Positions 1 to 64,000 of a DNA stretch of 64,000 nucleotides are shown one piece after another. This DNA comes from a virus, in IMG/VR virus record IMGVR_UViG_3300025132_000022, positions 1 through 64,000 of that record, one strand, 5' to 3'. The notes beneath the pieces were generated by a model. It was given only the letters and a program-made list of their open reading frames with translations, had not been told where the DNA came from and did not search any database. Within the stretch, counting starts at the first letter, position 1, and each line of letters begins with the position of its first letter. A program made the translations under genes and the position numbers.

Positions 1-229
1 GCCAGTTTCTATCACTTCGGTCATAACAAACATGGTACTCGTCGCAAACCTGGACATCTCTCGTCTCATCCCAACAGTAATACCTGTTGCAAACCTCTAC
101 TCGTTCTGCTCGGTAGTAGCAATCATATTCTGTGTGAGAATAATCTCTACTGTATGTGTCGCAATCCTCGTCAAGAAATATCAGACATCCAGACACAGAT
201 AAAGACAAAATAACAAACAATGTTTTCAT
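1..229 (-). CDS. Cys-rich putative lipoprotein, 3' end outside window
   Basis: Own translation: MKTLFVILSLSVSG-C (lipobox-like), then open to the window edge with six further Cys; not in the ORF track. Confidence 0.6.
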   Translation of the reverse strand, partial: MKTLFVILSLSVSGCLIFLDEDCDTYSRDYSHTEYDCYYRAERVEVCNRYYCWDETRDVQVCDEYHVCYDRSDRNW

Positions 230-358
230 TTCTTACCCCATATCAAAGTTCTCATGGATTTCGCGCCAATCTCTGCTGCGAGCAGAGTGCCATAAAACAC
301 TGTGCCGACGATAAGTGGCGCTGCTAAGACCAACGTATCCAGGCAAAGCAAACTTCTG

Positions 359-619
359 TCACACCGTCTCAAGTGTGATCCTCAACTCACTTATGTACTT
401 GCAAAGTTCAGAATATTTTTTCGGAACATGCCCGACTCTCTTTCTCTTGACCATTGAAATTTGTGGTTCTGCCCACTCATTTACAGAGGGTACATAAACT
501 AAATACTTTCCATAAGATGTTGTCTTGTAGTACATTCCCTCGCTACCGTTGCAGTTGTAATCAAACAGATCATAATCTTCGATGAAAATAACTGCTTCCC
601 CTTGTTTAATATCGGTCAT
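359..619 (-). CDS. hypothetical small protein (SH3/KOW-like start)
   Basis: ATG ORF in co-oriented cluster; begins IKQGEAV. Confidence 0.6.
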   Translation of the reverse strand: MTDIKQGEAVIFIEDYDLFDYNCNGSEGMYYKTTSYGKYLVYVPSVNEWAEPQISMVKRKRVGHVPKKYSELCKYISELRITLETV

Positions 620-622
620 TCT

Positions 623-715
623 TTAATCCCTGTAATCATAAATAACAATAGCACAACAAAAAAACAATATCAATACAAAAAATAATTTAAATCCAAGGCC
701 GTCTTCTAACAGCAT
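623..715 (-). CDS. 30-aa single-TM peptide
   Basis: Own translation MLLEDGLGFKLFFVLILFFCCAIVIYDYRD; fills an intergenic gap. Confidence 0.35.
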   Translation of the reverse strand: MLLEDGLGFKLFFVLILFFCCAIVIYDYRD

Positions 716-720
716 CAAAC

Positions 721-933
721 CTATTGCCCTGAGTGCTTTGTGAGTTGCCAGATCCATACGTCCTCCTGCTCGCCCGTTGTCCAAGCTACACGATATTGTT
801 TTTTCGTGATGGACTTGATCACTATGCCAATTCGAGACGAAAGATCTTCTCCAAGGAAACTGGAAAACCTCCTTGCGTCAATGCCGACGAGCATCCCTGG
901 GTGAACTTCTTCTGGTTTAAGTCTGTCACTCAT
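721..933 (-). CDS. hypothetical small SH3/KOW-like protein
   Basis: VHPGMLV...IGIVI...YRVAW pattern; ATGA overlap with upstream gene. Confidence 0.6.
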   Translation of the reverse strand: MSDRLKPEEVHPGMLVGIDARRFSSFLGEDLSSRIGIVIKSITKKQYRVAWTTGEQEDVWIWQLTKHSGQ

Positions 934-1187
934 TGGAGGTGTTTTCGATTTTTCGAAATGTAACGACTAACGTGGTGGCAGACATCGAGACTGTCTCCTT
1001 TGAATCCGCGATCAAGTTGTTTGTAGGACTCCAAAGCCTCCCTGGTAAGGATGAACAATCTCTCAAAAATGTCTGATCTTTCACCCAGGTCAGACAACTG
1101 CTTTGTGTCTAAATTATCGACTGCGTATCCACTACAGTTCTCACTCTTCCAGGCGTACCCTGGTCCCGTCCTCAATTCCTCTGACAT
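930..1187 (-). CDS. hypothetical protein
   Basis: ORF in tightly packed cluster; start codon uncertain. Confidence 0.5.
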   Translation of the reverse strand: MSEELRTGPGYAWKSENCSGYAVDNLDTKQLSDLGERSDIFERLFILTREALESYKQLDRGFKGDSLDVCHHVSRYISKNRKHLQ

Positions 1188-1374
1188 CTTTCTTTCTTAC
1201 CAAACTCCATGATTTAAACGTAACAATCTTCCCTTCATTTAATCCACTGCTCAACATGACATTGTATTGGTCATTTGGCAGAAACCCAACAATCTTTCCG
1301 ATAACATTGAGAGGTCTACCCCAAGGAAAGTCTCTAATAAAAACCTCGTCACCTCTGTCAAACTCCCTGTCCAT
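1141..1374 (-). CDS. hypothetical small SH3/KOW-like protein
   Basis: FDRGDEV start; preceded by CTANTTA motif at 1381-1387. Confidence 0.6.
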   Translation of the reverse strand: MDREFDRGDEVFIRDFPWGRPLNVIGKIVGFLPNDQYNVMLSSGLNEGKIVTFKSWSLVRKKDVRGIEDGTRVRLEE

Positions 1375-1412
1375 ACAAAGTAATTAGTATTGACAGAGGT
1401 TTAAAGGTTTGC

Positions 1413-1850
1413 TTAGTTGACCTCTACCAACTCGATGTCAAAGTTCAAATTCTTTCCAGCCATTGGATGGTTGAAGTCCACAACAACAAATTCATCCTGA
1501 ATTTCACTGATTATACCTCTTACAGGTTGGTCTTCGACACTCCCCTCAATAACCAATCCCTCTTCAAACTGGAAATCTTGTGGAAACGATTGCTTAGGGA
1601 CTGCCTGGACGCCATCAGGATTGTGACTTCCGTATGCCTCCTCGGGTTCCAATGTTACCTGTTTTGTCTCACCAACCTTCATGCCAGCCACTGCTGCATC
1701 GAAACCTGCGATCATTTCGCCTGCACCGACAGTAAACCCAATCGTGTGTCCTCTGTCGTAAGAACTGTCAAAGATGGTCCCATCATCAAAAGACCCCTTG
1801 TAGTGAACCTGAACTTCTCTGCCTTCTTTCGCGATTACTTTCTTACCCAT
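1413..1850 (-). CDS. FKBP-type peptidyl-prolyl cis-trans isomerase (SlyD/FkpB-like with insert-in-flap domain)
   Basis: VHYKG..DG.IFDSS, G.MIAGFD, PEEAYG, DFNHPMAGKNLNFDIEL; SD GGAG. Confidence 0.95.
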   Translation of the reverse strand: MGKKVIAKEGREVQVHYKGSFDDGTIFDSSYDRGHTIGFTVGAGEMIAGFDAAVAGMKVGETKQVTLEPEEAYGSHNPDGVQAVPKQSFPQDFQFEEGLVIEGSVEDQPVRGIISEIQDEFVVVDFNHPMAGKNLNFDIELVEVN

Positions 1851-1870
1851 TTTTTTCTCCTATTATTTGG

Positions 1871-2116
1871 TTAAGTTTTTTTCTTTCTTACTTTTTTTTT
1901 GAGGTATTTACCAACCTCTGTGTCTGGGTCGGTCTCGATCTCCTCAAGACCCTCTTCTTCTTCTGGTTCCCATATGTCCCAGAATACATTATCCATATTA
2001 TCACTTCCGTAAATAGAAGTCAAGTGTTTTTTTAGCGTTGCCTCCGTTCTGAAGGGAAAGCACATAGTTCTGTTCTGTAACCCCCCATTGTCAAAATAAT
2101 AAATTGTCGCTTCCAT
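1871..2116 (-). CDS. hypothetical protein
   Basis: ATG coupled to the upstream stop; acidic then basic C-terminus. Confidence 0.55.
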   Translation of the reverse strand: MEATIYYFDNGGLQNRTMCFPFRTEATLKKHLTSIYGSDNMDNVFWDIWEPEEEEGLEEIETDPDTEVGKYLKKKVRKKKT

Positions 2117-2553
2117 TATGGTATTATCCTTATTACTGGTGCTGTGTTTGAATTATAAGACTTTTCTTCATAAAATTCAAGAGATAATTCATCAATCTTC
2201 TCAACAACCAACTTTACCTTGGACAGTGAATCCCTTCCGAAGACCACACTGCATGGCAGGTTAACAAAGTTGATAAATTCGTCAAACCTCGACTCGATGT
2301 CGGACAATGGTGTATTCCTAAGATCCAACGTCCTAAACCTCTTCTGAATTCTTCTGTATTTCTTTCCCTCTGCGTACTTTATGTTAATGTTACCACAGTC
2401 TATCATTTGCCACAAGTGTGTTTTTTTGATTCGGTTCATTCTGGTTTTGAACAAATAGAACCAATACGCCCTCGTTTCTCTGACTAGAAAACCTGCTCCA
2501 ATGTCCGTCAAGATCATGTCTCCTGGTTTAACATTGTATCTCTCTTCAATCAA
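2116..2553 (-). CDS. hypothetical protein (KOW-like N-terminus; possible degenerate Smr-like C-terminus)
   Basis: VKPGDMI start; TLDLRN...SVVFGR loosely resembles Smr LDLHG...IxGxG. Confidence 0.5.
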   Translation of the reverse strand: MIEERYNVKPGDMILTDIGAGFLVRETRAYWFYLFKTRMNRIKKTHLWQMIDCGNINIKYAEGKKYRRIQKRFRTLDLRNTPLSDIESRFDEFINFVNLPCSVVFGRDSLSKVKLVVEKIDELSLEFYEEKSYNSNTAPVIRIIP

Positions 2554-2666
2554 TCTCTAGTTCTCCAAAAGAGATATGCCTGTAGCACAAACAACACAAC
2601 TACCGCTGCAATGTACCACCATTTGTTCTCTATCGTGACCTGTCCATACCAATCACTTACTTCCAT
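2550..2666 (-). CDS. 38-aa single-TM peptide
   Basis: Own translation MEVSDWYGQVTIENKWWYIAAVVVLFVLQAYLFWRTRD; overlaps both neighbours and fills the gap. Confidence 0.5.
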   Translation of the reverse strand: MEVSDWYGQVTIENKWWYIAAVVVLFVLQAYLFWRTRD

Positions 2667-2847
2667 GACGTTCATCTCTCACCATATTTATGTCGCCCGA
2701 CCAGACCCATATCTTCTGAGTTCCGAATAGGACAAGCATCTTTCCTACCTCGTTTGGTTCTTTCAACACTATACCATATCTAATTTCTGGAGTCAACAGT
2801 GGATCGAACTGCCAGTGTGTGTATTCAACAAGTTCCCCAACTCTCAC
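2653..2847 (-). CDS. hypothetical small SH3/KOW-like protein
   Basis: MRVGELV...YGIVL...MLVLF pattern. Confidence 0.6.
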   Translation of the reverse strand: MRVGELVEYTHWQFDPLLTPEIRYGIVLKEPNEVGKMLVLFGTQKIWVWSGDINMVRDERHGSK

Positions 2848-3050
2848 TGCCCATCAACGCCCCACTTGGTCCTGTACCAAACTCTTTCGTGAAAGTAGTA
2901 AAGTGCAGTCTTTGTGAGGATCTCGATGCCGCTGAAGGTTGCTCCAAACTCTATACTGCCAGTCAACAACCAGGCGAGTAAGAACGTATCGAGCGTCCCC
3001 ACCAGTCTCCATGTCAACGCCTTAGCAGCATGCCTTTTCTTTTGTACCAT
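2844..3050 (-). CDS. DUF2061-like small membrane protein
   Basis: RH.AKALTWR..GTLDT...KT.LYYFHERVW..KWG signature; ATG at 3050 after GGAG. Confidence 0.85.
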   Translation of the reverse strand: MVQKKRHAAKALTWRLVGTLDTFLLAWLLTGSIEFGATFSGIEILTKTALYYFHERVWYRTKWGVDGQ

Positions 3051-3981
3051 TCTGTTCTCCAATCTCTTTTAGTATGTTTCTGTATTCCAAGAGTGCTAGT
3101 TCTTTCTTTTTGCACTCCAACATCATATCATAGTTTACACCATAATTATTAACAGGACTGTAAATATAGTCCGAATGTGCCTGTTCTTTAACTTTATTGT
3201 CGCGCTGCTCTTCACGTCTTGACTCTGACAAGTGAACAACTGGAGTGACCCCCTGCCAAGTAGATGCTGCAAGTTGCAATGCTTCGCCCTCGGTTTGACC
3301 ACCAGTACAAAATCTGTGGTGATGATAGTCGAACACGATAGGGATACGAATCACCTTGTGCACATAGTCGTACAAATGACGAGTGGACCACATCGATGCT
3401 TTGTCATCATTCTCCACCGTGATTCTGTTCTGGCAATTAGGAGACAATCTTAGGAAGTTGCGGCACCAACGATCTGCCGTGTTAGAGAAGTCGCCGCCGT
3501 ATGTGCCGCCGACATGTATGTTGATCTTAGCGTAAGGACTGTCAGGCAACCCCAACAGGTCAAATACCTCTGAGTGTGTCTCTAATTCCTTGATGGTCTT
3601 CTCAACGACATCTTGTCTTGGAGAACCAAGAACATTGAACGGACCTGGGTGTGTGGTGATGCGGTGTCCGTGTTTCCACGCATACAATCCTGCCTGGTCC
3701 AACCACCATGCAATGTCTTCATAGTCGGGCAAGTCTTTGAGGTTGTATTCCGAGGACCAGGGAAACAAGTCCGAAGACAGTCGAAAGAACTTGATATCGT
3801 TCGCTTCGTTCCACTGTAGAATGGTAAGCAGATCTTGGCAGTTCTGAAGTCCCAACTTCGAAGCATAGGCAATGCCCTTCTCTTGAAATGTCTTCTTGAT
3901 CATAGAGCGGTTTGTCGTAACGCGCTTGGACTTTGGAAGTGTGGACAGGTTCATGTTGATGCATGCGTATCCAAGATTCAT
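3022..3981 (-). CDS. uvsE: UV DNA damage endonuclease UvsE (UvdE)
   Basis: LGYACIN, FFRLSSDLFP, HPG, IHVGG, ENDD, FDYHHH, HSD, E.K.KE motifs. Confidence 0.95.
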   Translation of the reverse strand: MNLGYACINMNLSTLPKSKRVTTNRSMIKKTFQEKGIAYASKLGLQNCQDLLTILQWNEANDIKFFRLSSDLFPWSSEYNLKDLPDYEDIAWWLDQAGLYAWKHGHRITTHPGPFNVLGSPRQDVVEKTIKELETHSEVFDLLGLPDSPYAKINIHVGGTYGGDFSNTADRWCRNFLRLSPNCQNRITVENDDKASMWSTRHLYDYVHKVIRIPIVFDYHHHRFCTGGQTEGEALQLAASTWQGVTPVVHLSESRREEQRDNKVKEQAHSDYIYSPVNNYGVNYDMMLECKKKELALLEYRNILKEIGEQNGTKEKACC

Positions 3982-4010
3982 AATGCGACCTTTCGTTTGA
4001 TTGTTTATAG

Positions 4011-4039
4011 AATATAACTTAGATTGACTGGAAAGTCAA
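4011..4039 (-). promoter_or_regulatory. sigma70-type promoter for uvsE; -35 lies within a 7-4-7 inverted repeat
   Basis: TTGACT-17 nt-TATATT on minus strand; ATTGACT-GGAA-AGTCAAT at 4023-4040. Confidence 0.7.
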
Positions 4040-4071
4040 TAGTTTTGTTTGTATTTTGTCCATGTTTAATA

Positions 4072-4443
4072 TCATAACACTGGTCTCCCGATGTACTTAA
4101 TCCATGCATATCTCTTCCTCTTTTCTAAGTAGTCTTCTTCGTCGTCACAGTCATATGCCTCTCTTTCGAATACACAATTGTAGTACGCATCTCTACCATT
4201 TCCATATCTGACATATCCTGCTAACCACGATAATCCGTATAATACCCAATGTAGCAAGAATCCGAGTTCTAATTGCTGCTGAAAATGGATCGTCTCATGT
4301 CTCTTTGTCTTCTCTGACAATTCTCCTCTGCACCAAACCCAAATAGCAAATGAGTTTGCCCACACATCTATCGGTGAAATTTTAGATAACCAAACTGGAA
4401 CTTTACTGTTTTCTATTATAATAGGCTTCAATGATTTCAGCAT
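4072..4443 (-). CDS. HExxH (zincin-like) small protein
   Basis: RHETIHFQQQ.E and FEREAY motifs. Confidence 0.7.
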   Translation of the reverse strand: MLKSLKPIIIENSKVPVWLSKISPIDVWANSFAIWVWCRGELSEKTKRHETIHFQQQLELGFLLHWVLYGLSWLAGYVRYGNGRDAYYNCVFEREAYDCDDEEDYLEKRKRYAWIKYIGRPVL

Positions 4444-4693
4444 CCCTTCTCCCCCCTTCGAACACCCACAACCACTTTTTTAGAATCCATCCGTATCCAT
4501 TCTCTGATCGCTTCAACTGGGTAAAGTAGTGCTCGTATTTTATGCCTGGTAGCATCTTGACTCTTGCCATGTCATGATATCTGTCTTCTGCTGATTCTAT
4601 CTTTAAAATAATAGCAGTCCACTCATGGCGCGGAAAGATGTAGTGATGAACAAGATCACCAACCCTAACTTCCCTTTTGCTAGATCTTACCAC
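4403..4693 (-). CDS. hypothetical small SH3/KOW-like protein
   Basis: VRVGDLV; CTANTTA motif 5 nt upstream of GTG start. Confidence 0.6.
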   Translation of the reverse strand: MVRSSKREVRVGDLVHHYIFPRHEWTAIILKIESAEDRYHDMARVKMLPGIKYEHYFTQLKRSENGYGWILKKWLWVFEGGRRDAEIIEAYYNRKQ

Positions 4694-4822
4694 ATAATTA
4701 ACTAGTCATCACAAATGCAAACCGTTCCTTCTTGTTTCTTTGATTCTGTGTGCTGCTTTACTGCGTGTATAACAAAGGTCAGTATTAGTGACCAAAGAAT
4801 CAGTGATGCCGTTTCCAGGAAT

Positions 4823-5380
4823 TTATGAGATATTTTGATATCTTGTCACCTCCACCACTTTCGATAGAGCATACTTGTATGTAGAGGCAACATCGCTGCG
4901 ACCTCTACTTTCCGCGTCCTGTATCAGGAACCTCAACCTCTTAAATAAAAGTTCACAATTTATGTAAAATTCAAACGCCTTAACCAAAACACTGACACTT
5001 GTAAAACTCATAGATGTTGTTCTTTCGCTGAAGCACATTCTGTCTTTTGAGTCGTTCCTAAATTCTAGTTTCAACAATGTCTTTGACTTCAGGGAGATTT
5101 GTCTCCTGTCCGTGTGATCTACCTGAAAGTATAAGTCACTCAACTGTATAGTGTTTAGAGATCTGTAGTCATTCTTATAAGTGTCGAGAAGTGCGTTAAA
5201 CCCAGCGTCCACAAGTCCGACTCCAGTCCCAGAGACCTCCTTGATGTCGGGACCCTCACCTATGCTCAACGTAACATTTGTTTGTTCGGGACTCTCGATC
5301 AAGTTGAGCGACACCAACGTCAAGGACACCTTCTCCTTGAGGTACTCGATAAAGTACTGAAAAATAAGATCTTTGTTCAT
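4823..5380 (-). CDS. stand-alone LeuA (2-isopropylmalate synthase) allosteric-domain-like protein
   Basis: VSGTGVGLVDAGFNAL resembles the G.GPVDA..AL motif; followed by I.L.D and a C-terminal S...A helix as in LeuA dimer domains. Confidence 0.55.
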   Translation of the reverse strand: MNKDLIFQYFIEYLKEKVSLTLVSLNLIESPEQTNVTLSIGEGPDIKEVSGTGVGLVDAGFNALLDTYKNDYRSLNTIQLSDLYFQVDHTDRRQISLKSKTLLKLEFRNDSKDRMCFSERTTSMSFTSVSVLVKAFEFYINCELLFKRLRFLIQDAESRGRSDVASTYKYALSKVVEVTRYQNIS

Positions 5381-5760
5381 ACTGTTGTCTTTTCAAAACC
5401 CTGTGAGATTTTAAATATTTTGCGAACCCCACTAGTCTGCTTGACCATTCTGAGAATCTTCAACTTGGCATCCTCGGGAGATCTCAGGACACCTGGCAAA
5501 CTAGGTATGAACTTTATTCTCAGTCCAGCGATGTAGTCGGTATCTGAAATCTTCTGATTTTTAACCATAATGGTAACAACCGTTACGCTGGGGATAGCGC
5601 GAATGTCTGCGACGATGTCCTCAAGACCACGATAACCCTTCTCGCCCTTGGTCTCGGCATTGTACCCAAGCATCATATAAAACTGATAGACCCCTGTTTG
5701 TCTGGATCGTTCCTGCTTTTCAGTTATTAAGGAATTGAAGTAATCTTGTATTTCGTTCAT
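5377..5760 (-). CDS. hypothetical protein (probable late/virion)
   Basis: ATG ORF preceded by CTANTTA at 5778-5784; LITE motif near N-terminus. Confidence 0.65.
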   Translation of the reverse strand: MNEIQDYFNSLITEKQERSRQTGVYQFYMMLGYNAETKGEKGYRGLEDIVADIRAIPSVTVVTIMVKNQKISDTDYIAGLRIKFIPSLPGVLRSPEDAKLKILRMVKQTSGVRKIFKISQGFEKTTV

Positions 5761-5792
5761 GTCACCACCGTTTATAGTAAGTAGTTATTCGC

Positions 5793-5821
5793 AAAGAGAA
5801 AGGGGGAGCAAAAACTCCCCC
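5793..5821 (-). terminator. Rho-independent terminator after hsp20
   Basis: GGGGGAG-TTTTTG-CTCCCCC stem-loop followed by TTTCTCTTT on minus strand. Confidence 0.8.
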
Positions 5822-5828
5822 AGTTTAT

Positions 5829-6263
5829 CTATTTTATCTCGATAGACAGAGGTTGCGCCTCGGGGCGCTGTGGGACTCTAACTGTGAGTAAACCATTCTC
5901 AAACTGTGCTTTTGCCTGAGATAAGTCTAGGTTATCATCGTAGTTAACGTATGTTCTCGTAAAGTTCCGACGAGCAATCCTTTGTCTTTTCTCATTCTTA
6001 TCGTCAACCTGACCAGTGATGGTGATTGTTCTCTTTCCAGGTTGAATGTCTATGGCAAGTTCCTTCTTCTTGAACCCTGCCAAAGCAAACTCCAAAACTG
6101 TAGAACCATCGTCGTCTCGATAAATGTCGGCAACGGGATAACCCTTTGTGGATTGCTTGAGAACATTAGAGAACAGATCCCCATCGTTGAAAAAATTATC
6201 AAACACCTCGTTGATAACTTGGTGACCTAAAAGTCCAGGTCGGTATGTAGTAATTGCATTCAT
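5829..6263 (-). CDS. small heat-shock protein (Hsp20/IbpA family)
   Basis: YP..DIY, EFALAGF, IARRNFTR, A.FENGLL.V, I.I C-terminal motif; true start ATG 6263 after AAGGAGG. Confidence 0.93.
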   Translation of the reverse strand: MNAITTYRPGLLGHQVINEVFDNFFNDGDLFSNVLKQSTKGYPVADIYRDDDGSTVLEFALAGFKKKELAIDIQPGKRTITITGQVDDKNEKRQRIARRNFTRTYVNYDDNLDLSQAKAQFENGLLTVRVPQRPEAQPLSIEIK

Positions 6264-6326
6264 GTTGTTTTCCTCCTTATTAAGCAAGTTACATTTTATG
6301 ATCAAGTCCCGAAGCAACTCGATCAC
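6264..6326 (-). ncRNA. putative ROSE-like RNA thermometer in hsp20 5' UTR
   Basis: 5' hairpin with C(UUCG)G loop (6300-6324), then CUUGCU-UAAUA-AGGAG pairing over the SD with bulged G (6273-6288). Confidence 0.6.
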
Positions 6327-6332
6327 ATCTAT

Positions 6333-6361
6333 AGTATAAACACATCCTACAATGATGTCAA
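6333..6361 (-). promoter_or_regulatory. sigma70-type promoter for hsp20
   Basis: TTGACA-17 nt-TATACT. Confidence 0.8.
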
Positions 6362-6696
6362 TAGTAAAGTTGAATAAAAATAATCAAAAGCGCCAAACTA
6401 AAACATATCATCGTTTTGGGAGTGAACATGGTTTCGCCCAAAAGATACCAAGTTAGAATAGGGAATATTATGTACCCCATCGAGGATCCAATGAATCGCC
6501 CTGTCCAAGCAGATCCCGTTTCATCCACTATCAACTTCCACGAGTACCAAAAAAACAGCGAACACGGTACGCCCATGAGAAAGGCAGCAGATACTGGTCT
6601 GTCTTTCCACCAGTCTGACAAATACTGTGCGTTAAGTTGGAAGAATCCAATGACCTGAGCAAAGAAAACGAGCAAGATACCCAACCAAAGTTTCAT
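6358..6696 (-). CDS. small 4-TM membrane protein (SMR/DMT-like topology)
   Basis: Four hydrophobic segments; LLGE.FT near the last helix. Confidence 0.65.
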   Translation of the reverse strand: MKLWLGILLVFFAQVIGFFQLNAQYLSDWWKDRPVSAAFLMGVPCSLFFWYSWKLIVDETGSAWTGRFIGSSMGYIIFPILTWYLLGETMFTPKTMICFSLALLIIFIQLYY

Positions 6697-7046
6697 TAAT
6701 GTATCTCCAAACTAAGGGACGCATCCTTCAACAATTTCTTTGACTCTGATATAGCCAACAGGCACTTCCACACATTCGCTATGTCTTCCTCAAGAAGATC
6801 GACAGATCCCTCTTCTGTAGGTTTATAAGCTTCATCCAACTCGTCTAAATAATCTCTAAATATTAAAGAATTAACTGACAACTTCTGCATCTCGTGAAAC
6901 ACCGTCTCTGATGTCTTCAACCCTTCGCACAAATGTTGCTTGATTAATTCATTGCTAAAGTCCAGAGTCTGGTTTGCATATTTCTTCCAGTCTTTTATAG
7001 CATCAGGTTGGAACTTAAACTTGAACTTCTCATCTTCCTCCGACAA
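6696..7046 (-). CDS. hypothetical protein
   Basis: ORF coupled to neighbours. Confidence 0.55.
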   Translation of the reverse strand: MSEEDEKFKFKFQPDAIKDWKKYANQTLDFSNELIKQHLCEGLKTSETVFHEMQKLSVNSLIFRDYLDELDEAYKPTEEGSVDLLEEDIANVWKCLLAISESKKLLKDASLSLEIH

Positions 7047-7431
7047 AACCCTTACCCCAAAAGTGCTTACTGTTTCTCTCCGTAGTTATCAACAGTGCGC
7101 TGATAAATACTCCGTTGTCTTTCCTCATCACCTTTGCACTGTGAAGTTCGAGGTTTCCATACCTTGGTTTCCTAATTCTTCTTTGAAACTTCTTTCTGGG
7201 TGGAGGAGTGTTTAAAAACTCCACACAACCACTTACAAGATCTTCATCCTCGATAGAAACAGGTATGTCATCGCTAACCCTTATTCGTGCAGCGATCACC
7301 CATTTCTTACTGGCAAAACCTGGGATGTTCCAAAACATACTTCCATGGTATCTGCCAGCCTTCGTCTTCCCTTTGGAGTACTCGCTGATGCCTTCATGTT
7401 CATAAATCTGTACCAAATCGCAACTAATCAC
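7030..7431 (-). CDS. hypothetical basic protein
   Basis: ORF overlapping both neighbours. Confidence 0.55.
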   Translation of the reverse strand: MISCDLVQIYEHEGISEYSKGKTKAGRYHGSMFWNIPGFASKKWVIAARIRVSDDIPVSIEDEDLVSGCVEFLNTPPPRKKFQRRIRKPRYGNLELHSAKVMRKDNGVFISALLITTERNSKHFWGKGFVGGR

Positions 7432-7678
7432 TTAATTCGCCTTTCAAGTCGTCACAACCACCAATCAACTTAACAATACCAGATACTCCGTCTATTTTCA
7501 AGACAATTGGTACAGTTGGGTGATTATAAAATTTCTTTGCCTCTTCCAGAAACTCTCTATCATCTTCTAGATCAAAAAAGTCATGCGGAACGCCAGCGAA
7601 TCCAAGCAGTCGCACTGCTTCTTCGCAATATGGGCACGAAGATCTTCCGTAAACCAAATAACTGTTTTCCCTAGCCAT
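7424..7678 (-). CDS. glutaredoxin
   Basis: CPYC active site, TVP cis-Pro, IGGCDDL. Confidence 0.93.
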   Translation of the reverse strand: MARENSYLVYGRSSCPYCEEAVRLLGFAGVPHDFFDLEDDREFLEEAKKFYNHPTVPIVLKIDGVSGIVKLIGGCDDLKGELSD

Positions 7679-7955
7679 GCAACAACCTCCTCGAATCCCT
7701 CAGTGATCTTAGGACACTGCTGTACTCACCCAAGACTGTGACGGTCTGCGTAGATGATCCCATAGAATACACGATTTCCGTAAATTTCATGTTGTTCGCT
7801 GAGTGTCCGTTTACTTCACTTATTATCTGTGCAGACGGACTAACAGATATTATCGAATCGGTATTAATCGACATTGGTGATGTTCTGAAGTTGTCTCGTA
7901 TCGCTCCATTGTTAAGTGATGAGTCTCTCGATAAGACCTCAAGTTTCACCATCAT
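7671..7955 (-). CDS. hypothetical protein
   Basis: ATG after GGAG, overlapping neighbours. Confidence 0.6.
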   Translation of the reverse strand: MMVKLEVLSRDSSLNNGAIRDNFRTSPMSINTDSIISVSPSAQIISEVNGHSANNMKFTEIVYSMGSSTQTVTVLGEYSSVLRSLRDSRRLLHG

Positions 7956-8223
7956 TCTCCACCTCCTCTTTAGTCTCAGTAGTCATCGCCTTCAAGAAAC
8001 CCGAAAGAATAGATTCACAATCTGAGTAAACTTCTGCTAAGTCTACCGCCAGTTCCTTCATGTCTGAAAGGTGTTTGAGAGAGTTAATCCCATGATCTCC
8101 CTGCTGTAGACCTGAAGACAACTCCGTCAGTCTCTTTAGCGAGTGTTCTTTGTCTCTTATGATTTGTTTAATTTTGTTTGGTATTTGTTCGGTATCTATC
8201 GTATAAGATATCTTTACTTTCAT
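7939..8223 (-). CDS. hypothetical helical protein
   Basis: ATG after GGGGGAAGG; MKVKISYTID start. Confidence 0.6.
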   Translation of the reverse strand: MKVKISYTIDTEQIPNKIKQIIRDKEHSLKRLTELSSGLQQGDHGINSLKHLSDMKELAVDLAEVYSDCESILSGFLKAMTTETKEEVENDGET

Positions 8224-8233
8224 CCTTCCCCCG

Positions 8234-8503
8234 TCATAGAATCTTTATTACTACAGCACTAGCAAGACCTATCACAGCAGTGAACAACGTCCAAATGACC
8301 CTTGATGAAGATTCCTTCCAAGACTCCAGGGCCCTTATGCGGGCATATAATCCTTCGTCTGGATTGTAGACTGCTTCCTTGATCTTGCCTACGTTCTCCA
8401 TCATCTCATCTTGTCGGTCCTTAACTGCTTCAACTGCCAAACACAACTTATCTAGTTTCCTAGTTAACTCAAGTATTAAGTCCCTATCAAGATCATTAGA
8501 CAT
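8234..8503 (-). CDS. coiled-coil plus C-terminal TM protein (XhlA/holin-like)
   Basis: Heptad pattern, RIRALE, terminal TM helix; CTANTTA motif at 8531-8537. Confidence 0.6.
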   Translation of the reverse strand: MSNDLDRDLILELTRKLDKLCLAVEAVKDRQDEMMENVGKIKEAVYNPDEGLYARIRALESWKESSSRVIWTLFTAVIGLASAVVIKIL

Positions 8504-8544
8504 TATAAACCCTCCGCAACGTCACTACTGTAAATAGTTCCACA

Positions 8545-10134
<1,590 letters not shown>

Positions 10135-10151
10135 TCACTTTGTATGGTTAT

Positions 10152-10180
10152 ATTATAATCAAGTGTACACTAGATGTCAA
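10152..10180 (-). promoter_or_regulatory. consensus sigma70 promoter for groEL
   Basis: TTGACA-17 nt-TATAAT exact; spacer is a near-perfect palindrome ATCAAGTGTACACTAGAT. Confidence 0.88.
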
Positions 10181-10186
10181 GTGTTT

Positions 10187-11230
10187 TTATAGAAGTTTAT
10201 TCGTTCTTTGTCTTAACTCTTCCGAATCTGAGGATGCTGCTAATCCTGCTGCGGAGTTGTTTTCTACAAAGTATGAGTTTACGTTGTTGGACAGTCTTTC
10301 GATGGTCTGATAAATGCCTGATAGATTTTCTCCGAGTTTACTCGCGTGCCTCTGGGCAACCTCTAGTAAGTCATTTCTTGATCCGAGGTTTATATTAGCA
10401 AAAGGTGCGTGCGCCTTCTTTGCATACTTTAAAGATAACCCAGGACTGTTGAGTGATTTTACATCGTAGTCACCTCTCAGAGAATTTAAATCGAAATCGA
10501 GTTTTCCCATCTTCTCTTGTTGTAGTAAATTACGATAAAAAGCAGATCGCCTATCGTTGATACCAATGCTAAACTGGTGGAAACTCACAGAAATTACAGA
10601 TCCATCATCTGATCTTGACTTCAATCCTAGTAAGTATTGCATAGGTGCCTTGTTTTTTACGATGTCCCTAGCTAAGTTAGCAACTGAACCTTTGATGTAC
10701 TTATTTTCACCATCGAACATGAACTTAAGTGACATAGGTGTGTTACCTACCATTATATCGGTCACGTCCTGTTTTGGGCCACCTTTAGTGTCTATCTGTT
10801 TAGCATCACCTCCAGCAAGAGCAACCATCAAAGACTCAAACAAGAACCCACCCGTCTTGTCATTGTAGTCATCCATGACTGCGGCGAGCGACTCAAGAAA
10901 GACAAGATTCGCTAATGTTTCTCCCACGTCTTTTGAATTTACGCACGCCTTATCACACTCGTTCACAAAGTTAGAAAGACTGTTCAACTTTTCTTGCAAC
11001 GTATTACCAGCAATTCTCTTGGTAAACATCTCGATCACCGCTCTATCCTGAGATTCAGGTTTGCCCCACTTTTCAGATATTCTAAATTTAGGCAAGACAA
11101 CTGCAAATCTTTCTTGACTATCAGTATCCTTCGACAGCACGTCTGGAATCGAATCTCTATTACCGACGCGTTCAGAAATTGGTTTCCCTGCTTTGGCGAA
11201 CAACTCAACTAAAAGATCTAAATCATTCAT
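10187..11230 (-). CDS. hypothetical protein, possible PD-(D/E)xK-fold late protein
   Basis: GFLFE...VTD...SLK spacing; CTANTTA at 11275-11281 inside the clpP 3' end. Confidence 0.6.
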   Translation of the reverse strand: MNDLDLLVELFAKAGKPISERVGNRDSIPDVLSKDTDSQERFAVVLPKFRISEKWGKPESQDRAVIEMFTKRIAGNTLQEKLNSLSNFVNECDKACVNSKDVGETLANLVFLESLAAVMDDYNDKTGGFLFESLMVALAGGDAKQIDTKGGPKQDVTDIMVGNTPMSLKFMFDGENKYIKGSVANLARDIVKNKAPMQYLLGLKSRSDDGSVISVSFHQFSIGINDRRSAFYRNLLQQEKMGKLDFDLNSLRGDYDVKSLNSPGLSLKYAKKAHAPFANINLGSRNDLLEVAQRHASKLGENLSGIYQTIERLSNNVNSYFVENNSAAGLAASSDSEELRQRTNKLL

Positions 11231-11964
11231 AGATAATCGTCTGCGATACCGTATTTGATCGCTTCCTCTGCAGATAAATAGGCGTCAACATTGTTTGAAA
11301 GCAGTTTTTTAATCTTGCTTCTGGTCAACTTCGTGCAAGAACATAGGTAATCAAAATACATATCCTGCAATGCTTTTGTTTCTTTCATCTCATTCTCAAT
11401 ATTGGGGAATGATCCATGGTGTCCACTAATCACACTGTGAAGCATTACTCTACAGTTACGTCCGATCTTCCTACTGCCCTTTGTACCGCTTGCAAGTATA
11501 AGTACACCTGCTGACATGACCTTTCCAATGCCGATAGTTTCAATATCACAATCTTGCTTGATCGTTCCCATGATGTCGATAATGGAAAACATGTCGGAAA
11601 CAATACCGCCGTGTGTGGAAATATACATCTTAAATGGTTTCTTGACTTCCATCACGTTGCCATCCTCTGTCTCCACTACATCTCTCTTTGTGTGATCAAA
11701 GTACAACATTGCCTGAACAACCTCGGCTGCCATTCTCTCAGTGATGTCACCGTAGCAATTGATCGCTCTAATGTCATCCTTATCTGACTTGCCGTCGATG
11801 TTGTTTATGATGTAGATCGGTTGCTTACCTGTTTCGGCAATCTCGTCTGCAAAATCTTTTGCCAAATCCTCAAGGGTCTCGCCTTCTTTCTTCTTCTTTT
11901 TCTTTTTGGAGTATTCTCGTATTACAAATTCTCCGAAATTTTGATTAGATAACTTTTTTGGCAT
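11227..11964 (-). CDS. clpP: ATP-dependent Clp protease proteolytic subunit
   Basis: MYIS.HGG, G.VMSAG (Ser), RVMLH (His), VDAYLSAEEA.KYGIAD; Lys-run N-terminus. Confidence 0.9.
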   Translation of the reverse strand: MPKKLSNQNFGEFVIREYSKKKKKKKEGETLEDLAKDFADEIAETGKQPIYIINNIDGKSDKDDIRAINCYGDITERMAAEVVQAMLYFDHTKRDVVETEDGNVMEVKKPFKMYISTHGGIVSDMFSIIDIMGTIKQDCDIETIGIGKVMSAGVLILASGTKGSRKIGRNCRVMLHSVISGHHGSFPNIENEMKETKALQDMYFDYLCSCTKLTRSKIKKLLSNNVDAYLSAEEAIKYGIADDYL

Positions 11965-12241
11965 TGTAGACCCTCTCTTTGTTTGTAGGAGTTTTCTCCA
12001 CGATCCTGAATGGAAACCTTCTAAGGAAAGACTTCCACTTGTTATCGTCTTGAAATTTTCTCTGCAAGATCAAGATCGACTTCTTCTCTCTTGGACTGAA
12101 ACCTTCTGAGCATTCACTCCAATCATTTAATTCCTTAAGGAGTGTCTTAACTTTTCTCCCATCTTTGTACTTGAGTTGTATCCTGCACACAACAGTCTTG
12201 TCATCGTTGCGCGCTTCTCTCCATGCGACTATATCCATCAT
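11945..12241 (-). CDS. hypothetical basic protein
   Basis: ATG after AGGAG. Confidence 0.6.
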   Translation of the reverse strand: MMDIVAWREARNDDKTVVCRIQLKYKDGRKVKTLLKELNDWSECSEGFSPREKKSILILQRKFQDDNKWKSFLRRFPFRIVEKTPTNKERVYNAKKVI

Positions 12242-12246
12242 AACTC

Positions 12247-12597
12247 CTATGGTTTAAAATCTTTAAAATCTGTTTTTTGAAAATATCTGATGTAACTTTT
12301 TGGGGCCCCTTTCAAAATAATGGTTGAACACAAAACTCCCCAGTTCTGAATTATCTCATTCTGTGCGGATTGGTGTTTTTCTATCTCGTCTTCATCCATT
12401 CCAACACCCCGAAGGTGATCACTAGATATCTCAAGAGACTCTTTCAGGTGTCTTTGGAATTCACTGGATATTAGCAGAAAAGAGGCCATGATCTTTACGA
12501 TCATGTCTCTCTGTTCTTTTTGATTGGAGTAAGTGGAGAGTGCTCTCATGAGCACTGCTCCCATTACAAACCAAAATAGTGCGTAGGTTATTTCCAT
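12247..12597 (-). CDS. hypothetical membrane-anchored protein
   Basis: N-terminal TM; own sigma70 promoter, probably leaderless. Confidence 0.6.
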   Translation of the reverse strand: MEITYALFWFVMGAVLMRALSTYSNQKEQRDMIVKIMASFLLISSEFQRHLKESLEISSDHLRGVGMDEDEIEKHQSAQNEIIQNWGVLCSTIILKGAPKSYIRYFQKTDFKDFKP

Positions 12598-12604
12598 AGT
12601 TTAT

Positions 12605-12633
12605 ATACTACTATGTCCTTTCCGTGGGGTCAA
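12605..12633 (-). promoter_or_regulatory. sigma70-type promoter (leaderless transcript)
   Basis: TTGACC-17 nt-TAGTAT, ending 7 nt before ATG 12597. Confidence 0.6.
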
Positions 12634-12644
12634 GTAAAAAGTGA

Positions 12645-13355
12645 TTACTTTCTTTTGAGTGACTCTGCGATTCTCTTAGCAACTCTGCTTGCAATTCGCT
12701 CGGCGACCTCTTCAAGTTCTTCTTGGTCCACTTCATTGAGACCTTCTTCATCACCTTCCTCAAGAGCAGGTTCCTCTTCATCCATCTCTGGTTCAGCGTC
12801 CATCTCTGGTTCAGCGTCCATCTCTGGTTCTTCCTCGCCGTCAACTGCGCTCAAGATCTGGTCAAGAATATCACGAGCAGTTCTGAGTGAAGCAACATCA
12901 CCTTCTGGTACGTCAACCTCCACGTCCTGTCCGTCTTCTGGGCCCTCGTCTTCTAGACCTGGTTCTTCTGGCATTGGTTCCTCGGCACCCATCTCATCTT
13001 CTTCGGATGGAGGCATATCCATCTCTTCTTCGAGGTCTTCCTCGTTTACATCTTGAACAGTGGAGAAGTTACCTTTTCCGTCGCCCTTGCCGACTTTCTT
13101 TGGTACGCCAGGTTTCTTCTTGTCCTTATCGTGGTCGCTCATATCGTAAACGCCCTTGATTCCGCTGCCTTGTGGCGCTTTCATTTCGTCGACTTCTTCC
13201 TTGTCGTCCTCTTTCTTACCACGCATACCTTCGTCGAGATCTTCATCTTCCTCGAACATAAACGCTTTCTCGTGAATTGGTCTAAGTCCTGCAAGTTTCC
13301 AGAACCTCTTCGTTGTTGACTCATTTAAGAGTGCTTTCTTCTTATCATTTGACAT
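12645..13355 (-). CDS. very acidic protein, probable internal head/scaffold-like protein
   Basis: LNE..RF.KLAG N-terminus, many (L/I/V)xE sites, SD AAGGAG, CTANTTA at 13397-13403. Confidence 0.65.
   Translation of the reverse strand: MSNDKKKALLNESTTKRFWKLAGLRPIHEKAFMFEEDEDLDEGMRGKKEDDKEEVDEMKAPQGSGIKGVYDMSDHDKDKKKPGVPKKVGKGDGKGNFSTVQDVNEEDLEEEMDMPPSEEDEMGAEEPMPEEPGLEDEGPEDGQDVEVDVPEGDVASLRTARDILDQILSAVDGEEEPEMDAEPEMDAEPEMDEEEPALEEGDEEGLNEVDQEELEEVAERIASRVAKRIAESLKRK
12781..12830. repeat. 18-bp tandem repeat (about 2.8 copies) encoding EPEMDA
   Basis: tccatctctggttcagcg x2 + tccatctctggttc. Confidence 0.9.
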
Positions 13356-13426
13356 GTCATTCTCCTTATGAAAAACAAAATTTGTGTTAACAGTAATAAA
13401 TAGATTTCAAATTACCAAAAAGTAAA

Positions 13427-13705
13427 TTAAAATTCATCCTTCAAATCCGATACTTCTTTTTTATTTGATAGTTTTCTAAGCGCGTTTATTTCAATCTGTC
13501 GGACCTTCAAATAATTTATGTCCAATCTCTCCGCACACTCGTGAAGAGTTAGCCCCTTATCAGAACCATCCTTACCCTTTTCCTCAATTGAAATCAGGCA
13601 ACAATTATTCTCTTGCTTGTAGTCTATCCACATCCTACAATCCGTGTTGGGACAAGTCACTCGCTTTTCCTTGCATTTTTTTGCACACTCTGGTAAACAA
13701 CTCAT
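13427..13705 (-). CDS. Cys-rich protein with sigma70 region-4-like HTH
   Basis: LTL.ECAERL.I....VRQIE..ALRKL; seven Cys in the N-terminal half. Confidence 0.75.
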   Translation of the reverse strand: MSCLPECAKKCKEKRVTCPNTDCRMWIDYKQENNCCLISIEEKGKDGSDKGLTLHECAERLDINYLKVRQIEINALRKLSNKKEVSDLKDEF

Positions 13706-14040
13706 TATATTTCATCATCTCCTCTTTCAATCAGATCAAAGACAAAGTCAATATCCTGATCGGTGATCCCAAGATCCTGAAGGGTCTGATTTCCTTGTTT
13801 GATTTGTTCGTTTTGTTTAGTGATTTTCTTTTTTCCAATTTTACCTTTCTCCTGTTTGATCTTAGTAATGTATATCAATATGTTTGGGTCATTGTCGATG
13901 TATCCAGTGACCATAGACTTAAAAAAGTCTACTTGACTCAGACCATCTCTCCTAAGTTTGAGTCTCAATTCTGCGTGACGTTTGTCTGTGTCTGCAAAAG
14001 TGATTTTCTTATCTTCCTTACCGTACCTGTAATAACTCAT
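13705..14040 (-). CDS. hypothetical protein (possible ribbon-helix-helix-like)
   Basis: Likely start MSYYRYG (ATG 14040, ATGA overlap, AGGAG upstream); KKITF..TD..HA.L..KL..DGLSQ. Confidence 0.6.
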   Translation of the reverse strand: MSYYRYGKEDKKITFADTDKRHAELRLKLRRDGLSQVDFFKSMVTGYIDNDPNILIYITKIKQEKGKIGKKKITKQNEQIKQGNQTLQDLGITDQDIDFVFDLIERGDDEI

Positions 14041-14165
14041 CGAAAATATCGACTCCTGATATACTTGATGAAGTCTTGGAAGCAGTATAGAGTCACAACT
14101 ATTGCTGCCCAAATAACTGCTGCCATGACGGCCGTCGAGAATGTGTCCCAATTGTGTTGGATCAT
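14037..14165 (-). CDS. 42-aa single-TM peptide
   Basis: Own translation MIQHNWDTFSTAVMAAVIWAAIVVTLYCFQDFIKYIRSRYFR; SD GGAGG; ATGA overlap downstream. Confidence 0.65.
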   Translation of the reverse strand: MIQHNWDTFSTAVMAAVIWAAIVVTLYCFQDFIKYIRSRYFR

Positions 14166-14181
14166 ATTTACTTCCTCCACA

Positions 14182-15180
14182 TTACCCCCTCCTTAAGATG
14201 TGAGTGTTGCTCTCAATTTGGGACGCTGAAGATTGAACAATGAACTCAGACTTTGCCTGTAGTTGTGTTATGTTTCTCGCTCCAGAGTAGGACAGTCCCG
14301 ATCTGACATTTTGCAGAAGGTCTTGTACGATTTTGATAACACAACCCTTGTACGGAACTGTGGTAGATATACCCTCTAGAGATCTTGCCTCCCCTCGCCA
14401 CTCCTTCTGAGCTTCGACTGAGGCCATTCCTCTGTATACCTTATACTTCTTGTCGTCATTGCCCTGAAACACCTCTCCAGGACTCTGGTCTGTGCCCGCC
14501 AACATAGATCCGAGCATAACAAAGTCTGCACCTGCGGCGAGCGCTTTAACAATGTCGCCCGCTGTCTTTATTCCTCCGTCAGCAATGATAAGTGCGCCGT
14601 CCTCATAACTACACGTCAAGACGGACTCAAACGTCGGTACTCCGTGACCAGTTTGTATTCTGGTCGAGCAAATTGATCCGCCGCCGATTCCAACCCTTAC
14701 TGCGTCGGCACCCCACTCCGACAAAGCAAGATACCCCTTGGGTGTCGCAACGTTGCCAGCAATAAGATTGAGTCCTCTGCCCCACTTGTCTCTTATTGAC
14801 TTAAGTGCCCTTTCAACCAATGTATGGTGCCCATGGGCAACATCAAGACAGAAGGTGATCACTCCTGCATCGTTGTTGAGAAATTCTATTCTCTGCATAT
14901 AGTCGTCCGTGACTCCGACAGCGGCCGCTGCAGAAAATGGTGTCATTTTTGATTGCTCCACCATGTCGCAGTACCTGTGTGTCACCGCAAGTCCGCCCAT
15001 CTCACCAAAGGTTGATGCCATCTCTAGACCCGTGACGGTATCCATTGGACTAGAGATTATGGGCATGGCGAGACTGCAGGAACCGAGATCCCTAGATAGG
15101 TCTATCTCGGACCTCGACTCTATATCGCTGTATTGTGGCACTAACAACACATCATCAAAACTATACGTCTGCCTTTTCAT
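14182..15180 (-). CDS. guaB: IMP dehydrogenase / GMP reductase family (no CBS domain)
   Basis: [49 protein letters not shown]; IMPDH versus GMPR not resolved. Confidence 0.88.
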
Positions 15181-15433
15181 TTATTTCCTTCCCTATTTCC
15201 TTAACGAGATTTGTTGCCTTGCTCCAGCAATCTGGACAATAAAGGTTTACTCGACCTTCTTTCTCTCTGACCACAACATTCCATGTTTTTACTTGTTCTT
15301 TATCCATCTTATCATAGGGCACGAAGCAAGTCAAGCAATGATCTGGCAGTTTGTCAAATAATCCAATCTTTACCTGCATATCCTTTTCAGACTGCTTCTT
15401 TCTCGCCCTCTTCAGTTTTCTCGTGGCACTCAT
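15161..15433 (-). CDS. hypothetical CxxC...CxxC zinc-finger protein
   Basis: CLTC and CPDC pairs. Confidence 0.65.
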   Translation of the reverse strand: MSATRKLKRARKKQSEKDMQVKIGLFDKLPDHCLTCFVPYDKMDKEQVKTWNVVVREKEGRVNLYCPDCWSKATNLVKEIGKEINEKADV

Positions 15434-15879
15434 GTGCCTGTAGATCCAAACCCGCCAGAACCACGAGAGGTAGAACTGCCATAGACATTGTCTTCTTCAA
15501 TTTCCAGCAGGGTGGGCTTTTCAATTCTCACAAAAACTCCCTGGGCGATTTTTTGACCAGGTTCGATATACTGAATTTCCTCACCTATGTTCTGGAGGTT
15601 TACGAAGATCTCTCCATCATACCCTTCGTCCACAACACAAGCACCCGTGATCAACTGTGTCTTGGTTGCGATGCCTGACTTGTTCATAATCTGAAGCATA
15701 CACCCTGGTGGCACCTCAACCTTAACGCCCGTCTCAAGCAATACGCTCTGTGATGGTTTGACCCTCGCAGCAACTCCCTCAGACGGTGCAAAAAAGAAGT
15801 CCATTCCTGCATCAGTTTTGTGTGCCCTTAGAGGTATGCTGGCACCTGGTCTCGTTCTATAAACTTTAACTTGTCTCAT
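15430..15879 (-). CDS. dut: trimeric dUTPase
   Basis: AGMD, KSG, VVDEGYDGEI, IAQ, RGSGGFGSTG. Confidence 0.95.
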   Translation of the reverse strand: MRQVKVYRTRPGASIPLRAHKTDAGMDFFFAPSEGVAARVKPSQSVLLETGVKVEVPPGCMLQIMNKSGIATKTQLITGACVVDEGYDGEIFVNLQNIGEEIQYIEPGQKIAQGVFVRIEKPTLLEIEEDNVYGSSTSRGSGGFGSTGT

Positions 15880-16259
15880 CTCATGATCTCCTCTGTGTCT
15901 CCGACGATAACTCTCTTCAGTCCTTCGTCTCGTTTTATACTAAATGCAATCGCTCGCAACTGCTTGGGTTTTGCTGGGTCCATATCGTTCACCAGGTACC
16001 TTGGGCCCCTCTCTATACCCATAACCAATTTATCCCAAGGTACGCCATTCAAGAGCAACTCCTTTACGGTGTGGTCTCTGTACTCCTCTGGTCTCGCAGT
16101 GGTGAGCACGATCATACATCCGTCCCTCTTCCATCTCTTGAGTTGCCCTAGAGCATGTGGCGTGAACTCTGCCTTAGAGGTCTTCAGGGTTTCAAACTTA
16201 CGATACTTGAATATGGTTCCATCTATATCACAAAAAACAGTTCTATTCTTTACAGTCAT
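15876..16259 (-). CDS. HAD-superfamily phosphatase (PNKP-phosphatase-like)
   Basis: DIDGT, TTAR, LVND motifs. Confidence 0.85.
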   Translation of the reverse strand: MTVKNRTVFCDIDGTIFKYRKFETLKTSKAEFTPHALGQLKRWKRDGCMIVLTTARPEEYRDHTVKELLLNGVPWDKLVMGIERGPRYLVNDMDPAKPKQLRAIAFSIKRDEGLKRVIVGDTEEIMR

Positions 16260-16906
16260 GCTTTACAGATACCCTCATTTAGGTCGCGCTCATCCAACAA
16301 AGTGTAAGTGAACTTGTTTCCGTACCTTTCGGAGGCGTCCTCGCATGTCTCCATGAACTCTGCGAAGTCCATACTGCTCTGGAACACCTGGCATCCTGCC
16401 GAGGAACCGCCAGTGTTGACTCTAGCGTCCGAACCACGATGTTTGTGAATGTTTATGCCATACCAACCTTCGTCCTCTGGTCCGTGATAGTCTGGTGTTG
16501 CATCCCTATTGTTGTCTCTCCACACACTCACCTTGCCGCCTCTCTGACAGAGTGCAACGTGCCCCTTTTCACTGCTGCCATGCCAGTCGATCTTGTAGGT
16601 GCTTCTGTACTGTCCAGGCACCAAGATTGCGGTTCCCTTATGTTGTACCGCTTTCAGGGGTCGCTTCAAGATAGAGACGCCTGGTTCGGTAGTCACGGGA
16701 TAAATGTCGGCAACCCACTCTCCATCTACCTTGTAGATGACATTGATTGAGTCGTCGAACTTTGACGCGTCACCAGAGTCGTTACGAACTCCAATGATGT
16801 TTAAGTTGAGATCTCCGTTCTCAAAAAATGCATAACCCTTATTGATTAATGCCTGTTTATATTGATCTGCCATCATCTTGGCAGCAAATCCTGTTAATTT
16901 AGCCAT
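16256..16906 (-). CDS. L,D-transpeptidase-fold (YkuD-like) protein, possible endolysin
   Basis: TT.PG, GINIH...SAGCQV His/Cys dyad pattern. Confidence 0.6.
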   Translation of the reverse strand: MAKLTGFAAKMMADQYKQALINKGYAFFENGDLNLNIIGVRNDSGDASKFDDSINVIYKVDGEWVADIYPVTTEPGVSILKRPLKAVQHKGTAILVPGQYRSTYKIDWHGSSEKGHVALCQRGGKVSVWRDNNRDATPDYHGPEDEGWYGINIHKHRGSDARVNTGGSSAGCQVFQSSMDFAEFMETCEDASERYGNKFTYTLLDERDLNEGICKA

Positions 16907-16917
16907 TGTGTTTCCTC

Positions 16918-19900
16918 CTATGCTAATATTCTAAAAGATTTTCTTACTGATCTCGTACTGAATCCCCATTGTGCATCCCATTGCAACCTTGCCATATAGG
17001 GTCTGTTAACGTAGATCTTGTCCTTGTCTGGATCGACTCCCCAACACTTGATAGTATTTTCCTCAGAGTTTGAATCGATAACCTTAACTACATAAAACAA
17101 TTTACCATTTTTTGTCTTCTTTTGCAAGACTTCTCTCGGAATAAACCAACAAACTTGCAACTCTGTATCAAATTCTGAGATTGCAGGTATCATCAGTTCG
17201 TCAATCCTGTGCTGTAACTGTTCTGTCACCACAGTGCTCATTGGAAATATCCCAACAAGGTCAACGAGGTACTGTAGTTTCTCCCCTTCTGTCAAGTCTC
17301 CTTCATTTTCGAACTTCTCAATATTTTCTAGAAGATTCTTCTCTTTTCGAGGTCTTTCAACCGCCACAGCAGACCAAAAATGCTTGAGTCCCGTAAACCT
17401 CTCGTCCATAAGACAGTTAAGTGCCTGACTCAAACAAAGGGCGGAGACTGCTTTCTTGTTCAACTTGGAGTACTTTATGTTTTCATTAAACAGGAAGTCT
17501 TCTATTTTCTTGAACGGCCTGTGATCCATTATCTGCTCGATAGCGGTTGTACCCAGTCCCTTGATGGAAGACAGTGGTTGAATCAGAGTCTTACCATCTT
17601 CACTAATCTCCCACCTGACCCCAGAAGTGTTAACATTCAGAGGTTCAATTCTGTATCCATAAGACTTAGCAACATTGATGGCCCGCTCCTTGCGCTTATC
17701 AGGTTCCTTGTCGAGGAACGCTGCTAACCAACACTCTGGATAATAGTGTAAAAGATAAGCACATTGAAAAGAAAGCACGCAATAGGAGACAGCGTGAGAT
17801 TTATTAAAACCGTAACCAGAAAAGTACTCGAACTTACCCCACAACTCCTTAGTTTCATGTTGCTTCATTCCTTTCTCTAGACAACCTCGTCTAAACTTAT
17901 CATAGATTTTGTCCATCTCTACTTGGGCAGATCCTGTGCCCTTCTTGGTTAGGAGTTTTCTTAACTTGTTACCCTCATCAAGCGACAGGTTCTTGCCAAG
18001 TTTGTGGGCAAGCATTGCAATCTGCTCTTGAAAGATGAGGAAACCATACGTCTCTTCAGTAATGTCCCTAACGTAATCATTAAGGTACTCTACATCTTCA
18101 GGATTCTCTTTAGCCCCGATGTACATCTTGTCAACGCCTGCAGATAGTGGACCAGGACGGTATATAGAAGTAATGGCAGCAAGGTCTGTAATATTATTCG
18201 GTCTAGCATTCTTACAAAATGACTGCGCTCCACCTTCCGTAAATTGGAAGATCCCTGCCCACTTTCCTTCATGGAATACATTTTCCCATACCTCCTTGTC
18301 ATCGAGATTAATCTTCTCTGGGTGTAGGTTCATCTCGTAAAACGTCTTTATGTCTTCAAACGTAGGATTCTCAAAACCCTCATACCTAACTAGTACGTGC
18401 CTGATTGCATCTTCCATCATGCGCAAAGACGCCAATCCCAAGATGTCGAACTTAATAAACCCCATCGGTTCAAGGTGCCTTACATTCTGACCTTCTGACC
18501 AAGGTGTTTGCCGAACGCCGCCTGAGTTGATAAGAGGCATCCACTCGTTTAAATTCTCACCGACAACGACTCCGCCAGCGTGTCTTGATGCTGACCTGGT
18601 TTGTCCATAAAGAGTGTTGACGTGAGTCTTGACGTCTGGATACTTCTCCAAGAAGTCCTGAAGTGTTTCCGAGTACTCCATCAACTCTTCAAATGTTGGA
18701 TTATATACACCCGCTGTGATGCCATGTGCCTTCTTCGCCAGAGGAGTCGCCTCGTAAACCATCTTGTTAGTGACAGCATTCACCTCTGCAAAGGGTATTT
18801 TATAAAACTTTGAAATGTCTTTAACGAGTGATCTTAACTGTAGTGTGTTCCAGTTTGTAATCGGAACAACAACATCATCGCCCCACTCTTCAATAAGATG
18901 CTCTTTGAGAACCATTGGGTCAGAAACATCGTAATCGATATCAGGATAACCAGATCCGCCTTTTGTCAAAAAACGCTCAAATTGCAGTCCGTAACGGATC
19001 GGATCTACCTGTGTGATACCCAAGGCATAAGCAACCAGAGAACCCGCAGCAGAACCTCTTCCTGCGCCTGTTAACTGCATTCTCGTCGCTTCTTCGGCGA
19101 TCTTCTTCATGGTAAGAAAGTACTTACTAAACCCTCTATCCTCAATTACGTTTGCCTCGTATCTTAATCTTTCAATATAGTGTGGTTTATCAGCAAAACC
19201 CTTCTCTCTCGCGCCCTCGACGCACAATATCGCTAATGCTTGACCTGCAGTCTCTCCCTCTGGAACGACAAAGTCTGGAAGTCGAACTGTATTGTCTGGC
19301 ATGAAAGTTTCAATTCGCTCATGAGCAATGCTGTATGTTCTGGATATAGAGTTCATTATTAGGTTGTCGTCATACTCTACGCCGCACTCTTTTGAATACT
19401 TCTTATAACTCTCCCACATCTGATCTCCGTTCTTGGGGTAAAGTTCGTATCCAATCTCGTCTGTATCGACAGGCAGGTCTTCACTCATCCACTCCACCTT
19501 TCGTCCAAGGAAACCTAACCTCTTATAAAGTTCCCTATCCTTCCATGCGTCGGGAGAGTAGTAATGAGAATCTGCAGTTGAAATCAATTCAATACCAAAC
19601 TCATAATGCATCTGTATGATGAACTGATTCAAAGCGTGTTGCTCTGGTACATTATTCCATTGCAACTCCCCATACCATCTATCGCCAAAGATAGACTGCA
19701 TCTTTTGTGTAGTCTTCCTAAACGCATCGAGTACCGCGTCTTCACCAAATTCTATGTTTGCTCGATAATCAGTCGCATAGACACCACCTAAACAAGCCGA
19801 AGCGGCAATGACTCCCTCGCCATGCTTCTTTAACATGGCGTAGTCAATTCTTGGATAGCGATAGAAGTTATCGCCCGCATAAGACTTGGAGATCATCTTG

Positions 19901-20340
19901 AATATATTTTGAAGTCCTTTTTGGTTTTGCGCCAACAGTATAAGGTGACTCCTTCTGTTCAAAATAGACTTTACTTTTCTCTTGGACGCCTCATCTTCTA
20001 TCGTTGCGCCTGACTGAGTTGATTCAAGTTGCTTCTTATTTTTCGCCTCTTCCTTTATTCTATTGTAGTCCTCTTTCCAGTTTGCAACACTTGGCACGAA
20101 ATATGCTTCACAACCGAATATTGGTTTGAACTCCTTGCCCTCGCTCATCATCTTCTTAGCGTGAATAACCTGATATGCTAAACCGTTTGCGTTGCCGTGG
20201 TCGGTTAGTGCCAAGGCATCCATGCCATTCCCGTAGGCAAAGTCCATATGCTGTTGCGGATATCCTAGCGCATCAAATATCGATCCTGCAACCGAATGTG
20301 CATGCAATCCAACAAATGGGATTTTAGGTTCTTCTCTCAT
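16918..20340 (-). CDS. dnaE: DNA polymerase III alpha subunit (family C), PHP domain apparently intact
   Basis: HAHS, TDH, GRGSAAGSLVAY, FERF, PDIDYD, HAGG, KFDILGL, RPGP, QEQ, YGFNKSH; no intein. Confidence 0.97.
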   Translation of the reverse strand: MREEPKIPFVGLHAHSVAGSIFDALGYPQQHMDFAYGNGMDALALTDHGNANGLAYQVIHAKKMMSEGKEFKPIFGCEAYFVPSVANWKEDYNRIKEEAKNKKQLESTQSGATIEDEASKRKVKSILNRRSHLILLAQNQKGLQNIFKMISKSYAGDNFYRYPRIDYAMLKKHGEGVIAASACLGGVYATDYRANIEFGEDAVLDAFRKTTQKMQSIFGDRWYGELQWNNVPEQHALNQFIIQMHYEFGIELISTADSHYYSPDAWKDRELYKRLGFLGRKVEWMSEDLPVDTDEIGYELYPKNGDQMWESYKKYSKECGVEYDDNLIMNSISRTYSIAHERIETFMPDNTVRLPDFVVPEGETAGQALAILCVEGAREKGFADKPHYIERLRYEANVIEDRGFSKYFLTMKKIAEEATRMQLTGAGRGSAAGSLVAYALGITQVDPIRYGLQFERFLTKGGSGYPDIDYDVSDPMVLKEHLIEEWGDDVVVPITNWNTLQLRSLVKDISKFYKIPFAEVNAVTNKMVYEATPLAKKAHGITAGVYNPTFEELMEYSETLQDFLEKYPDVKTHVNTLYGQTRSASRHAGGVVVGENLNEWMPLINSGGVRQTPWSEGQNVRHLEPMGFIKFDILGLASLRMMEDAIRHVLVRYEGFENPTFEDIKTFYEMNLHPEKINLDDKEVWENVFHEGKWAGIFQFTEGGAQSFCKNARPNNITDLAAITSIYRPGPLSAGVDKMYIGAKENPEDVEYLNDYVRDITEETYGFLIFQEQIAMLAHKLGKNLSLDEGNKLRKLLTKKGTGSAQVEMDKIYDKFRRGCLEKGMKQHETKELWGKFEYFSGYGFNKSHAVSYCVLSFQCAYLLHYYPECWLAAFLDKEPDKRKERAINVAKSYGYRIEPLNVNTSGVRWEISEDGKTLIQPLSSIKGLGTTAIEQIMDHRPFKKIEDFLFNENIKYSKLNKKAVSALCLSQALNCLMDERFTGLKHFWSAVAVERPRKEKNLLENIEKFENEGDLTEGEKLQYLVDLVGIFPMSTVVTEQLQHRIDELMIPAISEFDTELQVCWFIPREVLQKKTKNGKLFYVVKVIDSNSEENTIKCWGVDPDKDKIYVNRPYMARLQWDAQWGFSTRSVRKSFRILA

Positions 20341-20350
20341 ACTGTTCCTT

Positions 20351-21154
20351 TCATTTCTTCATCGCCGCCGAGAAACAATATCTCCAGTCGCTGCTGATCT
20401 TCAAAGGATCTTGCATCATCTCTTGATATCCATTCCACGAGGAAATGTCTTTGTAACTTTCTAATTCCATTGAATCACTATTTTCACTCATTATACCATC
20501 ACCAAAAACCTTGTCAAGAGTATAATTGCTCTTTACATCAATTCTCTTAAATAAATATGAGCAGTGCTTGAATTGCCTAACACTAAAGCTAAATCCCATA
20601 TGATGTCCAGTCAGTGCACTGTCCCCATTGTAGGTGTAAAAGAACGACTCGTTCTGTTTAACTAAGGATCTCGCCTCCGTTATTCTTGGATTGTACACAC
20701 CGTAAGGTGAAGATACATAATACCTGTAAGGAGTGATCCACTTAGATATTTTATCACTCACGGTAAAACTAGCACTAACCCCTTCCATAACAGAGACACC
20801 GATGCCCCTCTTATTCATGTTCTTGTAAGAAAGAGGCACATAAAATATAGGCGTGTGTGTTCTATTATCTGTTGGGAAGTTAGTAAACTTGGCGCGCTCG
20901 TGTTGAGCGAGGTTTAGGACAAAATCCCCACAAATTCTTTTCAGCAGTGGCGCTGTTGATTCATCACAAACAACCCAAATCGTCTTACAACCCATGTAAG
21001 AGCACTCGACAATACTTCTCTGGATTGCATAAAAACTGTTGTCGATAGGTAGGACGCTTGGATGTATGACCAAATCTATATCAGAATCAACTTTAGATAC
21101 TGGAACAATCCCTGCTATGTGTTTTGATAATGTCGCTTCGTTTCTTTCTGTCAT
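20351..21154 (-). CDS. degenerate nucleotidyltransferase (GT-A)-like protein
   Basis: AGIVPV...LPI....AIQRSIVEC...GCKTIWVV resembles the NTP_transferase N-terminus but lacks GxGTRL; start likely MTERNE. Confidence 0.5.
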   Translation of the reverse strand: MTERNEATLSKHIAGIVPVSKVDSDIDLVIHPSVLPIDNSFYAIQRSIVECSYMGCKTIWVVCDESTAPLLKRICGDFVLNLAQHERAKFTNFPTDNRTHTPIFYVPLSYKNMNKRGIGVSVMEGVSASFTVSDKISKWITPYRYYVSSPYGVYNPRITEARSLVKQNESFFYTYNGDSALTGHHMGFSFSVRQFKHCSYLFKRIDVKSNYTLDKVFGDGIMSENSDSMELESYKDISSWNGYQEMMQDPLKISSDWRYCFSAAMKK

Positions 21155-21854
21155 AAAACCTAACTTTCTTGGTGCTCTTGTATATGATCTCTTCGATCGG
21201 CAAGACCTTTCTATCCAGTACCTCAAGTTTGGGTTTTCTTCTGGAACTGCGATCTTTCGATACCAAAGGTTTGTACACACCTTCGTTATTTTGAAACAAC
21301 TTTTCGACCATGAACCTAACCATCGTATCAGAGTAATCGAAGTTTGTCAACTGTTCTTTGCTCAGGTAGCACAGAGAGAATACGTCTTTTTTGCCAATGG
21401 ACTCGATTCTTGAAATAAACCCCTCCTTTGGGAAAATTGGAACTAAATTAGACGCATCACAAAATTTCAACCTCATAAAATCAACAATTTTGTATTGATC
21501 TTCGTGCTCAGTGTGAGTAATATCTAGATCAGTCTTCACTGCACTGTGCGGAAACATGTGACATCTCTTGAACTCAATCTGCGATTCTCGAATGTGGATT
21601 TTGTCATTCTCCACCCTAACATACTCCAGGTTGTTGGGGTTAATAACTAACCCTCGCATGGCACACAAAAACTTTAACATAGACCATGCTTCGGCATGCC
21701 TGTCTGTTACGAGATGTTCAATAGTTATCTGTTTTTCAAACTTTAGGTCAATAGTTGGTTGAGTATGCCTCGGTATCACTATCGGTATTTCATCCCTGTA
21801 GGATTTCAACAGCGCAGAAACACACCCACCAACTATTACTTGATCAAGGATCAA
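21093..21854 (-). CDS. hypothetical protein (degenerate Rossmann-like N-terminus)
   Basis: QVIVGGCVSAL resembles the VIIGxGxxG/A of FAD-binding domains. Confidence 0.5.
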   Translation of the reverse strand: MILDQVIVGGCVSALLKSYRDEIPIVIPRHTQPTIDLKFEKQITIEHLVTDRHAEAWSMLKFLCAMRGLVINPNNLEYVRVENDKIHIRESQIEFKRCHMFPHSAVKTDLDITHTEHEDQYKIVDFMRLKFCDASNLVPIFPKEGFISRIESIGKKDVFSLCYLSKEQLTNFDYSDTMVRFMVEKLFQNNEGVYKPLVSKDRSSRRKPKLEVLDRKVLPIEEIIYKSTKKVRFYDRKKRSDIIKTHSRDCSSI

Positions 21855-23908
21855 TTACAAATTCTCAAAACAAAATCATACCTATTGTTACTAGCGGGCA
21901 TGAATCCTGAATTGTCAGTACTTCTTGCATCTTCTTCAGGTTGGACCAAGCATATCTCATCCAATATGGACATTAGATCATCATACATCTGCTGTTGATT
22001 GGAGGACAATTCGAAGACGCGACCATTACCGTGAGAAGCAAAGTTGTCCCAAACGCGAGAGCGACGTTCGGCGAATGCGTAAAACTTCAGATTGGGAGTT
22101 GCGTCCAGGGCGTCCCAAACTGTGTCCGACTGAATTCTAGGAACGAGAAAAGACTGAGAGTACTCGTCGCTGAAGAGTACAATTATCCTGTCAGCATTAG
22201 ACCTCCAGTTAACCTTGAAGAACTTGAGTTCAGGATGAGACCCGACTCGATTGGCCCATCGAGACTGAGTGAAATCGTATCCAACATTGCCTGAGATGTT
22301 GGCGATAGACAACAATATCGCATCTCTAAGCATCTCTTGTCCTGTCTGATTATCAAACTGTCCCACGTTCGCGAACGACACAAGGAAATCTTCGAAGTCC
22401 GCTATGTCGGACTGCAGTATGAGTATCTCCATGTTCCCTGTAGGGGTCGTGCGATGTTTTGGTCCCACGATCAATCCCCATTTGAGTTTATCCTCGGCCG
22501 AGAAATCCTGTGCGAACCTATTCATCGCCATCCTTACCGCATTTATGTAATTTTCCATAGAACCAGACCAGTCTACGATAAAAAGAATATCCGTCTCTGG
22601 AATTTCTTCACCGTAATCGACTATGCCGTCGCAATCATTATCTGCGCCGTCGCAGATCTCAGCGTTGGGTAAGGTTTCGCCGCCACAAAGGTCAGAGATC
22701 TGCCTACCTGATTGGTCTCGCCCAAACCACTGTCCAGCGTTGCAAACCTGCGATCCCTCTTCACACACTCCAACGTTCAGCGTACCTTCTGGTCCTGTGT
22801 AACACGGGCGGGTTAATTGCTCGTCCACCAGACTGTCGCAGTCTTCATCAAAATTGTTACACAGTTCTGGATTCGTAGGTATTCCGACAAACTGATTACA
22901 GGTAGACTGCTCCTGTTGCTCAAGTTCTGGAACCCAGTGACACAAAGCATAACATTCTGTCATTTGAGTTACCTGACACTCCTCATTCACACACTCGCAT
23001 GTCTTGAATCCCATGCCACAGGTTAAGGGTGGTTCCATACAAGGCACCAAAGCTCCGACAGACTCTGGTGGACACTGGCAATTCAGTCCCTCATCTACAA
23101 GACTGTCACAGTCGTTGTCTTGTCCGTCACACTGTTCGTCTACTGGTCGATCTGCAGTGCACCCTACCCAGTTACCATTACCACAAATCTCCAATCCTGA
23201 ATTGCAGATAGTGGAACACTCTCTTATCAACTGTTCATCGATAAAGGTGTCACAGTCATTATCTAAACCATCGCATATGTCTTCGGGTACCTGGCCGCAT
23301 CCGCCGCAGGCATTCAACTGGTTTTCGTCAATGTTCCCATCGCAATCGTTGTCGATGCTGTCGCAGACTTCCTCTTCCTCGAAGCACGTAACACACTCGC
23401 CATAATAAAGTCTGCCTTTATCGCACCTGACCTGCTGGGTGCCAGAAGTGCCTTCTATTTCACAATCGTAATACATTGTAAAGTCTTCATTTATACCAGG
23501 TGGACAGTCAAAAGCGTGCTGGCACTCAGTCTGTTCGATTATTTCCGCAGGGGGACAGTTCGGGTCTCTGTTCCTATCACAAGGGGTTAAGTTTTCATCA
23601 CAAATATCCAACACGGCATACCTTGCTTGGATCTCTACACCTTGAGGCGGACAGTACCAGGTCTGTTGTTGGCAGCAAGTTGGATTGCAATCGCAAAACC
23701 TAACATGTGTGTTTGAAATGTTCGCGCATGGATCCACCCACGCATCAACTGTGATATCTGGTATTATGACAACTTGAACGTCTTGAGTCCTGGCGTCTGA
23801 TACGAGACTTCTGGACTGTTCCATGTCCGCAGTCCCAACCGTTGTCTCATCGTTGCAACTAACAATCGTTAGAAAGCAAACTGTATATACGCTTAACTTT
23901 TTTAACAT
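21851..23908 (-). CDS. lipoprotein with five CDGxDNDCD (MopE-like) repeats and C-terminal vWA domain
   Basis: Lipobox IVSC; repeats EVCDSIDNDCDGNIDE, DICDGLDNDCD, EQCDGQDNDCD, ELCNNFDEDCD, EICDGADNDCD; MIDAS DWSGS. Confidence 0.85.
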   Translation of the reverse strand: MLKKLSVYTVCFLTIVSCNDETTVGTADMEQSRSLVSDARTQDVQVVIIPDITVDAWVDPCANISNTHVRFCDCNPTCCQQQTWYCPPQGVEIQARYAVLDICDENLTPCDRNRDPNCPPAEIIEQTECQHAFDCPPGINEDFTMYYDCEIEGTSGTQQVRCDKGRLYYGECVTCFEEEEVCDSIDNDCDGNIDENQLNACGGCGQVPEDICDGLDNDCDTFIDEQLIRECSTICNSGLEICGNGNWVGCTADRPVDEQCDGQDNDCDSLVDEGLNCQCPPESVGALVPCMEPPLTCGMGFKTCECVNEECQVTQMTECYALCHWVPELEQQEQSTCNQFVGIPTNPELCNNFDEDCDSLVDEQLTRPCYTGPEGTLNVGVCEEGSQVCNAGQWFGRDQSGRQISDLCGGETLPNAEICDGADNDCDGIVDYGEEIPETDILFIVDWSGSMENYINAVRMAMNRFAQDFSAEDKLKWGLIVGPKHRTTPTGNMEILILQSDIADFEDFLVSFANVGQFDNQTGQEMLRDAILLSIANISGNVGYDFTQSRWANRVGSHPELKFFKVNWRSNADRIIVLFSDEYSQSFLVPRIQSDTVWDALDATPNLKFYAFAERRSRVWDNFASHGNGRVFELSSNQQQMYDDLMSILDEICLVQPEEDARSTDNSGFMPASNNRYDFVLRICN

Positions 23909-24335
23909 AACCTAACCTTTTATAAAATCCCTTTTTTGTAATACATTTTGTGCCTGCATTGTAATAGCACAATCCCTTATCAACATTACCAACAGCGTAC
24001 ACTCTGATATGATAAGAGAGTATCTCCGCCCCAACCCTTATTGATGTCTTTGGGTCTTTTAGTTGTTTGCAAGTATACTTTGTAAACATACTTTCTGGTC
24101 CTCCAGTCCATCTAGGTACTACCTGTGTTAACCCACAAGCACCAGCGGAACTGACCGCATTTTTATAAAATCCACTTTCAACATATATAACTGCTGCAAG
24201 CAGTGCGGGATCTAGAGAGTTGCGTTTTGCCTCTGACCTTATTATATCCTCATACTTGCACATGCTACTGTGCTGATAGTCAGTTAGTTCCAAGTTCTGG
24301 TGAGACAATATGCACAGTGAAAGCAAAAATACCAT
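23859..24335 (-). CDS. lytic transglycosylase (SLT domain) with N-terminal hydrophobic segment
   Basis: LDP.LL.AVI.VES, AVS.AGA.GL.Q, YN.G motifs; TAATG coupling to thyX gives start MVFLLSLC. Confidence 0.88.
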   Translation of the reverse strand: MVFLLSLCILSHQNLELTDYQHSSMCKYEDIIRSEAKRNSLDPALLAAVIYVESGFYKNAVSSAGACGLTQVVPRWTGGPESMFTKYTCKQLKDPKTSIRVGAEILSYHIRVYAVGNVDKGLCYYNAGTKCITKKGFYKRLGYVKKVKRIYSLLSNDC

Positions 24336-25039
24336 TACTTCTCCATCTTGTTTTGTATAAACGAATGTACGGAGTGGGGAAAGTACTCCTCCGCTATCTC
24401 CAGACACGCTTCAGCAACTTGCTGGATTTCCCACTGAGCACCTTCGTGAGATCTCAATTGGATGAACTTCAAAAGGTTGTGCAGATTGACAGTGCCATAA
24501 TACTTTGTATACAAGTTTTGAGGTAGGACACCCCTTGCCTGCTCGCGACAAACTCCAGACTTTATGAGTTCGTTGAACAGTTTCAAGCATTCGTTATTGT
24601 GTGTCCTGACCATACTAGATGCAACTCCAGACACTGGCAGTCCCGATCTATTGTACTCGACAATTGGATCAATCAACTCATTCTTGCTTGCCTGCCTGTT
24701 GCTTTCGTGCTGAGTCCTGAACTCTCTTGGTTCATAAAACTGCATATCTATCGCAGTATATCTGCGAGAAATTTCATTATATGCCCAAGTGCGATGCCTA
24801 TGGTGCTGACTGCGAATAAACAGAGGCACGGTGAACCGAAAAGTAATAGCACAGTGCTCAAAGGGGGAAGAGTGGTTGTGTGCCATAAGGTAGTTGATAA
24901 GTTTAGTATCCTTTTCATCTACTTCCTCTTTTTCTGTGCCGAACGAAACTCGTGCGGCATTAACAACTGACAAATCCGAACCCATATGCGAAATGTACTC
25001 AACCGCACCGATGTCGTCTCCAAATAATTCAACCCTCAT
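24335..25039 (-). CDS. thyX: flavin-dependent thymidylate synthase
   Basis: AARVS, HSSPFEH, QHHRHRT..YNEISRRY, EQARGVLP, AQWEI. Confidence 0.96.
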   Translation of the reverse strand: MRVELFGDDIGAVEYISHMGSDLSVVNAARVSFGTEKEEVDEKDTKLINYLMAHNHSSPFEHCAITFRFTVPLFIRSQHHRHRTWAYNEISRRYTAIDMQFYEPREFRTQHESNRQASKNELIDPIVEYNRSGLPVSGVASSMVRTHNNECLKLFNELIKSGVCREQARGVLPQNLYTKYYGTVNLHNLLKFIQLRSHEGAQWEIQQVAEACLEIAEEYFPHSVHSFIQNKMEK

Positions 25040-25349
25040 TCGGTCTCCTGTATATACCAACCACGTAGTTTTCCAAAATCATGTAGTGGGTCTTCCCACC
25101 GATGTCTACTTCCTCTATCATGGTCTTGTCGACAACGATCTCCTTGGGTCCGACCGTGCCGTACTTGAGATCATGAAAATCCCTTTTACAATCTGATGCA
25201 ATATCAATTACGGTCGCCTTTATAAATCGAGATTCCTCTGTCTTAAAGTTGTTGGGTAAAATAACCCCAGTCTCAGTCTTGTCCACTTTGTAGTGGGGCA
25301 CGATACAAATGTGCCTGTTGACTGGTTTTAGTCTTTTTACCTCAGTCAT
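25029..25349 (-). CDS. groES: co-chaperonin GroES-like
   Basis: LKPVNRHI...KTETGVILP mobile loop; YMILEN.VVG C-terminal strand. Confidence 0.7.
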   Translation of the reverse strand: MTEVKRLKPVNRHICIVPHYKVDKTETGVILPNNFKTEESRFIKATVIDIASDCKRDFHDLKYGTVGPKEIVVDKTMIEEVDIGGKTHYMILENYVVGIYRRPNEG

Positions 25350-25629
25350 CAGCGCCTCCAAAGTTCTGCTTCAGGTGGTTAAAGTAATCAGTAATCATCT
25401 CAAGGTCATCGCCTTGCTTTAACATTCGATATACTTTGACTGCCATTCGCATGTCTTCCTTGGTCAACCAATCATTTTCAGCATAACTGGATCGTAAATC
25501 TCTTAAATGCTCCTTGAGTGGTTGCATCTCCTCTTCAATGGCGACAAACGCCTTGATAAATTTGACGATGTGCTCGTCCTTTGTCATATGATCTTCTTCT
25601 CTATCACCAAACATAGTAACTCCTTTCAA
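25342..25629 (-). CDS. small dsDNA-binding protein (T4 DsbA/GapR-like helical protein)
   Basis: FIK...IEEE...LKE.L.DL...Y pattern; own sigma70 promoter. Confidence 0.55.
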   Translation of the reverse strand: MKGVTMFGDREEDHMTKDEHIVKFIKAFVAIEEEMQPLKEHLRDLRSSYAENDWLTKEDMRMAVKVYRMLKQGDDLEMITDYFNHLKQNFGGADD

Positions 25630-25640
25630 TTGGTAGAATA

Positions 25641-25669
25641 ATAATACTAAATTATATCAATTAATGCAA
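25641..25669 (-). promoter_or_regulatory. sigma70-type promoter
   Basis: TTGCAT-17 nt-TATTAT in an AT-rich gap. Confidence 0.65.
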
Positions 25670-25696
25670 GTGTTTTTTTAACAAAATGAAATAAAA

Positions 25697-26005
25697 TTAC
25701 TCAAGTTTGAAACTGAGTTGTGCGCCGAATTGGTGATCAGTCTGCCAGTCATTTCTCAAAGAGTTGTTCAAAAGGTAGAATGTTCTGTAACTAATCTTCT
25801 GTGATAGTCTAAAGTTGAACCCGACACTAACCCTGTTCCTAGTGACCCGACTCTCCCTGATGGTGAAACTCTCCCTTATGAACATCTTGTCATATCCAAT
25901 CTCAACCCTGTTTTCAAACCAAAACTTTTTATTAGCGTTTGCATGCGGTGGAAACAGGAACCATACGTAGATAATGACCGCCTGTAAGAGTAGCAACCTT
26001 GGCAT
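25697..26005 (-). CDS. secreted beta-stranded outer-membrane-like protein (DUF2490-like fragment)
   Basis: Signal peptide ending ANA; alternating amphipathic strands; aromatic residue near the C-terminus. Confidence 0.55.
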   Translation of the reverse strand: MPRLLLLQAVIIYVWFLFPPHANANKKFWFENRVEIGYDKMFIRESFTIRESRVTRNRVSVGFNFRLSQKISYRTFYLLNNSLRNDWQTDHQFGAQLSFKLE

Positions 26006-26008
26006 TTC

Positions 26009-26944
26009 TCATGACACTCCCTGTACCAATAGTACTATAACAATCGACACAGACAGTCCCAACATCATTTTCATAAAGTCCCTCGCTACAAGAGGAAACA
26101 CCTTCTTCACTTTCCTGTCCATTCTTGTAGCGATTGCTAGTTCTCGACCACATAGGAGTCCTACGAACACCCAGGTCGTGCTCATTGGAATGTTGTTCAT
26201 CTGCTTGAGGTACAATAAAATAAAGGCATAAACGGCATCAATAATTGTTGCTGATCTAACGTAAGACGTGGAGGATTTCTCGATCACTATCTCCTGTATC
26301 TTGCCTCCCTTGGTATAGAACACGTACCCCAATACAGATACCAACAACACGATAACACCTGACAAGAACCCTGCGCTCATCTGTCGTGGTGCGAAAACTG
26401 CTATGTTTGCAAGGTCGTGACTTAACCAAGTGAACCACAGGAACCCCGTCGTGCCCCACTGGGCGATCCTCCAGGCGCGTTCATGATCTGGTTTGACTTT
26501 CTTCTTTTCATTCAAGTATTTGGATAAAATCATCCAAAATGCGTAAGCTACTGTTGCTGCAATGGCATACCCCATCACACTCTTCAGTAACATCTTTTCA
26601 AAAACAACAGTACTAGCAAAGGCAGACAGCACTAAAAATGTTGTGGAGACTGGGATGCCGTACCTTGTCAATAGCAACAGTACGCCTGGTGCCAAGGCGT
26701 GATACCACTCAACTGTGACAAAGGGTATCTTCTCTAAGCGTCCGAAGGATATATCTCCTCCGTACGAAAACCAACTATAAAGAACCGTAGCAACAAGAAC
26801 CGAAGAGGATGCTGCCCACAACTTCCACCAGGGTGTCTTTTTATTCGACACCATAAACGTTCCCAGGGTCTGTACAGCGTCGTTGCTCATAACAGCAGCG
26901 CCCGCAAGGGCAAGACCAACAAGGGGATAAACCATCTCTAACAT
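26009..26944 (-). CDS. PiT/Pho4-like inorganic phosphate transporter
   Basis: Two repeats, ND..QTLG/IPVSTT and HD.AN/IPMSTT; about 10 TM helices; SD AAGGAG. Confidence 0.75.
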   Translation of the reverse strand: MLEMVYPLVGLALAGAAVMSNDAVQTLGTFMVSNKKTPWWKLWAASSSVLVATVLYSWFSYGGDISFGRLEKIPFVTVEWYHALAPGVLLLLTRYGIPVSTTFLVLSAFASTVVFEKMLLKSVMGYAIAATVAYAFWMILSKYLNEKKKVKPDHERAWRIAQWGTTGFLWFTWLSHDLANIAVFAPRQMSAGFLSGVIVLLVSVLGYVFYTKGGKIQEIVIEKSSTSYVRSATIIDAVYAFILLYLKQMNNIPMSTTWVFVGLLCGRELAIATRMDRKVKKVFPLVARDFMKMMLGLSVSIVIVLLVQGVS

Positions 26945-26981
26945 TATTATAAACTCCTTTTAACTGGGGTAAGTATAGACC

Positions 26982-27027
26982 ATATTAGAGATGTTGTTGT
27001 GCCATTTGTGTGAAGTGTTTGAGACAA
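26982..27027 (-). promoter_or_regulatory. putative pho-box-like promoter
   Basis: TTGTCTC / ACTTCAC / ATGGCAC at 11-bp period, then TAATAT 11 nt downstream; no canonical -35. Confidence 0.45.
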
Positions 27028-27032
27028 GTGGG

Positions 27033-27347
27033 TTATATTGAAAAACTCTCCCCGCATCCGCAGGTTCTTTTTGCATTGGGGTTAATGAACTTGAATCCAG
27101 ACTGGTTTAGTTCGTCCACAAAGTCAATCATTGTCCCCATCAAGTAGAGGAAACTCTTACGATCAACGTAAATCTCAACCTCTCTGTCTGTTAGTACTCG
27201 GTCACCGTCATTCTTGTTGTCAAACAACAATTTGTAGGTGAAACCAGAGCATCCGCCGCCTTGGACGGCAGCGCGGACGCCTGATTCTTCCTTGTTTTCA
27301 AGCATGTCTTTCATCTTTTTTGCAGCGGATTCGGTTAGAGTTATCAT
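27033..27347 (-). CDS. iscA: Fe-S cluster assembly A-type carrier IscA/HesB
   Basis: ITLTESA, GGGCSGFTY, NPN...TCGCGESF. Confidence 0.95.
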   Translation of the reverse strand: MITLTESAAKKMKDMLENKEESGVRAAVQGGGCSGFTYKLLFDNKNDGDRVLTDREVEIYVDRKSFLYLMGTMIDFVDELNQSGFKFINPNAKRTCGCGESFSI

Positions 27348-29210
27348 CTACACGAAACTCACTTCACACGCACCACCAGCGCAGGCAACCTCACCTTTCA
27401 GGTCCGTATTGTCTTCTTCCTCCACAACCTTGGAGAGGTCAACCTTTGTAAGCGAAGACATCATTGCCTCATAAGTCTCTTCGGCGCAGTCCTCAAATGG
27501 AGCCTGTGTATATGTACCGCCATCATACGGAAGAACTGACAGACCATTGTAACTCTCTCTGTTGTCCCACATCCATTCTCCAACATCAACCCACTCGGCA
27601 TCCCTGATCGACACAGTAGCGGAGATGTTGTGAGTGTTCTGACCCTTTCGAAATCCAGGTTTTACCCACTCATCAGTGACCTGTTTTACCCTCTTCAGCA
27701 ACTGAAGTGCTGACTCCGTTCTCATTATAGCGCCCTCTGGAGCACTCTGTGGTATTGAAATAACTGCCGTACTGTGTGGACTGAAGTACTCGTCCTCAAC
27801 CAACTCTGGGTGATTTTTTACCAGGTACGAATAAATTGGTTCATTTTTTCCAACCCGAATACGACGAATATAAAAGTCATTATGCCACGCGTGAATACCA
27901 GAAGAGGTACCAAGGGCAAGACTGGTAGTGCCTGCGGGTTTAACACAAGTCGTTCTCGCCGCTTGCTTGATACCAATCAACTCAGCGACTCTTGCGTTTT
28001 CTTTTTTTACTGCCTGGGCCGCCTCTTTCATGTCCAGTAGTAAAACCTTGCCAGATGCAATACCCGTCATGGACACCCCAATGAGTGCATCCTTCTCTGT
28101 GGTTCTCCTCCATACATCCCTCAGATAATGAAAGTCAGTGTAACTCGCCTGAAGCGTTCCGATGAAGGTAGCCGCTCGAACCCTATCATTGAGATCCTCC
28201 TGACTTTCAAGATCAGATACGTTGACTTCAGTTAAATTACAAAACTGGTAAGGGCGGAGTCCGATTTCGCAGCAGGGATTGGTGCCCCAGTCTTTGTCAT
28301 TCGAAAAATAAAACCCAGGTTCTCCTGCGCCTGATGCCTTTACCCGATCCCATAAGTTCATAAAATATTCTTTATCAATCTTGTGTCTCAACAGCACAAC
28401 TGAGTTATTTGCTCGACCTCTTTGAGGGTTGGTCTCCCACCAATTGCCAGTCTTAGCAGCAATCATCTCCTCGTCGTCGGCGGAGAATAGCGAAATCAAT
28501 GCTGCCCTGCGAATGCCTCCCGCAAGTACAGCATCTGCGATATGGCAAACCATGTCATGAACCTCAATAGAAGAAAGTTTGTCACCATTCTCCTTTTCAG
28601 ATAACATACCCTCTAATTTCACAAGACACTCTCTGAGTGGTTGTGGTCCAGGTGCTTTGCCACCCGATGTCACGAGTGCAGCACCCTTTGGACGTATGTC
28701 CGTATAATCAAATCTAAGTCTGGATCCTCCATTGAAATAGGAACGAACCAGTGCTTTTACAGCATCTGCCCAACCTTCAATAGAGTCGTTGACCAAAAAC
28801 CTTCGTGTTCTATTCATGTTTGGTCTAGTAATTTCTGGTAGTTTTTCGACGTGATGCTTTTGAACACTGTATCCAACACCCGTACCACCGAGCAGCAAGA
28901 ACATCGCCTCGCCGAATGAACGCCAATCGTCGATTGGCATGAAGGCACAGTTGAAAATCCTGTTTGGAGCAACTTCAATAGGTTTGCCGCCGAACTGCAA
29001 GGACCTCATAGAGGGCAGTACCTTCTTGTCAAAAACTAACTTATAGTTCTTTCTAATTTGTAATTCTAATTCTGGAAACTTCTTTAGATGCATTTCCATA
29101 TTTCTTGTAACCAGTTCGTGCCAAGTCTCTCTCCTATTTTTTTCTGGCACATACTTGGCGTACTTCATGTGCACAGTTATTTCTGACAAAATGTCATTTG
29201 ATAAACTCAT
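27348..29210 (-). CDS. nrdJ: class II (adenosylcobalamin) ribonucleotide reductase
   Basis: FNCAF, G.GVG, RRAALI, TNPCCEI, CNL, VKPAGT, C-terminal CAGGAC. Confidence 0.92.
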   Translation of the reverse strand: MSLSNDILSEITVHMKYAKYVPEKNRRETWHELVTRNMEMHLKKFPELELQIRKNYKLVFDKKVLPSMRSLQFGGKPIEVAPNRIFNCAFMPIDDWRSFGEAMFLLLGGTGVGYSVQKHHVEKLPEITRPNMNRTRRFLVNDSIEGWADAVKALVRSYFNGGSRLRFDYTDIRPKGAALVTSGGKAPGPQPLRECLVKLEGMLSEKENGDKLSSIEVHDMVCHIADAVLAGGIRRAALISLFSADDEEMIAAKTGNWWETNPQRGRANNSVVLLRHKIDKEYFMNLWDRVKASGAGEPGFYFSNDKDWGTNPCCEIGLRPYQFCNLTEVNVSDLESQEDLNDRVRAATFIGTLQASYTDFHYLRDVWRRTTEKDALIGVSMTGIASGKVLLLDMKEAAQAVKKENARVAELIGIKQAARTTCVKPAGTTSLALGTSSGIHAWHNDFYIRRIRVGKNEPIYSYLVKNHPELVEDEYFSPHSTAVISIPQSAPEGAIMRTESALQLLKRVKQVTDEWVKPGFRKGQNTHNISATVSIRDAEWVDVGEWMWDNRESYNGLSVLPYDGGTYTQAPFEDCAEETYEAMMSSLTKVDLSKVVEEEDNTDLKGEVACAGGACEVSFV

Positions 29211-30589
29211 TAATTCGACCCTCCTTTAAACTCTTTGTACTTTTCATTTAACAATTTTTTCTGTCTCTTTGCAGCATTTTTGACAAAATCCTCCATGTCT
29301 TCTTGGGACATTGGTTTGGGCAGGACCTTGATCTTCACATTGGACGTATCCATAAATATGGGGTAAATTAACCCATCGGGACCATTTCTGTTCTTTGCGA
29401 CAAAAATTCTCCCAGTGTTGCTGGTCTTGTCTTCTACTGTTCTGGAGACGGAGAAAATAAAATCTGCAACGAAACACTTGTTGAATGCTTCAGAAATTGA
29501 CTCCATAGTGATAACCTCTGCATTTAGACCAGACCTATTTGTTTGGGAAGCAGTCCATATGGGGCAACCCACCTCTTGCGATATGCCTCGCAATTCCTCA
29601 TAAATAGATTCAAGTTGGTGTCTTTTCTCTTCTTTCGAAGATCCCTCTGGTTTTAACAGGTCTGCATAATCAACAATAATGACGTCTGGTACGAAGTCTT
29701 GATTCCTCATCTTCTCGATATGGTTCTTTATCGTCTGTACAGATGCAGATCTTGTTGGATACTCCTTCACTATCAGTTTGCCTGGAAGATCTTTTAATTC
29801 GTCATATATTTGCTCTTTGAACGCTTGGATATTGTTAAGATCATACCCTGTGATGCAACTGTCGTACCTATTTGCAACCACTGTGTCGGCTAACTCTAGC
29901 GTATAGTGTACAACATTCTTGCCGTCCTGCAGTGCTCTTGATCCGAGGTGCACAAGAACCATAGATTTTCCTGCACCTGTTGGTGCTATAACAACGCCAA
30001 GTTCCCCTTTACCGAGTCCACCTTTCGATATTTGATCCATAGGTGTCCACCCAGTTGTGACAGGATTTCTTGCCTTCTTTTCAAACCTTACTTCGAAATC
30101 CTTCATGTAGTCATACCCAAGGTCATTAGATGTGCCTAGTTTGATAGCATCGTTAATAACCTTGGCGATGTCGTCGAAGGAAGACTTCTTCAAAAGAGGG
30201 ACACACCTGATCATCGCCTCTTGTAATTTTTGCTTCTTACAAAAGTCAAGTGCAGTGTCCTTAATATACCCAGACTCCGAATTGTCAATCCTTTGAGATA
30301 AGACTCTGGCATAGTAATCTCTCAACAGTTTCTGTACGGAATCCTGCTGTTCAGATATGCCAGTTCTGAGAATGCTTGTCATGGTATTTGTAGTTGGATG
30401 TACACCATACTTCTTTTTGTATTGCTTGATCTTTTCGACGAAGACTCTGAGATAGGTCAATTCCAAAAAGTTGACGTCCAGTACTTCAAATATCTGATCA
30501 GCGAACGGTCTGTCGACTAAAATTAAATGGCATAAGTTTTCCTGAAAGTTCTTTCCGAACTTTGAGAAGTCCTGTTTAGTTTTATCCAT
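29210..30589 (-). CDS. dnaB: replicative DNA helicase (DnaB / T4 gp41-like)
   Basis: APTGAGKS, TLE, IIVDYADL, TASQTNR, KNRNG. Confidence 0.93.
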   Translation of the reverse strand: MDKTKQDFSKFGKNFQENLCHLILVDRPFADQIFEVLDVNFLELTYLRVFVEKIKQYKKKYGVHPTTNTMTSILRTGISEQQDSVQKLLRDYYARVLSQRIDNSESGYIKDTALDFCKKQKLQEAMIRCVPLLKKSSFDDIAKVINDAIKLGTSNDLGYDYMKDFEVRFEKKARNPVTTGWTPMDQISKGGLGKGELGVVIAPTGAGKSMVLVHLGSRALQDGKNVVHYTLELADTVVANRYDSCITGYDLNNIQAFKEQIYDELKDLPGKLIVKEYPTRSASVQTIKNHIEKMRNQDFVPDVIIVDYADLLKPEGSSKEEKRHQLESIYEELRGISQEVGCPIWTASQTNRSGLNAEVITMESISEAFNKCFVADFIFSVSRTVEDKTSNTGRIFVAKNRNGPDGLIYPIFMDTSNVKIKVLPKPMSQEDMEDFVKNAAKRQKKLLNEKYKEFKGGSN

Positions 30590-31557
30590 TAGTTATAATT
30601 TACCCCAGACTCAACCATCGAGTTAAATGTCGTCTTCAGGCAGTCCATGTTTAATGACGTCAATCCGTCGATGGACAACATCTTGTTAATCTCGGTTCGG
30701 TTGAACGTTGGTTGATACCCCTCGAAGGTCGAGTTTATGTGATTGGCACACTGAACAGAAATGAGAGGTGTACTTAACTGCATGATAGAGTAATTATCGC
30801 ACACTTTCTTATAGTCCTGAATTACCTTGTTGTAAACTGAAAGTTTTGACTCCTGTCTTTCAGAGTGCTCCTTAAGATCACTAAGGTAATAATCCTTGTC
30901 TTCGGCAAGAAATGGGAATGCCTTGGCAACTGTCTTAAGTCCGACGCCCTGCAGTCCGTCAATGTTGTCACTCTTATCACCAACCATGGACCTGGCCAGA
31001 GCAAAGTTCGTTGGGTGGATTGAGTGCTCTTCTAGGACCCTATTTGTATTCAAGATTTGATCCTGAGTTGGTCGCATTAGCAGGGTCTTGCTGTCCAAAA
31101 GTTGGATGAAGTCCTTGTCACTCGATATGATAACCTTTTGCCAATCGGTCAAAACTGGTAAAGATTTTACATACGATATAACATCATCTGCCTCAACACC
31201 TGGTTGTCTAAACTGGATGATGGGCATCTGGTTGACATACTCAATACACCTCACTTGTTGCCAAATTCTGTTTGTATGAATTTGAGCAGGATTTAAGGAT
31301 TGCGACCACCTGTTCAACTTTGGAGGTTTTCTTCCAACCTTGTAATTCTTGTTCTGCTTCCTTCTTTTATTGGACCCGCCGTCACCGTCCCACACCACTA
31401 CAAAAAGGTCAGGTCTCACTTGACGACATAGTTTGTTCATAGTTTGCAAGAATCCCACTACGCCGCCAACGGGGTCGCCGTTTGGTGACATGGTAGGATT
31501 AACAATATAAGACCTCATAAACTGGTTCTGTGCATCCACCAGCATCAACCTTTTCAT
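30589..31557 (-). CDS. 5'-3' exonuclease / flap endonuclease (Pol I N-terminal or T4 RNase H-like)
   Basis: LVD, VWDG, YK..R, EADD, SDKDF.QL, GDKSDNI.G..GVG.KT. Confidence 0.93.
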   Translation of the reverse strand: MKRLMLVDAQNQFMRSYIVNPTMSPNGDPVGGVVGFLQTMNKLCRQVRPDLFVVVWDGDGGSNKRRKQNKNYKVGRKPPKLNRWSQSLNPAQIHTNRIWQQVRCIEYVNQMPIIQFRQPGVEADDVISYVKSLPVLTDWQKVIISSDKDFIQLLDSKTLLMRPTQDQILNTNRVLEEHSIHPTNFALARSMVGDKSDNIDGLQGVGLKTVAKAFPFLAEDKDYYLSDLKEHSERQESKLSVYNKVIQDYKKVCDNYSIMQLSTPLISVQCANHINSTFEGYQPTFNRTEINKMLSIDGLTSLNMDCLKTTFNSMVESGVNYN

Positions 31558-31563
31558 AATAAC

Positions 31564-31662
31564 CTATCCCTTCTTTCTGTATTTGTGTAGCGCCAGACCT
31601 ATAATCAACATGCTAATTGCTGAATATAAAAATTCTTTGTCGCTGAAGATGCCTTCAAACAT
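31564..31662 (-). CDS. 32-aa single-TM peptide
   Basis: MFEGIFSDKEFLYSAISMLIIGLALHKYRKKG after GGAGG; overlaps the upstream stop. Confidence 0.45.
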   Translation of the reverse strand: MFEGIFSDKEFLYSAISMLIIGLALHKYRKKG

Positions 31663-32071
31663 TTCCCCCTCCTCTAGCAATCTCAACAGCCTCGGTGAAA
31701 CAGATAACTCCGTCCAGTCCATGCAGAAGAACTGGGTTTTTTCTCTTATTGAAGTTCTTATCATCGTCTGGTACTACGACATAAAACTTACACTCTTTTT
31801 CAGAGAAAATCTCGGACTTATAACAAAGGGCGTTGTATGCTTTCTGTTTTGCTCTATCGGTTCTAAGCGAAGTTGTTAGATCAAAAAAAACTATGCTTGA
31901 CTCGGTCTCAAGACAGAAGTCAGAATCTATTTTTTGTGAGTTTCCGTGTTCATTCTTGAACTGAGGTTTTAGTTTTGCCTCCAACTTGCCAATTCCAGTC
32001 TTTTCAGAAAACAATTTTTCAAAACTGTTCCCTGCTCTCGCTCTTTTTCCATTTTCTATAACAGCACTCAT
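31655..32071 (-). CDS. small PD-(D/E)xK-fold protein resembling CCGG-family type II restriction endonucleases
   Basis: GNSFE helix, SD, T.SLRTDR (R-x-D-R); SD AAGGAG. Confidence 0.55.
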   Translation of the reverse strand: MSAVIENGKRARAGNSFEKLFSEKTGIGKLEAKLKPQFKNEHGNSQKIDSDFCLETESSIVFFDLTTSLRTDRAKQKAYNALCYKSEIFSEKECKFYVVVPDDDKNFNKRKNPVLLHGLDGVICFTEAVEIARGGGNV

Positions 32072-32086
32072 GAGTAACTCCTTAGT

Positions 32087-32114
32087 AAAAAAAACCCCCT
32101 GCTTTCACAGGGGG
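32087..32114 (-). terminator. Rho-independent terminator after recA
   Basis: CCCCCTG-TGAAAG-CAGGGGG followed by T8. Confidence 0.88.
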
Positions 32115-32129
32115 CGACCGAACACTGTG

Positions 32130-33269
32130 TCAGTCTTTGGTGGGTGTTTCATCTGGATCGTAAAAATCAGAGGCATTCCCTGTTTTATTACTGAACTTCA
32201 TGATAACATCTTCGTCCATGATTTGCAACACTCTTTTTTGGAATTTTTCGTCTTGCAATTTCTTCAACCAGTGTGCTCTCTGGAACTTCTCTCTTGTCCC
32301 ATCCTCGTGCACAAGAGAATACCAAGCACCTGATTGCTCTAGGTTTTCAGATATCTGAATCGCATCAAACCAACTTTCCTTATCCTGTACGCCAACACTT
32401 TCTGCGTCGCCCCAGAGGATTTTAAAGTTGCAAGTTCTTCCTGTAGAACCGAATCTGGACTTTTCGATTTTACACTTAACCTCAGAACCAATCCTGAACC
32501 CATTCTCATCCGTGACAAAAGACGCCTTAGCTTTTCTCCCTGTCAACCATATCCTCAAGGAATAGGAGTACGGCAACGTCTTCCCTCCTGGAGTCATGTA
32601 TGGCGTAGTCATTGCTTCAGACGGTGACCGAGTGATGTTAGTCTTCAGTTGATTAAGGACTAGCAGTGTAGCGCCAGCGTTGGCAATCGGTTGAACCAAC
32701 TTAGGCATACCCTTCGACAACACTCTCGCTTTCATTGCCATAGACGACTGGGGATCAAAGTCTGACTCAAGATCGTGCTCAGATGGCGTGAGTGCAAGGG
32801 AATCCCAAATAAACAACCACTTTTCTGGCATTTTCAACAAGTTTTCGATTGTCTCCATAACCATCTCGACAGAGTGTGCCTGGATATAAACCAATCCATT
32901 CTCTTCATCGTCGACGTCACACCCTGTTCTTCGAAGGAAGTCTGGATCAATGGCAGACTCTGAGTCGAAGTAAGCAACTCGACACCCCATCTTCTGAGCG
33001 TTGGCGGCGACTTGGGCTGCCATAAATGACTTACCTGTCGCCTCCAGACCTGCAATCTCGGAGATCTTACCCACTGGAATTCCCGCATACCTGCCCTTGC
33101 AGGTAATAGAGTCCAACCAACGGGAACCAGTCGGAATCCACTCCTTGACTTCCGTTGGGTTCTCTTCTCCAAGATTGTAGGCAACCACACCACCTGACGA
33201 CTTGTTAAGTGATGCGATTATGTCCTTGGTGGAAAGTCCACCTGGTTTAATTTTTCTTATCTTCCCCAT
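32130..33269 (-). CDS. recA: RecA/UvsX recombinase
   Basis: IPTGS..LD, G.EATGKS, DSE, WDS, NQ, TPGG, K.RF. Confidence 0.95.
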   Translation of the reverse strand: MGKIRKIKPGGLSTKDIIASLNKSSGGVVAYNLGEENPTEVKEWIPTGSRWLDSITCKGRYAGIPVGKISEIAGLEATGKSFMAAQVAANAQKMGCRVAYFDSESAIDPDFLRRTGCDVDDEENGLVYIQAHSVEMVMETIENLLKMPEKWLFIWDSLALTPSEHDLESDFDPQSSMAMKARVLSKGMPKLVQPIANAGATLLVLNQLKTNITRSPSEAMTTPYMTPGGKTLPYSYSLRIWLTGRKAKASFVTDENGFRIGSEVKCKIEKSRFGSTGRTCNFKILWGDAESVGVQDKESWFDAIQISENLEQSGAWYSLVHEDGTREKFQRAHWLKKLQDEKFQKRVLQIMDEDVIMKFSNKTGNASDFYDPDETPTKD

Positions 33270-33280
33270 TCGACACTACC

Positions 33281-34045
33281 TCAATTCTGAAGGAGACCGT
33301 TAAAGGCTCTGTCTACAGCGGACTCTTCAGACTCTCCACTGCTTGTGGTGATACCACCGCGAGTAATTTCAGAACTATCTTCCGTATCTGCACTCAAGTG
33401 CGAGTCCAGAATTGCCTGAACCTCTTCTGTCGTGCGTCTCTCGAAAACAGTGTCGAGATTTGGCACCTTCTCAAGGAGTTCGGCACATCGCTCGTCACCG
33501 CCCACGGCGTCATCACAAAGAACTGACTTTCTTGGGCGAGGTCGAATATCCGTTGTTGGATATGATGCACCTGGCTGCTTGCCATACATTAATTTGAGAT
33601 CGTTACCGTCCTCTGGATCGGTAATATCCCCGTAATCAGGGTCGAGAACAATACCAAGAAGTTTCTGGTATGCCAACTTGCCATAACCCCAAACCTTAAT
33701 TCCTTCGGACTCTTCACCTCGCACAAGCACAGGTGAAAAGAATCTCTGTTTTGCAAACATGCCCTTTGCAAGTTGCTTACTCTCTTCTGTCCCTTCGTTC
33801 CAAAGTTTGTTCCCAAAGTCACAAACTGGACAACTGTCTCCAAAGTTTCGCTTTGGGCACAGGAACGATTGCTCTCCCACGCCATAGTGGAAAAACTTCT
33901 CCTTGAACGGGTCTCCGTCCGCTGTCGGAACAATACGAATATTGTTCTCGCCATCTTGTGGACGCCAGAAGTTATTCTTTTTACCGTCGCCCTTTCCTGA
34001 TAAAGAAGCCATCTTTTGCTTCATGAGATCTAAATTCAGTGCCAT
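33281..34045 (-). CDS. single-stranded DNA-binding protein (T4 gp32-like)
   Basis: FWRP..G...IRI.P, FHY, CP......CPVC zinc site, DITDP..G, acidic C-terminal tail. Confidence 0.85.
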   Translation of the reverse strand: MALNLDLMKQKMASLSGKGDGKKNNFWRPQDGENNIRIVPTADGDPFKEKFFHYGVGEQSFLCPKRNFGDSCPVCDFGNKLWNEGTEESKQLAKGMFAKQRFFSPVLVRGEESEGIKVWGYGKLAYQKLLGIVLDPDYGDITDPEDGNDLKLMYGKQPGASYPTTDIRPRPRKSVLCDDAVGGDERCAELLEKVPNLDTVFERRTTEEVQAILDSHLSADTEDSSEITRGGITTSSGESEESAVDRAFNGLLQN

Positions 34046-34111
34046 TATATTACCTCCTTATGGTATTGTTTTTTGCACACTTGTCGGTAAAACTTCCGAC
34101 CAACTTTCTAT

Positions 34112-34140
34112 ACTATACTAAATGTTTATTTGTTTGTCAA
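34112..34140 (-). promoter_or_regulatory. sigma70-type promoter for ssb-recA
   Basis: TTGACA-17 nt-TATAGT. Confidence 0.8.
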
Positions 34141-34680
34141 CTGTTTTTTGTAATGTCTGAAACATCTTGGTTCATACATTTCTGATCCGCCAATCAATAA
34201 CTCTCTGTCATCATCAAACTTTCTGAACGTAAAGTAGGCATCCTCTTGGCATTGTGCGCAAACTGATGGACACTTTACAATCTTTGTCGCCCAGGGCATC
34301 ATCTTGGCGACCTCGACAAATGGCTCTGCCTTGGAAGACAAGTCCAGACTCGATACTAACACAGACACTCCCGACTTGTAAAGACTTATTACAACATCAG
34401 ATGCGCCTTCGATCATAAACGCTTCATCTATGGCAACAACTTCAGCAGGAGTGTCTTCTAGAAACTCAAGGATGTCTGTCCCAGAGGTGACACATTTCGC
34501 CTCGATGCGGCCGCCATTGTGAGTCACGATCTCCCCAGTGGAATATCTGTCATCTATCATTGGTTTAAAAGCAGATATGGACTTTCCTTGGTACTTGTAC
34601 CTCTCTAGTGCTGCAATGAGTCTCGTTGTCTTGGACCCGAACATGGGACCAACGAACATGATTAAATCAGGGTTCCTCAC
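34126..34680 (-). CDS. tdk: thymidine kinase
   Basis: GPMFGSKTT, KP.IDDRY, IDEA, C..C, IGG.E.Y..RC..H. Confidence 0.95.
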   Translation of the reverse strand: MRNPDLIMFVGPMFGSKTTRLIAALERYKYQGKSISAFKPMIDDRYSTGEIVTHNGGRIEAKCVTSGTDILEFLEDTPAEVVAIDEAFMIEGASDVVISLYKSGVSVLVSSLDLSSKAEPFVEVAKMMPWATKIVKCPSVCAQCQEDAYFTFRKFDDDRELLIGGSEMYEPRCFRHYKKQLTNK

Positions 34681-35517
34681 TCAAAACTCCTGAACTTTTG
34701 AAGAATACTTCTTTATGTAACAAAAGTCTGATTCATACTGTGTCTGATAGACTCCGTAACTGTATTTGCACAATTCCTGATTTTTTTCTTTGATTAATTT
34801 AATAATATTTCTCTGTAGGTTTCTGTCCTGCTCCAAACTTACCTTGGATATACCGTAGTAAAGTCTCGCATCCATAGTATCCGTCATCGGGAAAAGTAAA
34901 CTTTCAGAACCGTCCTCTATCTTTAACACGCCGAGTGTACAAATTCGCCTTGATTCATTGATAATTGAAAAATTGCTGACCTCCGAATCCTGATGATCAA
35001 AAACCATCACCATATGAAACATAGAAGCAATTAAGTTGTTTATCGCTGGATAGTATTCTTTAATACTTGCATCTTCAACCATACTATCCATTTCAGAATT
35101 ACTTGTCAAGTAGATATTTTTAAAAAGTCCAGACCTAGCATATTCCTGCAAGATAGAGAAAACCATCTTTTCGTGCATTGCTTCAGTCTCGTCCAGAAGG
35201 TCTTGCTCAGGTCTGACGCAAACGACAGTTATGGTCTTGTCTCGAATCTGGTGTAAAAATTTGAGAGCAATAGAGGAAACGAGACTTGATCCACTAAGCA
35301 CAAAAATAACATCTTGCTTAATCTTGTCTTTTATTCGCTTGGGTATGGTCTTGAAACTTTCTTCATATTGTTCTGGTGAACTTTGCTTCTTTACCACCAA
35401 CTTATCTTTAAAATCCATTGGTTCGTCATCAACACACACGACGTTGTATTGAGAATAGTTTTCAAAACACTGGGCAACCTTGCATCCGACACCGCCCAAT
35501 CCAATAACTGTATACAT
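34681..35517 (-). CDS. divergent tubulin/FtsZ-like protein (PhuZ-like)
   Basis: VIGLGGVGCKVA T1 loop, V.P, I....N, N..IA spacing; GGGTG(S/T)G signature replaced by SGSSLVSS. Confidence 0.65.
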   Translation of the reverse strand: MYTVIGLGGVGCKVAQCFENYSQYNVVCVDDEPMDFKDKLVVKKQSSPEQYEESFKTIPKRIKDKIKQDVIFVLSGSSLVSSIALKFLHQIRDKTITVVCVRPEQDLLDETEAMHEKMVFSILQEYARSGLFKNIYLTSNSEMDSMVEDASIKEYYPAINNLIASMFHMVMVFDHQDSEVSNFSIINESRRICTLGVLKIEDGSESLLFPMTDTMDARLYYGISKVSLEQDRNLQRNIIKLIKEKNQELCKYSYGVYQTQYESDFCYIKKYSSKVQEF

Positions 35518-36626
35518 TAAACCTCTTTCATATCTCTAAAGTTCTTGCCTATGCTGGAATTAACAACGTAATTGCCGAACCTAGTTTCGCCGAAGATCCT
35601 CTTTGCCTCTAGAAACTTACCCCGATCTTCTTTGGCATAATCTAGTATAACAGAGTCGTGCAACAAATAACAAATTTTTGTCCTACAATCTTTAAATAAT
35701 TCTCTTAATTTGTACGCCTGCTCAATGCAAATGTCACTGCTTGTGCTTTGGACAATATAATTCAAGGACCTTCTTTCGTCCGTTTCAATAAATCGAGAAA
35801 AGGGGGTCTGTACGCCATCTTTATACCTATACTTGTCTTTGACAAGATCCCTGTCATAAAACCCCTCTAATAGCGAATCTCGCGCTTCAGGGTTATACAA
35901 CCAAGCAAAAGTCCTCTTCTTCATATCCTCGCGAGACAGTTCAGTTTTTGCCCTTGTCCACTCGTGTATATCCATGCCAGGTTGTTCATTACCCGATAGT
36001 GCCAAGAGTGTTCTCAGTTCCGCTGCGTTGAAGTCGAATTCAACAAAAAGATCATTGGATGGTTCCAGAAAGGCGCGCTCATCCTTTTTCATCGTTAGTA
36101 TAGGGATGCCAGACTGTTTATTTGATAGTCTGCCAGTCCTTGTGCCGAAGACACTGTAGTTTGTGTTCTTCAATTCTGACTTGTAGATGTTTTCTCTGGC
36201 GTTCATCTCCTCAGTCAAAATGTGCGCCTTCTTCAAGATGTCATAGTGGCCTGGTTTTGGAACATTGTCAAATACATTCTTTATAATATTTTCTTTGTCC
36301 TGCAAAAACGACGTAAGTATATCTAGCGGTATGTAATCATAAATGCAGTAGTCTCTAATATTACACTTTGCAGTCAAAACAGATTTCATGATCGCCGAAA
36401 TCTTGTTTGAGTTGTTTTTCCAAGAATCTTCAATAAAAATAGGACACACAGACTCCAATGTTCCATCGGAATACAAGAACGCGTAATCGACGTCCTCTCT
36501 AGAGGTTAGGTGTACTGAATGCTTCCAAGTTCTGTTCATCTCGGGCGCATCGCGATAATCTGCAAAATCACCTGTCCTGTAGACCTTTAAGCATTCGCTA
36601 TTGTTATCAATAATTTGAAAATACAT
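35517..36626 (-). CDS. minimal family-A DNA polymerase (polymerase domain only)
   Basis: TRTGRLS, motif A DFNAAELR, motif B R...K...F..LY, NY.VQS, motif C HDS. Confidence 0.8.
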   Translation of the reverse strand: MYFQIIDNNSECLKVYRTGDFADYRDAPEMNRTWKHSVHLTSREDVDYAFLYSDGTLESVCPIFIEDSWKNNSNKISAIMKSVLTAKCNIRDYCIYDYIPLDILTSFLQDKENIIKNVFDNVPKPGHYDILKKAHILTEEMNARENIYKSELKNTNYSVFGTRTGRLSNKQSGIPILTMKKDERAFLEPSNDLFVEFDFNAAELRTLLALSGNEQPGMDIHEWTRAKTELSREDMKKRTFAWLYNPEARDSLLEGFYDRDLVKDKYRYKDGVQTPFSRFIETDERRSLNYIVQSTSSDICIEQAYKLRELFKDCRTKICYLLHDSVILDYAKEDRGKFLEAKRIFGETRFGNYVVNSSIGKNFRDMKEV

Positions 36627-37705
36627 TATATGTAATAGTCTGTCTTTGTGTTTAAAATTTTTCTTTCCAAGTAATCCAAGGATCTTTCTATTCCATGTTT
36701 TATTAGCAAACTATAACAGATCTCAAAATGCCTGTCAAGCTTTGATTCAGGAATATATATGTTTTCTTCTATCGCCCGTACATTCACATAGAACCTGTAC
36801 CAATCCTTACTAAAAAAGGAATTCATGGCATCGTCGACAGCGCGACGGTCAACTGAATATCTTTTTGCTTTTATAGTTCCATCGTGACAAACATTGTAAG
36901 CAACATCCTCATCCTCTGCAAAGTACAAGAGTTCATAGTACTCTCTTATTTTACCTCTTAATTTGTCGAGATCGTAACCTCTGCAGTGATAGTAAAAACC
37001 GTCATTACCATATCGACCAGAATAATCCGTCATAGGACCCGTATTGTTGGCCACCAAACACCAGGGGGCGTGTTTTAAAAGTACAAAACCAGTTGAGGTC
37101 AACATTTCTGTAAACGCTGGAAACGACGGACTGTCCAATATCTTCCTTTTCAGATTCAGGGTCGAGGTTCCATGACTGACATCCAGGAGATCTATCACTA
37201 GTCCCGAAGCGTGCATCGGACACAGCCTAGACTTAACAAAACCAGAATAAGTTATCGGTGTTTGGTTAGAGAATTGAACCAACCCTTGCAAGACAAAATT
37301 AGTAAAATCGCCCATTCCCTTTATTTTTTTCTTGTTCGGTAGTATGAAATTGGCATATATGGCAGTAAACAGGAACTCCAATTGTATGTCGTAAAGTTCT
37401 AGAGGGTTGACATACCCTTTCTTTGCATGAAGTATGGGCAAACCGTTAATTGGGTTTTCTAACCTTTCATATTTCGCCTTCAGATCCGTAAAGGCATCAA
37501 CAACGTAACAGAGTGCACTCGCGTCAGTACCTGGAATTTGTTCTATGGCTGTTTTGTTCAGTGGCGCGATAGCGCGTCTATCTCCATCCACGCGACCATA
37601 GAGAGATTGACGCAAATCCCTATTATCGAATGCCAAGACTTTAACTGGGTTTGCATCATTCACTATGTATTTAAATGAGTCTATTAGGGTCTTCCTCGTT
37701 GTCAC
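36626..37705 (-). CDS. hypothetical protein at end of baseplate operon
   Basis: 359-aa ORF coupled to both neighbours. Confidence 0.65.
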   Translation of the reverse strand: MTTRKTLIDSFKYIVNDANPVKVLAFDNRDLRQSLYGRVDGDRRAIAPLNKTAIEQIPGTDASALCYVVDAFTDLKAKYERLENPINGLPILHAKKGYVNPLELYDIQLEFLFTAIYANFILPNKKKIKGMGDFTNFVLQGLVQFSNQTPITYSGFVKSRLCPMHASGLVIDLLDVSHGTSTLNLKRKILDSPSFPAFTEMLTSTGFVLLKHAPWCLVANNTGPMTDYSGRYGNDGFYYHCRGYDLDKLRGKIREYYELLYFAEDEDVAYNVCHDGTIKAKRYSVDRRAVDDAMNSFFSKDWYRFYVNVRAIEENIYIPESKLDRHFEICYSLLIKHGIERSLDYLERKILNTKTDYYI

Positions 37706-40700
37706 TTCTTCGCCCTCTTTTTCAATTGCTCTTTTATCATTTGTATGTCTTCTTCCGACTTGCCTTGCTTCCTTAGAGGTTCAACCTGAGAATCTATTCT
37801 TTTCTCCGTCGCGATGGCCTGAGCTTTTGCTCGCGCCTTTTTAGATTCCGTCTTTTCATATTTGAGTTTCCTGGATTGACGCTTGTCGTATCCAGGTCTC
37901 AGTCTGTCAATCGCTTCCGACCAGTCTATCGTCGCTTCATTGTAACATTTGAAGACCGTCTCAAAACCGTTAGGACTTAGTTTGTGTTCCACATTGATTA
38001 CGTTGTATAATCCAGTTATTCCAACCTCTTTAAATATTGGAGAGTTGTTAATGTCATCCACTCCGATCAGGGACGGTTTGATGAAAAAAGACAAACCAGG
38101 ACAAAAGTCCAACAGTCCATAACTCGTTACGTCGACATTGTACAACTGTGGAATCATGACAAGTCCCTGTTCGGAATTGTATGCCTTGATTATGTTATCG
38201 TCTTGCTTTGCTTTCATCGACTGATTCTCAACTTGCTTGAATACAATCTTCTTTATTATGCTCCTGTCTTGTCCAACTTCCCACTTGGATAGTTTCTGGG
38301 CATCAATTAATTTCAATTGCGTGGATGCCTGGGACATCGTGTAATAAAATACTGACTGGTCTGTCGACTTTGACTCCGTACCGTATCCTCTGGCATAAAG
38401 TTGTGCAACCGTGGGTTTGAGTTTTAAATATTCAACGCCCTTAGCATCTGTTCTGAATTGTCCGCACTTTACACTATATGCAGAATTATAGCGACCCGAA
38501 TCTAAAACATAATCACCCTGATTAAAATATCTCTGCACCTCCATTAGAAAGGCAGTAATCAACCTCTGTAGAGTAAGTCTTCGAGAAGTCGAATTTTCAA
38601 AATCACTCATGACCTTTTGGTATACCTGCATCGCAATAGGAACACCATATAAATTTTGAAACTTACCATCAAGATTTATATTACCAAGCATGATGTGCAC
38701 CTTTTCTCCCTTTAGATAAGATTCAGACTCACTAACCTCCAAAAAAGCATTGATAATGTCACCAAGTCTAAAATAATAGACTGAATGCTCGCTATCACTT
38801 ATGGCGGCCGCTTCTTTCTTTTCGTTTGCGTCGGCATCGGCAACGGCGGCGTCTGATTCTTTCTTCGCCTGGTTCTCTCCAGTGCTGTCGCCCTTCTTTA
38901 TCTTTGCATTGGCCACTGCGCGAGCGTCATCCGCCTTTTGTTTGTTCTCTTTCTGTTGTGCGTCTTTGCTTGTTGTGGAACTTGAATCGGACTTTTCGAT
39001 TGTCTTTGCGACTGCCTTTGTCTTTCCTGATTTGTCCTTTTTTGTCTTGGCGGTATCAACCTGGTCAGTTATGTCCCTTGTCGTACCGTCTGGCAGTTTA
39101 ACACTCAACCCTGGTAGTTCCTCACCTTTCGAATCGCGAGTTACGATTAGTCTTTCAATTTTTGGAGGTTGCATCGGCGTTGCACCTGCTTCGATATCTG
39201 TTGATATGTACAGTCTAACTCTACACTTCTGCTTGAAAGGTCCAACCTTCATCTTTGGTGAGATCTTGGCAGGCATTGTGTCAGTGTCTTTTACGGTATT
39301 TTTCGCTACTGTTGGGTAGTGAGGCGCAATAACTCTATCGAATGCCTTTTTGAACATCCTCTCCTTCACGGTGGATCCCATAACTGCGAATCTGTACATC
39401 TCGCTTCTTTCTACCAACTTATTCAAACATCTTTTGATTTTTTCACTCTTTTTGTCTTGGAAGTACTGTGTGTGACGATTTATAAATTCTGGTACTTTCT
39501 TTTGGTCCTTTACTCTTGTAAAGAATTCTACAATGTTGTTTTTCGTGTTGAGTCCAACTGTAGGGTGAACCCTGTTTATGTATTCATGAACCATTTTTTC
39601 AGATTCTTTTGGTAGAGTTTTTCGATAGGATCGATCTTTGAATTTCTTGTTCAGTTCCACGTAGTGCTCATTAACTAGAGTGTCGCCCTCTGACATCACA
39701 TCCGTATCTTGCAAAGTTTCACTAACTCTGGAAACGTAGTCTGCTTGAAGTATAAAGGATCCATCATCATTGAAGTTGAAGGTGTGCTTGTAATAGGACA
39801 TAACAAAAGTCTTCATCTGCTTTTTGATCGAATCCACCTGAATTTTAGTAAACCCAAGTGCCTTTTGGGTGCTTTCGCTAGGTGTTGCCCACCCTATTCG
39901 CATTAACAAATCCTTTGGTCCAAATATTGACCCACCGAGGCCTTCTGGTTGTATTAACGGCACATAGTGCTTCCGACCCCTTTCTCCACTAAAAACAGAT
40001 AAGTTAGATCCATAGAAAGTTACTGTTGAGTCTATATCTCGTTTAGCAGTCTCTGGGGTATCGCCCGCCAAACGAATAGTCAAGTCCTGTAAACCAAGCA
40101 CGCTTTGAAAGTTGTTTATTGCTGCGACGCCTGTTTGTCCTTTAGTAGAAAGTCCTCTGTTTTGAAGAGGTATTGAGGTCAATTTGGGTGTAGGACCGCG
40201 AGTTCGAATAAAGAACTCCACTTGAGGTGTGAGCGCAGATAGCTGAGCATTGTTCAGCGTGACCAATGGGTTGACCAAAAAACCTTCATAATCTTTGCTT
40301 TTTACGTTATTCATCCTAAAATTAAAAATGTTTGTTAATCTATTTGTATTCATGCCTTTCGGTAAAGAAAAGACGCGTCCCGTGTCTTTAGATCCGACCT
40401 TTTTGCGCCTAGTCTTGCTGTGCGCTGGTGAATCTATGATTTGGTTTGCGTACATGCTTAAAAGGTGCTGGTCCTTACTACCCTTTCTGAGTGAAATATA
40501 TTTGTCCTGTATCTTGTCAAATGCTCGTTCGGCGGATTCAGGAATAAAAGCTTGCACCATTAAACTTTCACGACGTTCTGATTCGTCGATAGTCTTCTTT
40601 GCAACCTCTGTGGCAATTGCCCCATCTGCGCCCATGAACCCTGACTGGTATGCGCGTTCATCGACGAGTGCAATTCTTTTATCTAACTGTGTCAACCTCG

Positions 40701-41457
40701 CCCTCAAAGAAGGTATATTCGCATTGGAGGGGTCTCTTTTATATTTGTCACTGTTAAGGAGCGCTATGATCGCTGACCTTTCGTTTAGCAGTTTTTCATT
40801 TTTCCATTCTTTAATCGTGTTGTCCCACCAAGCAGTGAAGTTCTTGATGTTTCCAATTTTGTCTTGTGTTTCTTGGTCTTTTGTTGCGTGGTCGTTGCTT
40901 GACCTTGTTTGGGCGCTGCCGATGATACCGCCGCTGTTTATGTACTTGCCTGTAAAGGGGTCTCTCCCGTAAATTTGACTCCACGCATTGGGTTCTGCGG
41001 AGCGAGCGCGGGCTACTATGTCCGCACCAACTTCCAAATCTTTTTTTGATTTACGCAGGATAAGCTGGTCTGCGCTGAATGAGTTTCTCTCGACCACGTA
41101 TCTTTCAAACCCCTTTATGCGTAGTGTCTCTCCTAATTCGTACATCTTAAAGAATGTGTCGAGTTTTTTATTGTTCTGGCCATTACCATGGTAGAAGGCA
41201 GAGATTGCGCCTTTGGTGTAGTTGCCGACGCGGAGAAGGCGTTTATTATCGAACACGAATTTTGCTTCGGACAAGCAGCGCTTGAAGACGCGGTTAGCGA
41301 TTTTAACCATATCGTCTTTGATTGTTTTATATGTTGCTTTTTTATCCTTTTCGTCTCTTTCAACATCGAAGGCGGTGCGCTTGTATTCACTAATGAACTT
41401 CTGATCTTCTGGTGATGTGACCTTTTTTTCACGATCTCTAGGGAGTAAATCCACCAT
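37702..41457 (-). CDS. large baseplate hub-like structural protein
   Basis: Position after LysM gene; IGW, F.F..DGS...DY, C-terminal PG..F....GLY.VI.VEH.L...GFET typical of gp27-like hubs. Confidence 0.6.
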   Translation of the reverse strand: MVDLLPRDREKKVTSPEDQKFISEYKRTAFDVERDEKDKKATYKTIKDDMVKIANRVFKRCLSEAKFVFDNKRLLRVGNYTKGAISAFYHGNGQNNKKLDTFFKMYELGETLRIKGFERYVVERNSFSADQLILRKSKKDLEVGADIVARARSAEPNAWSQIYGRDPFTGKYINSGGIIGSAQTRSSNDHATKDQETQDKIGNIKNFTAWWDNTIKEWKNEKLLNERSAIIALLNSDKYKRDPSNANIPSLRARLTQLDKRIALVDERAYQSGFMGADGAIATEVAKKTIDESERRESLMVQAFIPESAERAFDKIQDKYISLRKGSKDQHLLSMYANQIIDSPAHSKTRRKKVGSKDTGRVFSLPKGMNTNRLTNIFNFRMNNVKSKDYEGFLVNPLVTLNNAQLSALTPQVEFFIRTRGPTPKLTSIPLQNRGLSTKGQTGVAAINNFQSVLGLQDLTIRLAGDTPETAKRDIDSTVTFYGSNLSVFSGERGRKHYVPLIQPEGLGGSIFGPKDLLMRIGWATPSESTQKALGFTKIQVDSIKKQMKTFVMSYYKHTFNFNDDGSFILQADYVSRVSETLQDTDVMSEGDTLVNEHYVELNKKFKDRSYRKTLPKESEKMVHEYINRVHPTVGLNTKNNIVEFFTRVKDQKKVPEFINRHTQYFQDKKSEKIKRCLNKLVERSEMYRFAVMGSTVKERMFKKAFDRVIAPHYPTVAKNTVKDTDTMPAKISPKMKVGPFKQKCRVRLYISTDIEAGATPMQPPKIERLIVTRDSKGEELPGLSVKLPDGTTRDITDQVDTAKTKKDKSGKTKAVAKTIEKSDSSSTTSKDAQQKENKQKADDARAVANAKIKKGDSTGENQAKKESDAAVADADANEKKEAAAISDSEHSVYYFRLGDIINAFLEVSESESYLKGEKVHIMLGNINLDGKFQNLYGVPIAMQVYQKVMSDFENSTSRRLTLQRLITAFLMEVQRYFNQGDYVLDSGRYNSAYSVKCGQFRTDAKGVEYLKLKPTVAQLYARGYGTESKSTDQSVFYYTMSQASTQLKLIDAQKLSKWEVGQDRSIIKKIVFKQVENQSMKAKQDDNIIKAYNSEQGLVMIPQLYNVDVTSYGLLDFCPGLSFFIKPSLIGVDDINNSPIFKEVGITGLYNVINVEHKLSPNGFETVFKCYNEATIDWSEAIDRLRPGYDKRQSRKLKYEKTESKKARAKAQAIATEKRIDSQVEPLRKQGKSEEDIQMIKEQLKKRAKK

Positions 41458-41460
41458 TGT

Positions 41461-41799
41461 CTACCCTCTCACGTAGTCGTATATGACTTCCCAGTTAATC
41501 GGAATATAGACGGTATCTCCCAGATCCAGGTGCGCTTCGGTTGGTGCCAAATTGAAACTTGCAATAACCCACCACAATTCTGGGTTTCCGTAGTGTTCGC
41601 TTGCTAATTTAAAATACTTATCACCCATTTGCCAAAGCACTATCTCGTACTGTATTAGATCTCGGACTCTATCAGGAATCGTGATGTATCTAGGAGTGAC
41701 GTACTGTTCAATTTTTTTCACCCCACGTCCTTTAAGAACATTTTTATATCTCACACTTTGATTAATTCTCAATAACCTATTAGAGTATCTGCTTTCCAT
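41461..41799 (-). CDS. LysM-like baseplate wedge protein (gp53/gpX-like)
   Basis: GD....LA..HYG.PELWWVIA.FN...G..VYIP. Confidence 0.85.
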   Translation of the reverse strand: MESRYSNRLLRINQSVRYKNVLKGRGVKKIEQYVTPRYITIPDRVRDLIQYEIVLWQMGDKYFKLASEHYGNPELWWVIASFNLAPTEAHLDLGDTVYIPINWEVIYDYVRG

Positions 41800-42731
41800 T
41801 ATTTCTTCCCGTTCCCTGTCGCTTGATTCAAACTCTTCTTAGCGGCAGATCTATTCTTGGAGGACTTTGCACGCTGATTTTTTCTACCTGCACTGCCGCC
41901 AGTAGCTACGGCAACTTGACCACCTGTTTCCGCATCTCTGACCCTATTGAGAGGTGAATTATTGACCGTTGTAGATCCTCTTTCTACGTCGTGAGTCTTT
42001 CCGCTCTGCAATTCATAACCGTAGGGGAATCCTGATTTTGCTCCGCCCAACCAGGTACCGCCGCTCCAACCCAAAGAGTGTTCATGCACAACAACAAACG
42101 AAAAGTTGAGTTCAAAAACTTTCGGAACAAAGGTGTGACTCCTGTTTGTTGTCTTTCTTACGCCGTTCTCGATTCTATTGTATGCCTTCACTGCCTGATC
42201 TGACATTCCTGGACTCATGTGGTGAAATCCTGCTTCCAAATCTGGTGTAAAATCAACATTCTCGATCCATCCAGTCAGTCCGCCCTTCAATACACTTCTA
42301 GCGTTCTCTTCTATTGTAGCATTTTTTATAAAATTTGCAAACTTTACTTTTAGTAAAGGATAAGCGTTCATTGTGTTGGTGGTGCCGTTTTGTTTAAAAG
42401 ACGGGTATAAGAATGCCACAAGATGCTCAAATTGATGCATGTTGGCATATGCCTCCTCTGGAGTATATGAAGGAATGCCCAGACTAATGGAAATCCTTCT
42501 TGTGGTATTGTTCCAGGATCCGATCGGGTCAGCACGGCCGAAGACGTTTTGAGTGTTCCATGTGCTGGTGAAGTTTTCACTATAACTCGTCAACCAAGCA
42601 GGAAACACACACGCCTTGCCAGAAGCGACATGCATAATCTCGATGCTAAAACCTGCTTTTTCCAATCCAGATATATTAGGGTCTGCATTCGCTGCGTCTA
42701 CTGACCAAAATCCATCATTACTACCGCCCAT
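41799..42731 (-). CDS. baseplate/tail-tube initiator-like protein
   Basis: FPA.LT.YSENF...W....VFGR.DP....NT.R.IS, L...LYP; follows the tape measure genes. Confidence 0.7.
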   Translation of the reverse strand: MGGSNDGFWSVDAANADPNISGLEKAGFSIEIMHVASGKACVFPAWLTSYSENFTSTWNTQNVFGRADPIGSWNNTTRRISISLGIPSYTPEEAYANMHQFEHLVAFLYPSFKQNGTTNTMNAYPLLKVKFANFIKNATIEENARSVLKGGLTGWIENVDFTPDLEAGFHHMSPGMSDQAVKAYNRIENGVRKTTNRSHTFVPKVFELNFSFVVVHEHSLGWSGGTWLGGAKSGFPYGYELQSGKTHDVERGSTTVNNSPLNRVRDAETGGQVAVATGGSAGRKNQRAKSSKNRSAAKKSLNQATGNGKK

Positions 42732-42732
42732 T

Positions 42733-44955
42733 TTATAACCTCTTAACTGCGTTCAGTCCATCAGCAACCATTTGACCAGCCGCCCTCTCACTCATAGATA
42801 GTTTCAAATTTGACTTTTTGGCTGCGATTTCATCAACTATACCTGTGATCTGCTTTATCATTTTTGCCAGAGCACCGTCCGCTTTAGCAGCGTAAAATTG
42901 ATCATCTTTGTTAAAAACTGGAGTTATGTAGTTGTTGGCAGTCTTTGGTCTCGCCATAACTGGTTGTGTAGATCCTGGTGATCCGAACCCGTCGTTTGTT
43001 TCTTTGGGAACGTATCTTGATTGACCCTGTGCTTGGACGTTCAGGTTGTAGGAACTATTGAGTCCAGGTCCTTCGGTCTTTTTTGCGCTGCCTGAAGAAG
43101 ATCCACCTGCGAACTTCATACCACCTCCACTCCCTCCGCCGAGGTCCTTGGCAAGGGCCCGTTGCACACGCGGACTAACTGCAGCGCCACCAGCGTCGGG
43201 AGTTGTCCTTGGGGCGGCGTTCTGTTGCATTTCCATTCTTTCTTGCTCCATACGAGGACCTTCTCTCTCTGAGATGCCACCCTCAAAAGCATTGAACGCT
43301 GCAATACCTCCTGTAGTGCCAACTATAGTGGCAATTGTGCTTGCTCCTGCGCCAAACTTGCCCGCTGCCATTGCGAACATGAGTCCTGCAAAAACTATCA
43401 AGTTATCTGAAAAGAAGTCGATAATCCCAACTACGTAATCGGTCAATTTTATAAGTCCTGTCGGGCCGCCGATCAAATCAGTTAATTGACCCGCTACCTC
43501 TTCCAATTTTGACATCAACTTTGTGCCCACATCTAACTGCTGTGCAACTAGCGCTTGAGTGTCCTGCATCGAAACCGCAACGTCGTCCAGGCGGGCTCGA
43601 TCTTCATCCATTATATCAACTTCTTCGTTAAAATATTGTTTTAATTGCGCCACGTCACCGCCGAAACCCAGATCGAAAGACATTCCTCTAAGTCGCCTTT
43701 CACTCATCTCGCCAATCGAGCGGCCCTCTCTTTTCAAGGAGTCCATTATGAGTTTTCTCTTCTCCGCAGGTGACTCTGCTGCTAGTAACGCTTGAGCGCT
43801 CACTATCGGTGCGCCGAATGCAACGTGTATACTTTGAGCGAATTTTGCTGCTCCTTCAAAAGTATCCATGTTTTCGTTCATCTGCAAGAGTTTGTTTACC
43901 TCTATGCCCAACTTACTAGACATCAAGGCAGTGTCTTTAAAGATCTTTTGTGACATTTCTGCTTCGAATCTTGCCAGTATCGGCATTGCGTTCTTAAAGT
44001 CTGACAGCATTTCATTTGCAGGTCGACCTAACTCTCTTGACACGCCTGTAAGATTGAAAAGAAGGTCTTTTGCCGCTTCGGGTGTTTGACCAAATGCCTT
44101 TACTTGTGTTCCGATAATCTGTGACTGAGTGTTCATATCAACGCCCAACTTACTAATCACACCCATGCCTGTCGCAAGTGCTTTCAGTTGTGAGTCTGGA
44201 CCTGTAGTTAGTTCTGAAAATGATAAAAAGTTTTGTTTTAGAGATGAGGCGGCCTCTGCGGCGACGCCCTCAAGATTGGTACCTATCGCACCCATTGCTC
44301 TTGCAGTCTCACCAACGTCTAACTGGTCCCTGGTGATTTGTGCTGTTGAGAACAACTTCGCTCTCGCCTTGTCTCCCCTAAGCATCGTCTCAAACATTTT
44401 CGTGGTGATTGAAACCAATATGTTCGAAAATGTTAGTGTTTGAGATATCCCTTTCGCAAACCCCTCGATTAATCCTTTCTTACTTAAGTCCCCGAAACCC
44501 TTTGATATGCCAAACGTCGCCTGAAGCAACCTTTCCGCTGCTGCTTCTCCTTTTTGCATAGATGCACGAACATTCTCTTCAAGTTTGATCGCATCCCTGA
44601 GCGCCTTGAATCTGGACCTTGCTGCTTCGAGTTGTTCTTCATCCAACTCCTTTTGAGTCACCATGAACTCTATCTTTCTTTTAAGATCAGATGCTTCCTG
44701 GTTCAATAATTCAAGTTTTTTGTCCTCAAGATTAATGACTCCCTCAAACTTATCAGACTGTTCATTGAAGAGTTTTCTTATGTCGTCGTATCTTTTTGAA
44801 ATTTCTTCGACGGGCATGCCGCGTATGTCCATGACAGACTCGCCGAGGACTTCTTTGATCGCGATAAGAAAACCTTCAATTAATTTTGGATCTATATTTG
44901 AGTTTTTTGCCGCCTCGATGAGTTGTTCGGTCAGTTTCTTACTATCTTCACTCAT
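42733..44955 (-). CDS. tape measure protein-like (paralog 2)
   Basis: Helical, Ala/Gly-rich, TM-like segment; homologous to 44952-47573. Confidence 0.7.
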   Translation of the reverse strand: MSEDSKKLTEQLIEAAKNSNIDPKLIEGFLIAIKEVLGESVMDIRGMPVEEISKRYDDIRKLFNEQSDKFEGVINLEDKKLELLNQEASDLKRKIEFMVTQKELDEEQLEAARSRFKALRDAIKLEENVRASMQKGEAAAERLLQATFGISKGFGDLSKKGLIEGFAKGISQTLTFSNILVSITTKMFETMLRGDKARAKLFSTAQITRDQLDVGETARAMGAIGTNLEGVAAEAASSLKQNFLSFSELTTGPDSQLKALATGMGVISKLGVDMNTQSQIIGTQVKAFGQTPEAAKDLLFNLTGVSRELGRPANEMLSDFKNAMPILARFEAEMSQKIFKDTALMSSKLGIEVNKLLQMNENMDTFEGAAKFAQSIHVAFGAPIVSAQALLAAESPAEKRKLIMDSLKREGRSIGEMSERRLRGMSFDLGFGGDVAQLKQYFNEEVDIMDEDRARLDDVAVSMQDTQALVAQQLDVGTKLMSKLEEVAGQLTDLIGGPTGLIKLTDYVVGIIDFFSDNLIVFAGLMFAMAAGKFGAGASTIATIVGTTGGIAAFNAFEGGISEREGPRMEQERMEMQQNAAPRTTPDAGGAAVSPRVQRALAKDLGGGSGGGMKFAGGSSSGSAKKTEGPGLNSSYNLNVQAQGQSRYVPKETNDGFGSPGSTQPVMARPKTANNYITPVFNKDDQFYAAKADGALAKMIKQITGIVDEIAAKKSNLKLSMSERAAGQMVADGLNAVKRL

Positions 44956-47573
44956 GCGAGTCCTCCATTAGTAGCAGCATAGGTTTTCCCCCCGACTTCA
45001 AGAGAAACGCTGGTCTCTGAATCCCTTAGAGTAATTAGTCCCTTCCTTAAATTGTCTAATCCTTCTAGAAGCGCGCCGTCATCTCTTGCTGTTTGGAAAT
45101 CCTTCTTTTTCATCGGCACAGCCTTCATTGCGGTGGGGGAGTCATTGATACTCAAAAGTTCACTGGATCTGTCTTTTGCTCGGTAACTTGGCTCAGTGAC
45201 GACATTCGTCTTTCCTCGCGCCAGAGCGTTGTTTTGCAACTTGGCGGCCTTGCCAACAAGTTTGCCGTCTGAGAATCCCATACCCTTCATGAGAGGTAAA
45301 ATTATATTATCCGAAAATGCCTGACCTATGGCAGATGCGCCTAACAATCGTCCGAGATATTGCCCCAACATACTACCAGCAGCGCGCAGGACCAGTCCAA
45401 CAATGAATCCTAAACCAGGCGCTGCAATGTTCAGCGCGTTGCCGATCACTGCGCCTCCAAGACCACCCAACCATCCGCCAAGGGCACCCGTCAATGCCTC
45501 AACTATAGCTCTTGACTTTGCTTTTAGGTCCAAATCGTCTCGACTCATTATAAGAGCAGTCTCACCTGCAGCGAAAAGAAACTCTATAATGGGAAATTTA
45601 GAAATCGTTTTCAAGATCTTGCTGTTGCTCAACGCTGATCCGATTTTGCTTGCGTACCTGGACAATATACCGCCGCTGGACTGCGCTGCTGCTCCGCCAA
45701 GTGCTTTAGTTCCCTCTTTGACTCCCATTTCGGTTACTTCGCCCGCAACAGTTGATGTGGCTACGGTTCCAAAGATCGTTTTTCCTATTTGTTTCAAGCA
45801 CCCACCAGCGCCGAGGGCGTTGTTTGCGGTGTTAACTGCTTTTTGGGCATTTATTGTTGCCTTGAGTGCTGTGATTTCCATCTTAAGCGCGGGTATTCTG
45901 ATCGTTTCGTCGACTTTAGATTTAAGATATGCTGCGCTGGCAGCGGCACCTGCAGCTAAGATAAGAGGTGCAGATATTTTCGAATGATCTGCCAAAAACG
46001 AGACTGCTCGGGTTATCGCAGGCATTGCCCTATAGATTGCAGAGTTTAGTCTCTGAACCAACTTCGCCATTGCTGCATCTATTCTGTCCGCTTGGGACAA
46101 GGATTCTCCAACATCTTTTATTATCTCTTCATCAGTCGCTGGACCTTCTTGGTTGGCGACGGCCTCATTAAAATCCGTGAACTGCCCTCTTACTATCTTC
46201 TGGAAGTTCTCAGCACTGACCCCTGCGGAACCCATATATCCCTGCATTGCCCTGATGACTCTTTGGTTAGGCGTTCCAAACTGTGCCTCCGCTTTCTGAT
46301 ATGCGTCGGCAATCATCTTAACCTTACCTGAAGCGTCAGCAGCGAGCAAGGCGACTCCATTTATAAAAGAACCTCCAAGTAAAGAATTCAACTTTGCTGC
46401 GGTCTTAAGTGCGTTTTCAGAAGTATCCAAATCCTCTGTCATTGCCATCAAGTCTTCCACTTTGATGTTTGCTTGTCTTGCCGTCGCAGCGAGTCTGGAG
46501 AACATCTGCGGTGCCTTACGCCCAAAACGAGCATACGTGGGCAAGGTTTTTGCAAAACTATCAAACGTCTCCTGTTGTGTCATTCCAGATTCTTTACCCA
46601 TCTTATAAAGAGTTTTAACCGTGGTATCCATCTCTTTTGATCCCATTCCGATACCCACCGACAAACTCTGATATATACTTCCCATTGCGGTTGTGGAAAC
46701 ACCCAGTTTTTTAAGTCTTCCAGACATCTTTGACATTTGAACAATTTCACCAGAATCTTTAAACTGCCTAAAGACCTTCATCTCTGACTGTAAGTCCGCT
46801 ACCACTTCAGCAGAGGCCATCAGACTACCTGGTCCGTATGCCGACGTAAGATCAGAACTTATATCAAGCAGTTCTTGTGTAAAATCACTCATCCCAGATC
46901 TTCTGAAGAGTTCACCTCTTGCCTTATCAGCAGTAACTGCCTGTTCTAGCATCTTTTTGGTGAGAGACATCAATATATTGGTCGCGGTAAGTGTCTCTTT
47001 CATCCCCTTGGCAAATCCTTGCACCGAAGCGAGGATACCGCCTGGACCGTCGAACGACTTACTGATACCAAGTGTGGACTGTAGCGTCTTTTCTGCAATG
47101 GCAGCGCCCTTACTCACGCCTTTCTGAAATCTGGCCTCTACTTCGAGTTGCTTCTTGAGTTGCTTATATATTTCTTGTGCGCGTTTAGCGGCGTCTGATG
47201 CCAGTTCACCTGCGACGGCGTATTTCTCTATATTATACTTAATTCTAGACATCTGCTGTCTAATAATTTGAGACTTTACCTGACTTGCTTCTTCCGTATC
47301 GTATGAGAGGTATTTTTTTGCATTTTCAAATGCCTCGGCATCCTTTTTAAATTGTAAAAGTATTTTACTGAAAAAGTCATTGGAATCCTGTAGTCCAGAA
47401 CCCCCTTTTTCGCGCCGTGCAATAATCCTTTCATACTCAGAAAAAATCGACTTAATAAGCGCTTGATCTGACTCGCTTATCTCAGGGGGTTCGCCGTCTT
47501 TGGGATTGTATTCACCACCTGTCTGGAACTTTCTAAATAGTGCGTCTAATTTTTGCGGATCTATGAAAGCCAT
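44952..47573 (-). CDS. tape measure protein-like (paralog 1)
   Basis: Helical with Gly-zipper TM region (GALGGWLGGLGGAVIG); position after the tail chaperone. Confidence 0.75.
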   Translation of the reverse strand: MAFIDPQKLDALFRKFQTGGEYNPKDGEPPEISESDQALIKSIFSEYERIIARREKGGSGLQDSNDFFSKILLQFKKDAEAFENAKKYLSYDTEEASQVKSQIIRQQMSRIKYNIEKYAVAGELASDAAKRAQEIYKQLKKQLEVEARFQKGVSKGAAIAEKTLQSTLGISKSFDGPGGILASVQGFAKGMKETLTATNILMSLTKKMLEQAVTADKARGELFRRSGMSDFTQELLDISSDLTSAYGPGSLMASAEVVADLQSEMKVFRQFKDSGEIVQMSKMSGRLKKLGVSTTAMGSIYQSLSVGIGMGSKEMDTTVKTLYKMGKESGMTQQETFDSFAKTLPTYARFGRKAPQMFSRLAATARQANIKVEDLMAMTEDLDTSENALKTAAKLNSLLGGSFINGVALLAADASGKVKMIADAYQKAEAQFGTPNQRVIRAMQGYMGSAGVSAENFQKIVRGQFTDFNEAVANQEGPATDEEIIKDVGESLSQADRIDAAMAKLVQRLNSAIYRAMPAITRAVSFLADHSKISAPLILAAGAAASAAYLKSKVDETIRIPALKMEITALKATINAQKAVNTANNALGAGGCLKQIGKTIFGTVATSTVAGEVTEMGVKEGTKALGGAAAQSSGGILSRYASKIGSALSNSKILKTISKFPIIEFLFAAGETALIMSRDDLDLKAKSRAIVEALTGALGGWLGGLGGAVIGNALNIAAPGLGFIVGLVLRAAGSMLGQYLGRLLGASAIGQAFSDNIILPLMKGMGFSDGKLVGKAAKLQNNALARGKTNVVTEPSYRAKDRSSELLSINDSPTAMKAVPMKKKDFQTARDDGALLEGLDNLRKGLITLRDSETSVSLEVGGKTYAATNGGLA

Positions 47574-47584
47574 TTAGCAGTCCT

Positions 47585-47893
47585 CTACTTAAATGGCCAA
47601 ACTAATCCTGTATCTCTTTCAAAAGATTTGATTGACCTATCTAACTTAAATTTGTCTCGAAACGTTTTAGGATTGTTCAGTCCGTACTGGGACAACGACG
47701 AGATATATCTTTTCTCTCCTGCCAGCGTCTTAACAAACGAATCTACTTGCTGTGGTGACCCCTTGACGGAGACTGGAAAGTATTCTCCAGTAAACAGAGC
47801 ATCCAGAATTAGTCTCAATCTTGCGCCCATAGCAACCAAGAAACTTTCGTCTATCTTGCTAAAGTCAATTACAATTGGTTTTCTTTTGTTCAT
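47585..47893 (-). CDS. hypothetical virion-associated protein
   Basis: CTANTTA at 47909-47915; GGAG SD. Confidence 0.7.
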   Translation of the reverse strand: MNKRKPIVIDFSKIDESFLVAMGARLRLILDALFTGEYFPVSVKGSPQQVDSFVKTLAGEKRYISSLSQYGLNNPKTFRDKFKLDRSIKSFERDTGLVWPFK

Positions 47894-47916
47894 AGGGGTC
47901 TCCACCAGTAAATAGT

Positions 47917-48103
47917 TTACTTCTTTGCCTTTTCCATTTCTTTGTTCCTTTCTTCAAAGTATTTAGAAAGTCTCTCAACAAACCACCTTCTGATGGTAAC
48001 AGGTAAGTCGTAAACATCGAAATAGTTCCAATTGCCGTGCTGAACAAGATAGAATATCTGTTCATGAACGTGCAACATATAGTCAGATGTCAGGCCAAAA
48101 AAA
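47917..48103 (-). CDS. tail/baseplate assembly chaperone C-terminal extension (gp51/GT-like), probably reached by frameshift
   Basis: HEQIF.L..HG....DVY.LP...RRWF..RL; +1 frame relative to upstream gene, entered at T7 run 48097-48103; alternative SD-less ATG at 48078. Confidence 0.65.
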
Positions 48104-48940
48104 CGTGGCCTCCAGGGGAACCTCCGTTTCGGTTTCCGCACCGCAATACATACACTCAAAGTCCTCTCTGAGTCTAACCGCTGGAACTAACTGGGAGTAG
48201 TTCTTTCTAAGGAATCTGGAATCCCTTGCTGGCATGTCGCCGATCATGTCGTTTAAATCCGAAGGATCAGATGTTCCATCAACCGAAACGATGATCGACT
48301 TTAAAAAATCAGTAGTGTTGGTTTCTGCTAATTTGTTCTTCTTTTTTGTGTTGATCCTGTTGGACATTCGAGTCTCATCCCTAGACGTCATAAGTCTAAC
48401 AGTAACCTGAAGACCTGATGTCGGAAGTGTGGTGTCAAAGTTACCATCTCTGTTTAGGGTGAAGTGCTCTGACTGTTCAAACTTTTCAAAATACTTATGA
48501 TAGTCTGTAAGGTCTACCGTTACATCACACTCTGTACTGCACTCTGGGCAAACAATCTTCACCTCATACTCGGGTCCATATCCCGTCACTCTTGCGGCAA
48601 CCATAATTGCCGACTTGTCGCCAATCAAGAGATCAGGAACCCTGATGTTCTGATCGACAAGAATATTTTGAATAAATTTATCAATCGCTACACCTTTTCT
48701 CAAAAGAGAAGGAGAAGTAAGAATATCTTCATCCCTTGCGGTCATGAATCTTATTTCCACCGTCTCTTGTCGGTGTAAGGGATGATTCTGGGGATAGAAC
48801 AGTCCCTTTGATGGTAGTTCGACAAATTCCGTGTTTGCTGTTCTTCTGACTGTTTGTACTGTCTGGTCCAACTGTCGGGGAGTTGGTTCTGTTTTTTCAG
48901 GAGGCGCTTGTTGCGCCATCCTATTTGAATTTCTGCTCAT
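48083..48940 (-). CDS. tail/baseplate assembly chaperone (T4 gp26-like)
   Basis: VELPSKG..Y, MTA.DEDIL, GD..AI...AR..GYG, CPEC/CMYC, C-terminal FFWP. Confidence 0.85.
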   Translation of the reverse strand: MSRNSNRMAQQAPPEKTEPTPRQLDQTVQTVRRTANTEFVELPSKGLFYPQNHPLHRQETVEIRFMTARDEDILTSPSLLRKGVAIDKFIQNILVDQNIRVPDLLIGDKSAIMVAARVTGYGPEYEVKIVCPECSTECDVTVDLTDYHKYFEKFEQSEHFTLNRDGNFDTTLPTSGLQVTVRLMTSRDETRMSNRINTKKKNKLAETNTTDFLKSIIVSVDGTSDPSDLNDMIGDMPARDSRFLRKNYSQLVPAVRLREDFECMYCGAETETEVPLEATFFWPDI

Positions 48941-48992
48941 TAAAACCTCACTTTACTAAAACTATTATAAACTAAAATAAATATCTTTTTTA

Positions 48993-49622
48993 CTAATTCG
49001 TTCCTGGTGCTAATCCAGAAAGTCCTGCTGCAGCACCGATTCCAGAGTTCTGTACCTGGGCAAGTGCACCTCTATTTGATTTCGATGGATCTTTTAACTC
49101 AAGATTTGCCCAATCGTATCTCATTGTAAGTTCCACGTTTACAAGGTCATCTGCCTCGTAGTCCAAGTCGCCGAAGTTCACACTCTTAATCCATGGATTG
49201 TACAAAGACCACGTTTCGATTGGTTGTCCAATCTCATTGATCGTGTGAATATAAACTCTCCCTCCAACAGCACTCGTTGCTGCCTTCTTGGAGAAGGTAA
49301 CAACCTTACTGTCCTGACCTCTAGAGTCATTTAAGAAGTTGTGTGGTGGAACGTACCCAGACAACTCAATAAGATCAAGCATCGTCTTTGAGGCATCTGG
49401 ATCCACTGGGTCGACAAGAGTCATACTAATCTCTTCCCATTCTAATCTACCAGGGTAATAGAACTTATAGTTGATGAAACTGTGTTCAGATTCTGAAACT
49501 GAAAAGTTCGGTTTACCTGTAGTCTTTACAATCCATTGCGGAATGCCGTTAAACGATAACAAAAATCTATATTTTCTCTTTGGCTCAATTGAAGCATCGG
49601 ACCAAAATTTCTGAATTGCCAT
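48993..49622 (-). CDS. tail tube protein (gp19-like)
   Basis: EPKRKYRF, YPGR..W..I.MTL.DP, E.W.L...WI..VNFG.LDY, LTMRYD. Confidence 0.9.
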   Translation of the reverse strand: MAIQKFWSDASIEPKRKYRFLLSFNGIPQWIVKTTGKPNFSVSESEHSFINYKFYYPGRLEWEEISMTLVDPVDPDASKTMLDLIELSGYVPPHNFLNDSRGQDSKVVTFSKKAATSAVGGRVYIHTINEIGQPIETWSLYNPWIKSVNFGDLDYEADDLVNVELTMRYDWANLELKDPSKSNRGALAQVQNSGIGAAAGLSGLAPGTN

Positions 49623-49665
49623 TATAAAAATCCTCCTAACACTATTAAATAGTGTCTATTATTTT

Positions 49666-52600
49666 TTAATCTTCAAATGATGCGCCAGAGTTGGTAATCA
49701 CAAAATCGATTGCGATGAACTCAATTGCTCTAGCAGGCTTCAAGAAGATCTTTGCGTACATAATGTTTCTATCAATCAGGTCTGGGGTCGTTGTTGTGCC
49801 GTCAAGAACAACCTTAAACTCGGTAAGACCAAATCTAGATTTAACGCTATCTAAGAACGGTTCTACTGAACCACGGAATCTATCCCAAGTTGCCTGAACG
49901 TTCTGGTCGAACAACAAGGTCGCTGCTCTTCTGGAAATCTCTTTCTTGACGAAAATCATCAAGCGACGGACGTTAATTCTATCCAGTGCTGAAGGTGTCG
50001 CCTGAAGAGTCTTCTGACCGAAGACAACAATACCCTCTGCTGGGAACTGTGCGATTGGATTGATATTTGCTTCGTACAGTTCGTCTCTTTCTCTTGAAGA
50101 AACTCTCTGTGATACAGCAAGAACTGGCAATCCGCCCGCTCCGTCAGACAACCCACCTCTGGTGAATCCCGCTGGTGCGAACCAAAGTTCAGACTTGGCC
50201 TGAGTGCTGCCAAAAGTTCCAAGAGCGGTTACAGATGGTGGTACCCACACTTGTCTACCATTGATTTGATCTGAGATCTTTACCCATGGGTAGAATGCAC
50301 AAGCGTAACTTGTATCAAGACCTCTGTTTTCTAGGGAGTCTACCGCGTTTCTGACCTTAGAGTTTTGTACTCTTGTCTTGAAATCATCCTTGTTTTCAGT
50401 TGATGGAATGTACCCACCATTTTCGATATCAATAACCGCGAGGGCGTCTGCTCTGTCCTCACAAGTCCTGATAGCGTGGTTTGTAACCCTAGTATTGGTG
50501 ATGCCAGGAAGTGCTAGAGAATTCATCTCAACAACCTCTGGGTCTGACACTGAATCGATCGCTCTCTTGAGGGATGCAATTTCATAAGAAGTTGTCTCAT
50601 CGCCAGATGAGAACTTGGAATTTCTAAAAGGTTCTTTTTCCGTGATATCAAATCCGTCAAACCCACCATACACTGGAACTGTGAATTTTGCAAACCCTGC
50701 CTTGACAAGATCCTTATATCCACCTCTTTTCGCCGTGTAAGATCTATCATTTGCTCTTGAACCACTCACGTAAACTGCTGTACCAACATCCGCTGGTGCA
50801 ATTGACCCCTGACTCTTTCCAAGTGCAGATCCTACGGACCCTGACTTACTAACAATCACGAGGTCATCCAGTGTGAACATGAAAGATGTCTCGATCGTTG
50901 TCGAGTTTGCTGAAGCGTCGTAGTTGCCCTTGGAGAGGAACCCGCTACCCATTCTCCTGGTTACGTCAACAAAAGATGGATCAAACTTAGTGTCCGTTGG
51001 TGTCCTGTATGTAGAAACGCCAAAGTAGGAGTTTTTAGCATTTGACAGACCTTCTGATGAAGCCGTGAGTCGAAGTGGTAGTGTTGGGTATAACAAAGAT
51101 GCTGTGGTATGGGTTGGAAGTCCCAAAACAATCATGTTCGTATGTGCTGCAGACTTTGCACCCTTGTGACAATCTGTAGTCTTAAAGACAACATCTGAAG
51201 ATTCTGCAGTTGTTACTGACCCAGATGTTGCGGTTATATATTTACCCCCGACAGCACTTGCAGTAACTTGCACGGTAAATGCGCCGTATCCAGTGCCGAC
51301 TTTTTGATCATGAGTAATGAGATTACCTGTCTTGTATCTAGGCGGACCATAGAAACCAAAAGGTATTAGCGCTGGATCTGTTACGCCGTTGTCGACATCT
51401 TGATCAACCAACACTCTAAAGAAGGAAGACTGGTTTGGGTAGTTTCCATAGACTCTGTATCTCTTGTCTACATCATCCCATTCTCTGTACTGGTCACCAA
51501 CTTTTCTACCAACATAGTTATTTGAGTTTGGATTTAAACTGCACTGAGAAAATCTCTCTAGAACAAATGGTCTCGCGTCATTGTCTGATATTCTTCTGAC
51601 CAAGATAGAGAAAGTTCCATAGGGATCTATGTCATTGCCAGGTTTAACATCCGTTATTGAGACTTTTAAGTATCTGGTGTTCCACCCGCCATCGTTAATG
51701 CCACAAAATCTAAACAACTTCTGCATGGCAGCAGCTTTGTACCCTGCGCCAGTAGCGTTCAAGTCTTGACCGAAGATCCAAGGTGTTCTAGAATCCTGGT
51801 TTGGCAATTGTCTGACTAGTCCGTTTGCAGTTCCATGCAATGGTACGATCATTGCAGAAAGTGAGTTGTCTGCGGACAGGGCACCTTGGTGCAGTGTCCC
51901 ACTTACTCCTGAAAATCCATGATGATCTCTAACAAATCTATCAAACGTCTCTCCCAAGAAGTACTTATGCATACCTGCTGTCTGGGTTGTATCGCTGTTA
52001 GTTAAAGTAGGATTGGTATTAAAGACCTTTCTAATGTACTTATCTGAATTTCTGTCAAAGTTGAAGGTAACCTTCCTCTCTGCCTTAGTTCCATCAGTCA
52101 ACAAAGCATTGAACTCCATCTTTGAAGCATCGGATGACTCTATCAGTACGTGTGATCCAGTACCATGCACTCTGCCTGCTGGAAAGTTTCCTCTGGTGCC
52201 TCTAAGGTGCGCTAAGTTACCTGAAAGTGCCATTGTGCCTGCTTGTAGATAAAAAATTGCTCCAAGAGTCCCTGACATCGTGCCGAAGTGATCGAGTGCA
52301 AACTGCGTGCTGCTCACAAGGTTATGTTGACCGTGCATTGATTCTCGTCTGTCTACGCCACCTGTAGAAAAAAGGTATAAACCGTAAACTGAGGACAAAG
52401 TTGAATCTTTCGCATCCAAACTACTATCTAGCGTCCACCCTGCAGAACCCGCAGAGGTTGCTTGGGCATCCTCGGTACCAAGAAGTCTTACGACATTAAC
52501 TGGTCCACTGTTTCTTAAAAATGCTTGTGCAGCATAAGCAGCATACGTTGGTGCTGTCTCATTACCTTCACGCCAAATATCGCCACCTTTTCCACCTGGA

Positions 52601-52788
52601 ACTGGGTTACCAAAAACCTCAATGAATTGTGACATGCTATCTACCCTAAGAGGGACTAGACCTGGACCTTTTTGAAGGCGACCAATGATGGTAGGACCTA
52701 CTGCCTCTGGTTCTCGTGCCAGTTGAGAGTTATCGATCTCGTTGAGAAAGATACCTGGGGATACGAATTTAAACTTCTTTACAGACAT
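49666..52788 (-). CDS. contractile tail sheath protein
   Basis: FVSPGI...EID, YPWV, PPS, WFAPAG..RG, INPI, GQKTLQ...SALDRINVRRL, P..AIEFI. Confidence 0.96.
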   Translation of the reverse strand: MSVKKFKFVSPGIFLNEIDNSQLAREPEAVGPTIIGRLQKGPGLVPLRVDSMSQFIEVFGNPVPGGKGGDIWREGNETAPTYAAYAAQAFLRNSGPVNVVRLLGTEDAQATSAGSAGWTLDSSLDAKDSTLSSVYGLYLFSTGGVDRRESMHGQHNLVSSTQFALDHFGTMSGTLGAIFYLQAGTMALSGNLAHLRGTRGNFPAGRVHGTGSHVLIESSDASKMEFNALLTDGTKAERKVTFNFDRNSDKYIRKVFNTNPTLTNSDTTQTAGMHKYFLGETFDRFVRDHHGFSGVSGTLHQGALSADNSLSAMIVPLHGTANGLVRQLPNQDSRTPWIFGQDLNATGAGYKAAAMQKLFRFCGINDGGWNTRYLKVSITDVKPGNDIDPYGTFSILVRRISDNDARPFVLERFSQCSLNPNSNNYVGRKVGDQYREWDDVDKRYRVYGNYPNQSSFFRVLVDQDVDNGVTDPALIPFGFYGPPRYKTGNLITHDQKVGTGYGAFTVQVTASAVGGKYITATSGSVTTAESSDVVFKTTDCHKGAKSAAHTNMIVLGLPTHTTASLLYPTLPLRLTASSEGLSNAKNSYFGVSTYRTPTDTKFDPSFVDVTRRMGSGFLSKGNYDASANSTTIETSFMFTLDDLVIVSKSGSVGSALGKSQGSIAPADVGTAVYVSGSRANDRSYTAKRGGYKDLVKAGFAKFTVPVYGGFDGFDITEKEPFRNSKFSSGDETTSYEIASLKRAIDSVSDPEVVEMNSLALPGITNTRVTNHAIRTCEDRADALAVIDIENGGYIPSTENKDDFKTRVQNSKVRNAVDSLENRGLDTSYACAFYPWVKISDQINGRQVWVPPSVTALGTFGSTQAKSELWFAPAGFTRGGLSDGAGGLPVLAVSQRVSSRERDELYEANINPIAQFPAEGIVVFGQKTLQATPSALDRINVRRLMIFVKKEISRRAATLLFDQNVQATWDRFRGSVEPFLDSVKSRFGLTEFKVVLDGTTTTPDLIDRNIMYAKIFLKPARAIEFIAIDFVITNSGASFED

Positions 52789-52890
52789 ACTGGAATTCTC
52801 CTTATAACAAAAAATTTACAAAAAATATTATTTTCTCTCTATTAAATAGTCCTTGGAAATTGTAAAAGTTGGGAAAAGAAATAAGAAAAG

Positions 52891-52913
52891 GAATAGGGGG
52901 GCAAACGCCCCCC
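52891..52913 (-). terminator. Rho-independent terminator after fibre gene
   Basis: GGGGGGC-GTTT-GCCCCCC then a T-rich tract. Confidence 0.75.
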
Positions 52914-52928
52914 ATTTAGGTGGGTTTA

Positions 52929-55900
52929 TTAGAACTGATGTGATCCAGACAAGTACTGTATAGTCAATACATCATCACTATCCATTGCAAGAGACTCGTG
53001 CAAGAATATCTCAGTTCCAGCAATTGGTGTTGAACCAGAGGTCACGATTGTCACCTCACCACCAGAGACATCTGGTTCGCCTGACTGCTTGTAGTCATGG
53101 TTCTGACCTGCCTGTAATCTAGACTCAAGAGGTGCTGGGTAATTCGATGCAGGGAATTGCTCACTGCCATAAGTAGATGTGAATTTACCAGACTGACTAG
53201 ACCTAGTAAAACCAGTACCAATCTGAACACTACCCTCTATGGTGCCTGCCTTGTACGTTACCTCAATTGACGCAGTACCATTGATACTGGAGGTAGCGTT
53301 CAAAGTTACCGTCGCAAGATCTGCCTGAGTGTTGAGTGCTGTGTTCATCGCAGTAGCGAGGTTTGCAACAACATCTCTCCAGTCCTGAATGCCCGATCTT
53401 GCTTCAACAGGAATGTCGAATCTCTTTGCACCAGGGTTGTGATCACTGTAGTTGAGGTTAATACTAGCACTTACTGGCAACGGTGAAGAACTGCCGTCTG
53501 CTAAGTGAAAGATATAAGTCTGACTACTAGTACTCTGAACAAGTATAAGTTGCGCTAAACCAGATGAAATAGGCGCATATGTATTGTTCTGCGGATTACT
53601 ACCACCAGATGCTTTACCTGTAACGGTGGAATTGGTTGACCCAGAAGTGAACACAAGTCTGAAAGTACCTGGTTGTAATCCACCACCGCTATTGTAATCA
53701 ATGCGATAGTCGCCGTCATTCTTGTAACTTGCCTGCTTCGCGTTACTCTTAACAAGCAAGAGACCGTTGAAGTAAACCATTTCAGAACCTGAAACCATTC
53801 TGATCTCCGATAAAGAACAGGTAGTATACAGTGAACCAGAACCTTGCGTTGGCTGGGTTCTGTTAACAATCTTCTTGGAAGATCTGGAAAAGATTCTCCT
53901 CTTCCAACCTACACTTAGTTGTCCATTGGCAAACACGATACCTCCGTGAGAGTTGCTTGTATTGTTTACAATGTCGCTGTTAAGATTCGCTTTCTTAACG
54001 ACGTCAGCACTCACAATCTGACCTACCTCTAGTTTATCCACGTCGAGCGTGTGTGTATCTACAGCAGAACCAGACAATGCATCAGATGTAACCTTGTGGA
54101 TCGTAGCAGTTGCTGATCCTGACAGGTTAGTGAAATCAAGTTTTCTAATTTCCAACTTATCTACATCTATTGTGTGTGCGTCAACAGTTGAACCAGATAT
54201 AATCCCAGTCATTGTCATCGATGTACCATCAACATCATTAGCAGTCAACTTATCTGTATCCAGAGTGTGTGCCTTTACCGTAGACCCTGTCAGCGTCGTA
54301 TAATTCATTGATGTACCATCAACGTCCCTGATGTTTGCCTTGTTAGAGTCAATCTCAAAGACTGTTGCCAAAGTACCAGTTACAAGTTGTGCTCTGAAAG
54401 TCGATCCGCTAAAGATAGAATCTTGTGCTCCCATTGATTTCGCAATTGAAATGTCGTGGAATATACCGACTGAAGCAGAGAGTGTACCAGAGACACCAAA
54501 TCTTTGTCCCTTGTCGCTCACAGATCCACTCAACGATGCGCCCTGAGTAGTTCCGATCTTAAATAGAAGATCTTTACCAGCACCAGATCCAGCATCGCCC
54601 AAGATTACGCTTGCGACACCCGCCGAACCAGAACCTGCTGTACCACCAATCTGAAGACCAGCGCCTTCGGCGTCTGCTCCCGACGATCCGCTTGCAAACG
54701 GAATATACTGCTTTTGAGGAACCTCAAAGTTTTCAGAAGTAGATACACCAGATGTTATCTTTCTAGCAGAAAGGTCATCCACAACCAACTTGTGAAACTT
54801 ACCAGATGATCCTGATATATCATTACCTGTAAGTACGTGCAAGTTAGAAGTTCCAGAAGATGTAACGTTAGTTACCACTACCTTGCGGAAGTCGCCTTCG
54901 TCACCATCAATCTTGTGAAGCAGTGAGGTTCCAGAACCAGATACAACTGGTGCTATCACCTTGTTGAAAGTACCTTCGTCAACATCAACTTTGTGAATTG
55001 TTGCAGTGCCAGAACCCGTAAGAGTCGTAGCGATCAACTTATTGAAAGTACCTTCGTCAACATCAAGTTTGTGTGCTTGCGCCGTTCCTGATCCACTGAT
55101 CATGTACGAGGCGGCCGCTCTTACAGAAGAGAACTTGACACTGTTAAACGTACCCACGTCAACGTCCAACTTGTGTAAGTTTGCAGTTGAACCTGTGATT
55201 GTGCCGTTACCAAGTCTTGCTTCTAGTAATCTCACGTCTACTTCGTCAGCATCCAACTTATCAAAATAAGTATTTCTACTTATGTTGGACTGAGAAACAG
55301 AGGTAGCATAGATTGTATTAAATCGGTTATCATTGAACACACCGAGATCTAACCACTGTTCTACTCTCGCAGTCGATGTAGAACCTGATGAAACAGTTTC
55401 AACGAACACACCAGTGTTTGAAGATTCTCCTGCCTGACCCTTTGCATCATTACCAGCATTGTTTGCAATTGGATGATTAGCACCTGATGCATCACCAGCA
55501 ATTCTAAGAGCAAGGTTGGTACCCAGTCTGTGAGTGGATGTTGGTGAACCCATATTAGTGAACTTACCACCACCTACTGCGATACCGCCAGGAGCGGCCG
55601 CTGATTGCTTATAGGTAACTGTAATACTCGCTGTGTGACTTAACTGACCTGCACCACTCAATGCGATAGTTGCTAATCCTGAAGGTATATTTGTGTTTAT
55701 ACTGTTGTAAAAATTGGTAACAACTGTTCTCCAATCGGTGATGCCAGAAATTGCCTCTACTCTAAACTGATATATATCATCACTAGAGAAGATACTTAGA
55801 TCGTTTGCTGTTGGCAAATTCGTACTGGTGCCATCGGACAAGAAGAAAAGGTAACCTTCACTACCAGAACCTCTAATTTCCAAAAGTTGTGCCTTGTACT

Positions 55901-56534
55901 GCGCCGCTGGTCCGTAGGTTTTGCCTCCTGCACCAGTAGACCCAGATGTGAATATAAACTTATACGTTCCTGCCTGCGCTGGAACAAGTGGTTTAGCAGA
56001 TGGTCCGAATGCATCTGCGCGAAGTTCCATTGAACCTGACTGGTTTCCTTGAACCGCTCCACTTGAATGAAGTGAAATTCTTGTCTTCGCGTTGATCGTA
56101 AGACCAGTCTTTGAATCTGCAAAGATCTCACCAGTAGAACCGCTTATGCCTGTAAAAGCAAACACCACCTTACCTGCGTTTGAAGCAGTGAGATGCACGC
56201 CGTCAGTTCTTATTTTTGCGATACCATCGAATCCAGTGCCATTGTTATATTGTACAGCACCTTCATCGCCTCTCGCGGCATTCGAAAGGGACAATGCAGT
56301 TTTCAGTTGACTGAAGTTGAATCCTCTCGCATTGTTGTTCGTCGCATCACCAGCAATGAAAAAGTCGCCATCAATAAAATCGACGTGGCCACTGTTACCC
56401 TGTGTCACATCTAGGTGAGTAACCTGGACTGACCCTGACTGGATATCTGCTCTCGTAACTGCACTTGAACCTAACTTAACTGTTGTTATTGCACCATCTA
56501 CAATGAGTTTGGTGCCTATTTTTGTTAATGCCAT
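52929..56534 (-). CDS. fibre/whisker-like structural protein (long paralog)
   Basis: DGAITTVKL N-terminus; 25-aa SGS..HK.D repeats; two internal about 200-aa inserted domains. Confidence 0.75.
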   Translation of the reverse strand: MALTKIGTKLIVDGAITTVKLGSSAVTRADIQSGSVQVTHLDVTQGNSGHVDFIDGDFFIAGDATNNNARGFNFSQLKTALSLSNAARGDEGAVQYNNGTGFDGIAKIRTDGVHLTASNAGKVVFAFTGISGSTGEIFADSKTGLTINAKTRISLHSSGAVQGNQSGSMELRADAFGPSAKPLVPAQAGTYKFIFTSGSTGAGGKTYGPAAQYKAQLLEIRGSGSEGYLFFLSDGTSTNLPTANDLSIFSSDDIYQFRVEAISGITDWRTVVTNFYNSINTNIPSGLATIALSGAGQLSHTASITVTYKQSAAAPGGIAVGGGKFTNMGSPTSTHRLGTNLALRIAGDASGANHPIANNAGNDAKGQAGESSNTGVFVETVSSGSTSTARVEQWLDLGVFNDNRFNTIYATSVSQSNISRNTYFDKLDADEVDVRLLEARLGNGTITGSTANLHKLDVDVGTFNSVKFSSVRAAASYMISGSGTAQAHKLDVDEGTFNKLIATTLTGSGTATIHKVDVDEGTFNKVIAPVVSGSGTSLLHKIDGDEGDFRKVVVTNVTSSGTSNLHVLTGNDISGSSGKFHKLVVDDLSARKITSGVSTSENFEVPQKQYIPFASGSSGADAEGAGLQIGGTAGSGSAGVASVILGDAGSGAGKDLLFKIGTTQGASLSGSVSDKGQRFGVSGTLSASVGIFHDISIAKSMGAQDSIFSGSTFRAQLVTGTLATVFEIDSNKANIRDVDGTSMNYTTLTGSTVKAHTLDTDKLTANDVDGTSMTMTGIISGSTVDAHTIDVDKLEIRKLDFTNLSGSATATIHKVTSDALSGSAVDTHTLDVDKLEVGQIVSADVVKKANLNSDIVNNTSNSHGGIVFANGQLSVGWKRRIFSRSSKKIVNRTQPTQGSGSLYTTCSLSEIRMVSGSEMVYFNGLLLVKSNAKQASYKNDGDYRIDYNSGGGLQPGTFRLVFTSGSTNSTVTGKASGGSNPQNNTYAPISSGLAQLILVQSTSSQTYIFHLADGSSSPLPVSASINLNYSDHNPGAKRFDIPVEARSGIQDWRDVVANLATAMNTALNTQADLATVTLNATSSINGTASIEVTYKAGTIEGSVQIGTGFTRSSQSGKFTSTYGSEQFPASNYPAPLESRLQAGQNHDYKQSGEPDVSGGEVTIVTSGSTPIAGTEIFLHESLAMDSDDVLTIQYLSGSHQF

Positions 56535-56576
56535 TTCGCATATCTCCTTTTTGTTAGTTTAACAACAAAACAATGT

Positions 56577-56606
56577 ATAAAATAAGGGGGGAGAGGAACT
56601 CCCCCC
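56577..56606 (-). terminator. Rho-independent terminator between the two fibre genes
   Basis: GGGGGGAG-TTCCT-CTCCCCCC followed by TTATTTT. Confidence 0.75.
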
Positions 56607-56620
56607 AAAATAACCTAAAC

Positions 56621-58897
56621 TTATGAAATCGTACCAGATAGATACTGAACGACCAAAATATCATCAGAATCCATGGTAAGACTCTCGTGCAACTCGATTG
56701 TTACAGGACCATTGCTACTGTTGTAGTCAATGGTATAGTCACCGTCGACTGGTGGGCGCTGCGCTGCTGGAGCAGGGATCAAAAGTACACCATTTAGATA
56801 TACCATCTCAGAACCAGACATGATAATCGTTGGATTACCAGCAGATGTTGCAAGTGATGCTGTCGTGTAGAGAGAACCAGAACCCTGAGTAGGTGCTGCT
56901 GCTCTGTTTGCCACTGTTGCATCTCTAGAGAATACCTGCCTCTTGTGACCTACACTCAAAACACCGTTGGCGAAGTTCAAACCACCATGACCATTGTCAA
57001 TATCATAAACAATGTCTCTGTTCAAGTTAGCTGCCTTTACAACGTCTGTTGTAACGATAACACCAACTTCAAGTTTGTCTGTGTCTACGGTGTGTGCATC
57101 AAGGATCGAACCTGAAATAACATCAGAAGTTACCTTGTGAATCGTAGCGGTTCCAGAACCTGAAATTGCTGACGTAACGTCAAGGTCTCTAACCTCTGCC
57201 TTGTCAGTGTCGAGCGTGTGCGCATCGACGGTCGATCCAGAGATAACACCAGTGAATGTCGCCGATGTACCATCAAGGTCGTTCACAGTTGCCTTATCTG
57301 TATCTGTGGTATGTACCGAAATGGTAGAACCAGAGATCGTTGTAAAGGCAGCAGATGTACCATCAAGATCAAGAATGCTTGCCTGATCTGCGTCAATTTC
57401 ATGATACTGAACCAAGGTACCTGATAGGTTGTGGAATGTACCTTGAGAACCAGAGAACGATGTCGCTGTCAATCCCTTAGCAACGTCCAATTCCTGGAAA
57501 ATACCTACTGACGCTGAAAGCGTACCAGATACACCAAAGAGGACTGCGTCATTCTTTCTACCACCGTTAGTTGAAAGCGAAAGACCTTGTGTAGATCCAA
57601 TCTTGAAAAGAAGATCTGCACCTGCGCCTCCGCCTGCGTTACCTAAGATCACGCTTGCGACGCCTGCTGAACCAGATCCTGCCGTACCACCGATTTGAAG
57701 ACCAGCGCCCTCAAGAGCGTCGCCTGCTGAACCTGATGCTGCTGCAATAATCTGCTTATTAGCAATTTCAAAATGCTCTGAAGTTGTAATACTAGATTTG
57801 TAAGTTCTTGCATCGAGTTGATCTACAACCAACTTGTGGAACTTACCAGACGAACCAGAAAGATCATTAGCAGTCACAACATGAAGATTTGACGTACCTG
57901 ATGATGTAATGTTTGTAGCAACCACCTTACGGAAATCACCTTCATCACCGTCAATCTTGTGAAAGAGTGACGTGCCAGAAGACGTAACTACTGTTGCAAT
58001 TGCCTTGCGGAAATCACCCTCGTCAGCATCCAACTTGTGGATTGTTGAAGTTCCTGAACCAGTGAATACAGTTGCAATCGCCTTGTTGAACGTACCTTCA
58101 TCAACGTCTGCTTTGTGAACATGAATATTGTTTGAAGCAGAAAGATTAGTTGTCTTGATTACGTTAAAAGTACCCTCATCTACATCCACTTTGTGAATTG
58201 ATGCTGTACCAGAACCAGTGATTGTAGTAGCAACAAGTTTTCTAGTGTCTACTTCGTTTGCATCCAACTTGTGAATTGTTGAAGTTCCTGAACCAGAAAT
58301 TTGATTTGCATATACATACTGGAATCTTCTACCTGCTGCACCAAGATTTAGTCCCAAATCTGTTGCTGGTTGAAGTGCTGTTGCAGTGAGTTCCAACTCG
58401 TCAGAACCATTGATATTGAATGAAAGTGTTGTCTTAGCATTCACTGTAAGTCCAGTTTTAGAGTCTGCGTAGATCTCGCCCGTAGAACCTGAAATAGCAG
58501 TGTATGCGAACACCACCTTACCACCATCAGACGCAGTCAGGTGTACACCGTCAGTCCTGATTTTAGAAATTGCATCCATTGCGTTGGTACCGCCTGCGCC
58601 GTGGAACTGAATGTGCCCCTCGTCACCGACTGCTGCGTTTGACGCAGATACTGCTGCCTTGAGATGTGCGAACGTTACCGTCCTCATACCACCGCCGTCG
58701 CCCTTTGATGCGGAAACGATCAAGACGTCCGCATCTTCAAGATGTGCAACGTCGTTTCTTGCCTGAAACAGGTCTAAGTGACCAACTTGAACTGAACCTG
58801 ATTGAATTTTGTCTCTCGTGATTACCGACGTGCTAAGTTTTGCAGTGGTAATCGCGGAATCGGCCAAGAGTTTTGTGCCTATTTTTGTTTTAGCCAT
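56621..58897 (-). CDS. fibre/whisker-like structural protein (short paralog)
   Basis: DSAITTAKL N-terminus; same repeats and C-terminal domain as 52929-56534. Confidence 0.75.
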   Translation of the reverse strand: MAKTKIGTKLLADSAITTAKLSTSVITRDKIQSGSVQVGHLDLFQARNDVAHLEDADVLIVSASKGDGGGMRTVTFAHLKAAVSASNAAVGDEGHIQFHGAGGTNAMDAISKIRTDGVHLTASDGGKVVFAYTAISGSTGEIYADSKTGLTVNAKTTLSFNINGSDELELTATALQPATDLGLNLGAAGRRFQYVYANQISGSGTSTIHKLDANEVDTRKLVATTITGSGTASIHKVDVDEGTFNVIKTTNLSASNNIHVHKADVDEGTFNKAIATVFTGSGTSTIHKLDADEGDFRKAIATVVTSSGTSLFHKIDGDEGDFRKVVATNITSSGTSNLHVVTANDLSGSSGKFHKLVVDQLDARTYKSSITTSEHFEIANKQIIAAASGSAGDALEGAGLQIGGTAGSGSAGVASVILGNAGGGAGADLLFKIGSTQGLSLSTNGGRKNDAVLFGVSGTLSASVGIFQELDVAKGLTATSFSGSQGTFHNLSGTLVQYHEIDADQASILDLDGTSAAFTTISGSTISVHTTDTDKATVNDLDGTSATFTGVISGSTVDAHTLDTDKAEVRDLDVTSAISGSGTATIHKVTSDVISGSILDAHTVDTDKLEVGVIVTTDVVKAANLNRDIVYDIDNGHGGLNFANGVLSVGHKRQVFSRDATVANRAAAPTQGSGSLYTTASLATSAGNPTIIMSGSEMVYLNGVLLIPAPAAQRPPVDGDYTIDYNSSNGPVTIELHESLTMDSDDILVVQYLSGTIS

Positions 58898-58970
58898 TTT
58901 AATTGCTCCTTAAATGTATTGTTATTTTTTTACACGAACAAAAACCAAACAGCATATAAAACGGACTGGT

Positions 58971-59186
58971 TTATGAGAAGAGAACCTTCTTTAAATTTCT
59001 AACGTTATTATCAAACTTACAAAACTCAGAATTCAAAAACTCTAACGAAAGAGCTTGGCACTCACCCAACCGATCATCAAACTCAAAATGAAACTTTCCT
59101 GAATCTAACCGCCTACATCTAATCAGGTTAATACCCTTCAACTGTAAGTAAGCGGCGATCCCTATATCAGATGTTGTAAAATTCAT
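58971..59186 (-). CDS. DUF5659-like small protein
   Basis: FTTSDIGIAAYL...G...F.F.F pattern; CTANTTA at 59209-59215. Confidence 0.7.
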   Translation of the reverse strand: MNFTTSDIGIAAYLQLKGINLIRCRRLDSGKFHFEFDDRLGECQALSLEFLNSEFCKFDNNVRNLKKVLFS

Positions 59187-59218
59187 ACTATATTATACCT
59201 CTCTCACCTAAATAGTGC

Positions 59219-59650
59219 CTACTGCTTAACAAATGCTAGATTTCCTGACCCAGCTTCATCTAATTCTAGTGTATATCCTGCATTTGGGTCCAATGAGTAC
59301 CTTTCTCTGAGTTCTTGGACAAATTTTTCGTTATTTTCACGAACATTTTCAATTTCTTCAAGTTTTAAGAGTTTCTGCACTTCATGATCCCTCATGTAAA
59401 CACCGTATTCTGTGAGTCTTGAGTTGAGCAAATCCCTGTTTGCGAAGAACGTCTTCGTATCTGATGGTTCCAAAACAACATAAGAATCGTCAATCTCCTC
59501 CTCTTCAGTATCTGTCCACTCTTCCTCGATATCTTCTGGGTTTACGCCCGACTTCAGTGTCTCTGCGGCAAGCAATGCCTTATTTGCCAACTCTGGATTT
59601 TCTTCCTTTAACTCGTCCAGCATCCCTAATAATTTATTCAAAACTGACAT
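59219..59650 (-). CDS. hypothetical acidic protein
   Basis: SD AAGGAGG; CTANTTA at 59682-59688 in the upstream gene's end. Confidence 0.7.
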   Translation of the reverse strand: MSVLNKLLGMLDELKEENPELANKALLAAETLKSGVNPEDIEEEWTDTEEEEIDDSYVVLEPSDTKTFFANRDLLNSRLTEYGVYMRDHEVQKLLKLEEIENVRENNEKFVQELRERYSLDPNAGYTLELDEAGSGNLAFVKQ

Positions 59651-59664
59651 TCTCTACCTCCTTA

Positions 59665-60894
59665 TTAATCAGCAATATAACTAAATAGTATGTTTGCACC
59701 ATTTGCTGGCGCTTCTTCGAAAGTAACTGTTCTACTACTTAAAGTATAGTCGTTATCTGCTCCGACTCTCATCAATATTCCCTGGTTGAACACCATCAAA
59801 GTACCGTCAACAAACTGATCTGGTACAGTAAACTGCACTCTGTTGCCGTCTGCTGTTTCTGCTGGTACCTGGGCGACTTTATAGTTTGTCTTTGTCACAG
59901 CATCTGCGGAACTAACTCCACTCCCTCCCCCACTGCTTGCGCCGCTTGACACGGCAGATGTGGTCACTGCTCCTGGGTTCCTTCTTTGAGGATAATTAGC
60001 AATGTTGTCATCAATTCTGGATGTCAACAAGTCTGACTTTAATCCTTCCAGCCCGTACAATCTTCCATTGGCAGTATCTAGATCATCAGCAGTAACTATC
60101 CTCTCTCTTGGTATTTTGACCTCTACTATATTCTCTCTAATGGATAAATTTGGTTGCAATCGATTTGCACCCTCGCCTGTCAACCAACCAAGGACTTCAA
60201 TATTTATTTTAGTTTCAAACTTTCTCTCCTCGTTAGAGAAACTACTGATATTGTTGCTTTGTGAAAAACTTTCCTGAACGAATGCTTCGTATCTTAATCT
60301 GCCTTCTTCTATGATTACATAGTTTATGCCACCTGGTCTCGTTATGAACGGGGTGACGACCTGGTTCATTTGTTGTTGATACTCTGTTCTTAGTGTTATT
60401 TCATACTCGACTGTCACATAGACTGGCAGGGGTATCGTTAAAGTCTCATAGACTACTTTGCTGTTTTTGCGTGGAAAGTTTAGTTGCCCCGCTCGCTTCA
60501 TCATTGATGAGTTTGCAAAGTTGGCAGTCTTATCCTGCTTTATTCTCCTGGATACGGATATCGAACCTCCTCTAACTCTGTCAATTGGAGGAATGTTTGC
60601 ATAGACAGTTCCTTTGCGGGACGGATCCTTAGTTACATTGGTTCTCTCTATTGTTATGATCGGTAAAATTAGCGTTCCTTCGGCATCCCTGAATCTGCTG
60701 TCCTTCTTACTTAGAAACATTCTCTCAGCAGATGTCCAGACAACTGGCACTTTCTTGAACCCATTCGAAGTTATACACCTGATGTCCAACGTTTCGTTAA
60801 TAAACTTGTGCATCGCCAAATCTACAGTCTCAATCGTAGATGGAGGAAAGGGTATGTCTTCAATTCTGCGAGATTTTGTTACTGATAATACCAT
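59665..60894 (-). CDS. tail completion/terminator-like protein (gp15-like, paralog 2) with C-terminal beta-sandwich
   Basis: IE.VD.AM..F, KVPV...SAER, LILP.ITIER, IPLP.Y....Y.I..RTEYQQQMN. Confidence 0.7.
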   Translation of the reverse strand: MVLSVTKSRRIEDIPFPPSTIETVDLAMHKFINETLDIRCITSNGFKKVPVVWTSAERMFLSKKDSRFRDAEGTLILPIITIERTNVTKDPSRKGTVYANIPPIDRVRGGSISVSRRIKQDKTANFANSSMMKRAGQLNFPRKNSKVVYETLTIPLPVYVTVEYEITLRTEYQQQMNQVVTPFITRPGGINYVIIEEGRLRYEAFVQESFSQSNNISSFSNEERKFETKINIEVLGWLTGEGANRLQPNLSIRENIVEVKIPRERIVTADDLDTANGRLYGLEGLKSDLLTSRIDDNIANYPQRRNPGAVTTSAVSSGASSGGGSGVSSADAVTKTNYKVAQVPAETADGNRVQFTVPDQFVDGTLMVFNQGILMRVGADNDYTLSSRTVTFEEAPANGANILFSYIAD

Positions 60895-60897
60895 GCC

Positions 60898-61743
60898 TTA
60901 CAACCCATACCTTGCCAACTCGTCAGGATCAACTATTGTCCTTTCTCTGGGTATCTTGACTTCTACCACTGTTTCGTTTATCGCCTTGTGTGGCGTTTCT
61001 TGATTTATGCCACTGCCGATCAAGTGTCCCAAAACTTTTATGTCGAATTTGGTCTCAAACTTTCTTTCCTCGTTGGAGAAGTTGCTTATGTTATTCTCAT
61101 GAGAATACTCCTGCTGAATAAACCCTTCGTACCTGTGGTTCTGATCTCTGATAATTATGTAGTTTATGCCGCCTGGAACTGTCATAAAGGGTACCACAAG
61201 GTCGTTCATTTGCTGCTGGTACTCCGTTCTAATGGTGATTTGATACATCACCGTAATGTAGATTGGCAACGGAATAGAGACCGTCTTATACACGGTTTTT
61301 TCAGTTTTATCTGGAAAGTTTAGTTGTCCCCTTTTTCGCAAAGCATGAGCGTTTTTATAATTCGAGGTCTTACCTTGAACGATTTTCTGCATAACTGGAA
61401 TCGTGCCACCCTTAACCTGGTCGGTTGATGGGATGTTTGCCCAAACGGTCCCCTTTTCGTTAGGACTCTTGATCATCGAAGTCCTCTCTATCGTCATGAT
61501 GGGCATAATCAGTGCGCCTTCATCGTCTCTAACTCTATTGTCTTTCTTGCTGAGTGCTGATCTTTCCGCTGAGACCATTAGGACTGGGACTTTTTTCATG
61601 CCGCTGGGACTATTCGTGTGCAAATTCATCTGTTCGTCCACAAACTTATACATCGCAGCGTCTATGTTCTCTATCCTAGAGTCAAACACTCGCTTTCCTT
61701 CGTATTCATTTAACGGTTTGCTAAAAGGTTTATGACGTTCCAT
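60898..61743 (-). CDS. tail completion/terminator-like protein (gp15-like, paralog 1)
   Basis: Same motifs as the adjacent paralog; follows the neck genes. Confidence 0.7.
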   Translation of the reverse strand: MERHKPFSKPLNEYEGKRVFDSRIENIDAAMYKFVDEQMNLHTNSPSGMKKVPVLMVSAERSALSKKDNRVRDDEGALIMPIMTIERTSMIKSPNEKGTVWANIPSTDQVKGGTIPVMQKIVQGKTSNYKNAHALRKRGQLNFPDKTEKTVYKTVSIPLPIYITVMYQITIRTEYQQQMNDLVVPFMTVPGGINYIIIRDQNHRYEGFIQQEYSHENNISNFSNEERKFETKFDIKVLGHLIGSGINQETPHKAINETVVEVKIPRERTIVDPDELARYGL

Positions 61744-62221
61744 TGAATAGTCCCTCTCTCGCCTTTATGCACTCTGCGGTTATCTCCATCATGTGCTCTC
61801 TTTGACCAAAAATCTGCCTTGGTTCGTTCAAGGTCGCAATCTCATAATACGTTTCGCCATATAGGACGAAATCACCCTCCCTAACAAACAAGTTCTGATC
61901 TTCGGTCAGTCTTCTCTTATGAAAGTGGACCATGATCTTTGATTTTCTATCTACCCCAAGATTGGTTGTCTCTGTCTCGTAACCTTGCCACTCCACAAGA
62001 GCGTGAACCATGATTGGATTTAAAAAAGTCTTGTTCAGTGCTTCGCCATAGATGGGATGAAAGTTGGTCTCTTCAATGGAAACGGGATAGTAGACAATCT
62101 GCTGCCCAATCACTCTTTCGACGACTTCGTCACTAACCTGCTTTACAAGATCGCGTTCTTTTTTACCCGTAAAAAGAGGTGGTGGTGGTGCGTCTGGTTG
62201 GTTCCATTTGTTATCACCCAT
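61730..62221 (-). CDS. neck/head-closure protein (gp14-like)
   Basis: IGQ.I.YY, IYGE...K.F..P, EGDF..YG..YYEI. Confidence 0.75.
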   Translation of the reverse strand: MGDNKWNQPDAPPPPLFTGKKERDLVKQVSDEVVERVIGQQIVYYPVSIEETNFHPIYGEALNKTFLNPIMVHALVEWQGYETETTNLGVDRKSKIMVHFHKRRLTEDQNLFVREGDFVLYGETYYEIATLNEPRQIFGQREHMMEITAECIKAREGLFNGTS

Positions 62222-62227
62222 ACTTTA

Positions 62228-63481
62228 TCACCCCACGTATACCGAATATGGTATCCTTTGTAAAACTTTTTCTGATGCGTCAACTGCTGCTGCTTCTTGT
62301 TCCGCTATCTTCTGATAGGTTAATTCAGCGAGTGTAGACTTCAACTCTTCTCTAAGTGAGTTCTGCTCTTCTTTTCCTTGCGATACTAGGTCTGAACCAT
62401 TTAGTGTCACACTGTCACCTGGAATCGGTAATGATGCAAATTTCGACCTAACCTGTCCCAAGGTTTCCTTGGATAGCGCCAGTGCAAACCTTCTAATCCA
62501 TTGCTTACCTATCGAATTTATAGTATCGTACGGCAAATTAGAGAATGGCAATGTATTCATGTTGTTGACGCCTTCCAACTCACCTCGACCATTGCTGTCA
62601 TCCTCTAGGTTTGACGAAGGCACAGAGAACTCAACCCACATCTTCGTGGGTCCTCCAGAATACGGACATGGAAAAAGTCTTATTTTATTATTCCTTAACT
62701 CGTATGACCAGTGGGACATTCTAGTGTATATCGCATCCTCAAAAGCAAGCGCTTGAGACTTGTTTTGCCATGATGGTACAAGTTGAAAAGTGGAATCATC
62801 TGAAAATTGTCCATAATTGTGGAAATTACCAACCACATTCAGTCCGCCGTAGTACCCATAGAATCTCCACATTGCACTGGGCGTCTTGTAATACACTTTC
62901 TTGATCAGTACTCTTTTGCCATTGATCTTGCCAGTGTATGGTTTGCCCGTCTCAGAAGAAATTATGTCTTGTAAATCATAGTCCTGCTGTCCCACAGTGA
63001 CATCAAACGACGCGGAGTACTGTACGGAATCTTTAAGTCCTATCTCGGAACCCATCCTCTCTGACACTCTTCTTGACATACCGTAATCGAACTTTGGATA
63101 CTTAAGACTACCAGATGCTGCGCCAGAAGTTAATTCACCCTTGTGATCGAAGGTTCCCGTTGCATGACCCAAGAAACTGGGTAAGGCGTTGTTTGCCTGA
63201 TGTACATTGATAAGATATGAATACTCAAGCACCGCTTCTTCATATGAAGCGTAAATATTCCCGTCCGACAATTCAATATCTAAAACGTCGCCGCCTAATT
63301 TCTTATACGTATATGCAACCTGGTCTACTGCACCAGATACAAAATTGCCTGAAAAGAGCGTACTGGTGTTGTCAGAATAAATTTTATATGGTAATAGTCT
63401 GTTTACGTTACCGTGACTTCCAGTTTCTGGTAAGATGCTCTTACTAGAATTACTAGCAGGTCTCAAATTTGGTAAAGCCAT
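62228..63481 (-). CDS. neck/head-tail adaptor protein (gp13-like)
   Basis: KLGG.VLDIEL, WIRRFALAL.KE.LG.VR.KF..PIPG..VTLNG; SD GGAGG; CTANTTA at 63503-63509. Confidence 0.85.
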   Translation of the reverse strand: MALPNLRPASNSSKSILPETGSHGNVNRLLPYKIYSDNTSTLFSGNFVSGAVDQVAYTYKKLGGDVLDIELSDGNIYASYEEAVLEYSYLINVHQANNALPSFLGHATGTFDHKGELTSGAASGSLKYPKFDYGMSRRVSERMGSEIGLKDSVQYSASFDVTVGQQDYDLQDIISSETGKPYTGKINGKRVLIKKVYYKTPSAMWRFYGYYGGLNVVGNFHNYGQFSDDSTFQLVPSWQNKSQALAFEDAIYTRMSHWSYELRNNKIRLFPCPYSGGPTKMWVEFSVPSSNLEDDSNGRGELEGVNNMNTLPFSNLPYDTINSIGKQWIRRFALALSKETLGQVRSKFASLPIPGDSVTLNGSDLVSQGKEEQNSLREELKSTLAELTYQKIAEQEAAAVDASEKVLQRIPYSVYVG

Positions 63482-63546
63482 TATTAGTCCTCCGTGCTTA
63501 AGTAAATAGTCTCAAACTTAACAAAACGCTAGGACTTCAAATTTCT

Positions 63547-63945
63547 TTATGCTTCTGCAGTCTTCTTTGCGGACCTTTTTCTCGTAGTTGTTTTGCGAGC
63601 AGGGGTAGTGCTTTTGGTAGTCGTAGTTGTTTTTCTACGTCTAGTCTGTTTCTTCTTGGGAGGCGGCGGAGCAACTTCTTGCACCTCTGGTTCCTCTACT
63701 TGAAGAAGTTCTAGTTCTGGTTGTGGTTCCCAGGGTGGAGTAATTTCTTTCTTCTCCACTGCGGGTTCGTTTACAACAACCTGTACCTGCTCTTCCTCTT
63801 TAACTTCCTCACTGGTGTTCATGTCAATTGTAACAACACCATTTGTGACATTGTGGCGAGCATTAAAACCCAAAGTCTCCCTCTTGAGAGCATACTTTCT
63901 AGCATACTTGCCTTTCATCATTCTTTTTTTACGTTTACCCATCAT
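63547..63945 (-). CDS. hypothetical protein with basic Lys/Thr-rich tail
   Basis: SD AGGAG; CTANTTA at 63976-63982; PPPPKKKQTRRRKTTTTTK tail. Confidence 0.65.
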   Translation of the reverse strand: MMGKRKKRMMKGKYARKYALKRETLGFNARHNVTNGVVTIDMNTSEEVKEEEQVQVVVNEPAVEKKEITPPWEPQPELELLQVEEPEVQEVAPPPPKKKQTRRRKTTTTTKSTTPARKTTTRKRSAKKTAEA

Positions 63946-64000
63946 TAAACTCCTTTAACTAAAACGATCATACTATAACTAGGTTGAAAATATAGAAAAA

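Follow-up and report, generated by a model that had tools for sequence, protein, structure and literature searches.

A 138-residue viral protein with a predicted CCGG-family restriction endonuclease fold is encoded almost exclusively by DNA that lacks CCGG

The hallmark of the Type II restriction enzymes of the CCGG family is cleavage at CCGG to leave a 4-base 5' overhang, and PacI, an enzyme with an HNH-type fold, recognises a rare 8-bp site. The CCGG family shares the active-site signature PD-K-X12-13-(E/D) and reads the CCGG core with an R-(D/E)R motif, according to the sections of PMC5389614 used here. PacI is a solitary restriction enzyme that comes without a methyltransferase, and its carrier is safe, having a genome without the PacI site (Ershova et al. 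2012, PMC3488263, from the part of that study used here). The restriction enzymes of two virus groups are described as being put to offensive use, those of chloroviruses degrading host DNA for nucleotide recycling and those of marseilleviruses excluding competing viruses (Jeudy et al. 2020, PMC7253447, in the portion drawn on here); self-protection in these viruses is by a cognate methyltransferase. Full-text searches of the literature outside subscription journals turned up no description of a restriction-like nuclease that is encoded by a virus and made safe by the absence of its site. The gene described here, which may encode such a protein, lies in a window of 64,000 nucleotides of DNA from a large marine phage, the window being the whole stretch that was analysed.

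The gene occupies positions 31655-32071 of the minus strand and encodes 138 amino acids, characterised below through its translation, a family alignment, an AlphaFold model and a fold ranking. It is inserted between two genes of the same strand, a RecA/UvsX-like recombinase gene upstream (32130-33269; Pfam PF00154, E 6e-32) and a gene for a FEN/RNase H-like 5'-3' exonuclease downstream (30589-31557; PF02739, E 1.6e-25), and a gene for a gp32-like SSB adjoins this region. A Shine-Dalgarno-like AAGGAG (32078-32083, minus strand, from reading the sequence) stands 6 nt 5' of the ATG at 32071. Between the recA-like stop and this start, a consensus scan found a terminator-like hairpin of 9 pairs (6 of them G-C) with a T-run (32094-32115, minus strand; a pattern match only), so that the ORF may head its own transcription unit. 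At the other end, the sequence and ORF list give a hydrophobic small ORF of 32 amino acids with its own GGAGG (31564-31662, minus strand), whose ATG overlaps the stop of the 138-aa ORF (ATGTTTGA). The RNA evidence for the gene consists of short contigs from oligo-dT libraries only; one such contig, 250 nt long and identical to 31647-31896, is a weak hint that the ORF is transcribed.

A first-pass annotation made from the letters of the window claimed that CCGG is absent from it, and counting bears this out. CCGG occurs 0 times on both strands of positions 1-64000, against 66 to 91 expected (65.7 under a second-order Markov model; mean 90.6, sd 10.0 and largest value 114 in 100 dinucleotide-preserving shuffles). 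The absence extends to the full viral record, a single contig of 121,518 bp with a CheckV completeness of 67%, where 138.5 sites are expected and CCGG is the most under-represented of the 256 tetramers. The comparison sites that the annotation had listed as present were all found in the window, GATC (307 observed, 321 expected) and GCGC (125 observed, 131 expected) along with GGCC (43 observed, 84 expected) and CGCG (67 observed, 120 expected), the last two being moderately depleted. None of the 74 CCGG sites of seven close relatives that could be aligned to this genome is kept here, and the replacements, sampled in two of the seven (L009 and L020), are mostly CCAG, CTGG, CAGG and CCTG. The statement that no methyltransferase is seen also holds, for the four DNA methyltransferase families searched (PF00145, PF01555, PF02086 and PF05869) and over the whole 121.5-kb record, 67% complete as it is; in this the locus differs from Type II restriction-modification systems, with their cognate methyltransferase.

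The AlphaFold (AF2) model of the protein has a pLDDT of 84.6 and a pTM of 0.79. In an unbiased search through 48,161 PDB chains, CCGG-family restriction enzymes took six of the seven top ranks, at Z scores of 8.3-8.9 (PspGI 8.9, Bse634I 8.7, PfoI and Cfr10I 8.4, SgrAI and NgoMIV 8.3; the seventh is the Upx nuclease domain, 8.4), values which barely exceed those common for models without clear matches. These seven align over 120-136 of the 138 residues, the six family members over 128-136 with rmsd of 3.4-4.9 Å. Further members of the family follow (BsaWI 7.1, AgeI 6.8, EcoRII-C 6.2, Ecl18kI 5.7, Kpn2I 5.5), and Hjc, VRR-NUC, NucS-like and AF1548 folds appear in the same ranking at Z 5.3-7.4, with Hjc (5.3) below the restriction enzymes. 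Foldseek returned weak matches only, none at E ≤ 0.001, mostly to PD-(D/E)xK nucleases, PspGI having the largest query TM-score (0.57). As modelled, the ORF product is a PD-(D/E)xK protein whose closest solved folds are those of CCGG-family enzymes, the kinship proposed in the first-pass annotation. It is about half their size, with 138 aa where the chains at the top of the ranking have 258-325, and has neither an N-terminal nor an effector domain.

Profile searches place the ORF itself in no Pfam or PHROG family, and none of its relatives exceeds the threshold of PF09015, PF07832, PF18643 or PF09019. Three of the 16 family members match PF07832 (Cfr10I/Bse634I) below threshold, the best being P0008 (E 4.7e-5, 23.3 bits against a cut-off of 27, residues 64-112 on profile positions 186-237), and two of the 16 match PF18643 (BsaWI). 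Aligned by hhalign with 26 true NgoMIV-family proteins, the family falls in the right register, although not significantly (Prob 3.35%, E 0.013), in which D51 matches the PD aspartate, R70/D72/R73 match R200/D202/R203 and N80 matches E210. Searches of PDB sequences gave no match at E ≤ 10 with a 5-sequence profile and a single chance-level one with a 16-sequence profile (AVO1 domain, E 0.19). NCBIfam held no relevant match, tblastn with the ORF found none among 50,697 phage records, and single-protein IMG/VR scans with the query, P0007 and P0012 found nothing. In the Protein Atlas the nearest clusters consist of unnamed proteins from viruses; viral clusters of short MunI-like and ApaLI-like proteins, scoring 0.90, are leads only.

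In the alignment of 16 sequences, the conserved residues are N7, G14, E18, D49, D51, D64, T66, R70, D72, R73, K75, Q76, K77, N80, G118 and D120, and eight of them (N7, G14, D51, D64, T66, R73, Q76 and K77) are invariant in 16/16 sequences, down to 28% identity; R70 is nearly invariant, E18 is found in 14/16 and D72 in 12/16, the variants P0007, P0010, P0012 and P0017 lacking it. The strings quoted in the first-pass annotation (GNSFE, IDSDF, TTSLRTDRAKQ and FYVVV) are all in the translation, and the reading motif it proposed is there as R70-x-D72-R73, at the N-terminal end of the helix that follows the third core strand, and it is spaced from the strand as it is in NgoMIV. The ORF further shares with the CCGG family the PD aspartate and the first-helix Glu, and N7 precedes this Glu (E18) by 11 residues, as Q86 precedes E97 in AgeI (PMC5389614, in the sections used here). 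The NgoMIV strings that the annotation had given were checked on two real NgoMIV-family genes (L172 and L173; full-length PF09015 matches, E 6e-102 and 8e-91), which read GHGFE, IRPDIV and SCKLTLRTDRAQN..TEAL, so that the resemblance of the ORF to NgoMIV is real. These two genes have an adjacent C5-methylase-like ORF, unlike the virus-encoded ORF, which has no partner methyltransferase. The active site differs as well: in place of the catalytic Lys the ORF has T66 (T, S or C in relatives), and in place of the Glu it has N80, as had been noted from the letters, while D64 occupies the canonical acidic position of PD-(D/E)xK enzymes. The permuted signature PD-K-X12-13-(E/D) is thus absent from the ORF family, a point against its being a nuclease.

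Like the CCGG-family enzymes, the protein is predicted to form a symmetric dimer. The median ipSAE of the homodimer prediction is 0.63 (0.00 for the best of 3 controls), the runs have at least 89% of contacts in common, and partner pLDDT is at least 81. The mark passed here was reached by 20 of 30 proteins solved as same-chain pairs and by 1 of 23 solved as single chains; because related dimers have been solved, the pass may reflect likeness to known dimers. The predicted interface comprises residues 38-46, 72-87 and 112-121.

To relate the gene to CCGG content, metagenomic carrier loci were collected by the pattern [FYL]R[ST]DR[ALI]KQK, so that every one of them has the motif by construction; loci with a CCGG expectation of at least 5 were taken as informative and those with O/E < 0.2 as depleted. 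The 64 homolog-bearing loci hold 22 CCGG where 463.2 are expected, and 33 of the 34 informative ones are depleted, whereas 80 RecA-anchored related loci without the gene hold 1632 where 1584.7 are expected, with 7/78 informative loci depleted. Neither carriers nor non-carriers are phylogenetically independent; clustering the proteins at 80% identity leaves 22 clusters, of which 16 are informative and 15 of these depleted. Other avoided sites vary by lineage (TCGA, GATC, CATG, GGCC/CGCG, RGCY), CCGG being the only one in common. Whole-record searches of an Hsp70-anchored group with genomes of ~300 kb found the gene in 3 of 13 CCGG-free records and in none of 17 CCGG-bearing ones, including one 100% and one 91% complete. 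One carrier genome is complete, at 293,850 bp, and has 0 CCGG against 200.4 expected. GATC, too, is totally absent from the ~300-kb genomes. The low-GC carriers of the 300-kb class, which may be jumbo phages or giant viruses, encode Hsp70, and one of them (G006) also PolB and asparagine synthase; a search for an NCLDV capsid on G006 gave no match.

There are exceptions in both directions. Some carriers retain CCGG: G006 has 4 where 21.1 are expected over 140.7 kb, L171 has 10 against 39.5, L162-L164 have one each (6.7, 4.1 and 6.7 expected), L126 has 5 in tRNA genes within 500 bp of the intact gene, and L144 and L155, of one clade, show 6 against 6.1 and 5 against 4.0 expected. A methyltransferase was sought in this last clade by reading the translations of at least 90 aa in L144 5000-11916 by eye, and none was recognised. 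Conversely, G001 (a relative, its RecA 88% identical; 146.6 kb, 81% complete) has no homolog and only 9 CCGG against 167.8 expected, and G420 (195.5 kb, 65% complete) has neither the gene nor any CCGG (178.8 expected), so that CCGG loss is wider than the gene. L063 is likewise gene-less (0 against 13.8 expected), and the ten Hsp70-group records that are CCGG-free yet without the gene are incomplete. The co-variation of gene and depletion raised in the first-pass annotation therefore holds in one direction: the association from gene to CCGG-free DNA is strong, carriers being almost always without the site, and the converse fails, some CCGG-free relatives having no gene. Its suggestion that the gene purges CCGG is unsupported as stated, the gene-less G001 and G420 speaking in part against it; tolerance of the gene only where CCGG is already gone fits at least as well as a gene-driven purge.

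The gene appears to be mobile. Among 78 syntenic loci, it stands in the gap between RecA and exonuclease in two only, this genome and L001. The gap measures 576 bp here, whereas in 71 of the 76 relatives it is at most 250 bp (mostly 41-180 bp) with no ORF of 80 aa or more; in L001 it is 519 bp and holds the homolog alone, being too short for the 32-aa ORF as well. In one relative (L076) the same gap contains an HNH-AP2 homing endonuclease. In other viruses the gene lies within tRNA arrays, and across 70 loci no neighbour family is common to more than 10, neither a partner methyltransferase nor any other neighbour being conserved.

Taken together, these data are best explained, with a probability that we put at roughly 55%, if the ORF encodes a mobile, methylase-less, CCGG-directed nuclease that is tolerated only by CCGG-free genomes. 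Its product would be a free-standing, minimal, homodimeric member of the structural group of CCGG-reading endonucleases, its subunits pairing through the helix after the recognition motif. This helix begins with R70, D72 and R73, which would read the CCGG core in the major groove, with N7 possibly contacting GG in the minor groove. The metal for cleavage would be held by E18, D51 and D64, and a substitute for the usual lysine, absent at T66, may come from elsewhere, for instance the invariant K77. With no CCGG in the phage, the phage's own DNA offers the protein nothing to act on, and a methyltransferase would be superfluous. Whatever DNA in the infected cell carries CCGG would be a target of the protein: the host chromosome, providing nucleotides and host shut-off, co-infecting phages, leading to their exclusion, or both. 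As a mobile accessory gene, the ORF would last only in genomes where CCGG is already absent or almost so, and would from then on keep the site out altogether. One consideration counts against this: if the purge was the work of host restriction-modification at CCGG, the host's own CCGG sites would carry methylation and might resist the nuclease.

Such a nuclease would resemble PacI in that its carriers, apart from the exceptions above, also have no site (0/138.5 in this record, 0/200.4 in the complete 293,850-bp carrier), with the difference that PacI is bacterial and that here a 4-bp site expected 140-200 times is missing from viral genomes of 120-290 kb. It would share offensive use with the chlorovirus and marseillevirus enzymes and differ from them in self-protection, site absence taking the place of the cognate methyltransferase.

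Other readings have to be weighed against that of a CCGG-directed nuclease. A less probable one, though not a negligible one, is that the protein binds CCGG without cutting, as a dead restriction-enzyme derivative that marks or blocks CCGG-bearing, non-self DNA, for example by standing as a roadblock in the way of transcription or replication in the host, or by serving another nuclease as its targeting subunit. The replacement of the catalytic Lys and Glu by T66 and N80 in all sequences examined would be expected of such a protein, as would the retention of the recognition motif and predicted dimer, and the association with CCGG-free genomes would follow too if a virus suffered from the protein binding tightly to its DNA. 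A mere binder would, however, need none of the retained acidic residues E18 (14/16), D51 and D64 (both invariant), of which D64 restores the canonical PD-(D/E)xK acidic position, and no conserved partner gene adjoins. An inactive protein of another kind, the anti-restriction decoy offered as an alternative in the first-pass annotation, finds no support and was ruled out because a genome that is already CCGG-free has nothing to shield from CCGG enzymes.

It is unlikely that the link to CCGG is a coincidence of shared hosts, restriction by the host or a third party having purged the sites while the ORF, unrelated to CCGG, encodes a small nuclease for recombination or repair, for instance a Holliday-junction resolvase that acts together with RecA, SSB and the 5'-3' exonuclease. 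The position of the ORF in this genome, between RecA and the exonuclease and next to the gp32-like SSB, would suit such a role, as would its 138 aa and predicted homodimer, comparable to Hjc-type resolvases, and the presence of Hjc, VRR-NUC, NucS-like and AF1548 in the fold ranking; gene-less CCGG-free genomes and the few carriers with CCGG also favour coincidence. Yet 15 of 16 informative protein clusters lie in CCGG-depleted DNA, against 7/78 control loci, while the remaining avoided sites vary between lineages. Elsewhere the gene sits in tRNA arrays or unrelated contexts, away from recombination genes, and 76 of 78 syntenic relatives do without it; the fold search ranks CCGG-family enzymes above resolvases, and the family conserves the R-x-D-R motif. 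Of the traits of Hjc/RecU-type resolvases, small homodimers with an E...D...E-x-K site, a small dimer is predicted here, and the D-x-K position of the ORF family has no Lys. Equally improbable is a homing endonuclease, free-standing and with a long target of which CCGG is just a part; by cutting the empty site and being copied in, it would pass from one related phage to another, CCGG absence being unrelated or loosely related. The gene does behave like the free-standing homing endonucleases of large phages (seg/mob-like, HNH-AP2), as a small nuclease gene found sporadically in a conserved intergenic gap (2/78 loci, the very gap that holds an HNH-AP2 enzyme in L076), in tRNA arrays and in diverse neighbourhoods. 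Its fold and motif are instead those of a reader of a 4-bp palindrome, its presence is tied to genome-wide loss of that palindrome, and with a long target a genome of 120-290 kb would have no need to lose all its CCGG, nor would the two be correlated; a 138-aa protein acting as a symmetric homodimer also offers little surface for a long asymmetric site.

Phages that avoid restriction sites are usually taken to bear the mark of host defence. In the present case a gene of restriction-enzyme ancestry, carried by viruses, is almost confined to genomes without the word that its family reads. If active, its product would be a nuclease made safe through the absence of its target rather than by methylation, a form of viral discrimination between self and non-self, and its 138 residues, roughly half of what its best structural matches have, would make it a very small enzyme of the restriction type with site specificity and with a rearranged active site of relevance to enzyme engineering. 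The genomic rule is simple, a carrier having zero sites, and can be tested on thousands of viral genomes. More speculatively, methylase-less "mini restriction enzymes" of ~130-140 aa might be selfish weapons among large aquatic viruses (the proposed carriers are marine phages and ~300-kb freshwater viruses), immunity consisting in the complete elimination of a single 4-bp word from genomes as large as 294 kb. Because such a weapon would select for CCGG loss in rival viruses of the same hosts, CCGG-poor relatives without the gene would then be accounted for, and much of what is called restriction-site avoidance in viruses would reflect warfare between viruses, not host defence.

CCGG is missing from both strands of the window, whereas 100 shuffles that preserve dinucleotides average 90.6 sites (sd 10, at most 114) and a second-order Markov model expects 65.7. 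Over the whole 121,518-bp record, a single viral record with a CheckV completeness of 67%, it has the lowest observed/expected ratio of all 256 tetramers (0/138.5). The absence reported by the first-pass annotation is real and far beyond chance. The words of RGCY, the site of CviJI-type enzymes, are depleted in the record, though not absent (AGCT 35/184.8, AGCC 38/196.2, GGCT 34/152.1, GGCC 84/161.4), as is CGCG (118/230.8), and GATC and GCGC occur at normal counts in the window. When seven close relatives (about 73-75% nucleotide identity) were aligned to this genome, none of their 74 CCGG sites was found to be kept here; other palindromic tetramers were retained at 0-33% of aligned sites, the least retained being AGCT (0/13) and GGCC (1/18), both themselves depleted in this genome. 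The replacements, sampled from two of these relatives (L009 and L020), are mostly single-base changes to CCAG, CTGG, CAGG or CCTG.

The 138-aa ORF (31655..32071, minus strand) has AAGGAG 6 nt ahead of its ATG, is preceded by a terminator-like hairpin after the recA-like gene, and sits within a replication and nucleotide-metabolism block in the order ribonucleotide reductase, DnaB-like helicase, 5'-3' exonuclease, the ORF, RecA-like recombinase, gp32-like SSB, thymidine kinase and family-A polymerase. A short family-A polymerase of 369 aa (PF00476, E 1.4e-10) lies at 35517-36626, near a 1251-aa ORF (37702-41457). At 31564-31662 on the minus strand lies a hydrophobic ORF of 32 aa that has a GGAGG of its own; its start falls 8 nt ahead of the 138-aa ORF's stop, and 6 nt separate its end from the exonuclease gene. 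None of the DNA methyltransferase models PF00145, PF01555, PF02086 and PF05869 matched the 67% complete record. The phage is present in marine metagenomes from several studies, five DNA runs containing at least 60% of sampled words; bases 31474-32004 (531, most of the ORF) were matched without difference in one DNA run of another study, and an oligo-dT RNA library yielded a 250-nt contig identical to 31647-31896, which does not prove transcription.

As a control set, 80 loci were retrieved by the RecA-like protein (68-95% identity). No homolog of the ORF is found in them, and their summed CCGG count is 1632/1584.7, with a ratio below 0.2 in 7 of the 78 loci that are informative (expectation of at least 5); the closest relatives, with RecA at 95% identity, have normal CCGG (13/16.5, 15/16.7 and 30/26.4). 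There are 78 loci with both RecA and exonuclease, two of them being this genome and L001; of the 76 other relatives, 71 have an intergenic gap of no more than 250 bp, in most cases 41-180 bp, free of any ORF of at least 80 aa. The ORF occupies this gap in our genome (576 bp) and in L001 (519 bp; RecA 71% identical to ours) alone, and neither has any CCGG. The L001 gap is too small for the 32-aa hydrophobic ORF. This gap is an insertion hot spot: in L076 it holds an HNH-AP2-type homing endonuclease gene (1664-2221, 185 aa), and other inserts are seen in L073, L079, L080 and L085. Site avoidance itself turns over fast in this phage group. L006-L010 (RecA 95% identical) differ sharply in the palindromes they lack, with CCGG normal in all: L006-L008 have no AGCT, GGCC or GATC, and GATC stands at 83/101.9 in L009 and 50/70.6 in L010. 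AGCT is near zero in many RecA-group relatives too.

The carriers compared are five IMG/VR loci and 64 metagenomic loci encoding homologs of the ORF. The metagenomic loci, which are not independent samples, hold 22 CCGG where 463.2 are expected, 33 of the 34 informative ones being depleted; since the scan pattern included R-x-D-R, motif variants lie outside the sample. Carrier proteins form 22 clusters at 80% identity, 16 of them informative and 15 of these CCGG-depleted, and a complete 293,850-bp carrier (G411) has CCGG 0/200.4. The words avoided alongside it depend on the lineage: one avoids TCGA, many freshwater lineages GATC, some CATG, and others GGCC and CGCG, CCGG being what they have in common. 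Most freshwater carrier loci have no GATC, and two viral genomes of the 300-kb class lack it entirely (0/745.5 over the 293,850 bp of G411, 0/483.4 over the 195,527 bp of G420). Gene neighbourhoods are diverse, with each neighbour family found at 10 of 70 loci at most. One cluster has the gene within arrays of up to 21 tRNA genes, themselves without CCGG. Phage tRNA arrays of 8-21 genes surround the homolog in L115 and L116, whose 21 tRNA genes are entirely free of CCGG, and also in L112, L129 and L167. The tRNA genes of the sister contigs L126 and L135 do contain CCGG.

A second matched group was retrieved with the Hsp70 adjoining the homolog in L109, giving 56 loci from viral genomes of roughly 300 kb and 30% GC, in which CCGG ranges from zero to above expectation. 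Thirty whole records were searched for the gene, the CCGG class being judged from the ~20-kb locus; it was present in 3 of the 13 records free or nearly free of CCGG and in none of the 17 bearing it (one 100%, one 91% complete). As a positive control, this kind of whole-record search recovered the gene in five of five known carriers. Full-length Hsp70 (641-852 bits) is encoded by the low-GC (23-33%) carriers G006 (L094-L101) and L109. G006, whose sequence also lies within a 346,561-bp metagenome contig, further encodes a family-B polymerase fragment and then DUF7487 proteins, asparagine synthase and an M3 peptidase; it may be a jumbo phage or a giant virus, and no NCLDV capsid was matched in its 140.7 kb.

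The pattern is one-way: the gene almost always goes with a lack of CCGG, and a lack of CCGG does not imply the gene. Of the earlier proposal that gene presence and CCGG loss are linked, the association is strongly supported, carriers being almost always depleted, but the converse fails. No homolog was found in the 146.6 kb of G001 (81% complete, RecA 88% identical), where CCGG is nonetheless at 9/167.8; G420 (195.5 kb, 65% complete) has none either and CCGG 0/178.8; and L063 and ten incomplete Hsp70-group records are depleted with the gene absent from the sequenced part. Normal CCGG is found in the L144/L155 carrier clade (6/6.1 and 5/4.0), which reads DITNTYRSDRAKQKGYNS, with N67, G78 and S81 (L144 10001-10387); no methyltransferase was recognised in L144 5000-11916 when ORF translations of at least 90 aa were read by eye. 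Some CCGG also persists in carriers L171 (10/39.5), G006 (4/21.1 over 140.7 kb, still its most depleted tetramer), L162-L164 (1/6.7, 1/4.1 and 1/6.7) and L126, whose 5 sites all lie within tRNA genes just downstream of the intact gene.

The ORF has no match in Pfam, PHROG or NCBIfam, nor by tblastn among 50,697 phage records. Its relatives are few: a word-indexed search of 5.8 billion clusters gave four, and of 1.84 billion searched, 16 representative clusters came within E <= 0.001. In the family alignment (16 sequences, identity down to 28%) N7, G14, D51, D64, T66, R73, Q76 and K77 are invariant and T25, G26, N40, D49, R70, K75, G118 and D120 nearly so. The AlphaFold model built from it (mean pLDDT 84.6, pTM 0.79) gave weak Foldseek matches alone against the PDB, none at E <= 0.001, the majority being PD-(D/E)xK nucleases and the highest query TM-score that of PspGI (0.57). 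In a second ranking, independent of Foldseek, the model was aligned to each of 48,161 representative chains; the top was taken by PspGI (Z 8.9), Bse634I (8.7), the Upx C-terminal nuclease domain, PfoI and Cfr10I (8.4 each), and SgrAI and NgoMIV (8.3 each), with 120-136 of the 138 residues aligned, and BsaWI (7.1), AgeI (6.8), EcoRII-C (6.2), Ecl18kI (5.7) and Kpn2I (5.5) stood lower. These restriction enzymes are 'CCGG-family' as defined in PMC5389614. A Z of about 8 exceeds background by little, and the weight lies in one small family filling the top of the ranking. The likeness to CCGG-family enzymes first guessed from sequence holds up. Feature-based neighbours of the ORF in the Protein Atlas include short (151-160 aa) MunI-like clusters, 88% viral, and ApaLI-like proteins (score 0.90); as a lead, further half-size restriction-like proteins may exist in viruses.

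A symmetric dimer is predicted, in which two copies of the protein meet at residues 38-46, 72-87 and 112-121; the median ipSAE is 0.63 (best of three controls 0.00), runs have at least 89% of contacts in common and partner pLDDT is at least 81. Of 30 proteins solved as homo-pairs, 20 come up to this mark, as does 1 of 23 solved as single chains, and the result may mirror likeness to solved proteins, because related dimers are in the PDB.

According to PMC5389614, the CCGG family recognises its site by an R-(D/E)R motif, GG is contacted from the minor groove by an N or Q in several members, and catalysis uses a permuted PD-K-X12-13-(E/D) site. We compared the phage protein with two genuine NgoMIV-family genes (full-length PF09015 matches, both adjoining a C5-methylase-like ORF) and 24 more family members. 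Where that family has GHGFE, IRPDIV and SISCK-LTL-RTDR-AQN-ARTE-AL, the phage protein has GNSFE, IDSDF and FFDLT-TSL-RTDR-AKQ-KAYN-AL. The reading motif is retained, and the invariant N7 stands 11 residues before E18 just as Q86 stands before E97 in AgeI (PMC5389614), but Thr (in relatives Ser or Cys) stands in place of the Lys and Asn in place of the Glu; the protein thus belongs structurally in the CCGG family and fails its catalytic signature. A profile-profile alignment of the two families, which is not significant (probability 3.35%, E 0.013), nevertheless pairs D51 with the PD aspartate, R70/D72/R73 with R200/D202/R203 and N80 with E210. The Cfr10I/Bse634I Pfam model is matched by 3 of the 16 family members exactly over the motif segment (best E 4.7e-5, 23.3 bits, under the cut-off of 27), and the BsaWI model by 2.

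We put the probability that the ORF encodes a CCGG-directed nuclease working without a methylase at roughly 0.55. The protein may cut with a rearranged active site, invariant D64 being at the second-acid position of canonical PD-(D/E)xK enzymes and invariant K77 on a helix face outside the predicted dimer interface; alternatively it may only bind, and a CCGG binder that does not cut, which the replaced Lys and Glu would suit, seems to us unlikely. Two further readings are more doubtful still. The ORF's place between exonuclease and RecA would suit an unrelated recombination nuclease whose company with CCGG depletion is coincidental, a reading that fits poorly with the depletion across carrier clusters. 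A long-target homing endonuclease, just as improbable, could be argued from the gene's sporadic presence and from the insert in L076; the fold ranking points instead to the CCGG family.

The viral restriction enzymes described in PMC7253447 attack host DNA or competing viruses and protect their own by methylation, whereas no methylase of the four Pfam models was found in this phage record. PacI, a bacterial solitary enzyme, is protected by site absence (PMC3488263), an arrangement proposed here for a viral enzyme. Full-text searches of the literature outside subscription journals found no report of the combination proposed here: a viral enzyme that has no methylase, loss of every copy of a 4-bp word over as much as 294 kb, and a protein of half the usual size with an altered active site. 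As an association, the tie of the gene to the absent word has strong support; as a mechanism it is a proposal. Its one-way form is what would be expected if the protein acts on unmodified CCGG, damaging whichever genome contains it. In its spread the gene resembles free-standing homing endonuclease genes. CCGG may first have been removed by host restriction systems, by other nucleases, or by rival viruses that carry this gene; the gene would settle only in genomes that had already lost CCGG and, once settled, would keep the count at zero.
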